Shown: piece after piece, positions 1 to 64,000 of the stretch
Layout of the letters: each line of letters opens with the position of its first letter
Position numbering within the stretch: position 1 is the first letter of the stretch
Made by a program: the position numbers and the translations under genes
The notes under the pieces: generated by a model
What the model saw: only the letters and a program-made list of their open reading frames with translations
Database searches by the model: none
What the model was told of the DNA's origin: nothing
Source of the DNA: Patellaria atrata CBS 101060
Taxonomy: Eukaryota
NCBI GenBank assembly: GCA_010093705.1
Contig: MU006096.1
Location: 1,200,004 to 1,264,003, forward strand
Length of the DNA stretch: 64,000 nt
Direction of reading: 5' to 3'

Positions 1-1789
1 TGCCAGCCGTGACGTGGGACGCCACAGATTCTGAGCCCTAAGAGTTCTCCTTTCTGTCTCCCCAGAAGTCCTTGAGTATGATTGAGGTTCAACCAACTGG
101 AATACCTGAACAGAGCCATCCCTCAATTGGGAGCTGTTGGTGGCTAAATGCTTGTCATATCCATTGGTAGAGAGAAGAGCTTTCACAAAGATCACTAAAT
201 GAGGCTTGTGCTGTTCATGCGGGGTTTGTTAATTCAGGACCTTCTCGGATACACCGCAGAAAAGGGAGATCAGGTGTTCCTGTGGGCTCCGCATATGGAC
301 AGTGCAGCCGTGGTGTTGGTCTAAATCGGGGAGAAGGGATGGACCGCTCGCACTATTGACGGGAGCGTGGAGGTTCCACAGCACGTCAACTACCTGGAAA
401 TAGGTTTTGTAGGTAAGAGGGATAGTATACAACAGCCCTCAACGACTAGAGATCTCGGAGAGTCAGGATAAGTGTGCCGACGCAAGTTGATGAATGGTCG
501 AAAGCTTATGTATCTCGGCTTGGAGCCCGGCGTGATGTTGAATCAGTGTCAGTAGCCGGGCGCTTATGCACATCTTACTCTTGGAAGCACGATAGACGGT
601 ATATCTAGCCTATCATCGCTCGTCTGGAAGCCAGTATGTGGTCAAAAGCCCTGTGATGTTTCTCAGACGCGTTTGATGACCCTCGCAACCTTCCCATTCC
701 TAGAGACTCCTGCAGAAAACACTTATCTTCCCCGGTTCGTTTGCCGCAATAGCAGAAAAAGCAAGATGCGATAGTAGTAAAGTGTTCCCGTCGCCACAGA
801 CAGTGAGCAGAGAAAACGTCTTGTCGGGTCACAATGTGACGGAGTTGAAGATGAAAAATTGCAACCGATTGTAAGCGGTTACAGTTGCGTTGGAGTTGCT
901 GAAGTTGCTGAGCAGTCCGTGCCAACCTCGCTAAGGGGTGATAAAAGCGCGATATTGCGTTTATCATCACCGCACAACCAATACTGCTGCGATTGGCCAT
1001 GTGGCCGGCGGTACATGAAGCATCGTTCTGCATATCCATCTGCAGTAGTCACAATAGCACTGACCCATATGTTCCCAAAGCTGATCGTTGAACTATCGGA
1101 CAAACAACTGCCCAACACTCTTTGACCAGTTTCCTCACACAAATTTTCTTCTAAGACAGAGGGCAGAATATTACCCCCTTGAAATTCGGACTCGGACTCC
1201 TGATTCTTCCTATGCCTTGCAACTTGAAAAGCTGTCCCGCCAATAGACGGGGCGCTAATCCTCATTCCCTCCATAGGCCCGTTGTCATGCGTTTCACACC
1301 TAGAGATAATGTCAATAGACGTTACCGTCACCACGGTTGAAGCCACTGCTATTTTGCCACGTCTAACTCTCTATTGGTGTCCTCTCTGCAGTATCCATGT
1401 ATGTACAGTACAGCCATTCTCCGTAATCAAGTCCTTGGTGAATATGACAGCTCAACTGTCTTTAGGAATCGAATTGCTCCAGGCAGGAAGTTCCGGTCCC
1501 AGACCTCATTGTGACCCAACATGTAATTCCGGTACTTCCTCATTAACCCAAGTCTGATTAATTCAAAACAATCTCAGGGCATCGCCCGTGTCATGCAAAT
1601 TCAAATGTTGCCACCCTTGTCCTCCGCCTCTTTGATGGTAAAAATATCATGCGCCGCCCGCTAATTGAAACCACCCACCCAGTATGTCGGAACTCGTTGT
1701 ATTCACAATAGACCAGTTTTGCGCATCAATTATACAATTAATAATTCGGTCTGTGGTATCATTGAGGGCTGGCCGAGATGTCCCAGAGC

Positions 1790-3081
1790 CTAAATCGATG
1801 CTTCGTAGATTGGACCTGCGATAGAAGAGAGGAGGAACTTCTGGTCCGGTTGCGTTGATAATCTTCTCTCGGAATGCTGAAAGAGAAGGGAGGGCGATGA
1901 AGAGTGGGTTCTAGACCTTCTACGTCCTCGCATTGCTGGGCTATGACGCCTAAATTGAGGGCGCTTTGGACATCCACTCTCCTCATGCCTGTGGGATGAT
2001 TTAGCAATGGCTTGGGTAGAGAATAACTACTACGACTGACCGTCTCAAAGTATCCTTCCGCGCAAAACTGTTGCTACACATTGAGCAGGAGTAGTTTTTG
2101 GTCATCTTATGGACCTGTCTCGGCTTAGTGATAATTCATTGACTGCCAGAAAGCTAGACTTACGCTTTCTATATGTCTTACAAGGTCCAGTTTCCGTTTG
2201 AACCTACGGTCGCAGTCCTCACACCGATGAAGCTTTGGGAAGGACGGGTTGTGTTTGTCACTATCCATATGTTGTTTGAGATTATAAGCTCTAGAGAACT
2301 TATCGTGACATAGGTCACATTCATAGCCAGCGTTGTCCCGCCCTGTGCGGCTTCTCTTTTTCCGTTGTTCAGTGCCTTGGCTGGTGGAAATGCTATCTTT
2401 AGTGTTTTGTTCCGGTTGATAATCTCCATAGTGACCTTCGCTATCTGAGAAAGATTCGGTACCCGGCCAAGCGGGAGAATGCAATCCGTCGGTGGAAAGA
2501 TACGTGGCTGAAGTTGCTATGAGATGGGACGGTGCCACAGTGAGGATCTGATCGGATTGTTGGACTTCCTGGCACCACTCGTTCATATACTCCTGTTTGA
2601 TGGCTGGTGCTACCATTGTTTCCACTCCATCCCCAGAATATATCGAACTCTCATAAGTGGAGGATATGGACGAAGAATGAGATAGCTCTCGACTGGAAGG
2701 TGATATGGACAGTCTATGTTGAACATGGTCCATTGGCGCAACAGGGAATGGATCATGCCACGCCATAGGAGTTGGATGGGGGGTCTCAAAGTTATTCCAT
2801 GAGTTAAGGACTTGTGAAGAAGTGTTGGCATCAACGGCTGGTGTCCAGCCGTTTGAGACTTGAGGATCTAGAGGATAGATATCAGGAGCGTTGAAACTTC
2901 GAGCATCTGTGATCGAAACCCTGAATGGGTAGAGCCCCAAGCCTTCTGGTGTGAAGTTGAAGGACTCTGTTACTCTATGAGCGGGCGACGGATAGCTAGG
3001 GTGTCTTCTGTCTGATGATTGCCCAGATGTAGAGTTGTGTAGCGAGATCCCAGACGTTGAGGTTTGATATTTGTAGTCCAT
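1790..3081 (-). CDS. C2H2 zinc-finger transcription factor (three fingers, possibly SilA-like)
   Basis: ORF 3081-2125 has CDLCHDKFSRAYNLKQH and CEDCDRRFKRKLDLVRHIES. Splicing out introns 2163-2115 (GTAAGT..CAG) and 2040-1989 (GTCAGT..CAG) adds VHKMTKNYSCSMCSNSFARKDTLRRHEESGC, and the frame ends at TAG 1790-1792. Confidence 0.88.
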
Positions 3082-4105
3082 GATAGAGTTGTGAGGTGCG
3101 AGGTATTACTGACCGTCGAAGGTCTTTTATATGTCGTTGCTGATATCAGTCGTGTGAGCATATAAAGGTCGATGGTTGTACAGCAGTTGAATGTTAGGTT
3201 GAGGCTCGACTAGAGTGTGGTTGAGGAAATAAGGTAATGTATAGTACAATATATAGAGCTGTACATAAGTGTTGGACGCAGAAGGGGGAGGTCTTTGGGC
3301 CATGATATACAATGGAGTGAATTGAGGCTGTTCTGAGTGGACTGGAGAATAACCCCATGTCATAGGTAAGTTTTGGAAAGAAAACCAAAAACGTGCGGCG
3401 GTGTAAAGAGGGTATGGATGGAACGAGGCAGACACGGACATGCCCACCACCACACCATGCTAATGTCTTCACCAGTCCCCGTTAAAAGGTTCAGCTACAG
3501 CAGACGCGGCGGCAGCGGTAATTTTGTTTCAGGAAGCACGAGTAAATTGTGGGAGCAGGGCTGTAGCAGGCAGCAAAACTGGGATCAATTAGGAGGGTGT
3601 TTGCAGTTGCAGATATCTTTGCATGATACTAAATGACTTTGGGGTTGAAGTGCAGCGGAGCAAGCATGGCACCCTTAGGGCATCAGAATTCGGTCTAGGG
3701 TTGAACCAGACTTTCGGATACTCGCTAAACATTATCGGCAAGCCGAACAAATCAGGATTGCGCGAATTGTTGATTAGCCGCAAATAAATCGATTCGAGTG
3801 TGCAAGAACACCCCCTGCATTGCACAACAGCAAAATGGCTGGCATAGCACGCGCTTGAAGAGCAACTTCTTCTTGCGCGGAGGGGTTGTTGATCTTTTTT
3901 CGTCTCTTCTCCGTATACCCTGCCAAATAGCAAATGCTTTCTCATGTCCCATCATGATTGCTATAATCGGTTTGGTCCGTTAGCCAAGAGGAGCGTTCGT
4001 CGTCAAGCCACTATGGCCGTGCGTATTGATATCTTGTCCGATATCAAAATCGAGTGAGGGATGTGCTCAGCAGAATTAGCACGCACCAAGACCGGATCAA
4101 CGGAC

Positions 4106-7100
4106 TCATTCCTCATCTGAACGTGTGTCTTGCTCCCCTTGCTGTTCTGCAAGCATTTTCGTGAGTTCGTTAACCCGCGTACTAAGTTCGACAACCAATG
4201 ATCGTAGATACTCTGGATCAGCATCATCCGCTGTGGGGTGATTGCGATTGGACCCATTCCATCGACCGTTGACAGTTCGTGTCCGAGCATTGGGCCAACC
4301 GCCCGCCAACGTAGTTTGAGAAGGCGTCGTGAGTGTTGTCGAATGCGGAGAATTTCGTGTCGCTTTCAAACTTCTCCGTCGGGTGCTAGGAGACTCTGGA
4401 CCAGCTATAGGTGATATCCATGGAGTGCTTCCGGTACGTTTCAGAGCAATATACTCAGCAGTGTTCTCAAACAGCCATATTGCTGCCACAAATGGGAAGT
4501 GTGTGATCTTCATCATCACGATACGAGCGCTTCGAAGCTTGTCACGTGAGAACACCAGTCTGAGAGGACGGAAGAAGAGTGCAATAAGATTCTGTAACCC
4601 TAGTCAGCCCTATTCAATCCAGTTTCATGCTAGAAGAGCCATTGATCGGCGAACTGTTCGAAAATTCTCTGGTGCACAGGATCCGCAAGCATACGATGCA
4701 GTCGCTTCAACTGACTTTGTCTATTGCGGCAAACACAGCTCTCTCTGACGAGACAAATGAAGGGTGCGGCCTATAGGGCGTTCGCCCTGTTTTGACCTCA
4801 GCTATTCCTAAGGCATGCAATACCTCTATACGGCATGGCTCTCAAAGGCGCAGCATGGAGTTGTCGCCGGCTCGATGCTACGGGCCGCATTATGATAGCC
4901 AGTGGATCCACTTAGAGATTAAGTGCCGGTGCAATTAGCTGAACGGTGCCTAGGGTCGAAGTGTCTTGAGGTTCAAGGGTCACATAGAAGGCTAGGTATG
5001 ATGGCAACGTGCAGATGCTCTTCAGATAACCCAACGGGCCGGTAGAAAGCCACCGGCAGAAATTGTTGGCGAAAGACGATGGAACAGAGTAGTTCGGGCT
5101 TCTATAGAGGCTGTGTCCTTCCAGGAGGTTTGATGAACGTCGCTAAAGGGAGTTAAGAGAACCAGAAATAGTTTACTTACCAACGGCGGTAAATAGTAGA
5201 TTAATCGATTCGATGTCGATGCCTCTAAAACGAAGACAGAAAAGCTGTGCAGCGCTCGATTAGCAGTGGTGGCGGTAAGGGATAGATGCCTCGTAAATCA
5301 GGCGTTCTCTTACCCGTAAAGGTACTCAACTCTGGAATCTTGTAATATCTATAAAGGCGGAGGAAGAGCATTCATTAGCGTGATATTCAAAACTTGCATT
5401 GAGAGCCAATCGATTTTAGGCTACAGGGGTTTTTTAGTCTTGGCGATGCAAAGCACGAAGTTGCGCCACAAGCCAACCCCAAAGAGTAATTAGAGGCTTG
5501 ATATTTATACAACAAGGACAACATACCTTTGCAGCGCTGCTACTCATCAGCGAGATTAATGAAGTAATTAGGAGTATGTTGGTCAAGAAAACAAATATGA
5601 CCTGCAGAAGGAGTCAGCAGACGATTTTCACATGCGGGCCTTGACACTTTGCTGCGGACCATGACGGGAGCCCCAAAATATGGAGAACTATTGACCAGTT
5701 AACAGATCTACTTAGGATCGATACTAGCAGACGGGAGGCTTACATGTCTTGAGCTTCATCCTAAGATAGACACAATCAGCCACAGTTTCCGGACGCGGAA
5801 CAGTTTTTCACTCACAAAGCCCACAAACGCGCTTCTATACATCTGTTAGCGATAAATCATTTCTTCTACCGGAGGGTCTCATGCACTTACCCAAAAAATA
5901 TTTGGACTAAGAGCCAGGACATTTCCCCGACAGTATAGCGGCCCCGGGCCAGCATTGCGAACGTGGTCAGAAAACCTGCGGAATAGCCGTTCAGCAATTG
6001 TTGCCTTCTCGTTCAAGTCCGACCGAGCCACATACCTAGGTATGGGATAATGACGAGAGCAATGAATCTCACAAAATCCTTCGCCTGTTCTCCGGTCAAA
6101 TTCATACCTTTGACACACGATTGCTCCGCGAAGATCGTACCATTTCATTTAGAGTCGGTAACTGGATGCTATTAGTGCACGTAGGGCCCACATCGGAGGT
6201 AATTCATACTGACCAAAGTACCAAAATATGGGTGTAAACTAAGGAGAGAGCACAGCCTTCACAGAACCTGAGTTAAGGAATTGGTCCATATCGGCTGTAG
6301 TTGAAATCACTAACCTTGGGAATAGGAACAACGCCTCCAAAGCAAGAATGTCAAAGGACGTGTCAGTAAGACTATGAGAATGCTGATAGAGGCCTATCAT
6401 TCCTACAGAGCGTCCACAGTTAGCTCCTTCCACGTTTGTCTTAGTCGCTACCAAGGAAAGAAATGGAGAGGATAGCGTAGAGGTAGTAGCGTAATCACAT
6501 CCATCGATGACTTACTCGTAACGAAAAACGCAACTCCAACGAAGACGATACCCAGGTCCCAGACACTCCAGAAATCAATTGCATAAAAAGCTTGACCAGC
6601 GTCTATATAGCCTCCAACTGCCAAAAGTTAGTCATGCTCTACACGATCCAGTTCAATCCAATCCGTGACCTACATTCGTCATATGCAAATCCCGCCAGGA
6701 AAATGTAAAGAAGAATCTCTGATATAGTTATCGACCAAAAAGCCTCTTCGAGAAGGACAATGTAATAGAGAGATAGAAAACAAGCGAAGAAGAGGACCTC
6801 AAAGGCCTTTAAGTACCGGGGTACACGAAGGCGGCAAAAGGGGTCGGCTCTCCTATTAAGCGGTCAGAGGTTTCCTGACTGGGTAGGGAGTGTCTATATC
6901 TGCGCATGGTGTAGGTATTGGGAAGAGCTGAAAGCTAACTCGATGCATAACTTTGATAAATCTTACCGCTTATTATAGATTTTGGCCTTCTTCACGGAAT
7001 TGAAACTCAAAGTTTCCCAAAAGATGATATCACCCCTCCAGATCTCGTTAATTACCTTCTGAATAACTCGTTGACTCATGAATTTCTTCGCACCCGTAAC

Positions 7101-8051
7101 TACGCCGATCTCGAGAGCATTAAGGTTCGCAAAAGATGCTGCAAATTTATCCCATTCTGATAACGACGATTGTTGTCGAGTGTTAAGATCGCTGCCAAAG
7201 TAACAAAAGGATCGTGGCGACCGACCTTGGGAGGAAACAAGCGGAGTAAACTCATTAATAGTTTGCGATGGCCTCGATCTTAGATACGTAGGACGTGTGT
7301 GAAGGCTAGCTTCTGTGTCAGGCGTCCGGTTGCGATCGTTGGAACCCGAGGGTATTTCAAAAAGTAGTGCGTCAATTGCCTCCCTCTCTGCTAACATTGC
7401 AACAAATCTCCAAGCCACTATCTCGCAGGCAAAGCCCCTTGTTGACATTACGCCTCGGTCATCGTCAAGTGCAAGTGCGGAGAAGTGGCCTTTCAGAGCG
7501 CTAAAGTGCATCAGTCTTGAATTTTCAAGCACTCCACATCCCGGGTAAATAAACATACAGCAAGGCATGTACGATTGCACAATGGTGAACCTCTTCTGCC
7601 AGGTAATTTACTAGTGGGGCTAATATCCTACCATGGCCAGTTGTACGGAGTTCATCGAAAGAGTATCTGGTCTCGAAAGCTTCAACAAAGAATCTATTAT
7701 TTTGTAAGTCATATATTCGGGTGTATATAGACAGCTAAGTGGAACTGAATGAAGAGTTATAGAAGAAATAGACAGATCATTGACTAACAAGCAGATCGAA
7801 GTTAAAGATAATACTTGAAAAAAAGAAGAGAATATGTCTCAAAATAAAAAAATAAAAAAAAAAAGGAACAAAATAACCGCTTGATAGAGCTGAGAGGAAC
7901 ACAGCGCCAAGATAATAGTTGCGTCACGGCGGTTGACTACATACTCAGACAGATTTCGCATTACCACAGCGAAGGAGTCATTCTCATTGATTTCTGGGAG
8001 ATCTGGGTCATCATCCGTCATCGAAAATGGCGTGACAGGTCGTGAAGCCAT
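4106..8051 (-). CDS. Yvc1/TRPY-like non-selective cation channel, about 17 exons
   Basis: Manual splicing gives a continuous protein with RGFACEIVAWRFV, DPFCRLRVPRY, FWSVWDLGI, LLSLHPYFGTL, FLTNILLITSLISLMS and VLEASTSNRLIYYLPPL|NLIAL. These are multi-TM segments typical of fungal TRP-like channels. All introns are GT-AG. Confidence 0.85.
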
Positions 8052-8161
8052 CTTTGGCGATGGTGAAGTTGCCAGACATCAGAAAAGATAAGGTAAAAAG
8101 GGTGGACGAGTTGCGGTTGAAACTTGGGAAAAGGCCCCGAAGCCCGCCCTACAAGCGACAA

Positions 8162-8216
8162 ACGCGCGACTGACGCGTCAGATCTTCAAACCCACACACG
8201 ACCAACCGGCGCGTCA
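8162..8216. promoter_or_regulatory. Cluster of CGCG/MCB-like elements in a 190-bp divergent promoter
   Basis: ACGCGCGA at 8162, the palindrome CTGACGCGTCAG at 8170-8181 (containing ACGCGT) and GGCGCGTCA at 8208. Confidence 0.45.
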
Positions 8217-8241
8217 TTCACATGATTATCGTGCTGTACAT

Positions 8242-9635
8242 ATGGAATCCTTCAAATGTACCCCGATGACTTTTGATGCCTACATCAATGGTTTAAAGCG
8301 TACTATTCCGCGCCCACGTCGCTTCGTCAATCGTGAAGAAAACTTGAATTCTGCTACTCTCAGACACAATGGACATGTACAGCAATCTAATACTGATTGT
8401 CAATCTCAACTTGATCAAGATTTTAAAGATTCGGTGCCAGAATCAGAAATTGCTTCTATAATTGAGGTCCAACTCCAGGCTGTAGGATCTGTAGAAGATC
8501 AAGGCGTCACGGCTCGAATAACAGAACATAATGATTGTCGAAATAGACCATGCACCTATGGACTAAATTCAATAGCTTCCAAGAAGACAACCACCAGAAA
8601 AATTATAAAGACCATACGCAAGAAGAGATGCTTACCCGTCACGGAGTTAAATCTAGTAGAGTCACTGGATGACTTCCGTGGTCATGTATAGTCCTTCTTG
8701 CGATGTATATGAAAAGTTGACTCTAATTCTCCCTTCTCTAGGACCCTGACTTTAGTGATGACCTTTCCAACCGTGATATTGATACGATCGAGGATTATCA
8801 ACCAGAGGAGAATGCACCTCGGACCAAGACAAGCGAGGTTGGTGAAACAGAACAAGTCACGTCTGTTACTGCCTTGCAGAAGTTGTTCAGGAAGTGCGGA
8901 CGTTCTCAGCTAAAGATGAACGTGCGAAAGCGTAGCAAACTACGGCCCGTGGAGCTTGATGGATTCGTCGGAAGTGAGCTTCGTATCACGAGGCCACCAC
9001 CTACCAGAAAGTATTTGCTAGACGCTGGACCTTGGTCCTATGCGCCTCTTCGGCTTGAGCCTGGTGGCCCACCACTTTACGATGGGATCAAGACAGAGGT
9101 GCTCATTTATCAAATGCAAGTCCTTGTTCTAGCTAACATTGGAAAGACATTCGCGAGTGAAGTCATTTTTGAAAGTTCAAATAGACCAAACCGTAATATC
9201 TCCTATGAGCGACTTGACACAAGAAATCCCAGATTCAAGATTCCTGATGAAGCATATCGCCAGCTGTCTCAAATCAAGACACCGGTAAAGGCATATTCCG
9301 AAAGGGAGTCCGATGAGAGCGAAACGACTGAGGAGACACAGACAAGCGAGGATAGCGAGGATATCGACGATGGTGCAGATAGTGATCTTTCAGAAGAGGA
9401 GTGTTCGACATCTGGCGAGGAACTTCCAGCAACGACCCCCTTGACGGGACAAGATGACGTTTTCAGGGGTATATCCGCTACCAAGCACCTTCAAAGAGCA
9501 GATTGGATTTTGCACGAGCATACCTTATCATCTGTGGGCCATGTGGGACGTCCATATTCAAACCCAGGACAAGCACATCTCATGAGAGCAGGGGGTGCGT
9601 GGATAGAGGTCCCAGAAGAAATATATGGCGAGTGA
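8242..9635 (+). CDS. Hypothetical protein with an acidic tract, no recognised family
   Basis: ORFs 8242-8691 and 8874-9635 join in frame across an intron at about 8686-8741 (GTATAG..CTAAT..TAG). A probable 48-nt in-frame intron lies at about 9099-9146 (GCTAAC branch). Confidence 0.7.
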
Positions 9636-10863
9636 TCTGAATGAGAATGACTAACAAGCAGTGTCGGAATTTTCGTGGTCTCCCAATATGGACGAGAAGC
9701 CATCGTAGATCACTGCGAAGTTGTTATAGGATTATCATAACCACCATTTCATTATAGTGAGTAGTGATTTACAAGACCTATGAACTCACAAATCGTACTT
9801 GTTAATTTGCGACATCTCACAAGGACGGTACTCCATCCAAGCCGTGAATTACTCAACCATGACCGTGTTCCCCCATTTTGTGATACAGAACTTGCACGTT
9901 GTGCTTCTCCGCCAATCTGTTGTGCGCTATCTAGTTACATCCTCTAACAAACGAGTCTCAGCTGCTACTCCAGTTAAGATAAAGTCAAGGTAACGGACCA
10001 TTAGAGAAGCTCATAGCAAGTAGCATGAGGAGAACTGTTGGTATGCCGCGCAATATCCAGGTCAACAGACTTACTTTGACTAGTTACTTTCAAGATGCTG
10101 TTGAGATAAAATGCCATTATGTGTACAGTCGGTGTACAGTGACTGAGAACTAAGGTACTTTGTAGCCCCTTGGGAAAAGAGCACAAAGTGGCACAACTAT
10201 GCGATATCAATCCAAAACTTTGCGCGAATAACATGTATTTTTGAACAGGAACTCAAGTTCGTAATTGAGGTATAATTGTATGCGAGGAGGTGCTGTCGGC
10301 ATTTCGCACGTCAGTATGCCGACTTCAAGCCACGATCGGCAACGACACGACCGCATTTCGCGAACGCCGAGGGACACGGGAAGAATTCTATCTAACTTAC
10401 CCGGTCTCTTATTTGTATTGGATGTAGGTAGAGACGCGCGGAAACATCTTCAAAATCCCCGCAACGATGCTCGCAGGTTTATCTAGAAAGGGATAGCCAT
10501 ATTGTTGTTGGTCGTACTGTACAAGTAGAACTACTGATGTTGTTTTTCCGTTCACATGAGCCAGGGCGTGTACGGGCAGGTAGCACCGCCATTCCGCGAG
10601 AGTACAAAAGAATATAGACTTCCATTACGGGTACAAATGTAATCACTTTCCAGCAACCTCAACTGGGGGCTGACAGTTCACCTTATTTTCTTTGTTGTGC
10701 CGACACCCTTCTCTCTCGTTCCTTCCTGATAGAACTAGTCACTCACGAGCTACTTTCAAACCTCACGTCTTTCTCCCTCATCCATCCCTCTTCCCTTCAA
10801 TCTCACTCACGGGTCATTTTCAGTCCTTTTGATTGTTGGATTATCACGAGCAACGTTATAATA

Positions 10864-12108
10864 ATGTCGACCCCTAGACAAGCACCATATGTGCCAACGA
10901 CCTGGGCGTTAGGAGGTAGACCCAAAACCGGCGTTGATGTACCAGTAACAGCAGTCTTTCTCGCTCTGTTTATAATAGGCGCCGTGGTACATATGACAAT
11001 CTTCCAAAAGAATAATAGACAGGGACATAAGTTCATCTTCAGCGTGCTCCTCTTCGGTGAGTCGACATCAAACTCACAACTTTGATTACGTTGAAGATAT
11101 CACGAAGAATTGAAATCTGATATATGCTCTATACCTTATGACCTAACTCAAGTATTTCAACTAATTCATCTTCTAGGCTTCTGCATGGCCCGCATCACAA
11201 CTACCACTCTCCGTATCGCCAGCACCTGTCTCCCACACAACATCCGCCTGGCAATCGCCGCCCAAATCCTCGTCGCAGCAGGCATCCTCCTCATCTTCAT
11301 CATCAATCTAATCTTCACCCAGCGCATAATCCGCTCCCAGCACCCCCAAATCGGCTGGCACAGAGCTCTCACCGCCTTCTTCCTCGCCCTCTACGTCCTC
11401 ATCGGTATCAACCTAGCCATCATAATCACAGTCACAGTCCAGAGCTTCTACACCCTCGACCGTAACATTCGCCGCATAGATAGGGACCTCCAACTCTACG
11501 TCTCGACCTTCTTCACCCTCGCCTCCTTCCTCCCGCTCCCGCTTCTCCTCATCTCCCACCTCCTCCCGCGCCGCTCCCCGATCGACAGTTTCGGCCACGG
11601 CACCCACGGCGCCAAAACCCTCATCCTCCTCGCCGGCACCCTCCTCGCCTGTCTCGGAGCCGCATACCGCTGCGGCACCGCCTATCTGGACCCCGTCCCC
11701 ATGTCCCGCCCTCTACCCGACTACTTCCACAAAGCATGCTTCTATGTCTTCAACTTCGGTCTCGAGGTCCTGATCGTATTTCTCTACGCCTTCACGCGCA
11801 TAGATAGACGCTTTTGGATCCCTAACGGCGCGAAAGGACCTGGTTCATATTCTTCTACGCAGGTGCCGGCAACGAAGAGGACGGTGGGTCAGGAGAAGGC
11901 CGATTCGATGTATGACGGTGACGGGCTGAGGGGTGAGGGGGATGAGGTATCCAGGCCTGCGATGCCGGATGTGGAACAGGCGAAGGAAAAACAGATGGAT
12001 TTGGGCAGGGATTCGGGAGTGGGGAGTGGAAGGAGGACGTGGGAGGCCGAGGCGGAGGAGAGGGAAAGGGAGACGGTAAGATTGCCAGGGGTAGGTCAGG
12101 CGAAGTAA
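10864..12108 (+). CDS. Multi-pass membrane protein, DUF3112-like
   Basis: Contains ALGGRP..DVPVTAVF, HKFIFSVLLFG|FCMARI and KACFYVFNFGLE..RIDRRFWIPNG, with about 7 hydrophobic helices. Intron at about 11058-11176. Confidence 0.8.
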
Positions 12109-12310
12109 TGGTGTATGCTTCTAGGTATAAAGGTAATTCGAGAGGTCTAGCGGACATATGAGCCGGGAGGAAATTTTACACATCCAAGAGACGCCATGAC
12201 ATTCATGCCGAGCATAATGAGTTAGGTCATTATAAAAGATAATTGAAATAAATCAAAATCTATGATCTTCTATCCCCGACTCAAATTTTTGACCCTGAAA
12301 TCGACAGTTC

Positions 12311-13796
12311 CTAGAATTTACCAGTCAACCAATTATACAAAACTAGCAAGACGAACGCCCACGCCGCTACAACCGCACCCACAGCGCCCAACAGAAACTT
12401 CATCGCAGTCAGGGACACGACCTCGGGCCGCGCAACCCTCATCATAGTCTTCATCTCCCCCTCCAACCGCGCGGCCATCTTCTCCTTCGAGAACTCTGCC
12501 TTAACCCTCTCCCTCCCCTTCTCGCCCATCTGCTTCAACTTCTCCTCTCCCTTGAGAGCCATGCTCATAACTTCCGTCCACGCATCCACATCCCCGACAT
12601 CCCGCAACCATCCCGTAACACCATCCAGCACCGTCTCCGTCGGGCCGCCTTCGTTCGCCGCTAGGACGGGCCTCCCAGCCACCATGGCTTCGAGGGGCAC
12701 GATGCCAAAGTGCTCATTGCGGGGGGTGTAGACGAGCAAACTTGCGGAAGCGAGGAGGAGGGATTTGAAAGATGCGGGGATGGAGAGGAGGAAGAGGACG
12801 GAGATGTCGGAAGGGATGGAGAGGGCGGTTGGGATGGTTTTGCAGGTTGCGTGGGTGAGGTTGAGGGAGTCCGTGAGCGCCTCTAGGGAGGCGTGCACGA
12901 TTATGTTTTCGGAGATGCGCTGGTCGTACCCGCCTGCTATGACTAGGCGCGTGGTTGCCCGCTCCGAGAGGGTCAGAGCGGCGTAGGCTTTTAGGGCTAG
13001 CTCGACGCCCTTTTTGGCTTCGAAGCGGTTGATGCTGAGGATAATTTTCTTGTTGGGCCAGAGGGGCTTCTCGTTTTCTGAGGTTTCTTTGGCGTCGACG
13101 GTTGTGTCGACGCAGGGGTAAACGACGCGAGGGGAGCGGTCCCGTAGCCTAGGGAACGCGGATGCGAAGACAGATTTGGTGAAGTTGCTGTTTACAACGA
13201 TGGCATCGCTGCAACCGGTACTCCAACTCTCGAGCTTGTCAAATGGGCTGCGGTAGAGGCATTTGAGCCATCCTCCTTTTTGTGCGAGGAGTTTGTCGGG
13301 GAAGTGGCAGTAGAAGAGCACTCGGGGTTCGGGTTGTAGAAGCCTTAGGAGGGGTACACCGGCGCTCAATTGGTCGACAAAGAACGCATCAGGTTGTAGC
13401 TCCTTCAGTTCCGAAGATAATACACAGATTTGAAGCACAAGATGCACTTGTCTTATAATCGCGCAGAGGATAGCGAAGCGGCCGAGGATGGAGGGGGGTA
13501 CGATAGTGTTACCACGGACGCGGACATCGAGGGTTCCTTATTAGACGAAAAGTCCTCTCAGTTACCTTGATCGATTATGAGTTTGGAATATTTATGTGTA
13601 AAAGTGTAAAGGGAGCCAACTTACCATCTCTTGCTTCATCGAAGCAGTGCTTGGGATCACAGTGGGATGTGAATATTGTGACCTTATGACCTGAGTTCTG
13701 TAAGCCAACTGCAGCGTCAATAACAAGCCGTTCTGCACCGCCGATACCCAGATCGGGGTGTAGAAAGACAATATTCTTCTTTCCCTTGGGAGCCAT
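12311..13796 (-). CDS. ALG2: Alpha-1,3/1,6-mannosyltransferase Alg2 (GT4)
   Basis: HPDLGIGGAERLVIDAA, LFYCHFPD, LSINRFE and EHFGIVPLEAM motifs, one intron at about 13624-13538, and a C-terminal TM. Confidence 0.95.
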
Positions 13797-14115
13797 AGTT
13801 GTGCAATGGGATGTAAGTTGGTGACGGACTTTGTCGCGCTGATAACTTTATACTCCGTAGAACTAGGCAGCGGAAATGATCCGGGATGCCAAGACATTCA
13901 TGTATGAGATACTCACGTGCAGGCAATTCAACAAGAAACCTTATGTTAGAGATTATTGTGAAAAGACGAGAAGGTCATCTCCCGTACAAATGAAAAGACC
14001 TTTAATGCATGGACTTCGAATGACGTGTTTGCTTAGTTGATAATGATAGTCCCCGTCACTACAACCCGTTCTACACTTCTGACATGACCCCAAGTACTAC
14101 ACGTTATCAACTATC

Positions 14116-17100
14116 ATGGGTCAGGGCTATTCCCTCACTACGTTATCCGCTGGCTCAGCTGGGATCGATGTTCCTGAACTCGCGGATCTATCATATGAAA
14201 AGTCTCTGGGAAGTGCGCGGTTCATGAAGTGCATCCGCGCAAGACACAAGGATGGCGTCGTTGTCGCTAAGGTTGTTATGAAACCATATTCGAGTGTGAA
14301 ACTAAATGAATACGTCAAGATCTTACTTTGTAAGTTCTTTCATTTCACAAGTATCAGATACATTTCAATATCTGATATATCGTACAGACGAGAGAAAAAT
14401 ATTAGCAGACATCCCGAACGCTTTACCGTATCACCGCATATTAGAGACTAGTACGACTGGTTTTCTCGTGCGGCAATATATACATAGTTCCCTTTATGAT
14501 CGTATTAGGTTCGTCGGATCATTTGGCCTTCTCCTTTGTCCTTGAACTAAGCTAGTGATTATAGTACTCGACCTTTTTTAGAAGATATAGAAAAAAAGTG
14601 GCTTTCGTTTCAATTGTTGTGTGCTGTCCGGGACTGCCATGACCGGAACATTTTCCACGGTGATATCAAGACCGAAAATACCTTGGTCACTTCATGGAAC
14701 TGGCTGTATCTATCTGATTTCTCATCATGTTTCAAGCCAACATACTTACCTGAGGATAATCCTGCAGACTTCTCCTTCTACTTCGATACATCCCAGCGGA
14801 GAACATGCTACCTTGCCCCCGAACGCTTTACAGACGCTGAAAACCAATCAGACGCTCGAGGTAAAGTCAACTGGGCCATGGATATATTCAGCGTTGGTTG
14901 CGTTATTGCTGAGTTATTCCTCGAAACCCCGATATTTACTTTAAGCCAACTTTTCAAGTATCGTAAGGGAGAATACGATCCAGAACATTCTCAATTACAC
15001 AAGATCCATGACAAGGATATCCGTGAGTTGATACTGCACATGATACAGCTTGACCCGCAATCGCGTTATCAAGCGGAAGAGTACCTGAAATTCTGGAGAG
15101 GGAAGACCTTCCCGGATTACTTCTACAGCTTTCTCCACCAGTATATGTTCGCCATTACGGACCTAACATCAGGACAAAAGGAGATCACCGCAGGTGTAGA
15201 GAATCTCGGTGAGGCTGATGATCGAATTGACAAGATATACTTCGACTTCGACAAGATAGCCTATTTCTTAGGCTATGAGGGCAATAAAAACGAAATTGAG
15301 GGTGGAACTAAGGGCAGAAAAGCATGGGAAGACTTCTTCCCTCTCGATATTGATATCCCGAACAATAGACACACTGCAACATCTGAAGTCAGTCGGGCCG
15401 TTGACGACGGAACTCTCCTGTTTTTGTCAGTCATTGTGTCTTCAATAAGGAGTACAGCACGAGCAACAGCACGTCTGCGAGCATGCGAACTTTTACTAGC
15501 ATTTGCAGAAAGATGTACAGATGAAGCAAAACTTGACCGCATACTACCGTACGTAATGGCTCTCCTAAATGATAAATCAGAGATGGTTCAAGTAGCGGCA
15601 ATACGCTCGCTTACCCAAATTGTAAGTTTTTAAGTATATCTCAGATCATTCTTCATGCTCATCTTTACAGTTGGCACTTGTCTCTGTCGTCTCACCAATA
15701 AATGCATATGTATTTCCAGAGTACGTCCTACCACGCTTAGCACCATTTGTTCCTGGGCAGTCATCGAGACCGAGTGCACTCCTCCGAGCAACATATGCTT
15801 CATGTCTAGCTTCACTCGCAGATACTGCATCCAGGTTCCTCGATATGATGCAAGCTCTGAGGGCTGGCGGTTCCTTGCCTACAACCGACCCGGAAACGGA
15901 AGAGGGACCCAATTCTATCTCCATGTACCACACCCTTTTCGATACCACGCGTGAGGATATCATTCGTCAGTTCGAGACTCAAACGAAAGCATTTCTTACA
16001 GATACCGATTCAGCTGTAAAGCGAGCTTTCTTGGGGTCCGTTGCCAGGCTTTGCGTATTTTTTGGGAGTGTAAAAGCTAGTGACGTGATCATTAGCCATT
16101 TAAACACTTATCTCAATGATAGAGACTGGATGCTGAAATGTGCATTTTTCGAGACGATTGTGGGTGTAGCTACCTTCATTGGTGGGCCTAGTCTGGAAGA
16201 GTTCATTCTACCGCTCATGGTTCAGGCACTTACTGATCCAGAAGAATTTGTAGTCGAACGAGTCCTACGCTCTTTCGCTTCTATCGCTCATCTTGGTTTG
16301 TTTCAGCGGTCTAAAATTTGGGAACTAGTGGATATTGTTGGACGCTTCACTATGCATCCCAATATTTGGATCAGAGAAGCCGCGGCCCAGTTTATTTCTT
16401 CAAGTACGAAGTACCTCTCACTAGCTGATATACACAGTATCATCATTCCCTTGATAAATCCTTACCTTAAGGTTCTACCTTCTGAGATGTCGGAGCTTAA
16501 GATTCTTGATTCCCTTAAGAAATCTATACCGAGGACAGTATTGGATCTGGCTGCAACATGGGCAATGAAAGCTGAAAGAGGCTTATTTTGGAAACCAGCT
16601 CAGAACAAAAGAGCCTTCTCCTTTGGATCTACAGATGACTCTGTCAGGATAATATCTGCGAAGGATCTTGGACCGAAAGCCATGAGTAAAATACCGAAGA
16701 ATGAGGAGGATGAACAATGGCTATCTCGCTTACGTCATGTAGGGATGACCGCTGAAGATGAGTTGAAATTAGTCGCTCTGAGAGAATATATCTGGCGTGC
16801 TGCTCATCGAGGATGGAAGAACGAGACTGAATCGGCGCCATCGAAGTTCAACGTTATACTGCCGCTTACGGAACTTGGAGTCATGCCACAAACTGTCATG
16901 TTTGAAACTAAAGGTCTTGATATAGAAGGGTCTCCCAAGTTCGAATCTGAGAAACCAAAGGAAGACGAGACAAGGCCCCAAGGTATCCGCACAATTTCGG
17001 ATGCACTACTCGATGCTTCTACGACGTTAGATGACCCCATATCCCGTCGGAAACGGTCCCACGTCAACTCTCATCTTGACCGCATAGCAGCAAGGGACGG

Positions 17101-19012
17101 GCCCAGCGATAGTAGGCGCACATCGGTCTCCAACCCACCATCTCCATCACCTGGGGCGAAAGACGGCCCCGTGTCGCCAACGTCAGACCCGGATGCCCAG
17201 CATAAAGGCCTCCACGCGCTAAAGACAAGATCAAAGTCGGTTCAAAACAGCGAGGTCACATCCCCAGTAGATCCTGCTGGAGACAGCAGACTTACTTTAC
17301 CCACTCAGGCTATTCAACGTAAAGGAAGCGCACTTAACCTATTGAATCGTGGAGAGAATAAGACGGGAGCAGCAACTAGTACGACATCCACAAACGCCTT
17401 CGGTCAACTTGACCACATACCTATAGAACACTTAATGAGCAGAAGGCAATCCTCACCATTGGCTTTAGCGCAAGAGCAGCGCCGTAGCAACCCTACAAAC
17501 ATCAAGTACAGAGCAGCGCACTCATACAAGGGCAATGACCCGAGCATCCTTCAACTACTTGATTCACTGTATCTTGAAAATTACCCCGGCGATTATATAG
17601 ATTTTGGCCCTCTAGTGCACAATGTTAACCGACGACAACCGATTAAAAGACCTAGCGGACAGACACTGTCAACAGGGTGGAAACCAGAGGGGGTGTTGGT
17701 AGCTATGCTTGGTGAACACAGCAGTGGCATCACACGCGTGGTCATCTCACCAGACCATACCTTCTTCATTACCGGTTCGGACGATGGTTTTGTCAAAGTT
17801 TGGGATGCTAGCAGACTTGAACGAAACATATCACACCGTTCTCGCCAAACCTTCAGACACGCACCAGGAACCTCCATATCTAGTCTCAACTTTGTCGAAA
17901 ATACTCATTGTTTTATCAGTACAGCTACCGACGGTAGCATCAACGTCGTGAAGGTTGATTGCACCGATGAGCAAGGCGGACCCCGCTATGGTAAGCTCCG
18001 CGTTCTCCGCGAATACCATCTCTCTGAGGGTGAATACGCAACATGGACCGAACACTTCAAGCATGAGAATCAGTCCGTTCTTTTGGTTGCCACCAACACC
18101 TCTCGCATTCTTGCCCTCGAGATCCGCACCATGTCAGAACTATACACCCTCCACAACCCCGTGCACCATGGCGTGCCGACCGCCTTCGCTGTCGACCGCA
18201 AACACCACTGGCTTCTACTCGGCACCTCTCACGGCGTCCTCGATCTCTGGGATCTTCGCTTTAAGCTGCGACTCAAGGGTTGGGTGTTCCCTGGCGCGAG
18301 TCCGATCCACCGTGTCACGTTGCAAGGCGCCGCGCGCGGTTCTAAACGAGCTAGAGTCTGCATCGCTGGCGGAACAGCGCAAGGCGAGGTCACCGTATGG
18401 GACATGGAAAAGGTACTCTGTCGCGAGGTCTACCGCACCGGCAATAGCAAAGAAAGTCCTTCATCTGCTTACAGTCTATTGGACGTCGATGAAGAGCGCG
18501 CAGGCGGTATGCTCGGCCGTTTTGCCATGACGCTCGAAAGTAGCAGTGGTATTGGCGCAGGCGTGGATAGGGGTGTTCGCGCTGTGGCTGTGGGCACCCA
18601 CATTCCAGACGACGGCGGCGAGCCAAGACACCAATTCGTCCTCTCAGCCGGTCCAGATTGGAAAGTCAGGTTCTGGGATGCGAGTAAGCCGGAGAACTGC
18701 ACGGTGGTAAGCGGGCTGGAGTTCGAGGAGCCGAAACCGACGTACACGGTCAGTCATCCGGGACCGGAAACGGTGCTGGTAAGTGAGAAGCCGGGCCAGA
18801 TGGAGGGAAGTAAGCCCGTTGGCGGAAGGACGAGCAATACGGGAGTAAAGAGGGCGGGGAACAAACCGAGTCGGAGCAGCGTTATCAGTTTGCAGCAGCA
18901 GCAATTGCTGAAGAGTCACTTGGATGTCGTTACGGACGTGGCATTATTGGAGTGGCCGTATGGAATGGTCATTTCGGTGGATAGGTCGGGGGTTATTTAT
19001 GCGTTCTCGTGA
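14116..19012 (+). CDS. VPS15: PI3-kinase regulatory subunit Vps15 (kinase, HEAT and WD40 domains)
   Basis: Myristoylation-type start MGQGYS, HGDIKTEN, PEDNPADFSFYFDTS.RRTCYLAPERF, a HEAT region and C-terminal WD40 repeats. Three short introns near 14330, 14509 and 15622. Confidence 0.96.
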
Positions 19013-19507
19013 GTGTGGGAGGAGTACAGTTCATAGAATTTGTATAATGGATTTTCTTGATAGTCTAATGATACGAGAGATGTGTCTTCATCAAACCTAT
19101 GACTAGGCGGAGCAAGTAGTCTTATACACGGCCTATTCATCAATGCAATATTAGACATCCTCATCCCGTTTCTGATTGTTCATGAATTATCAACGAAATG
19201 GGAGGAGGTTAAGATCTCAAGAGAATCTTATCTTATCTCGAATTATAGGGGGATTACGGAACGGAGTTACGGGGGTTTAGAAGCCCACCCAAATCACTTC
19301 TCTTCCTTCCACTTACATTCAATGCGCTAGTGAAAATATCTCACCTCACAGAAAATCAGTATGATATGAGCAGAGATAGATCACGGAGCTTCTGCGCTCA
19401 CCACTCCCTTCGCAGGATTTCGTGATCCGTAATTGTGTAACTAACTCTCATCCACTCAGGATCTCCAACTTGATAGTAGAGGACCAGTGACCTATCAACA
19501 CACCAAG

Positions 19508-21303
19508 ATGCCTCGATTCTCCTACCGCAGTCTAGCATACACATTATCAACAGTCACAATCGCAGTACTAGCCGCATACTTTCACCATCCCACTAACCCA
19601 GTCTACTGCTACGACTCTATAAAGACGCTCAACAAGACCGTCCCAAGCGCCCAATGTTTCGAAGTCTCGCCCTCGGGCACGTTCACTCGTGTCTGGAGCT
19701 CCAATCTATGGCGTACTGCACGAAGTGGTCATGTTATCCCGGGTCTCTGGGACGGACACGGGCATATCATGCAGTATGGCGAGTTGCTGCACTCGGTCGA
19801 CATCTTCGGCTCCCAGTCGATGGAAGAGGTGTTGGAGCGGGTGCGGACCTATGCGAACGAGAATCCTCATGCGGGGACTGAGGAGGAGTGGCTTAGAGGC
19901 GTGGGATGGGATCAGGCTGCTTTTGGGGGACAGATGCCTATAGCTGTATGTTTCTATGTCAATTATATCTTAGGTGTAAGAGTTCAGCTTGATAACATAG
20001 TATAGGATGATCTCGCTTCTATCTCTGAGCTGCGAGGTAAATACATCATGCTCGACCGCGTTGATGTACACTGTATATGGGTCTCGCAAGCGGTCCTCAA
20101 TCTTCTTCCCCACCCCGTGAAGGATGTGCCTGGAGGAGAGATCATCGGCGAAGGCGTCTTCTGCGACAATGCCATGGATCTGGTCTTGAAGTTCTGGCCC
20201 AAGCCCGGTTACGATAGCAGGGTGAAGATGCTCAGGAGCGCGATGAGAGCGCTGAACAAAGTCGGGCTGGTGGGAGTCCACGATGCTGGGATCACCGACC
20301 CTACGTTTCGCCTCTATGAGGATAGAGTGAGCACCGTCGGCTGGACGCTAAGGGTCTATGCGATGCTGGAGTGCGAGAAACGGAATACATTCTGCCACCC
20401 GGAGCTGAAGAGAGTTGACGACAACGATATGTTCCGTGTTCGGAGCGTAAAGCTATTCGCTGGTGAATATCCTCATGTTGATCCCTTAAATCCGAGCTAT
20501 CTACTAACGAGATGCCAGACGGTGCTTTAGGTAGCTGGGGCAGCGCGCTCATAGACCCCTATTCCGACCGCCCGGATACCACAGGCTCCCTTCTCGTCAA
20601 CGACTCAACCATGGAATCAGTCGCCGTGGCGTGGGCAGAGGCGGGATACCAAGTCAACATCCACGCCATCGGCGACCTCGCCAACCGCGTCGCAATCAAT
20701 GCCGTGGTGGCCGCGCTCAGAAAGCTCTGCCCGACCGAATCTCTCTGGCACTGCCAGCACTTCCGACGCTTCCGCATCGAGCACGCGCAGATACTCCACC
20801 CCGAGGAACAAGCACGGATGCACGCCATCGGAATCATACCGTCCATTCAGCCCACACACGCCACATCGGATATGTACTATGCGGCCGATCGTCTAGGCGA
20901 AGAACGGACTGCCGAAGAAGCGTATAGGATGCGCTCACTCCTTCCCCTCTCCCCAGTCCTCGGCAGTGACTTCCCGGTTGAACCTCCGAGTCCCTTTGCG
21001 GGTATCTATGCGGCTGTTACGCGCCGTGATCCCAAGACCGGGAAAGGGAGAGACGGAGGCCATAAGGGGTGGCATCTTAGCGAGACTTTGACTTTAGAAC
21101 AGGCGCTCCGTGGCTTTACAACTGCACCGGCGAGAGCGGCGTTTTGGGAAGGGAAAGCAGGAGTGATCAGGGAAGGTGCGTTTGCTGATTGGGTGGTGTT
21201 GGATAAGAAGATCGATGATATGGATATCGAGGAATTCCGTGATTTGAGAGTGAAGGAGACGTGGGTTGCGGGGAAGAGAGTATATGCACGAGATGAGGAT
21301 TGA
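19508..21303 (+). CDS. Metal-dependent amidohydrolase family 3 (YtcJ-like) with N-terminal anchor or signal
   Basis: PGLWDGHGH, VKLFA|DGALGSWG, NIHAIGD, RIEHAQ, QPTHATSD and LGSDFPVE motifs. Introns at about 19946-20005 and 20463-20518. Confidence 0.9.
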
Positions 21304-21538
21304 ACAGGTCCACAAAGACAAGGGGGTATAAAAGTTACACTGAATTGAGGGCGACCCGACAAAAGTCAGGACAATCGCAAGCTTAACTTTCGACGCTAGG
21401 TCGACAGTACGTTCGTCGATAGAAGCGTCTACAAGACAGGATTAGTAATAGCTATTACCCCTTAAGATAATCAGGAACGTTGTAGATAAGCCGATATTAT
21501 ACGACTCATAAATAGATCGAAGGTATTATCCCACCCGT

Positions 21539-23935
21539 CTACCCAAGATTAAACTCTCCCGCAGCACCCATATGTTCCTTCATCTTCGCTCTCATCCTCC
21601 TAATCGCATCTCCAACATCCGTCGTAGCAGGAACATCCAAATCCGCAGCACCACCACTCACACCTCCTTCCCTCTTCCTCTTCCCGCTCTCCCTCGCAGC
21701 AGCACTCTTCCGCTCAGCCTTCGTTTTCCCCACATCCTCATTCCCAGGCCTCATCCCAGGCACCCTGATACTCCCCGGTTTATCCCTCAACCCGAACGTC
21801 TTAGCCCAGTGACCCAAATGCAGGGTTTTGATATTGAACATATGCCGCTCGGCGGCAACATGAGTCGCATAGGCCCTGATATGACTCTGATAGGCCCTCC
21901 GCGCCATCTCTAGATACTTCGGACTCTCGAGGGTCCAGCGCTCGACGTCGAGCTGAAATGCCGTCGCGCGGTCCTGCCATCCCTTGATCGTGGCGCCCTG
22001 TCCTGCTCCGGTCCCGAAGCCCTTCTTCAGGATTTCATCTGCGTCGTGCCGGATAAGCCCCTTTCCGCCATCGTGCCGTCCTTCCTTCAAGATGCTGACG
22101 TACCCCTCTTCATCCCCAGGTTGGAGGAAGATTAAGGCCCGGCCATCGCGCCCGGCTCGTGCTGTGCGACCGATGCGGTGCAAGTGGTCTTCCTTGCTGA
22201 ATGGGGGGTCGTATTCGATGACGAAGTCGACGTTGGGTAAATCGAGACCGCGGGAGGCGACATCGGTGCAGACTAGTAGGGCAGGAGTCTTGAAATTCGT
22301 GAAAGCCGCAAGGGTTGAGGTGCGAGTTGCTTGAGGGAGGGAACCATGGAGTCTGAACACAGTGACTGGGTTTTGCGGGGTGGAGATTAAGGTTGCTAGG
22401 GATTGGGTGGTGTTGGTGGTTGTGTCCTTTGTAGAGGCAGGTTTTGCTTGTACTTTTTGTATCGATTTCTGCTCGGTAGATGGTTCCTCTTTTCCGGTTA
22501 GTTTCAATTTTTGTTCGACTGATTCCTCCTTTTGAACTACGGGATCTTTTTCATGTGCTTTCAAACCACGGCTAAGAACCTCGTAGTGAAAATCGACGGA
22601 ATCTGCACACGATAAGAATAGTATAGACTTCATAACTGAACCTTTTCGTGCAAACGTTCGTTTCAGGAGGCCAACCAAGGTAACTAATCGCTGCTTTGCA
22701 GGTACAATAGCATATGATTGTTTCAACTGGGCCGGGGCTGAGAAAACCTTTTCCTTCTCCTCACCATCCTCTTCTCCCTCAGTCCGATCTTTAGGATCAA
22801 CATGAAAATGGACTGCATCTTTAAGACTGATTTCCCCTAATCGCTGCACATCCATCTTCATAGTTGCGGAGCACAGCACCGTAGTTCTTCTACTAGGTAG
22901 TCCGGGGATCTTGCTGCTATTCTTTTGCACTTTCATTCGAAGATTAAGGTTGCTTACAATCTTTTGAATTTCCTGTTCAAATCCAAGTTCCATGAGACGA
23001 TCGCCCTCGTCGAGAATTAGCCAACGTACATTACTAACATCCAATGCTTCAGTATTGCTGAGATGGTCTGCTAGACGTCCAGGGGTCGCTACAAGTATAT
23101 TCAACCCCTTTCTTAGCCGCGCCTTTTCCGACTTCTTCTTCTCTCCACCCAAAACAGTCCCGGCAACGATCCAGTGGGCGCATCTGAGAAGATTTTCAAG
23201 AACTACAGATATCTGCTTGCTGAGTTCGCGCGTCGGGGCCAGTATGATTGCAAATAGGCCCGAGTGACGATCCACAGCATAGGGCTCATCTTTGTCACTT
23301 GCACTCTTGATCCTCGCTGATAAGTCCATGAGCCTCTGAACGAGTGGTAAGAGATACGCCAATGTTTTCCCAGAACCAGTCTCCGCCTGCATGAAAGCGT
23401 CGGAATCCGATTTGAGCAAGTGGGTTACGGCAGCCTTCTGAATACCGGTGGGAGCTTTCAAGTCCATTTTCTTCATGAGGTGGCTAGCGAGGACTGGAGA
23501 CAATCCTAAAGACGTAAATGTTTCCAGCTCACCAGACAAAGGCGCATTCGTCGGCTGCACAGGATCACCATCTTCAGGTTCCACTTCTCGCTGTACGGTA
23601 GACTGCGGGTTGTAGGTAAACAGAGACGATATGATCTGTTTTGGGGGACCCTTAGGAGGTACTCTGGATCTGGTTGTAGAATCCCCATTGTATTCCAACC
23701 TCGCTCGTTTGGCGCCTCTCGCAGCTCCTTCTCTTTCTATATTAATATGGTTCGGATTGTTTTCGTCTTGCTTAGATCGCCGAGGAAGAGGTACTCCTAA
23801 GACCTTCGACTGCCTGTGTAGCGCTGCTCTTTTAGCTGACAGTCTATCTTTCCAATGTCCTCCCTTGAAAGAGGGTAAAGGAGCCGCCAGACCTTCTCCA
23901 ACAGAAAAGTTAAGTAGCATGCCATCATCGGCCAT
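21539..23935 (-). CDS. DBP7: DEAD-box RNA helicase Dbp7
   Basis: Intronless 798-aa ORF with MADDGMLLNF, AETGSGKT, PTREL, GGEKKKSEKARLRKG, DEGD, SAT and HRIGRTAR. Confidence 0.95.
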   Translation of the reverse strand: MADDGMLLNFSVGEGLAAPLPSFKGGHWKDRLSAKRAALHRQSKVLGVPLPRRSKQDENNPNHINIEREGAARGAKRARLEYNGDSTTRSRVPPKGPPKQIISSLFTYNPQSTVQREVEPEDGDPVQPTNAPLSGELETFTSLGLSPVLASHLMKKMDLKAPTGIQKAAVTHLLKSDSDAFMQAETGSGKTLAYLLPLVQRLMDLSARIKSASDKDEPYAVDRHSGLFAIILAPTRELSKQISVVLENLLRCAHWIVAGTVLGGEKKKSEKARLRKGLNILVATPGRLADHLSNTEALDVSNVRWLILDEGDRLMELGFEQEIQKIVSNLNLRMKVQKNSSKIPGLPSRRTTVLCSATMKMDVQRLGEISLKDAVHFHVDPKDRTEGEEDGEEKEKVFSAPAQLKQSYAIVPAKQRLVTLVGLLKRTFARKGSVMKSILFLSCADSVDFHYEVLSRGLKAHEKDPVVQKEESVEQKLKLTGKEEPSTEQKSIQKVQAKPASTKDTTTNTTQSLATLISTPQNPVTVFRLHGSLPQATRTSTLAAFTNFKTPALLVCTDVASRGLDLPNVDFVIEYDPPFSKEDHLHRIGRTARAGRDGRALIFLQPGDEEGYVSILKEGRHDGGKGLIRHDADEILKKGFGTGAGQGATIKGWQDRATAFQLDVERWTLESPKYLEMARRAYQSHIRAYATHVAAERHMFNIKTLHLGHWAKTFGLRDKPGSIRVPGMRPGNEDVGKTKAERKSAAARESGKRKREGGVSGGAADLDVPATTDVGDAIRRMRAKMKEHMGAAGEFNLG

Positions 23936-24247
23936 TTTGGCGTGAAAAGCAATCTTACAGTGTTGTGTACAAAATGCTTCAGGATGTAAGCCAAGATTTC
24001 AAGGTCCCAGATTTTTTGGAGGCACAAAGGCGGAGTTCTGCGGCAGAATTATTTCGTCGGGTCTTCATTCTACGCAGCAGATATCATCCCAACTTCCTCA
24101 CTACAACTTTACCAGCCCACCGCGCCTCAACATGGAGACTATACCGCTCAGAAGTCGCATGGAAGCATCTTTTACATCTTTCATTACATAACCCCACTCT
24201 ATAATCTTTCGATTCAACCCCATCTTCAAATAACTGCAGTCGAGGGC

Positions 24248-25391
24248 ATGGCTCGCAAGCTCCGACTATTCTCGGGTAAACAATTTCTCACTACATATCT
24301 CATCGTCACGTATTAACCCCAATCGCACAGTCGCATCGAGACGTCTATTCTCCACATCGTCCACCGCACACAGTATGGCCTCCCCATTCAAGATCTTCCG
24401 CGACGTTGCTCCCCTCCGCAGCTACCGACACGCACAACTCCTCGCCAACCGCACCGTCGGGCTCGTCCCAACGATGGGCGCTCTGCACGACGGCCACCTC
24501 TCCCTCGCCCGCCAAGCGGCATACGAGAACGACGAAGTCGTTGTCAGCATCTACGTGAACCCGACCCAGTTCGGCGTCAATGAGGACCTGGATGCCTACC
24601 CCCGAACCTGGGACACGGACATCGGGATGCTGAAAGCGCTGAACGCGGAGCTCCGCAAAGACGGCGCGAGGGGCCAGATCAAAGCGATATTCGCGCCGAC
24701 GACAAAGGTCATGTATCCGACCCTGCCGCCGAGCTCCGAGATAGCGGGTGACGGCTCCTTCGTGGTGATCACGCCGATCGGGAATATCCTCGAGGGCGCG
24801 TCGAGACCGGTCTTCTTCCGCGGCGTGGCGACCGTTTGCATGAAACTGTTTAACGTCATTCGGCCCGATACGGCGTATTTCGGCCAGAAGGATGTCCAGC
24901 AGACGGTCGTGATCAAGCGGATGGTGAAGGATTTTCACCTGGGCGTCGACATTCGTATTGGGCCAACGAGGAGGGAGCAGGATGGTTTGGCTATGAGCTC
25001 TAGGAATGTCTACTTGGGGACGAGGAGACGAGCCGTCGCTCCTATTCTATCCCAGGCCTTGCGGAAAGCGGAAGAGCAGTACGCTCAGGGTAAGAAGTTG
25101 AGAGCGGATGTTTTGTGGCATGCGAACGAATCCATGGATCGCAAAGCCGGGGAGCAGGACGAGCTCCCTCCGGCGCAAAGAGCTAGGTTCTTCGTCGATT
25201 ATATCTCTTTGGCTGATCCGGAGACGATGGAAGAGGTGGATGAGGTAGATGAAGCCAAAGGCGCGATCCTGAGCGGAGCGATCAAAATGCAACCGGTGGA
25301 GGAACCGCAAGAGGGGGAGGATTGCGGCCTTGGTGGTGGACAGGGGACGGTTAGACTTATTGATAATATCATATTAAGTCCTACGCGGTAG
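24248..25391 (+). CDS. PAN6: Pantoate-beta-alanine ligase (pantothenate synthetase) with an upstream presequence exon
   Basis: VPTMGALHDGH, SIYVNPTQF, FGQKD, GLAMSSRN and RLIDN motifs. Upstream exon 24248-24275 and intron 24276-24330 join in frame to ATG 24375. Confidence 0.93.
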
Positions 25392-25639
25392 TCGTCTATT
25401 TAGAAATTTGTTTCAATATATGCACGGTAAATATCTGACATTTCGCTTCTATCTTCGTTCACGTTGCTGTCCTATGTTTTACCTACCAATCCTCAACTAC
25501 CATTTCAAACTAGGAAATAACCGAATCTCCGTTAAGATATCATGTACGGTCAATGAAACGGTGTGAACGTGTCAGATGGTGAGGAGTGGACTGTGAGGGA
25601 AGTGAAAGGCACAGCGGCAGCACAACCGGGGTACGGGAT

Positions 25640-25890
25640 GCGGTAGCTGTACAAGAGTTGGTAGCTATAAAGTAAGAGTGAACTGTACAGGAGCCTGTAG
25701 TTATGTGGAATTTAGTAGCTGTACATGAATGGTAGCTGTACAGGCAGAAGTGAACTGTCAAGAGTCGGTAGCTGTACAGCGGGAGTGAACTGTGCAACGG
25801 GAGTGAGCTGTACAGCAGAGGTGGACTGTACAGCAGGAGTGAACGGTACTGGCCGCGTCTACCTTCATAGGAAGATCAAACTGTACGTGA
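25640..25890. repeat. Degenerate minisatellite with an approximately 18-bp period and CTGTACA core
   Basis: Units GGGAGTGAACTGTGCAAC, GGGAGTGAGCTGTACAGC, AGAGGTGGACTGTACAGC and AGGAGTGAACGGTACTGG, plus several GTAGCTGTACA copies upstream. Confidence 0.7.
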
Positions 25891-26020
25891 CATGGCGATA
25901 TCATTCTTCTTCCACCCACTAATCACTAGACACTACTCCGGCTTGAACAAAAAACAATCTATAACATACTCACTCCTCAAGAAGAGAAACGCCCACCCCA
26001 CCCATTCTACCCACCTCCCT

Positions 26021-27600
26021 CTATCCCTGCACAATGAAAGGTTTCTCCTTAGGAAACTTACTCACCGTCTCCGGGCTCAAGTTCAATGTATCGATGACGA
26101 CCTGAGGCGGCGTAAGACCCAACCACTGACCAAGCGAGATATCTACCCAAACATCAGTATCCCAAACAGTCCAAACCGACATCGAAAGGGGATAAGATAG
26201 GTAAAGACATACCGGAGAACCTGTCCGCCTGCAACACCTCCAAAAAAACCAGATCCTCGTCCCCAACATTCTCGATGTAGTGGCTGTTGCTCTGGGGGAA
26301 ATATCCCACATCGCCCGGGAGATAGTCGAACGTCGTTGCGGTCCTGGGCGGCGTGAAGAGCGTCGCCCTGCCTTTGCCGCTCAGGAAGAACGTCCACTCG
26401 TCCGAAGCGGGGTGCCAGTGAATCTCGCGCATGGCGCCGGGATGCACGGTCACCAGCGCGGCCGCGAAGTTCGACGCGATGGGGAACGTAACCGGATCGA
26501 CGATCTTGATACTGCCGCCTTCGACACGGTGGGCGGGCTGCTCGGACCAGTGGAACGAATAGCTGTCCCTCGGCGTGATCGGGCCGGTGGAGGAAGTGAC
26601 GTTCTGCTCGCTGATGTTGTGGGGAGCGGGCGTGCCGGGGAAGATGAAAAGTTCGCCGGCGGGGATGTCTTGGAAGGCGGAGATGTCGACGGAGAGGTCC
26701 TTGGCGAGGACTTCGCGAGGGTGGTGCGCCATGATTTCCGTGATGAGGAAAGTGTTGTCTTCGGAGAAGTCGCCGTCGTCGAAGACGAGCATGAATTCGG
26801 CGCCGCCGTCGAGGGCTTGGATCGAGTGCGGGACGCCGGGTGGGAAGAACCAGACGTCACCTTTGCTCACGTCGTCGATGAAGCTCTCGCCTTCTTCGTT
26901 AATCGCCTGAGAGGATAATCAGTAAACAGTTTTCATGTTGACTGGGCATTAAAGTCAACTGACAGCAATTCTCACGGTCCCATTCAGCATAAGCGCCCAC
27001 TCTCCCGCAACATGCCAATGCAGCTCACGGTAAGCACCAGGCTCGAGTCTCATATCCACACCCGCCATTGCCTTAGCATCCGGCATGACTTGACTGAATT
27101 CGAAATTCCGTGAGCTCGTATCCCGCAATTCTGATCAGTGATGTTGCTTACGTATTTTCCTGTCGAGACCATCCTGCGCGGTCAATACCAGCCTTCACGT
27201 GAGAGAGCCCCATGGGCCATTGAGCGTTGATGGTCTGGCCGTGATCCGTACCAGGTGGAGCAAGTTTATCAGGGTTGAGTCTACTATATTCAGGAGTTTG
27301 AGGACCCGGATCGGTTCCTCCCCTACTTCCACGGATAGGTTGAGGATTCTCAATATCCTCAAAGTTCAAATACTGTCCGATATTGGCATCCGCGGTTTGC
27401 CCAGGTGCAAACTCAAACTCAATATCATCGGTATCTTCGTTAGTTAGGGTATTTGTTGGGTTATATCCGACGAGAGCAGTGGACCCTCTGAAGGGAGGGT
27501 TGTCACCATCTTGCCTACGTTCCGGAGATGTTCTTGTGGGAGCACCATGGACAAAAGTGGAAGAGACAATCACGCCCAATGCGAAAATCTTAAGCAACAT
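26021..27600 (-). CDS. oxdC: Secreted oxalate decarboxylase (bicupin)
   Basis: Signal peptide MLLKIFALGVIVSSTFVHGA. Two cupin Mn-binding motifs (RELHWH..EW..PHS and REIHWHP..EW..SHY). The lid FSEDNTF keeps the Glu associated with decarboxylase activity. Three introns. Confidence 0.92.
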
Positions 27601-29084
27601 TTTCACAAGAATCGTATTCCAAGGCAAATGCAGAGAAGACTAGAGAATTGATAGGCAAGAGATTGAGACTGAAGAGATCTCGAAAGACTATAAGTATTAT
27701 AATGGAACGATTACTTAATCAGGTATATATGGTATTTATTTTGAGGCGTTTTGACAGTCGTCCCTGTGACCATCTAATGTTGACGAAGCTTTCCGAGGAT
27801 CCCCAGATAGAAAGACCATGCCGGTGATGTCTTCATTTTGCTGACGGCATAGTATGGTTCTGGAAAATGACCCTTGCACGGGTCGTCCCGCATTCAAGCT
27901 TACCCTACCTAGTCTAGCGGTCTGATACTACATGTACAAGCACAGATACCTTACATACGTTCCAAAAATTGTACACTGAGTAGTGAGACAAGGCATGGGG
28001 TGAGACTAAGGAAGACGCACGTATGATAGGATACGATGATTTGCTACCGTCTGAACTTAGGGATTATCCTTTCAAATGTAATACATGCCACTCATCACAC
28101 AAAGCCGTGACTGGATGGCATAACGAAGCCGCCAAAGCCGTCCAACTCGCATGGTCAGACTTCAAAACGGACCTAAACTAGTCGAAAAGTCCTCTTAGCT
28201 CTGACGTGGAGGCGATACTGAGATCTGAGTTGCATGTGGCGCTTTAATAGATCCATAGGGCTGTATTACTCGTGAAATTGCCAGATGGGAGTGACCTTAG
28301 GTGGTGAACAACGTTACGGTGTGAATGTATGAAGCAAAGGCCCATGCAAACCAAAACCGGGAATAAGACCAGTTACTCACTCTTGCTCATCTGGCTACAT
28401 CAATTGAAAGAACAACCCGAACCAGGCATCAATCCGATCCTAGAATGACATACTTAATGCCAGATACAGTATGTATGTAGGCTTGTAAAGATGTTGACGG
28501 TAAGGATTTGATGTGAGCTATTACACAAATCTGTTTCCTGATTCTGTGCCTTCACAGGGGACCCGATCTCTCTACGCGTTCATGATGTCGCATTAATCTT
28601 GAGATCAGGCAGTGGGGGAGAGCAGGAAGAGGGGCACGACCGGGTTCCGAGACCGGGGTGTAGAACTATCCTCCGTCCATGATCTTTATTGAAGTCAGTA
28701 TGACAGAAGCCGGAAGAGTGCTGACGGATGTCATTATTCTCGCCTTGAAAGTTTTCAGCATCAGTGCATCATGGGATAATGCTGACTGTTCGTTCAATCG
28801 GTAGTTGCTGGGTCAAAATAAGCGTTCTCAAGCCTTCCGATCTCTTGGCTTTCTAGCCATTTTCCGTGCTTGCGTGGAATATTTCCGCCACTCCTCATCC
28901 CCTGCATGCTATCTACTTCCGCAACTCAGTATAATCCTATCCAATAGTTTGTTAAACCTCACGTAGACGCCGGCGAACTTCAGGGGATATACAACCTTGT
29001 AGCGTTGTTGAACGGTCCCATGCTGCCATTGAATTCCTCCGCTTTAGAAGAATAACGATAGTTCTAGAGCGGCAATATTGATCC

Positions 29085-31796
29085 TTAGAGACGAGCCTTG
29101 GTCTGAATGCCCTTGCCTCGTCGCTTTCTGGAGGTCACGGACTCGATAGGCCGACGTTCGGAGCCCTGTTCAAAGAGCTGCTTGCTAACGAGCTCCACTA
29201 AAGAAAATACTCTTGTTCGTACGGTAGAACCGTCGCGTCGGTTTTTCCTACAGCGTGGATCATTAGTATTTTCTGCAAGTGACTAGAAACCGCATGACCA
29301 TTCCGCAGAATGGTGTGCCAACCTACCCTTCTCTCCTTGACTGGCTAATCATCTCAGCGAAATCCCAAAGTTTACCTCGGGGTAATATGTGCGAAGTGGT
29401 GGAATCTCGTTCAGGCATCCACTCTTCTGCGAGTTTGAGTCGCGAGGCGACGCGAGCATCTCTGCTTTTGGCAACTATGATGATGCCCTCTTCTTCGAAT
29501 CGCAGATAGGCGTTCTTGAGTGTCTCCTTATTCACGGCCTCAAAGTAAGACAAATCGCCTTGATGGTATAAGGTTTTGCCCAACTTGTAAGCAAGTGATT
29601 AGCTACCAAGTTCTACAAATGCTTACAAGCAAAAGGAGGTAAGAAAGCAGTGTGGAAAGGGAAGTACTCACCAATTGGGCCAGGTCTTGGACTTGCTTAA
29701 CATCCAGCCATACCTCACCATTTTGACCCGGTGGAGTCAACATGAATAGTGAGATGGCACCAAGCCAACTGGCTTCAATGAACGGCCAAATCAAAAAGCA
29801 GTAGAAGTCGTAATTTTCTCGGCCACTGCTCCTTTCAGTATTACTAAGTCCGATGGATTTAATCTGGTCAGCGCTAGAGTTGCGTATCACGCTTATGACA
29901 CCTTCAGCCTCAAGACCGCGCAAAGTTTTGTCCAGATTAGCGGTAAGACCTTCGGAAGGGAAGATGAATTCGCCGCGGAACAGCTATCAGGATATTAGTA
30001 TTAACTGAGACAGCGGAACAATGGTCAACTGGCCTGAGATAAAAAGTAGACTTGGTCGTATAGTTCCGTGTATGAGATTCGCTGAAATTCTGGCCCACCG
30101 CCCTGCTTAACTTTCGTATACATACCGGCGGAAACTAGAGCCTGAAGGATGAAAAGATGTATGGTCATGTTCCGATAGAAAGAGAGCTGGAATCTGCACG
30201 TGCATCAGCCACCACACAGTCATATTTAGTGAACAGAGTAATAAGGCAAGGTTGGAAATACCTATCAACTGCGAAATATGTTTCCTCGGGAAGGCCTTCC
30301 ACCAAGCCGACTAACTTAGGCCCAAGGACTTCTAAACCTCGCTCGACAACAGTTGCGGTTGGAAGGCCAGCAAAGTGAGCTACTCTCCCTCCTTGATCCT
30401 GAACGCGATCACGGAGCCAATCCACTCTCCGGATGAGTTCAGACTTGCCGACGCCACGGCCTCTGAGTGTGAGGAGAACGGTGCCAATAAGAGCGGTTGG
30501 CATAATAACCGATACAGTATTGATATCTGAAAGAACCTTGTAGCCCATGGTTCTAAGTAACCTCACCTTTTTCTCGTTAAAAGATTCTTTCGGTTGCAAT
30601 TGTGTGGGCAATTGGTTGGTCCTTTCTTGCTGTTTCTGTATAAAACCTCGAAGACTCCAAGGTTCATGGAATCGAACATCGACTCGTCCTAGCTTGAGTG
30701 ATAATACCGATGATGCAGAAAGAAAGTCACGGAGGTTCTCCTTTTGTTTCGGCTGGCCAAGTAATTCGCTAATGTAGGAGTCTACCTCAATGACCTTGTC
30801 GTATTGAGTGCTCACAGGACAGATAATTGCATCTTTGACTCGTCCACTCAATACACCATCAAGAAGGAAGCTCAAGATACCAAACTTTGGAGGCAAGAGC
30901 TTTCCAGTCCTTGAGCGTCCGCCCTCTATAAAACATTCGAAGTTGAACCCATTCTGTAGCAAAGTGTCAATGTACGCCTGCACCAAGGTAGTGTACAATT
31001 GGTCATCCCCGAAGCTTCTTCGTATCCACATGGCGCCAGCGTGTTGGAGAGCAGCTCCTACAACAGGAAAGTTAAGATTGTCACCTGCAACGACAGTAGG
31101 TAGAGCAAGACCAAGACGGTAGCAAATGAGTTGAAGCGACACATAATCAATATGAGATCTGTGGCATGGAAGAAAGATGATAGACTGTTTATTCTTTTCA
31201 GCTTGTTCAGCAACAGTCCGCAATCGAAGCACTTCTTCGCTTGAGACATGAATGCCCTGATGATATGCCCTTGTGAGCAATTGTGTGGCCACGTAGTAAA
31301 ACCCTCTAATGAAGCGTTTACTCTCCATCTTACATATCATATCGTCTGTCATCTTTTCCGCCACCTCCTGTAAGTTCTTTTCGATTTCAGCTGATCTCCT
31401 TGCTGTTTTGGACGCATAACTCATATCTTCCTTGTTTATGATCCCTTGGTCTACCTCCACTTCCACACGTTTCGATGCAAGTTGTTTTATTTTTTCCTGA
31501 AGAAGTGGTGTGGACATCACAGCAGACTTCATATTATCCGAAAATCCCGAGTAAAATATAGGCTGGCCCACAATTCTGTCGTAACTTCGCCATCCCGTCC
31601 CGCTGACATGTAGACTGACCTCGCGCAGAAAGTCGAGAGGTGATTCACGAAAGCGAGCCATCTGCTCGACGAGATTTCGCTCTTGGGCTCCATTCTGATC
31701 TAGAGCTATCTCGGTATAACCAGCTGGATGAATTGTGACCTGGTCCCCTAGAATGGAGATGTCTGGAGCCGGTGGTGGAGATTTCGAGGATGCCAT
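29085..31796 (-). CDS. Glycerol-3-phosphate/DHAP acyltransferase (PlsB/GNPAT type) ending in PTS1-like ARL
   Basis: HRSHIDY (HX4D) and FIEGGRSRTGK motifs. The spliced last exon reads GKNRRDGSTVR...GIQTKARL*, with TAA at 29085-29087. Confidence 0.9.
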
Positions 31797-32167
31797 GGGT
31801 ACGGTATTATCAGGAAATGTTTGGGGAATCAAGGTACGCGGAGTTGCGTCATAGCGGTCAAGATCTTTAATCAGATTCCCTCACGAACAGATAGGAGCAG
31901 GTTAAAGCTCATGGGGGACTAGAAACGTACTGGGGGATTAGGAGTTGGAGGAATTGATTTATTCAAGTTGAAGATCAGAATGGGAGAAAGACCGTGTCTG
32001 TGTTCCCTGCCGAGGTCAATCTGGTCTCCGATTCTGTCGGGTAGGATGACGGGATGCACCAACGGAGGTCCCCTGCGCGCCACTACGAAATCTGGGGATC
32101 CTAAAATTAGCGAGTTTGGAATCCTGAATAATGTATAAAAAGTGTGTCAAAATAAGGTAATAGCTCA

Positions 32168-32187
32168 CCCCCCCCCCCCCCCCCCCC
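32168..32187. repeat. C20 homopolymer (G20 on the minus strand)
   Basis: Direct read of the sequence, about 370 bp upstream of the acyltransferase ATG. Confidence 0.9.
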
Positions 32188-33075
32188 ATCTCTCTTCCCA
32201 AAACACGTTCCTTCTACCTCCAGGTTATGAACAAACAAACAGTGACTTCTTTCCATATCCCAGAGACCCGTGGCCTGGTGGTGGGAAGCCCCCACCACAC
32301 CGATCAGGCCAAAACCAACCGGTCCAGAGGTTGCACCTTAGAGGGGGGGTAATGCCCTCAAAGCAGAAGTACTACAGCGCTCCATGGGTCTCGAGCCGTG
32401 GGGAGCGGGTAGGAACTGGTTTGCTTTTCTTTTCCTTTTCAGTTTATTTTTTTATTTTTTTATTTATTCTTTAGGGACTTTTTAGACAGGGCTGTCAAAA
32501 TAACAGCTCCCTATATGGGTTAACAATATCAATGCTCGTCGTCCGTTTTTAACTGTTGTGGACGATGAGTCTAAACGCTTCTTGACATCTATACTCATCC
32601 GTTAGGCGTACGCGTTATCATGCGTCTCAAATGATTTCTCATACGATCAATGGGGCACATGAGGAAATTCTCCATTATATTTAGACGTGCCTAGATAAGT
32701 CGTACCATAGGCAATCGACCGGACCAGTCGGTTACTCTATGAATTGCTCCCAACCCTCGTCCATATCCTTTCCATAGGCCTTCTCAAAAATTCGTTCTAG
32801 AATTACACAAAGGGATTCGTAATTTCATCAAAGCCTCCGACAGCTATTCGGGCAGTAGAAAGCCAGAATTCCGGACCCCAAATTACTTTAACATTCCGCC
32901 CAAGAGAGTTCATAGGAGAAATATTGCATTGAAAAGTACACCCAGTACCCAATGACGAAAATAAATCAGCCGATTCTCAGCCTTACAGATATAATGCAGG
33001 AAATATTGTTCAGGATATAGATTGAATGAAAACTTGGGTTGTGTAGACTGCTTGAATCTGAAAGGAAATACCATT

Positions 33076-35177
33076 TCACTGGTAAGTAAACTGATTATGA
33101 TTAACAATAGGATTAGGAGCCACGTAATGGGCCTGATAAGGGTGTTGCGGCATAGAAAAATCAGCAGTTGCTAACAGAGGGTTAAGTATTCCAGGTGGTG
33201 GCCTTGCCCGTGCGGTGGATTGTGTAGGTGGTAAGGAGGTGACTGGGAGTGACTGTAGGGTCGCTTGTGGCTGAATAGTCGATTGATGTTGGAATAGGGA
33301 CGTGTTCTGCATGTTGGGTATTTGCGTTTGCTGCGGTTGAGCTTCGTCTTGCCAACCCCATTTTTCTTTGAGTTCCTTGTTGACGAAACCTACGCGCCAG
33401 CCGGTTTCTTGACGAATTTTATCGAAAATGCGTAATACTTCCTCTTGCTCGCGTCTGTTTGTGAGACATTCTGCAGCGATAGCTAGAGACCGAAGGGCAA
33501 CACTTGCGACGCCCCTACTCCGATTAGCATATATAACTCAAAAAAAGGAATTGGGATCTTACCTGTCTTTGACATGGGCAGTGATGCCACAAATTTGCTG
33601 CGAATGCCTTTGTTGAAGCTCACGCATTTCTTCTACTTCAGAAGACATGACGGGATTAATTTGTGCAAGAAGACACATGGCCGTATGGTAGAACAAACGA
33701 GCCACGATAGTTGTACGCTTGATCAGCCATACCTCCGGAAAAGCAGATTGTGAGATGGTCTGATACGGATACAGGTAGCCCATAGGATGCATTGTCCTTG
33801 GGATATTCTCGTTCCATGCATCAGTCCAATTTTTCAATCTCTTCCATTCCGCATAACGATTCTGTAACCGTATATTCTCATCACGAGGGGATGCTTCCTG
33901 GTACCGAGGGATGGATGCTCGGAAATTAGCAATCTTAGCAACGATGTAGACGATACGATGCGTCCAAATCTCTTCTTGACCAGATTGGGTTTCCCTGCTA
34001 AAATCCATGTTGACGCCCCAATCATCTGGGTCCCAGGCTACCTGCCAGTTGAAGTGTAAGCAACTAAGAAGTTCCATACCAACATTCAGCCAGAAGCAAG
34101 CGGCACCGATTCCGGTTGACCTTGCATTCCAACCACACTCTTTAATAAGAGCACGAGCACCAGCGATATGATTCATTCGTTGAAGAGCTCGTTCGCACAT
34201 GATCTCGTAAACGTTTAATATGACAGCTGTCGTGGCACATATAACAGTATCCCGGTTAGGATTTTGTAGTGAGCTGAGAAGATATCTCGTAGCAGTATCA
34301 TAATAGTGTAAAGCTTTGTCCTCTGTATATTTAGAGTTGACCAGTGAGAGATGGCGAGCACCGCAAGCAAGAAATGCGTTTAGTAGCATGGGTTCTCCAA
34401 GAGCATGAAAGGGCAGAAGTCGTGAGAACTGATAGCTAGTTAGGTTGCTACACTTAGTCTATTTGGGTGAGAAATTCATACATGTTTATGAGGATCCATG
34501 CTATCCATCCACAAGCCTACTTCCTCCACGAAGACTTGCATGAATAGAACTTCCTCCTGTGTATTAAGATAGTCCCTTGACTCTGATGAAGGGGATACGG
34601 CTTGATCCGGGTTACTGTAAGGTTCTTGCGCAGTGGAACCGGAGTAAGTGGAGTTTGTGTGGGAGTGACCATGATGATGCTGTTGGTGATCCCTTTGTGT
34701 ATCGAACATCATACTCTGTTGTTCATCGGGATAAGCATCTGGTAGTATGCCCGTGATTGGTGGTAGAGGTTGATGAGGAGGAATTGGGGCAGTAGGAACA
34801 GCGGTGGAAAGATTATACGGTAATCCGGGCTCAGGTTGGTCACTGATACGATTGTCGGATGCGCCGTATCTGCTTAACCCACCCTTATACTCGGATGCAA
34901 TATCTCTAGACTCATCCTGAAAGTTGACGTTCCATTCCATAGTTGGTGGTATCACGGGAGGTGCTTGTACCGTTGTGTCTATGAAGTTGAGTCTGACACC
35001 CCGCTTACAGATCCTGCTCGATTTACGACAATTCTGGCAGTTTGGAAGTCCTTCATCGCATTTGAGATGTCGTTCTCTACAGGTCAAGCAACCAGTTCGT
35101 ACTCTCTTAGGTTTGCTCGCTGGTACGGCTGCACTATCAGCGGCAGGCTTAGTTGCGTCCGCATCTTTTCCCGTCAT
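33076..35177 (-). CDS. Zn(II)2Cys6 transcription factor with fungal-specific TF domain
   Basis: [31 protein letters not shown] cluster and [21 protein letters not shown]. Introns near 34481-34429 and 33563-33516. First ATG is 35177, with a possible GTG start at 35435. Confidence 0.9.
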
Positions 35178-37260
35178 TTTGCCAGACTGATGTTCTGTCG
35201 AGGCTTTGCCAGTGACGTTTTTAATATTGTTGCCTCCCGTTTTCTGCTTCTTGGAAGATTGTAGTCTGTTGGACCCCGAGCTCCTACTTCTCTTCCCTCC
35301 CACCTTCTCAGGCTGATCACCAATAAGTGTCGCTTCGGTACTGGTTGAGGACGATATGGTCGGGTCTTGGGTGTAGAGGTAGGAAAAGTCCAACAAGGGC
35401 TGAAAGTATACCGGGTTTTCGATAGTAGCCGCCACGATGAAAGATGACAGTGAATAATTACACTGAAGAAGATTTGTATGACCGTAAACGAATGAGTAGA
35501 ATTACGAGTGAAGGGCCGACAAGAAACTTGTAGGTGATGAGGTGGACAGATGCAATGAGGGTATCTTCGGTCGCATATGTCAAGCCAAATATAAACGCAC
35601 AGCTAGTGGAATGGTAGAAGTTGTAATGCAGCTCCACGAAGAGCACCTTGGTCTTTGTCGTCCCAGAAAGATGAAATGGAGTGCTCAAGGTGAGACTGCG
35701 CGCGGACCTGGCGGGATGGGGCCGCTCTTGTCAAAGGCGACGCAAAGCCTTGAGTCGGAGCATGCGGGAGTGATGTGAGATGGAAGTTGGTGACAGCATG
35801 TACTGTACTGTAGCTTCAGAAAAATGATCTGATATTCAGCTGGGAATTGACAACCTGAAGGGCAAGCAATGGATGGTGTCGCGGAGAGGCGTGTGCATTC
35901 GCGGTCGGGCAGAAGCGTCAAGCGTGGACAAGGGCGTTGAGATTGAGGAAAGAATAAGAGAAGGTAACGATTTGATCACGAACCAGGAACGGTTCACAGC
36001 GCGACGGTTGCTTTGACTTGGAAGCCTCGAAGAAATCTCCGATGCCAAAAATTGGAAGTTCTGTATTGCAGTTCATAAGCAGATATGACGATTTTGATGA
36101 TAAGACGATGACAGACAAGGTTTTGAGGCAAGAGAAGAGAGGAAGATGGTTCTACGAGGGTTGCGAAGGGGACGGGAAGATGAGTTAACAGTCTAACTCA
36201 GCTAAGCCCAAGTTCATGCCGTCAGAGGCCCTCGAGTTATGCCTATAATAGTTCTACTTGACTTACGCAATGCATGGAACAATAAATGCGATAATGATTA
36301 TTTAAAAGCCCTACAAGTACGTTATAGGTATACATCAATGATCAAGGTAGAGGCAATATATGTTACGCAACTTAAAATGCTTTTAGAACTAAACAATAAA
36401 GCACCCAGTATTTCCCTTGCGAGGAGACCTGGACGGAATCTGGCAGCTGTCAATCCCTACCTTACCGTACGCCTTTCCCACGACTGACATCAACATAGAA
36501 TTAGGTTACGACATATAGAGGTGGCGATTTAAAATCCAGTTCTCCAACCGAGGACACAAAAGAAGCAAGTAGATAGTTCTAGTAATTCATTCTATCTGTT
36601 CAGTATCTCTCAGGGTCCACCTGAATATAGCTTCTGAGTGATCTTTCCAATAAGATAGAACTAACCTGATGCCAGGTACACAAAAAGAGGTTTCCACGAC
36701 AGCAGTACGAGTACAGTACGCCTACGAAAACGTTACAGTAGTAACAGTGCAGTGTTTTAAGGCTAGAATTCCACCTGAAACATGAATATGGCCGGTTAGC
36801 TACCCCTAGTTCTATATCATGTACAATTCGCTTCGATTTGCTCTACCACCATCACTGCGCATCTTCGGCATCCTGCAGAAGGCTAACAATTAACCACCCT
36901 ATCTTCAATCCTTAGTTGCACCACATTAATCTCCTCGTGTTCTTGTTCCAATGTCAGCTTAAGAATACGGTCACGATAAGAGTATTCCGTATAGCTCTAC
37001 TGCGTCTCTACCTGAAGGACTTTGAGGTCTAAAAACATTAGAGCAGTGAAACACCAGCAAAAGAATCTCAACAAGACTTCCATTCTTCAACACACAGCAC
37101 ATTCCCGCTCGCCATCGGCCTTAAATTATAAATGAGCACAAACTCCTGCAAAGGACGTCCGTGTGCCAAATCCTTGGATCCTACTCTATCGCGGATCTAA
37201 CGCAACCAATATCCAAGCTTGCGGATATTGTAGCTCGGACCCATATTCTATCTCAACTCC

Positions 37261-39296
37261 ATGTCGTCGATCACGCATGCATCTAAACGCCATCAACCCC
37301 AGACTCAAGCGCAGACCTCAAATTTACCTCCAGCTCAACCGACATACATCTTGCGTGGTCACAACGCCCAGATCCATAGCTTGACATTTCTCAGACGCAA
37401 CAGCCGCTTACTCACCGGAGACGCAGACGGCTGGGTTGTCCTTTGGGGTGTCGCTTCGAAGAGACCTGTTGCTGTATGGCGCGCTCATGAAGGATCCATC
37501 CTAGGAATCGCAGAATGGAGTAAAGATCAGATTATCACGTAGGTTCTGTTTTCCAATTTCCTAAAAGAACATCACGTCTAGTGCTTTATAAACGGTTATT
37601 TCACAACCGTTTCCGCTATCATCATTTACCTTTCATTCTTGATACTATCATCCGTGAGGTGAGAAACAGTATTCTGAGGAGTTATATCCCCTTGTATGAA
37701 GAAGTAAGTAGATACTAAATCTGCTATAGACATGGGCGCGACACTACCCTCAAAGTTTGGCAGTTAAAGCCTTCCGAGGAAGACACATTCTCAAAGGTGC
37801 TTCCTGTAGATGACACAGCACATCGAAAGCAGCCGTGGCTCTTGCACTCGCTAAGAGTAAATACATTGAATTTCTGCTCCTTTTCGATATGCTCAGCCCC
37901 TTCATTAATAATTCAATCGCTCTCAGGGTATGAGCGATCGGCCGAGCAAACCGAATCATTGAATGATTCTGCTCTGATTGCAGTCCCTGGCGCGATCGAG
38001 TCAAATGTAGATATATTTCACCTTCCATCGGAAAAATTGCTGTCTATAGTGAAGCGACCGGAGTATGGATCCCACGCAGACAAGACTCAAATAGGTAAGT
38101 AAGCAATCACATATGTTCTCACCACTCAATTCACGGCCCATATTCTTGTTTCATCATAATCGAACTGTTTCCTTGATACGCTGGTATTCTCTCAAGATGC
38201 TTCCCAAGTATTAGAGATGATTCTCTATGCGCTGAGCTAGAAGGAGAATGTCACTCCGCGCAAATATCGCCCAGATATCCCACAAATAACTCGATTTCCA
38301 TATCCAGTTATTTTCTGGAACCCTTCGTCCCGTTTGTCTATTATCCCGGCGTCCAATCCTCATCCCATGCTTTCCTATTCACATCCCTCTCAAAGTTCAT
38401 CGCATCTCCCTTTCCTTCTATTCCGACGATCATCTCTCTCCCTATCGAGTCTTTTTCCAATACTCCTCACCTTCCACTCTACCCCAATACCCGCAATAAT
38501 CCCACCTCCACTCCATCAGCACCTTACCTCCCCTCCCACCTCTTCACCCCACCCAAACTAAGAAACAACAGACACCCTAATGTCCCTGCACCTGCAGCAC
38601 CTCCAATCAACCCTCCTCCTCCTCACCGCCCACGAATCCGGCACAACAACCCTGCACCTCTTCTCTGCCTCCCACGACTGGACACCCCTCTACATCTCAA
38701 CCCCGCACACGCAACCTATCCTGTCCCTCTGCCCGCACCCCTCCTACTCCGTCTACTACACCTCCGCCGCTGATGACATCATCGCCGTCCATTCCATCCC
38801 ACATGATCTCGCACACACTCAAACCCCCAGAGTATTGAAAACGAAACACCACGGCCAACAATCCCTCGTCGTACGCAGCGACGGACGTATCTTCGCTACC
38901 GCCGGCTGGGATGGACGGGTCAGAGTTTATTCTACGAAGACGCTGAAGGAAGTTGCGGTGTTGAAGTGGCATGGCGGGGCCGTGGGTGCTGTGGGGTTTG
39001 CTGAGATCCTCACTCCTGATGACGGGGATGGGAACACAGATGCGGAAGTGGCTGTGCGTGTGGGAGTGGAAGGGAGAGTAGAGGACAGGATCATAGGGGG
39101 CGGTAAGGATGCTCACGGGCCTAGTAGTGTGGGGCACGGGAAAGGCGACGGTCGGGGAAAGGGAGAAGCAAAGGGGGAAATAGAACGGAGGAAACCTCCC
39201 GGCGCGGAAGAGCGCCGAGAACGGAAAGCGCAGGAGACGCATTGGCTCGGGGCCGGGGGAAAGGATGGGAAGGTCTCTTTATGGGAGATTTATTAG
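37261..39296 (+). CDS. ASA1: WD40 protein Asa1 (ASTRA-associated protein 1)
   Basis: PTYILRGH, LLTGDADGWVVLW..KRPVAVWRAH, T|HGRD, VNTLNFCSF, ATAGWDGRVRVYS and HWLGAGGKDGKVSLWEIY. Introns 37540-37729 and 38095-38571. Confidence 0.9.
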
Positions 39297-39720
39297 TTCT
39301 GAAGTGTGTTATATGATCTGATGACCTCTCTTCGGTGAAAATGCCTCGGAAAGGCGTAATGAGATTTGCATGCAAACCCATAACATATAGCCACCCCGCT
39401 CATGACCGCTCAAACCGACTGGAGAAGTTCCAAGCTCAAGAAAACAGGATGGAGGGGGTATATGTAAAGAGCAAACCGTCCACCAGGACCATTCCCGCCA
39501 AATAGAGGGGGCCCAAAGACAAAAGCCCCCAATACCAGTTAAGCAAGATTCGCAAACCCAGCTCTGAGCAAAGAAGAAAAAGGGGACAGTAGAAAGGAAA
39601 ACATGCACAAACGTTCAAACCACTTTTTACTCTCAAACTCACACCACAGTGTCCATGAGAACATATCCAGGCCAACGTGCAGATCTCCTTAGCCGAAAAT
39701 ATCGCTAATGTTAAAAATCT

Positions 39721-41913
39721 CTAAGTCTTCTTCCGCTTCCTCTTCACCGGTGCACCATCATCATCTTGACCCTTCCGCTTCCCGTCAGCATTACCCTCAT
39801 CCTCATCCTCATCTTCATTTTCATCCTCGTCCCGTGTACGCTTCTTGCCTTTACCTCTGCCATTGCCCGCACCCGCACTCGCGCCCGTCGCAGTAGAGGC
39901 AGTAGCAGCCCCGGTAGCCGTATTAGCAGCACGCGGCGCGATACGCCTAGACGCCCTCGTAGCTTAAGCCGGAGCCACAACGATTGGAGTCCCTAAAACC
40001 GGGGCCAGATTAGTCAGAGGAGCAGTTGTACGACGAATAAAATCGGCGAAAGAAGCGAGAACGGATCTAGCTGGTGGATTTGGGGCCGTAGTAACATTCG
40101 TAGCAGTAGAGCCAGAAGGAACGATAGCAGTAGACTCGGCGGCAGCTTCCATAGGAGTGTTCGTGCTGCCTAGGATGGCTGCTGCTATGCGAGGGATTGT
40201 GATGGCGGCTATGGTCTCCGCGGCTGTCATTGTGCGGTCGTTTGCGACATCAGGCCGGGTGATGTTGATACCAGAACCAGTTGGGGGAGCAAAAGTTCCG
40301 GTAGCAGCAACGGAAGTGGTGGTGATGGAATTGGAGGAGCAATCATATGTGCTGCCCTCCCAGGTCCCATTCCAGTTTTAGTGCCAAGAGAACGGCCAGT
40401 GGCGGAAGCAGTCCTATTTGTGAACTGAACCCCTTATCTATTTGCTTGCACGCCAGCAGCACCACTCCGGACGGCTCTACCATATGCGATGATATCAGTC
40501 CGGCGAGTCAGACCATCCCCATTGCCGTCATCGAGAGCACTGACAGCCATGAACACCTCGTCCGCACCATTGTCTATACGCCTAGAACGAGCATCGGTTA
40601 TAATGGCACCGGAAGGGTCATTCGAAGGTCCTTGATGCAAATAAGAATCCGGAGTGACAGTATCAGGGGCTGGGGCCGTGGACTGGTTCAGTGCGAAATT
40701 CAATGGTATCGCTGTATTAGACCCAGTAACATTCGATGGCCGCCTACTTTGATGTGTAGAAGCTCGAGTACAACCCCTAGGACCGTTGTCAGTCGACGTG
40801 GCTCCCGTTGTATCTCTCAAAGCCGGATTTATAGCTGCCAGATCTACCTGTACCCCACATGCGGGATGCTGCGTAGTAAGACGAAGTATACGGGAGAGAT
40901 ATGCATTACGTCCACCGATAGAGGCTGGATCGACGAAATGTTACTGGAACTGGTGACTTACTTGGGCAATAGCTGTGGTATACTCCTCCATGGGGTTTCT
41001 AGAGAGAGGGAGGTTAGCAGGTGCTATGCTTGCCGCTGCTACTTGCACAGATGGAACATACGCCTGTCTTGTGGGTGCTTGACGATCTGAATTCGAGCCC
41101 CTGTTTGTCCCGGCTGATGGTTGAACCCCACCAGTAGGGGCAGCACTTGCTCCTGTACCAGCTGTCAAATCCGATCGAGTAGTATTAGCTTCTCTTAACA
41201 AACGTTGATTGAACGTAGTTGAGAGATTTCTAGCATTAGAGAAAGGACGGGGCAAACTAGATTCCTGAAGGGAGGGACGCACACGAGAGCGACTACCAGC
41301 AGAGCGAAAAGAATTGCGTCCAATACTAGGCGTGAAGGTAGGTGTTTCACCGCTGGAGCGCAATGGACGACCCTCCGTAGAGCGCGAGGGTGGACATGGT
41401 GTGTCGACGGCTTGATCTTCATCGTCCTCCATAGGAGAGTCTAATAATGTAGAAATCAGTTTATCAGTTACTATGGTATGGGTAGTTTGGCGCTCTATTT
41501 GGCACTCTTCATGCTGAGATAGAGCGAGCTCAGATAAATTACATACCCTCATTTGTATACATGGCTGTGGTCGATTCTCCAAGGTTTGGAGTCGACTGGT
41601 CAGCTGCTACACTGCTGGTCAGATTTGAGCTCCCATATAGGCTTCTTACGAGAGATGCAGTACAATTAAGCTTGTAACACTCACCTTGATTGACGGGGCG
41701 TGTTGATAGCCGCAGCTGCGCTATCGTCTATAGTGCCACCCGCCACAGTTTCCTGAGGTGGAACGGAGAAGTCCCGTTCCCCGCGATTGTGTCTGGCTCT
41801 GGCTTCAGCTCCAGCTCTATCCCGTTCTTTCCAGGAGGCGTCCTCGGCAATTTCGCTGGATGCACGATGATGGGTAGGATGAGGTTCGACAAACTTGAAA
41901 TTAGGAGCCACAA
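39721..41913 (-). pseudogene. Broken gene for a low-complexity A/T/S/R-rich protein with an NLS-like C-terminus
   Basis: Coding-like frames continue through in-frame TAA codons at 40941 (possibly intronic), 40434 and 39964. There is an apparent frame change near 40320. The terminal segment reads GKGKKRTRDEDENEDEDE...PVKRKRKKT*. Confidence 0.55.
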
Positions 41914-44699
41914 TTTTGCTGGTTTCAGAGCACAAAGACAGCGAAAACGAGACAGGAGTGCTTGTCTACATCAATCACCGAAGCAAATAGAGAATGAAAA
42001 GTCCTGCATGAGTATCAATTATTGAAGAGAGAATAGTAAGCGGGGATGTAGAAGTTCAGTCCAATGGTTTAGCAAGTGATGGACGTAAACAAAATTTGAT
42101 GGGTTAGGTTAGGGGTCAGTGCCGACGCACATGTCTGAAAAGAATCGAACAACCATCGCCTCTCTTTGCAAAACCACAACACCTTACACATAAGCCATAC
42201 ATAAACATACGCAAACCCACTCAACAATACAAATAACGACTTTCCAAAGGTAAGAGAGAATCTCTCCGTGTAGGGTTCTACGCACCACAGAAAATGTGCC
42301 GTCAACAGGATTCCGGCACTACCTGTCCCTCCGTAAGCCCCAATATCCGGATTCGCTGCATTTGCAACTACCATAAGGAGGAGGTGCTGCTATGGTGCGC
42401 GTGGTACTTCCACAAACCCTTCCACTGTCGAGAATGCTGGTACTGGGTCGCCTAGTCCCATAGTTGCAAATGCGGCAAATCCATCCTGAGAGGGGTGATC
42501 TGGCAAGTAAAGAGCTGGGGCGCTCTGGTACCAGGCGCTTTGGGAATTCTCTTAAGGCTAGAGCTTGTCGGAGGCGTAAATTCAATAACCGGAGTCTCTT
42601 ACCACAACAGCAAGCTTCTGGGTGGAATGGATATGGTCCAGGGCCTGGATCGGTAACCTCAGGTTCCAGGTTTCCCAGACCGAAGATGACAATCTAGACT
42701 TGTTATACGTAAAAAGTAGTCTTCATCCTGAACGCCCTTAACGTATAATCCTGCTAGTGACTTCAAGGGCGGACCCTACCAGAAAGCGTGAGCGAAATAT
42801 GAGATTCCAGTACAGCAGACCGCTTCAGGGTGCAAACACTGATGACATAGAGTTCTTCAGCAAATCTACAGTCAAACTTCAAGTAGATAAACGTCCTGAA
42901 CTTCCTAGATCCAGGAAGATAGCAATCCTCTTAGCGAATGAGCTGGCGCTGAGATCCTCCGGATCATCGGATAGCTCGAGATCACAATGCTCCTTGCAAT
43001 CCGATCTCAAGTCGACTATACGCGTAATAGAAACAAATGGCAACTTCACTGGTGTATAGCGCTCATCAGTCGATCGGATATTCCCGGAAACAATCAAGCA
43101 AATCGACAAGATTTTCCAGTATAGTAGCAAACTGGTGCTAAGAGTGCCCAATCCGCAAGGTCTTTCGACATATTTAAGGTCAGACCCCCTTTAGAAGACC
43201 ATGGCTGAGTCCTGGGAGTACATAGATACCAAGCATCCTGAGAATGATTGAAACCAGCCAATGGTGCTTTTCGATATTTGCAAAAGCAAAAAGTATAAGA
43301 GGTGTAGGTCAAGAAAGCTACTGGCTTGAGCATAAAGGAAATGTTTGAGCAACGGGATGCAAACATGGTAGAAGTAAATGTCGATAATGATCAAGACTGA
43401 TGCACATAATGGAACCATGAGAGGCCAAGAAGAGTTGATATAGGAGATAATTTAACAGGTAGGCAACTGAAAGACAGAGACTGAAATTTTTTCGATGAAT
43501 GCGACTTTAACTCATATCATCCAGCTCAGCTATGGAGAAATCTAGGAATTATATCCTTATACCTACTGCCTTAGTACTCACAAAGAAAGATATCCTACGA
43601 TTTGTTAAACAAAAAGATGGGATGCTAAGACAGAACCGGACATGCTCATGAGGACGGATCGACCCCCAACACTACCCCTACAGAACTCAGGAAGAGAACA
43701 TGAACTTCTGTATGTCTGTGGACGGAAGAGATACATAAAATGGACTCTGGAATGCTTAAAAAAGGGGTTTGTGGTACCAGTCCGAACGTTGAATGTCAAA
43801 AGCTCCGGTAGTGCTCAGAAAGAGAAGAACAATAGGAATTTTGAACAGGAAAGGAATGTCGAGACAGAACATGGAATGCACAAGAGTAGGAAGCGGTTCC
43901 GAATGCTATCCTAGTAACACTCTTGAAGAAAATACAGTTTACAGGGTGTGGTTGAACGGATCAGAATGTAATAATAGACTTTGAAGTGTTCAAGAGGAGG
44001 AAATTCAATATCGATCCCTACGTTGAGCATAGGGAGACACTCTAGTAGTGTGAAGACAATTATAACTCTTAACCAAGCTCATTGAACACTGACATACAGT
44101 TACATAAAACACATTGAAATAGCTCAAAGGGAGATCCCTTTGTATAAATCAAAGGGGCAGGTCCCTAAATTTGTGATCCAACTAACCGAAAGAGAACAGA
44201 GACTGAAGCGGTGCCGAGCCTATGGTTAATTGACTATGATATAGGGAATTTTCAAAATATTAAGATGTAGTGAAACCTACTCTAAAGCTCCCAACGAGTA
44301 TTTATCGAACTCCTGTTGTGGGGGACACACCTGCATCCGAATACGTGTCCCCTAAAGAAGAAGTGATAATTAGGGAAATGGATCAGTCCCTCACTCGGTT
44401 AAGACGTCTGTTCCTTTAGCGTAGCTTAAAATGATACCGTCAGGGGAAACAACTAAATCCCCGGAAAAAGGAGAATGACCAAATAAACGGACCGAAGGAT
44501 TGAGGCACTCTATATTGTCTACTCTGACCGAATTCGTTGGGAGGTTGCTTCCCTAGTGATGGGAAAGCCTGGCATTGATATGGACAAAAGAATTCCCGTC
44601 CATGAGATACTCCAACTGCAATGCGTCTTCGATCCACAGGAAAATCTCAATGGCCGGTCTCCTGATCAACTTCTCTTGCATGTACGGTTAAGACTTCTC

Positions 44700-45821
44700 G
44701 ATTACTATACGCTTGCTATACTTCCCCGATCAACAAAGCTCACACCTAGATTGTAATAGCTGCGCCGGAATATGCATAGTGTATATATGTCACAGCTCAT
44801 GGTCGGTTGTACAATTCGACAAAGTCATTTACAAAAGAGTCATGGAGGCCATTTTTGAAACAAGCGTACGATATCCTGGATGTTCAACGGCAATGGAAGG
44901 ATTCCACCAGCTCAAACGGCCACTCCAGCAGTATCTAGAAACGAAGCATTTGTAAAATGCACCAAGCCGTTGATTGAACACCTGGAGAAGTCCTGAAATG
45001 CGCAAAGAGGACGTAATGGTTCATTTATACCCAGGTCAGACGTACGAGCTACTCCGGTAGCGCTCAAGGGAAAGCCGGTCTGGCTTGTTTCACGAGCGGA
45101 GGAGAAAACCGTTTGAATAGCTGCCGAATCTCCAGATGTTGGATATGTGCGCTTCTCATGCACAACACCGATATAACTTCCAGCGCTTTGTTTCGAAAGA
45201 CATTCAGCGGTTGTTCCAAATATGATGTCACCATCTCAGGTTGAACTTCCACAGACCTGCAAATGCTAAGGTATCGAATGCGGAACGGGGAATCGGCGAG
45301 GAAACGAGCCCAGCTTTCGCGCTCCAGCATCGAATATACTGTTAGGATACTCAACTTCCAACAAACTAGTGACCATCATCATGGTTGTGTAAGAGGGGTG
45401 TCATGCCGTCTGTTTTATAGCCGTTTCCTCCCCTCGTAATGCCAGTAACAGTATATGGCAAGAATTTCATCTGGATCGCAGCTTATATCAATCCCACTTC
45501 GAGTGGTAATCGTGTAATCCATCCGCAAGGGTAAATTGCGAGTTCGGTGCACATCAAAGGTCTGGCTATACTTATAGGACCGATCCGAGCTTCTTCGGGA
45601 GGGAATATAATTCTCTTCAAGCTCTGACAGTGCTCTAAATGCCTCCATAGCTCAGATTCCAGATGCACAGTACCCTCCATTGATCTTGGAGCATTAGAGT
45701 CCCTTAGAGCACCACCCGCTTGTATGTCCAGTGGTAACTCGAAGTCGCCGGCTCGAAAGAGTATGGACGGCGTAGGCGGCCGCTTTTCAGGTCCAGACGT
45801 GTCGCACGTCATAACTAGCAC
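44700..45821 (-). pseudogene. Degenerate coding remnant of unknown family
   Basis: Protein-like fragments PTPSILFRAGD..ELWRHL and RESWARFLADSPFRIRYL continue past several stops and frame changes. No intact model can be built. Confidence 0.3.
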
Positions 45822-46305
45822 TCATCAACGCTCTCAATCTGCAGTTTCCTGCTTCGGGGCACGTTAGACCTAGTTCAGAAGCAAAGTCTCTTCAGCCAGT
45901 AGGGAAAAATTGGGATGGTGCTTTCGTGGTGAGTGCCTGGGGTATGGACAGTACTGCGGGAGTCTAAAATGGGTTTCGGATGGATTCTACTGAGCTCTAC
46001 AACATCCGAGGAGCAGTAAAGAGATTGTAGAAATGTTGTATAACTGTATTGTGTGAAGATAGAGAGGGAAAACAAGAGTTGTTGGTGGTGAAGCGTTGGG
46101 GCCCTCTGAGCAGCACTGGAATTTCGGGCCCTGCTGGCAGTCAAACATTGGCTTTTTACACACAAAACCTACCACCAAGCGAGCTAGGAACCAAATCCCG
46201 GTAAGGTACCGCACCATCACCCATCAGCAACAATAAACGAGCATACCAATCCCTTATCAGCAATGGCCCCTCTCGGTACCACCACCCCCAAGCGGCCGCT
46301 CATGA

Positions 46306-47130
46306 GCCCAAGCTGCCCTCTACACCTGCAGCTCCCCATCTCCGCAACACCACAGCAAACTTCCAGATAACGAATTCAATAACCGATTCTTCGCCCTTCC
46401 CCGCGAGTTGCGCGACAGGATCTATCAATTCCTCGTCGTCCAACCCGAGACCATCGTCCCCTTCTCTGTCCACCACCAACCCATAAAAGTCCAAGCAATT
46501 GAGAGCAAAAACAACGAAGGGAAAGACACCCCACCGACCTCGCAGCCCGCCGTCACGCGCGTGAACCGCCGCCAACTGCGCCGAGAAGCCCTCCAGATCT
46601 ACTATAAAGAGAACTCGTTCCACCTTGACATCTCAAACTTCGCACCCCTCCGCACCTTCCACAAATGGCGTATAACTATACGACCGGAGCACCTTGTCAA
46701 CCTCCGCTATATAAGCGTGCCACTTTGCATTGTGCGGCCTTTCAACTCATTTGAGTTCGAGAGACTCGACAATGTACAGCATTCGGTGCAGTTGGTACGA
46801 AACCGAACAGCTTTTCTCGTACGTGGGCGTTTTCATCAGACGGCGCTGGGTCAGAATCAGCTTGCGGACTACTTCGAGGCGGCGGATGCCTTGAGTTTGA
46901 AGCGTCTGCATGACGGCAAGCTGACGGGCATCGATCTAATGAACTTCATCATCCAGCTGTTTTGGAGTCCGCTCGGCTGCACCACTGGACCGGTACAGAT
47001 GCCGGAGCTGATGGAGGTGTTCAATACGCAGGAGGTGGGGGAACTTATACCAGCAGCTTTTCCGTTATGCTTCGAATATATAGTAGACGGAAGCGGAACT
47101 CGGTGTTCTAGCGTCATCCGGCGTATTTGA
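46306..47130 (+). pseudogene. ORF with an F-box-like/2EXR-type N-terminal motif but no in-frame upstream ATG
   Basis: RFFALPRELRDRIY and PAVTRVNRRQLRREALQIYYKENSF motifs. An in-frame TGA lies at 46303-46305, and the nearby ATG 46263 is in another frame. Confidence 0.55.
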
Positions 47131-47843
47131 ATCGACGGAACGGATGCGGGTACTGATGGCGAACACAGGTCGAAGGTGGTGATGAATATCGCCGCCGGTT
47201 GCTGGGCTGCATTTGGAGACATCATATACAGCAGTGGAGATCAATTGGGCGTGGAATCATTAGCATAGGATGACGAATTACGATTTTATGATTTACGAGA
47301 ACTGGTTTTACGAGATTACGAAAATGGGAGGATCCTCGTTGGGATTGTACTGTGTAATAGATTATTAGGTTCAGAATATGGTAAAAACATTGCTTCAGGC
47401 TGTATAAAACTCCATAGTTTCGCTGATACTATCAAAACAACAAACTGGTATCATAGTAAAAGATTGCAAAAATGACATGATCTTCTTCCCATCCAAGACC
47501 AAACACCCAAAACGAATTCGTTTCTTTCCCTGCTATGCCGTTCTGTGATACCTATCTTACGACCTATCTCAAGACTCCTGGTACAGAAATTGGATCGCTA
47601 AAAACTGCAACAGAAGGACCCAAACGCCTGAACTAAACCAACAGAGCGAACTATCCTAAATCAACAGACCAATTCATTGACCGTTGCCCTGGTACGGTTC
47701 GTGGTAGCTCCAGATGTACGGACTCTCCATGAGCTGCTCCTCGGGGGGGGAAAAGAGCAACAGCTCAGATATTGATCCAGATATACGCTTAGTATGATTA
47801 TTTCGCGAACTTAGTGGTTCCAACCAATGGATTCTTCTAGCTC

Positions 47844-49109
47844 CTATGGTCTGGGAGGTGGTCGCCAGCGAGCTGTATATACGTTCTCAGCTAAGTCATC
47901 CACAAATGAAGTCATATGCTTCCCCTGATAATAAGCAGCGGCGTTGCTAATTTGTCTTAAATCTCGTCCATAGTCGCGAGACCGCTTTTTGAGTATCACT
48001 ATAGCTGGACTGTTGCCAACCTGCAAGGAACGGACCTCGATACTGTTCAAGGTTCGAAGGCTGTTCGAGCGTTGAAATACGGATTTCCACGAGCCCGATA
48101 CCAGGTCTACGTTCTCCAGGCGTAGATGTTTTACCGAGGGTGTAAATTCGGTCAGGAAGGTTACGAGGTCGTCTTCTGTGGTGTTCAAGTATGACAAATC
48201 CAAATCGGTGACTGAGTCCAAGATCTGGCCATCTTCGACGAGGTCTGTGAAGGATTTGAGAATCGGATAGCATGTAGAAGCAAATGCTTTAGAGGGGAAA
48301 TTGATCTTTAATGATGTGAGTTTGGGAACAGAGGACAATAATGTTGACAAAAGCGTATAATCAAAATCACGTCTGGTGGACCATAGATCGAGTCCCTCAA
48401 CCAAATTCAGGACTTTCAACTCGTTAAGAAACGGGCGAAGAGATTCAATGTTGCTTATTGGGAGGTAAAATCCGTCCGCGTAATTGAAATGACAGAACAC
48501 TTTCATGTCCATAACGAGCTGGATATCCCGTATACTCTTTAACGCATTCCGTGCAGCTAGTAGAGGAAGGGCGAAACTCTCGTACGGTCGTATGATGATT
48601 TCCAGGGCCTCTAGGATGTAATCTGGATGGAATCCAACTTCACGAAAGATTTGATTTGCGCCAAAACTACGCTTTGGGTTGTAGCCCCTGTTTTGAGCTT
48701 TGACGCCGGCGGTGTGGCAGTTATCGAAAGCATTTAAAGCTTTTGTTAGTAAACGAGTATCATCTCCTGATGAAACCAGCGAGTTTTGTTCATTCACAAG
48801 ACGTTTGCAATTGCTTTCCTCGACACTCTCCATGAGCATCTCCCCTAGTTTCTGGTCGTAGATCCATTCTGTCCCGATGTATAGCTCCCGAACGTATGGG
48901 GCAAGTCGAGATTGTGATATCTGAACAAGACTTTCTAGACTGTATCTTGATATCATGTGTTGACGAATTTTGAAGTATTTTTGACCAAAGATATATATGG
49001 ATGCATCAGCGATGGACTTATTCGCTAGACGCAAGTTTGAGAAAGCGTCGAGGGGGAGAAAGGAGGTGACTCGCTCTAAGAGCTCAACAGGCAAAGATGA
49101 GAGAGACAT
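47844..49109 (-). CDS. F-box protein with a leucine-rich C-terminal region
   Basis: Intronless 421-aa ORF beginning LSSLPVELLERVTSFL..FSNLRLANK, with LxxLxL repeats downstream. Confidence 0.85.
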   Translation of the reverse strand: MSLSSLPVELLERVTSFLPLDAFSNLRLANKSIADASIYIFGQKYFKIRQHMISRYSLESLVQISQSRLAPYVRELYIGTEWIYDQKLGEMLMESVEESNCKRLVNEQNSLVSSGDDTRLLTKALNAFDNCHTAGVKAQNRGYNPKRSFGANQIFREVGFHPDYILEALEIIIRPYESFALPLLAARNALKSIRDIQLVMDMKVFCHFNYADGFYLPISNIESLRPFLNELKVLNLVEGLDLWSTRRDFDYTLLSTLLSSVPKLTSLKINFPSKAFASTCYPILKSFTDLVEDGQILDSVTDLDLSYLNTTEDDLVTFLTEFTPSVKHLRLENVDLVSGSWKSVFQRSNSLRTLNSIEVRSLQVGNSPAIVILKKRSRDYGRDLRQISNAAAYYQGKHMTSFVDDLAENVYTARWRPPPRP

Positions 49110-52100
49110 GTTTGATAGAGAATAATAGTTTGGATTCGAAGTACAGTACCCCTCTTCACTGGGAAATCGGGGAAAGATAAAGCTCTCTCGTGCTTTGTGA
49201 ATTAGTAAACATAGCTTGAGGTGGAAGATGGAAAAAGGTATCTCCGGGCACGTCTAGATCCACCCGGAGTCGTCCGAGCATCAAAAGATTCCCCAACGGC
49301 CAAGAAAGAAAGAAACCAGTGCATAGAGAAACACCAAAAAGTAGGCACTGTAGGGAACTGATAGGGCCATCTCAAGTCTCGTCTCTTCGAGACTTGCATC
49401 CTTACATCCTCCAAGCGGTATCCTTCTGTTCTAGATGGCCCAAAAGGTGTGCTGTCGTTTTAGCTCCCGATATTCGCATCCTTCTCGATCCTAAGATCGT
49501 CTCCCTCACACGCCTTTCGAGTTACAATTCGACCTTTGCTGACGATCTATTCTAGATTTACTCAACATCCTTACCTCCGCTGCGCTGGAGACCTGCATGT
49601 CTTACACTACAAAGGTATTTTCGTCCAATAGTACAAGAGCTAAATGTCCTTCACTGCCTTATGAGAAGCATATCATGTGCTTGTTACTGGATCCTTACCT
49701 GATTGTCGTCGGAAGACGGATAGTAAGATCATTATTTTCTCATCCTAACGCGACACAGCAGTCCTGAGAAGCTGCGGCCGATTATTGAACTCACCCCAGG
49801 CTTTACTTTCGGTGGGAACGAAAATATCAAATACGCAAACTCATACAAACCGAAAGTTGACCATATATAGGGACGTGAAAGAGTACAGGTACAGTACAAG
49901 AACGCGCTCCGGGGACTTTGCTCGTCTTGACCTTTAGGGTTAGTACCCGCCCGGTAATAAGTAAAACGGTTCAGTCGCCACAGTGCCCTCTTTGGCCAAT
50001 TTGACTTGTCATTCAACGCTCTTTTTTGCTCGGGGATGGTGGACCAAATATCAGGAGGCGTAGTAGAGTGGCGAACCATGTCCGGAAAATTTGCGGTCTG
50101 GGGTTGCTGGCACACTGGGCTAGCAATATATCATCTCTTCTAGCCCTTGATATGCGTAACACACCTTCTTCTCCATGGGGGATACTCGACCACTACTGTG
50201 TTTGGAATATCGTACAGCCAGACAAGGGCATCATGAAGGGATTGGAGATGGGGGGGTGGAGCCAAGACGTCATGAAAATGACAATCTTTCTTTCTGTCTG
50301 TCAACCCAGCAATTTTTTGATTTTTGATTCCAAAGCTCTCCTTCGATATCGGACCGTACATCAACAGAAACCCATAGATGTACTACCACAGACAAGCATT
50401 TCTGATCTCATCAAGGTCGGACATCAATCCGGGCACTGTTGACTGCAAAGCGGACTCAGCACCCGGTATCTGAGGGCGGTTTGTGGAGACACTACATACA
50501 CTTAGTGTATTGAAGGGTCATTATCGTCAGTAGTTCAAACCGACAAATACTTGGAACATGTGCTTCAGAAGCCCAAGATTAAACACGGCGAGCTTGTATC
50601 CAGGTATGTTCATGTACCGTACAGTACAATTCGGCCCTGCATCTCCATCCTAAGGTACAAGAGTACATTAGGTCGAAAGATCTGTATGGAGATCTTCAAC
50701 ACGTGAGAGCACAACTGATAATACTATTGGTTAGAAGATGCGATATCGCCGGGCATAAAGGCCAACGTATTCAATGTATTCTTCACTTACCGTAAGTCTT
50801 AACTGACTTAGCACCGATTATATAGTTGTGGGGTGCAGAGAGGGGCCTTGGGGTACTATACCGTATCTGCTGTCTTACCCTCATTGACCAGTCAACGACT
50901 CGGCTTAAATTGGGTAAATTCTCGTACATGTACACATTGAGACTTGGCCTCTCTATTCTTCCCTGCAACCTCTCTGCTAACATCACCAGACAGCAATCTT
51001 CTCCATCAGAATGCCTGAGTATATCATCATCCCTTTCCTCGTTTTGGAAGGCCTTTTGTTAAATGTCAATTGTATCGATTTATTTTCCGCCTTACATTCG
51101 AGATGGCTTCATGGCTCCATCTTAACCAGGGGCTTGACACAGCCTCTCCCAAGATTGCACATATTGCGATCTCATAGTTGCGCCCACTTTCCCGGTTCCC
51201 TTGGAGCCACATATTAACTCACAAGGTCACGCCGGTAACAATCCATGTCGTAGTGTATCATAGGGACAAATTGCAAACTGTTCGCGGAAGAAAAATGTAA
51301 TGGAGAGATGGGAGAGTCTCTAGAGGTCTGTTATGACTCTTCCTCACATAAATGTTACTGTTCATGGTACTCCATTCGATTATGACGTTGTCTTGGTATC
51401 TGTCTATCGATATTGATATCATTGAATACTCGGCGTTTTCTTCTTTCAATCTTTTCAGCCCTGAATCAGCTCGGTCCAGATGTTTAATCCCAATATGATC
51501 TTCCAGTCAGGAACGGTATATTAACGTTCATCCTCTACCTGAAGCAGCTAAGACCCTCCATCTAGATCGGTAATAGCGCTTGCGGAGCTCTTTATTATCA
51601 TTTGAGGGAATTTTCTAGACGCCTTCTACGCATCTGTAGCATCCCGGGGTCAACTGCTTTTCCCCAAGGGGATCCAAGAGTAATGAAGATTCTTTTCCCG
51701 CATGCCAAGTCACATTCTTGAAACAAGTACCCACTATTGACGAGGTCGCCGCATGAAAGTCCGAATTCAACCGCATGATTGGTCTCTGCACTGTTTATGA
51801 GAGATCTCATAGAGTGTCCTAAGATTGATCAAGCATCTCGGTACACATGACAAGCCGAGTGCAAGACCGTTTTCCCCAGAGTATCCACTCTTTGAGGCGC
51901 CCTGTGCTCTTGCCCAGCCAGATTTCAGCCGTCTTGGATGAAGAGGACAATTACTGATATATAGTAGAGAATGTCAATCTCATCTATAGAAGTTTCCATT
52001 GCTCACGCGGTCATTGGTACCGCCCTTGGCCCCTTTATTCGAATCTGGAGATACAATATGTTTTCCCCTAGTGTTACCCCAGTTGGACATCCCAACCCTG

Positions 52101-52289
52101 GAGGAGGCTCAAATGAATTACAGGACTTATACAATATTTTGCTCATCTGACGTTGTAAAGAGTTGCCCGTCGTTCCGACGCTCCCAGAGTGCCGATAGAG
52201 AGATCCGTTGTGTCTGGACAAGTGTGGAGTAGTACAGAAACTTCCCCAGAATTGCTCCAGATGTATGGTTCCGCGGCTGGAAGATGGAG

Positions 52290-52295
52290 TATAAA
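52290..52295 (+). promoter_or_regulatory. TATA box of the cellobiohydrolase gene
   Basis: TATAAA 71 bp upstream of the ATG. SYGGRG (CreA-like) hexamers occur at 52045, 52098 and 52224. Confidence 0.5.
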
Positions 52296-52360
52296 GAGAC
52301 TCGCACGCCAAACAGTTCGAGTCGACAGTAGCCCTCAGCAACCCATACAATCATTACAAG

Positions 52361-53769
52361 ATGTACAAATCAGCAGTCCTCGCTTCCCTTTCCCTCCTTT
52401 CGCTCGTCTCCGGCCAGCAAGCCGGTACGTCGACGTCTGAAACTCACCCCAGGCTCACCTGGCAAGACTGCAGCGGCGGTAGCTGCAAGAACGTCAACGG
52501 CGAGGTCGTGCTCGACTCCAACTGGCGATGGGCCCACGTCAAAGACGGCTACACCAACTGCTACACCGGTAGCGAGTGGAACGCAACTGTCTGCCCTGAC
52601 AACGCCTCCTGCGCGAAGAACTGCGCCATTGATGGTACGGACTCATCACTGAAAGTTGATAAGAGGAATTGAAACTGACTGTCCACATAGGTGCTGATTA
52701 TGGCGGGACTTACGGTATCTCCACCAGCGGCAACTCCCTCACCTTGAAGCTAGTCCAGAAGCATGAGTATGGCACCAACGTTGGTTCCCGTGTCTACCTC
52801 ATGGAGAGCTCCAGCAAATACAAGATGTTCAACCTCATCAACAAGGAGTTCACCTTCGACGTCGATGTCAGCAAGGTTCCTTGCGGTGTCAACGGTGCCC
52901 TTTACTTCGTCGAGATGACCGCTGATGGTGGCATGAACAAGGGCCAGAACAAGGCAGGCGCCAAGTACGGAACTGGCTACTGCGATGCTCAGTGCCCCCA
53001 CGACATCAAGTGGATCGCAGGTGAGGGTAATGTCGACGGCTGGCAGCCTTCCTCCGATGACGAGAACGCCGGTGTCGGCAAGTACGGAACCTGCTGCCCA
53101 GAGATGGATATCTGGGAGGCCAACTCCATGGGTGCTGCCTACACTCCTCATCCTTGCTCCACCTCAGGTGGCCCGTACCGCTGCGAAGGTACCGAGTGCG
53201 GTGATGTTGGTGGTGACCGTTATGCAGGTGTCTGCGACAAGGACGGCTGTGATTACTCCCACTACCGTCTCGGTGACCAGGCCTACTATGGCTCAACCGT
53301 GAACGTCCAATCCAAGTTCACCGTCGTGACTCAATTCCTCGGATCGGGCAGCAACCTCAACGAGATCCGCCGCCTCTATAAGCAGGGCGGTTCCGTTATT
53401 GAGAACTCCGTCGTTGCCGTCGACGGTGTCGAAGCCTACGACTCCATCACCGACCAGATGTGCGAGGATGTCAAGGTCGCCTTCGGAGACAACAACCACT
53501 TCAAGCAGCTCGGCGGCTTGAACGAGATGGGTGCCTCGCTCGCTCGCGGCCACGTCCTCGTCATGTCCATCTGGGTCGACTTCTACGCCCACATGCTCTG
53601 GCTCGATTCCACCTACCCCACCGACGCCGACCCGAGCAAGCCCGGTGCGGCCCGTGGTGCTTGCGACACCAGCTCCGGAGACCCCGTTGACGTCATCGCC
53701 AACCAGCCCGACTCCACCGTCACCTTCTCCAACATCAAGTTCGGTGCCATTGGTTCCACCTACAAGTAA
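52361..53769 (+). CDS. GH7 cellobiohydrolase without CBM1
   Basis: Signal peptide, then [24 protein letters not shown], catalytic EMDIWE and MLWLDS. Intron 52635-52690. Ends [14 protein letters not shown] with no linker or CBM. Confidence 0.95.
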
Positions 53770-54729
53770 GCGATTCGCCGCTTCGAGGCGCCTGGGGATG
53801 AGTGGGAAGTTGATGAGGGGATTCCTTCAATCTGTACAGTCTTGACGATAGGATAGAATTTTTCTTTCTTTTTTCTTCTCTTTTTGCATGAAAAGGGGTG
53901 CTATCTGACGATGAGATGTACAGGGGCTGTTGGGGCTGCGCACTTTTTTCTGTCGTTCGCTCGCTTTGAGATTTTTGTCAAAAAATTTGTATGTATTGAG
54001 CAGACGTGAAAAGAAATGCGACTTTGGCAGATCCCTGTCATCAATTTTGAAAAAAAAAAAAAAAATTAGTTCACCGTGCCGCATGAGCGTGCTTGTTGTG
54101 ACTGGTCTAATTCAAACAGATAACCCCTTTTTGGTGAGTTATTTACTTCTTCTAATCCGGATATACAGTACACCAGAGCACAACTTCCCTCTACGACAAA
54201 CTCCCGATCATTTACGAGCCTCAATGCTGAATCCCGCTCCATCGCTTTCACACTACAGCACCCTCGCCGACACCCGCACTCTCGAATTCCTGGGCATCGG
54301 GCTCGGCCTGGTCTCCGGACAGAATACCCCTCAACTGTAGCTGATAACTCTGCGGTATCGAGTACAGCCGCCATCTTTTTTGGTACGGAGTCGTTTGCGC
54401 TGGTACGGTTTCCAACTCTTCTCTACTGTACTTTTGGACGTTCGAACCCGTCCTGGTGGAGATGGACTCATGCGTCCCTGACATCAGAACGCTACACGAT
54501 CGACCGGCTACCTTGCAGTATACTGTACTTTCGGTCCTACTCGAGTTCCTGGGACAATATAGAGGTGTACTTTTCGTCCATCCGATTCCATATCATAGAC
54601 GAAACTATAATGTACTGTACTGTACGATTTGACATAAGAGAGTACAGGGTAAGTGACAGCGATATATAGTAAGGGAACATTAGGGTGGAGACTGTACAGT
54701 ACCCTCGAGTGAACAAGATGTCTCACCGC

Positions 54730-54766
54730 TACTGTACTGTACTGTACTGTACTGTACTATACTGTA
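54730..54766. repeat. (TACTG)n pentamer microsatellite inside a wider CTGTAC/GTACAG-rich zone
   Basis: Reads TACTGTACTGTACTGTACTGTACTGTACTATACTGTA. Confidence 0.85.
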
Positions 54767-55097
54767 CGGGGCAGAATACACCCACCTCCCCGATCTATGG
54801 ATTCCCCCATCATCAAAGTTGAGCTCCGGTGCGGTAACACACTCGCCACGCCACGATTATCTGGACTCCATGTACTGTACTGTACAGAAAACTGGTTCGC
54901 CCGGGAGGGGGGTGCTGTATATACTGTACAGTGGCTGTACACACGACCCAGGCTCACCCGACCCTCCCACCTAACATCTCCCATTCGCACCATATGGACA
55001 AGATCACGTGGATACATTCATCATACATTCATTATACATTACATACCTAGTACACTACACTACATAGCCTCTCGTAAAGTAGCTTTCTATTAGATAT

Positions 55098-56497
55098 CTA
55101 CGAGCCCCTTCTATTCTTCTTCGCAAACGCGTTTTGCTCGTAAATGACATCTTGCAGTTTGCGCTCCGCCCTTGCGTCGGCCTCATCTAGGGGTTTGTCG
55201 AAGTAGTCGTATAGCACGCGGTGGGAGTCTAGTTGGTTATGTTAGTTTATTGTGGTTATTCTCCCCCCTCCCCCTAATATACCATCCGCATCCCAGAACT
55301 AGTCTACCCATCTCCAAGAAGAAACGCCTTCAACTTCTTAGAAGGGAAAGATATGAGACAACAAGAGCATAAACTCACTGGCATGCGCTGCACTAAACCC
55401 CACACCCTCCCCACCCCTCGCCTCGACCAACTTCACCGCCTCCTCCAACAACCCCGTCCCAACCCCCTTCCCCCTATACCTCCTCCGTACAGTCCACGCC
55501 CTAATCTCTCCCCTAACAGCCTTCTTCCTCCTCCCCTTGCCCCCTTCCGCCACCATCCCCAGCACCAACGCCCCAACAACCCTCTCCCCGAACCTGGCAA
55601 CCAAAATCTCATCCCCGCCAATCCACTCGAAATCCATCCCCTCAGCAAGCGCAACATACTCCGCGGTGAAGTAGCGAATGAGCACGAACAGCGCCATCGT
55701 AGCCCCCGCGCACGTCGTCAGCACGAGCGGCACATCCCCACTGCTCTTCCAAAGTACCTTGCCAACGACGCTATACACGACCACCATGCCGGCCCACGTG
55801 ACCCAGTGCGCCAGCAGCAGTTTCGCCGCCGTCCCTTTCATCTCGGCCACGCTGTCGACGACCAGTTTGAGGCCGTCGATGCGGTCGTTTTCAGAGGCGC
55901 TGGGGCCGATGACGAGGTCCGGGATGCCGGATAAGGGGGAGAAGGGGGGGTCGGAGGGTGGCATGGAGGCGAAGGCGAGGGGGGAGGGAGGGGGGAGCGG
56001 GTGGCCGAAGTCGGTGGAGTGGGCGAGGGAGGGGGGGGTGGAGATCGGGGAGGGGAGCTCGTCTGGGAGGCGGAGGTTTGCGCTTAGGGAGGTGAGGAAG
56101 GCTGTTGAGGGGTTTGTTAGTTTTGTGTATAGATGCTTGAGGAGGGGAGGTTTTAGGGTGGAGAATGAGACGTTGGAGAGAGAGATGTATATAGAGAGCG
56201 TGTGTGGTGAATAGATAAGAGAACGATGAGATGGTGGGATAAGGATGTTTGGTTTCAGAATGGATTCCCCCTCCCCCGCCTACCTGACGCGAGCAAAAAG
56301 GAAAAAAAAAACAAAAAAACAAAAAAACAAAAAAAAAAAGAGAGAGGAAAAGAAAGAGACATACCAGCACTCGTCTTGAAGCCCGGAATTGAAGGTATCG
56401 AAGGTATCCTCTCGTGAACGGCAAAGGTCGTGGTAGTGGTAGTTGAAGAAGTGGAAGATCTAATGTCCGGATGATGATGATGTATCTGACGGACCAT
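55098..56497 (-). CDS. Membrane-associated GNAT acetyltransferase; the 5' exon is tentative
   Basis: IRAWTVRRRYRGKGVGTGLLEEAV acetyl-CoA motif and two TM segments. The last exon reads SHRVLYDYF..RRGS* (TAG 55098-55100). ATG 56497 joins in frame via an intron at about 56363-56102; ATG 55964 is an alternative start. Confidence 0.8.
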
Positions 56498-57225
56498 GTT
56501 TCAATTTAAATATAAAGAAAGGCGTATCCAATAGAAATAATTCCTTCTTAGTTGTATTCTTCACTTCGCCTCTCGTTTACTAGCGAAATAATCGGGGAGA
56601 ATAAGAAGAATTGTGAAAACAGAGCGAGCGTGGAGCGGAAAGTTCGTCGAGATAGATATCGGCCCCTTCTGCACATGCTATCTACCGTTCCGCCATTGGT
56701 TGGATAATGCCCGGATCAGTTGTTTGGTCCAGATGACGCCTCTGACGCCTTTGACGCCTTTTTCGCCTTTTTCGCCTTTTTCTGCTTCTCCTTTGCCAGA
56801 GATAAAGTGCTTGAACATCGTGATAAACCTCCATTTCGTCCGTATTTTTGCTGATCTTAGGGAAGGCGGTGCGCTGCGAGGTAACAGAAACCAACAAGAG
56901 GAGAATAATAATAGAGGGAATGCATATTATAAAGTATGAATGCAACAACCAAGGACCAAGGCATTGGGCTCCGCAATATATCTTTATCTTTGTCTTCCTC
57001 TTCCAACCTCTCGTGGGCCTTGTCACTCACTCGCAATTGTCCCGAATCATACCCACCATCATCCATAAATAAGCAGGGATTTAAACAACTTCTTTTGCAT
57101 CGTATTAGTCCACGAATCTACAGGGTACCTAAGGTATTTCCCTCCAGTGAGTCCAGTCTATTGACACAAACATGCCGTAAAGGGAATGCCGGTCTTGCCA
57201 TAGCTGCACCATCATAAAGAATCGC

Positions 57226-57317
57226 CTGTAGTAAAGTAAACGGTAGAAAAGTAATCGGTAGAAAAGTAAGCCGTAGAAAAGTAAACGGTAGACAAGTAAA
57301 CGGTAGTAAAGTAACCG
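57226..57317. repeat. 15-bp tandem repeat, about 6 copies
   Basis: Consensus CGGTAGAAAAGTAAA with 1-3 mismatches per unit. Confidence 0.85.
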
Positions 57318-57512
57318 CCTGCCAACTTGCGTCTACTACTGATCCCACCATCTACAGTGAATACGCCGATCCTGTGAGTCTAAATTACATCCTAGGAAAT
57401 TTGTTCAAGGAAAAGCCAATTTTCCGATCCAGCCTCTATACCTCTAGTTTTGACATCTAATTCGTGTTTCAGGCAGGGTTTGATAACACCTTCATCTTCG
57501 CAGAATTGGAGT

Positions 57513-59977
57513 CTACTTCTTGATGGGTGCTGGCGCAGCTCCCGATCCTGGTTCCAGGGTGTGTTCATGGCCTGGTGCCCTTACAACTGCGCCCCCTTCT
57601 TCTTGTCTGCAGACACTGCCGTTCGAAACCCATGGATCTGCAAGGACCTCAGCCAATGTAGCACGCTTCTTGGGATCGATTTCCAACATCCGTCCGATGA
57701 TGTGCCTGCTCTCGCGCGGTAGCAACCTCAACAGACGTGTCGGACCCTTAATAACCTGTTGTTGCTGAGAACGTTCCTCTTTGCTTGATCCAGACGTACG
57801 TGGCCGTCCATCATCGGTACGGCTTGTTGGATCAGAGTGCTCTTGACGGCCATTAGAATGATGGTGATGATGACCACCATTCGCTTCATGCGATACGGGC
57901 TCCGAATGTGGACCTGGATGTTTTTCATCCTTAACCGCAACTGATGTGTCTGACTGAGATTTCGATGGGTTCTCTGATGTACGTCGCGGAGAAGGGTCGT
58001 CCGGAGGTGACACAAAGAGCTTGTACGAGTTGTCCGAAACTCGAGGTGCTTTCCAGGGAAATCTCCGAAGAGTCATACAACAGAAAATAATTGCAAGAGA
58101 CCAGATATCTGTGGGTTGAGGGTCATATTTTGCGAGATCATACACTTCAGGTGCAAGATATGGGTCGGATCCAACAATGCCTAAACACTTCAGCAACGAT
58201 CCTTTTCAGGATTGAGTTTCGTCAACTTACCGCTAGCAAGCACAATATCGTTCTCAAAAGGATAGCGGAAGACAGCTGCGCTACCAAAGTCAATGATTTT
58301 CATGATACCATGCTCATTAACAACGACATTATCCAACTTCATATCGCGATGGGCAAGACCCATTCCATGGAGGTACTCAACGCCAGCGAGGATCTGGAAC
58401 GTGCAGCAAGTGACCTCTTCTCGACTCATTTTGCCAGTCATGACAATAGCAAAGAGATCATATGGTGCGAATTCCATCACAACATACCAGTTGCCCTTTT
58501 CATGTACGAGGTCCATAGTCTCTATGATGTTCCCATGATGCAGAGTTGAACCAACACAGAATTCAGCAGTGACTTTTTTGTTATATTCTTTTTCTGATTC
58601 GTACGAGTGACGAGCGCGGAACTGCTTCACAGCGAATGTGGTTCCGTCGCTGCTTCTCTTCATCAGACGAACTGAACCTCCAGCACCAGATCCGAGCACT
58701 TTGCCGAATTTGCCGTATTTACTTTCAAGACCGTGGTCGTCAGCGAATGGGACAGCCACGGAATTGATAGAACCACGAGTAGGAGGTGTCCTGGTACCGG
58801 ATTTATGGGGGGCTTTGGTCGACCCTTTGATGGAGGGAGAGGGAGACTGCGCTCGCTTTTCCTTATGTTTGTGTCCGCCCAACTTGAAGAACCGTTTCAG
58901 TTCAGACATGGACCCGTGTGACTTACCCTCAATCCCCTTCTTAGCTATACCAGTGTCACTATCATTGTCATGTTTCTTACTCGAGAAGAAGCTATGCCTC
59001 TTGCTCTCTTCCGGCGCTTTCAGATTGCCTAGACTTGGTCGAGGATGGTGCGGTAAAGACGTGGGCGTGTTTCTGAACTTAGCATCGATTGCGTCTGCAA
59101 TTCTAGGTTGAGGTGGCTTCTTAGAACGAACTTGCTGATCGTCCCGGTCTCCGACTGGCGTAAACGGTCGGCTAGTGGGAGTAGCAGTGCCAGGTGTACC
59201 TGTTCCGGGAGTCCCGCTTGGAGAATGTTCGCGGGATGCGGGCAAAGAGTCACCTGAAGGACCAATGGTGAAATGTGGTGTGTGTTTCGGATGGGTTGCG
59301 ACCACACCGGATAGCTCGGATACCGACTTTGGACGCGGAAATGGGTTTGGCATTGAGGGTGACCATTGCTCAATTTCAGCCGATCCCTTTTCATGCGTGT
59401 TAGAAGACGACATTGACGTGGGTGGTTGTTCGTGTGGAGGAGATGTTTGTGGTGTCATCGTCGCGGGGTCCGGATAAGGCTTCCCATGACTCACTCCTAA
59501 GCCAGAGGCGGAGCAGCCCATGTTTCCTTTACCCTCACGAGATTGAGATCCAGCGGGAGTCAATGGGGGAGATTGTAAGGAAGTTGGTGGAGGTGATGGG
59601 CGGGGCGATGGTCTATTTATTCCACGCATGCTAGGCGAGCGTTGACCCCGTGTGTCTGAACCTGGAGATGGAGCCTGACGCGAATATAAGTAAACAAAAC
59701 AAACGGCTGAAGGCGCGTGACGTACTCTAGATGTAGGTAGAGAGACAGGTTCGAATGTGAAGTTCTCCATTCGTTTGCACTGCATTCGTGACTTCTGGAG
59801 ATTAATAGCCAGATGACGCAACTCCTCTCTAGCTTCCGGACATAACTCTTCTACCTCCTTCTTTTTCTCCATAAGTGATTCAAGACGCTTCACAGTTTCC
59901 GAATCTGGTTCAATCTCTTCGTCTACGGCACTAAATCGCACATGCTGTGGGGGAGCGCTATCCTCTGATGCGCTCAT
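57513..59977 (-). CDS. SAT4: Ser/Thr kinase of the HAL/Npr1 family, Sat4/Hal4-like
   Basis: [55 protein letters not shown] and DIWS motifs. Introns at about 59726-59676 and 58230-58181. Confidence 0.88.
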
Positions 59978-61470
59978 GTTGGAGGTGGGTGGGGAGTATT
60001 CTACACAAAGACAGAGTTAGAATCGGATCCAATGGGACAGAGAACGATGGCAATGGGTCAAGAACATACAAGTCGAATCGAAGTACTATTAAAAGGTTGT
60101 TCCCTCCCCGGCCTCTCCAGGTAGTTGTATTATTTTTAAGGCACTGACGGTGATCGACGCGGACGAAAAGAGACAAGATGTATGCACCGATCGACGCTTG
60201 CAACGAATGGACGTCTAAAGGACAAGACGGAAAGTGAGGTAAGGGCAAATGCTAAGCAATGTCAGGGCAATGCTATGCAATAGTGCTATGGTATAGAACG
60301 ATAGTAAAACAAAGTGGAGGAAGAAAAAATACAGATTAAGGGTGGGAGCGTACGTACGGCCCGAGGAGGTTCCCCAGAAGCGGATAGGCTCGGGCGTTTG
60401 CGGCAATGCTTGAAAGGTTGGATGAGTAAAAACGGGCGGAGCGCCGTCCGTAAAAGGGATATACAGCAATACAAGCGATCAATAGTAGTCAGAACTGCCA
60501 GAAAGGCTGACTCTTTAGTTCTCTAAGGCGAATTTGCAAGTCTCCAAAGTATAGAACTTACATCTTAGGCAAAGGGGGGAGATGGCGGGATAATGGGATA
60601 TAATCAAAGAAAAGGAGGGGCAGAAGACGGGATGTATTGGATGGTGATTACAGATTACAGCGACGTCGATTAGGATATCAGGCCTAGCCTAATACACTGT
60701 GAGCTTAGCATGGCTGGAGATAAAGTCGTCCCGTCAACAATTGAACATGTCATAGGTACTGTAGCGGGGAAAACTGCATAGGTTACTTGGACGATTGGCG
60801 GCGGCGTATGGCGGCACTGGTGGGGGCGTTTTGGCATTGCTTGATGCCTGAGGTGGGCTGTATGGAACCCCGAACACCGCAAAACTCGCACTCACCACCA
60901 TCATCATTGGGTACATCCAGCGCTTACTCAACACCAACGCTCACCCACCATAACACTACTCGTTACTGGATTTTTCTTACGACCAAAAGCTCGCTCCTTT
61001 TCATCACCGATTTCATAACAAGACCGCATCTTTGAAGGGATTACCCGATCAGATCCGCCCACAGTACGCCATAGCTCCTCTACCATCCATCCACCTCAAT
61101 TGCGCTTGACCTTATTATAACTCCTCAGTCGATCGCCAGAGGAAGCGGCTGTCCTGTACACGCGACAGTTACACCACTCTTGACTTTTGATCGATAACTT
61201 AGTCCTCTGGAGCAGCGTTCTTGTCTACATACTTACTTCAGAGCCGGACTCTTAACAAAACACTACCTTCGTGCAGACGAAAACAAGGACCCATTACTGT
61301 ACTAATTATCACCGCTACACCGCAATATCGATTACCTACCCTACCTACACCTGTACTAGCTCTAATCTAGAGCTAGTATTACACCCTCCATCTCAGTACT
61401 GTATTCCTAATTGTAGCACATATCCTGCAGGTCTCACAATACTGTATTTCTTCTACAGTCGTCCATTACA

Positions 61471-62818
61471 ATGCTCAACTGGGCAAAGGCAACGTGAGAA
61501 ATCTTTTCCTTTTTCGAATCATCATGTATTAACTCCCCTACCATCTAGTCTAGCCAATGTTGCTGGCACACAAGAACCAATATACGGCCCGGACGCCATC
61601 CAAACGGTCACCAAGCAAGCCAAGGAAGTCCCATACACTGAGCTGGTGAAGGATGATCTGCGATGGATCACCATGGAATCAACCTGCGTTGAAACCCAGA
61701 CTTTCTATGTCATGGCGGATGGTGGACCCATTGGCATAGCGCAGGTCATTTACAACAATGTAGCGTGAGAACAGTTCGAAATCACCGTTGGAGATTAGCG
61801 ACTAACGTGCGCATCATAGTGGCCTTAGGACCACAGTTCAATTCACTAGCAAACTATTCTACCAGGACGGCAAAAATTCAAATAGTTGGGCATCCGATGC
61901 ATTGGAGAATTATGGATTCGACTCGGAACGCTACTCCCTTCATGCCGACAATTGTTCCGTTGAACTTTCAGAAGATGGCTCGTCATATACGATCAAATCC
62001 ACGACAAGCTCGCATAGCGTAGTCAATCTGAAGTTCACTAGGATTTCCCTAGGATTTGTTGTGGGGAAGAATGGTACGACTTCCTATGGGACAGATCCTG
62101 CGAATCCCTGGGGCAAGATGCGCCATGCCTTTTGGCCGCGTTGCAAGGTGGAGGGTAGCATTATCACGCAAGCCGGAGACGTAGACATGACCGGGCGGGG
62201 TTTCTTCGTTCATGCTCTGCAAGGCATGAAGCCACATCACGCAGGTAAGGATCTACTTATTATCGCATTGTCACTTCACCTCTGATTAGCTATCACTAGC
62301 TGCTCGTTGGGATTTTGCGAATTTCCAGTCACCCAACTACTCCGCGTTCCAGATGTCTTTCACTACTCCACCCTCATACGGGTCGACCGTCGTCAATGTT
62401 GGGGGTCTTGCAATCGATGACGAGATTGTATTTGCTGGGGCAAGAAATTCAGCAACGCACCTAAAAGTCAAGAGCGATGCGGACAACGATTGGCCTGAAC
62501 CGACCGCAGCTAAATATGTCTGGGACGGGAAGACGAAAGATGGCAAGGACGTTCACCTCGAGCTTGCGGGCAACCTGGGCGAAAGAGTGGATCGGGTCGA
62601 TGTCATGGCTGAAGTCCCTGGTTTCATCAAAGCCATCGTAGCAAGTGCTGCAGGTACCAAGCCCTACGTATATCAGGTATGTCAATTTAGAACACTTGAG
62701 AGAACGGCATTAACCATCTTCACAGTTTGCTTCTAAGCTCACTCTATCTGTCAAAATTGGAGAAGAAGTGAAAGAAGAAGATGGTCTACTCTTCGCTGAG
62801 GCTACCTTCATCTCTTAA
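61471..62818 (+). CDS. SVF1: Survival factor 1 (Svf1)
   Basis: [58 protein letters not shown] and the terminal EATFIS*. Four short introns. Confidence 0.93.
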
Positions 62819-63512
62819 GTCCGTCAGTCTACGCTCACTACGCATGATCAAGTCATCGTATCACTCTGCAGGGCAGAGTAGATTCGATATCCTATAATAC
62901 CTCTCATAGTTTGGACACGCAACTTCTGGCCGGCTGATGGGCTTGTTCCCTCTCTATGAATGCATGATAGAGATGTAAATAGTTACGATTGTGGGAGATG
63001 ATAGATCACAATTGACGTTTGGATACCTACAATTCTACGTCCGTACTCGTACCTATGCTCAACCTAAGTAGTCTTTGACGTATCACTTTCTGTGCCTCTC
63101 ACGTGCAACCGCGTTAAGTGAATATTTTAATATACAGGTTTTTATCTGCCGTGTCCGTTTACACAAGTAGTTTTAAAACCTCACCTCTTGCCTCTTTCCT
63201 CTCACCTTTCTCAATTCTCGTTTTGCTTCAACTTTAATTCCCCCGTACATCCAGCTGTAAGCCATATAGCTCAAAATCGTCGCTCCATCACGTGCCCACG
63301 CACCCCCCACGCGTTCGAGCCCAAATCCTACCCCGCGCACGCGTCCGCCGCACTCATCCGCTCCGAAAACGCACTTAGCGCAGCCTCGTAAGTCTACCTA
63401 AACAAAACATCTGCCATCGAATTTCTACCTCCCTTCATCCCATCTGTTCTTGCTCCTAGCAATTGTTTATCGTTTGTTTACCTTTGGTTTTCTGTTCTGA
63501 GGAGTAAGAATC

Positions 63513-64000
63513 ATGGCTAAATTGGCGGACCGCCAGTCTGTGGTTTCGCCGATGGGTCCGGGGATTGCGAGATACGGGCCCCGTGGCGCTGGGTTGGGGT
63601 CGGGGGGGAAGGGGAAGAAGGGGTTTAAACGGCATAGGTGAGTATATGATATATCTGGTTTGAGATGAATAAAGTTTTGATTGAGGGGGGAGATGTGGTG
63701 ATGGGGAGTGAGATGGGAATGTAGAAGCTGATCTGATGGATTCTAGGAAGATTCTGAGAGATACGATTGATGGCGTCACTCGTGGCAATATCAGGTGAGT
63801 CTACGTTGTGAAGGTTTGCATTTTTAGGTTTACTGATTGAGATGAATAGGCGTATGGCGAGGCGCGGTGGGGTTAAGCGTATCTCAGGAGCTATCTACTC
63901 TGATGTTCGCAGTGTGTTGAAAAGTCGTGAGTCGTTTCCTTGATATTGTAATTTTGGAACTGGATGTACTAACATTGAGGAGGTCTCGAGCTTGTATGAT
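63513..64000 (+). CDS. Divergent histone H4 variant (H4E/hH4v-like), 3' end outside the window
   Basis: Exons 63513-63637, 63747-63794, 63850-63926 and about 63983-63993 splice to [87 protein letters not shown]. Confidence 0.88.

Follow-up and report, generated by a model that had tools for sequence, protein, structure and literature searches.

The gene that begins at position 63,513 of the window, the 64-kb stretch of DNA analysed here (G000:C8:1200004-1264003), is almost certainly the single Patellaria atrata ortholog of H4E/H4v, the histone H4 variant of the Pezizomycotina, as judged from sequence comparison. This assignment is carried by the intron positions of the gene and by its synteny with svf1, with the trees adding weaker support. 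An earlier note on this DNA had proposed that the gene encodes either H4E/hH4v or a lineage-specific variant; introns, synteny, and tree all favor the first option, and the second is not upheld. The gene is thus an ordinary family member and does not represent a novel histone type; it adds one ortholog to a family that has already been surveyed across the Pezizomycotina. Possibly, it is even present in the supplement of that survey (PMC10878826), as may be its introns at 61.1 and 74.1.

The window ends inside the gene. Splice signals read across the window and its continuation (L001, G000:C8:1261503-1265503) give nine exons, eight introns, and an unbroken frame of 141 aa. Four of these exons lie on the plus strand of the window, just as the earlier note had read four short exons that splice to an H4 core; five more lie past the edge, where extension of the gene revealed no stop or frameshift. 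Exon 1 (63513..63637, 125 nt) contains the start codon, a 22-residue N-terminal extension, the altered tail, and the start of the basic patch, and is followed by a phase-2 intron in the codon for R19. Exon 2 (63747..63794, 48 nt) precedes a phase-2 intron in the codon for R35, exon 3 (63850..63926, 77 nt) precedes a phase-1 intron in codon 61, and exon 4 is a microexon of 11 nt (63983..63993) with a GAG acceptor before it and a GTATGA donor after it. The start of intron 4 (63994..64000) closes the window. Within L001 follow exon 5 (2547-2574, 28 nt), exon 6 (2652-2686, 35 nt), exon 7 (2753-2773, 21 nt), exon 8 (2837-2854, 18 nt), which is preceded by an AAG acceptor, and exon 9 (2904-2966, 63 nt including the stop), which encodes a 16-residue C-terminal extension. 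The introns are 49-109 nt long, have GT at every 5' end, and are, in order, of phases 2, 2, 1, 0, 1, 0, 0, and 0. Because six of the nine exons are shorter than 50 nt, gene callers can miss a gene of this kind.

The same eight introns were returned by a spliced aligner whose profile, built from 12 H4E-like cores plus canonical H4 (13 cores), excluded the P. atrata protein; it likewise found the one intron in the core of each canonical H4 gene. For the passage from exon 3 to exon 5, 11 splice paths were tried, and only two, with an exon of either 11 or 14 nt, both after GAG, keep the H4 frame. The 11-nt version has the top score against canonical H4, P0004, and P0242, and the residues that it encodes match the corresponding stretch of P0004. 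Reading through the microexon (an in-frame TGA comes next), skipping it, or using other acceptors truncates or shifts the frame in each case. Two of the eight introns end in a non-YAG acceptor (GAG, AAG), and together with the microexon, these acceptors could limit productive splicing of the transcript. Two sequencing runs, probably of DNA, span the locus without a break, difference, or joint; since the sequence may itself derive from those runs, they lend it no independent support and say nothing about splicing.

In the published H4E pattern, a phase-2 intron is followed by an exon of 29-32 nt, a phase-1 intron, 16 nt, a phase-2 intron, and 88 nt, and phase-0 introns then bound exons of 63 nt (except in the Eurotiomycetes), 21 nt, and, for the Dothideomycetes, 18 nt (PMC10878826; the order 63, 21, 18 is our reading). 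Six of the eight P. atrata introns fit this model; one family intron, the second (i2), is missing, and two, 61.1 and 74.1, are extra. The exon sums match accordingly, with exon 2 corresponding to 32 + 16 = 48, exons 3 and 4 to 77 + 11 = 88, and exons 5 and 6 to 28 + 35 = 63, followed by 21 and then by a penultimate exon of 18, the Dothideomycete length. Canonical H4 in P. atrata has introns at 3.1 and 49.1 only, so that the comparison of intron positions that the earlier note had proposed finds none in common with canonical H4.

Metagenome contigs were scanned for H4 exons that begin right after an intron in codon 35, and 49 loci resulted, of which 11 were dropped before introns were counted (those scoring under 280 or lacking an intron at 35.2). 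The remaining 38 good models collapse to 18 gene types at 90% identity. Seven of the eight P. atrata introns recur among these types, although one of the seven, 35.2, was set by the search pattern and is not evidence. Recurrence is highest for 64.0 (18/18), followed by 19.2 (15/18), 85.0 (13/18), and 92.0 (7/18), and is lowest for 74.1 and 98.0 (1/18 each). Two other family introns, 30.1 and 99.1, occur in nine and three of the types, respectively. The one remaining P. atrata intron, 61.1, which creates the microexon, is found in none of the 18. The metagenome locus L061 has both 74.1 and 98.0 in common with P. atrata and likewise lacks 30.1. Modelled introns at 32.0, 36.2, and 37.2 in some homologs look like aligner errors. 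Among the metagenome loci, L068, L070, L087, and L089 represent an H4E-type gene type with an extra modelled intron at 49.1, a canonical H4 intron position, which may reflect coincidence or gene conversion; the L047-type loci are H4E-type genes with eight introns, including 80.1 and 99.1, and with A or V at the K16 equivalent; and L062, L067, L082, and L091 are divergent H4-like genes that lack the H4E intron set and probably come from non-fungal eukaryotes.

Published synteny places H4E between svf1 and nudA (PMC10878826). In P. atrata, an svf1 ortholog (61556..62819, plus strand; coordinates approximate, 5' end unmapped; PF08622, E 2.3e-48; PF17187, E 1.6e-52) ends 693 nt upstream of H4E on the same strand. 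Among the metagenome loci, svf1 is found within the 1.5-kb flank of 16 of the 49. The sole dynein heavy chain gene (nudA), rather than being adjacent, sits about 33 kb downstream of H4E on this contig, with other genes between. One of the intervening genes encodes an Nbp35/NUBPL-type P-loop NTPase (L008:7192-8142), and an open frame on the minus strand (L009, 7704-9656) is one that we take to be MLH1-like.

A genome search with P0004 gave seven matches, and the five at E 1e-6 or better correspond to the H4E locus and to two canonical H4 loci, one on C3 and the other on C24, where it adjoins H3. When H4E is aligned without gaps to the canonical H4 of its own genome, 60 of 102 positions are identical and 42 differ (53 of 87 are identical over residues 16-102), and the protein has 22 extra residues at its N terminus and 16 at its C terminus. 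Thus, the tail is longer than and unlike that of canonical H4, as had been claimed, and the claimed segment changes are all present (N25T, Q27D, I29V, K31R, P32G, and A33N; E52S, E53D, T54V, and G56S). Six of the 11 lysines are replaced (K5, K8, K31, K77, K79, and K91), and K12, K16, K20, K44, and K59 are kept, in agreement with the retention of K16, K20, and K44 reported in the earlier note. Its statement that the K5/K8/K12 spacing is lost holds for K5 and K8 (K5L, K8G), but in the ungapped register residue 12 is still lysine; additional lysines are present at 10 and 13. The basic patch, residues 16-24, is identical at all nine positions, whereas only 6 of 14 residues are kept in the second half of helix 2 and 6 of 11 in helix 3. 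The protein shares with canonical H4 the histone fold, the patch, K44, and K59, and differs from it in having a sequence that is not near-invariant, longer tails, and, in its gene, other intron positions. Two single-exon pieces of the protein, when tried against Pfam, matched no family.

The longer, divergent N- and C-terminal tails with an altered Lys/Arg pattern are a feature of H4E/H4v. Like the Aspergillus nidulans protein (hheA, AN12228) and the rest of the Pezizomycotina family (Flipphi et al. 2024, PMC10878826), P. atrata H4E combines such tails with a conserved basic patch and an H4 core, and has svf1 as a neighbor and two canonical H4 genes alongside; unlike what the survey describes, it has no Eurotiomycete insertion, and K16 is kept as lysine. 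The comparison with Neurospora crassa H4v (NCU04338) is similar: both proteins align to H4 without gaps (about 60% identity in P. atrata versus 62% in N. crassa), have N-terminal extensions of 22 and 25 residues, respectively, and keep the K16 and K20 equivalents (bioRxiv 10.64898/2026.08.11.744009). However, the 16 extra C-terminal residues in P. atrata contrast with a unique C-terminal part of 35 residues in N. crassa, the K8 acetylation site is a glycine, and the residue that corresponds to K120, a tentative ubiquitination site in N. crassa according to the preprint, is a glutamine at position 95.

Database searches with H4E-like queries mainly recovered tandem or mis-annotated canonical H4s. 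The 27 database proteins that are called H4E-like here are not labelled as such in the database, and neither the A. nidulans nor the N. crassa protein is among them. Three of the H4E-like proteins, from Orbiliomycetes (P0166, P0169, P0174), are 224-352 aa and thus far longer than the H4 core. In a first tree of the 86-column core, P. atrata H4E forms a pair with P0242, a protein from the Dothideomycete Lineolata rhizophorae (97/80); placement beside canonical H4 was not rejected by the AU test (p-AU 0.38), and 86 columns resolve little. In an enlarged tree (LG+G4; 50 rows, with 23 near-redundant rows left out), its sister is L061 (95/90), the two fall within an H4E group of 14 rows (96/88), and the canonical H4s stand apart (95/88). 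The trees therefore group the gene with H4E rows, weakly, given the 86 columns, the p-AU value, and reference H4E proteins that lie outside the set. The published survey likewise obtained no stable H4E tree (PMC10878826).

The AU result would accommodate an independent, lineage-specific duplicate of canonical H4. Nevertheless, the chance of such an origin, or of another histone-fold protein such as CENP-T or TAF6, appears close to negligible. The gene has no intron in common with canonical H4 and seven of eight in common with H4E-type genes, and it neighbors svf1; these intron positions and this synteny already refute an independent duplicate unless they are convergent. As for other histone folds, CENP-T, the one searched for, has a locus of its own on C7 (E 2.1e-41), and such folds resemble H4 far less closely than this protein does with its 61% ungapped identity.

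With membership in the H4E family as the preferred reading, the degree of divergence can be gauged against relatives. P. atrata H4E is identical to canonical H4 at 53 of 86 positions, and the 18 homologous gene types span 41-60 of 86, a range that rules out the idea that this gene is unusually divergent. Thus, the description "strongly divergent" in the earlier note is correct relative to canonical H4 but does not hold relative to other H4E genes. One of the differences, F61R, is common to 22 of the 27 H4E-like database proteins and is found in 0 of 81 other H4s. The family range also bears on a different possibility, namely, that the gene is decaying, with a weak GAG acceptor and a long branch that reflect relaxed selection and with little or no full-length protein being made. 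The GAG and AAG acceptors and the GTATGA donor would fit decay (GAG is used in 2 of 90 modelled acceptors of H4E homologs), as would K79R, which occurs in 0 of the 27 database proteins and 0 of the 18 gene types, the long terminal branch that the first tree gave it (1.01), and the loss of H4E in several orders (PMC10878826). Yet the frame is intact over nine exons, residues 16-24 are unchanged, divergence lies within the family range, and the end branch falls to 0.55 once homologous genes are added. Decay is consequently judged to be quite improbable.

The earlier note had called H4E/hH4v poorly understood, a description that is superseded by a 2026 preprint that assigns Neurospora H4v to the SAD-6/ATRX pathway. 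According to this preprint, SAD-6/ATRX takes H4v from an ASF1-H3 complex and deposits it on disturbed or repetitive DNA, and H4v supports silencing and DIM-2-dependent RIP; of the two RIP routes, the one through DIM-2 requires SAD-6 and the one through RID does not, and nitrogen starvation was the trigger used for SAD-6-dependent remodelling (bioRxiv 10.64898/2026.08.11.744009). By analogy, P. atrata H4E probably works by the same mechanism, which itself comes from one preprint and one species. In this model, H4E would serve as a replacement histone H4 beside the two canonical H4 genes, would be made at a low level, and would be held with H3 on the chaperone ASF1. An ATRX-like remodeller, SAD-6, would then install it in a minority of the nucleosomes wherever DNA is disturbed, repetitive, or foreign. 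Its presence there would allow H3K9me3 to be laid down by DIM-5 and the DNA to be methylated or mutated by DIM-2.

It is the presence of the partner genes that suggests the same pathway in P. atrata. Of 28 SNF2-domain matches in the genome, one, on C3, is closest to ATRX among solved structures (E 6.4e-74; next family, 1.1e-57); this locus consists of open exons of 1017 and 728 codons joined by one intron, and the protein atlas does not name its SNF2 subfamily. An ASF1 gene is present, and the one Pre-SET locus of the genome would, by inference, be DIM-5. A DIM-2-like methyltransferase is encoded by an open frame of 1198 codons, whose best match is 9baq/9bap (E 2e-155), structure entries that we take to be Neurospora DIM-2. 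Genes for SAD-6-, ASF1-, DIM-5-, and DIM-2-like partners are therefore present and look intact. A C5 methyltransferase match and an SNF2 match also adjoin on the same strand at G000:C19:111208-114696 (L034, L042), each in a 2019-codon open frame, presumably the DNMT5 arrangement.

In N. crassa, SAD-6-, ASF1-, and DIM-2-like genes are likewise found with H4v, but P. atrata differs in having a broken RID-type gene. This RID/Masc1-type methyltransferase gene (G000:C6:1004984-1005580, L041), named RID by elimination among three methyltransferase loci, has an in-frame TAG in its catalytic domain at C6:1005103, and no consensus GT intron removes it; its first motif also looks degenerate. Genome defence may thus be relaxed in P. 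atrata, and because SAD-6 is needed for the DIM-2 route only, P. atrata may offer a natural setting in which to test that route alone.

An expressed H4E ortholog need not be devoted to SAD-6-linked silencing, and its job could instead be that of a stress- or starvation-induced replacement histone or some lineage-specific role. The A. nidulans protein is nuclear and binds H3, expression of its gene goes up when nitrogen is withheld at 37 C, and the survey describes neither deletion nor overexpression as having a phenotype (PMC10878826). H4E tails also differ widely between species, which again would fit a different role, as would the broken RID-type gene of P. atrata. However, nitrogen starvation also triggers the SAD-6-dependent remodelling in Neurospora and so is compatible with both roles, and SAD-6-, ASF1-, DIM-5-, and DIM-2-like genes are all present; a role apart from SAD-6 is thus considered unlikely. 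If the SAD-6 role holds, the P. atrata gene provides a test of whether the Neurospora pathway extends to the Dothideomycetes and to a genome with a broken RID-type gene.

Four H2B-facing residues are changed in P. atrata H4E: Y72V, H75Q, Y88F, and K91R. We assume that Y72, H75, and Y88 lie at the H2B interface of H4. For K91, this position has been reported, as has the finding that K91R sends human H4 into heterochromatin that is filled by ATRX/DAXX (bioRxiv 10.1101/2023.09.29.560141). At least two of the four residues are changed in 42 of 45 H4E-type sequences and in 4 of 26 other H4s. Y88 is lost most consistently, being kept in 1 of the 27 database proteins and 1 of the 18 gene types, whereas K91 is retained by 15 of the 27 and by 6 of the 18 (21/45), a result that weakens the candidate idea that K91R alone is a family signal. 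Given that K91 is so often kept and that helices 2 and 3 have diverged throughout, the H2B-facing pattern is a lead only. The four changes are inferred to make H4E nucleosomes looser. A further conjecture, which we regard as doubtful, has two parts: that this worn-down surface, rather than the tails, routes H4E/H4v to SAD-6/ATRX or makes its nucleosomes labile, and that P. atrata, being naturally rid-null, has H4v-SAD-6-DIM-5-DIM-2 as its sole remaining RIP-type route. The human H4K91R/Q patient mutants differ in that they are disease alleles of canonical H4 and require H3.3 and DAXX, which are absent from fungi (bioRxiv 10.1101/2023.09.29.560141), whereas in P. atrata, K91R belongs to a dedicated variant that differs from canonical H4 at 42 positions. 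K91 does not occur in the main text of the Neurospora preprint (bioRxiv 10.64898/2026.08.11.744009), and a literature search returned no paper that joins H4v to the human H4K91 alleles. The P. atrata gene would thus be a test case for whether H2B-facing substitutions mark H4v for ATRX-type deposition, with a link to those disease alleles.

Finally, the 693-nt intergenic region between svf1 and H4E (62820..63512, plus strand) would hold the promoter. It contains two ACGCGT sites, at 63309-63314 and 63339-63344, which are 30 nt apart and are two of the 10 in the window; across the window as a whole, there is no enrichment of ACGCGT (10 seen versus 9.33 expected). This sequence is one that we take to be an MCB-like box. 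Two ACGCGT sites are likewise present in the promoter between H3 and H4 on C24, and homologous H4E loci have three full sites in 7.9 kb of upstream sequence versus none in 9.4 kb downstream. The pair is a weak hint that H4E might be under cell-cycle or damage-linked control. Elsewhere in the window, at 52295-53769, lies a glycoside hydrolase family 7 gene (PF00840, E 3.4e-161) with no obvious cellulose-binding tail at its end.
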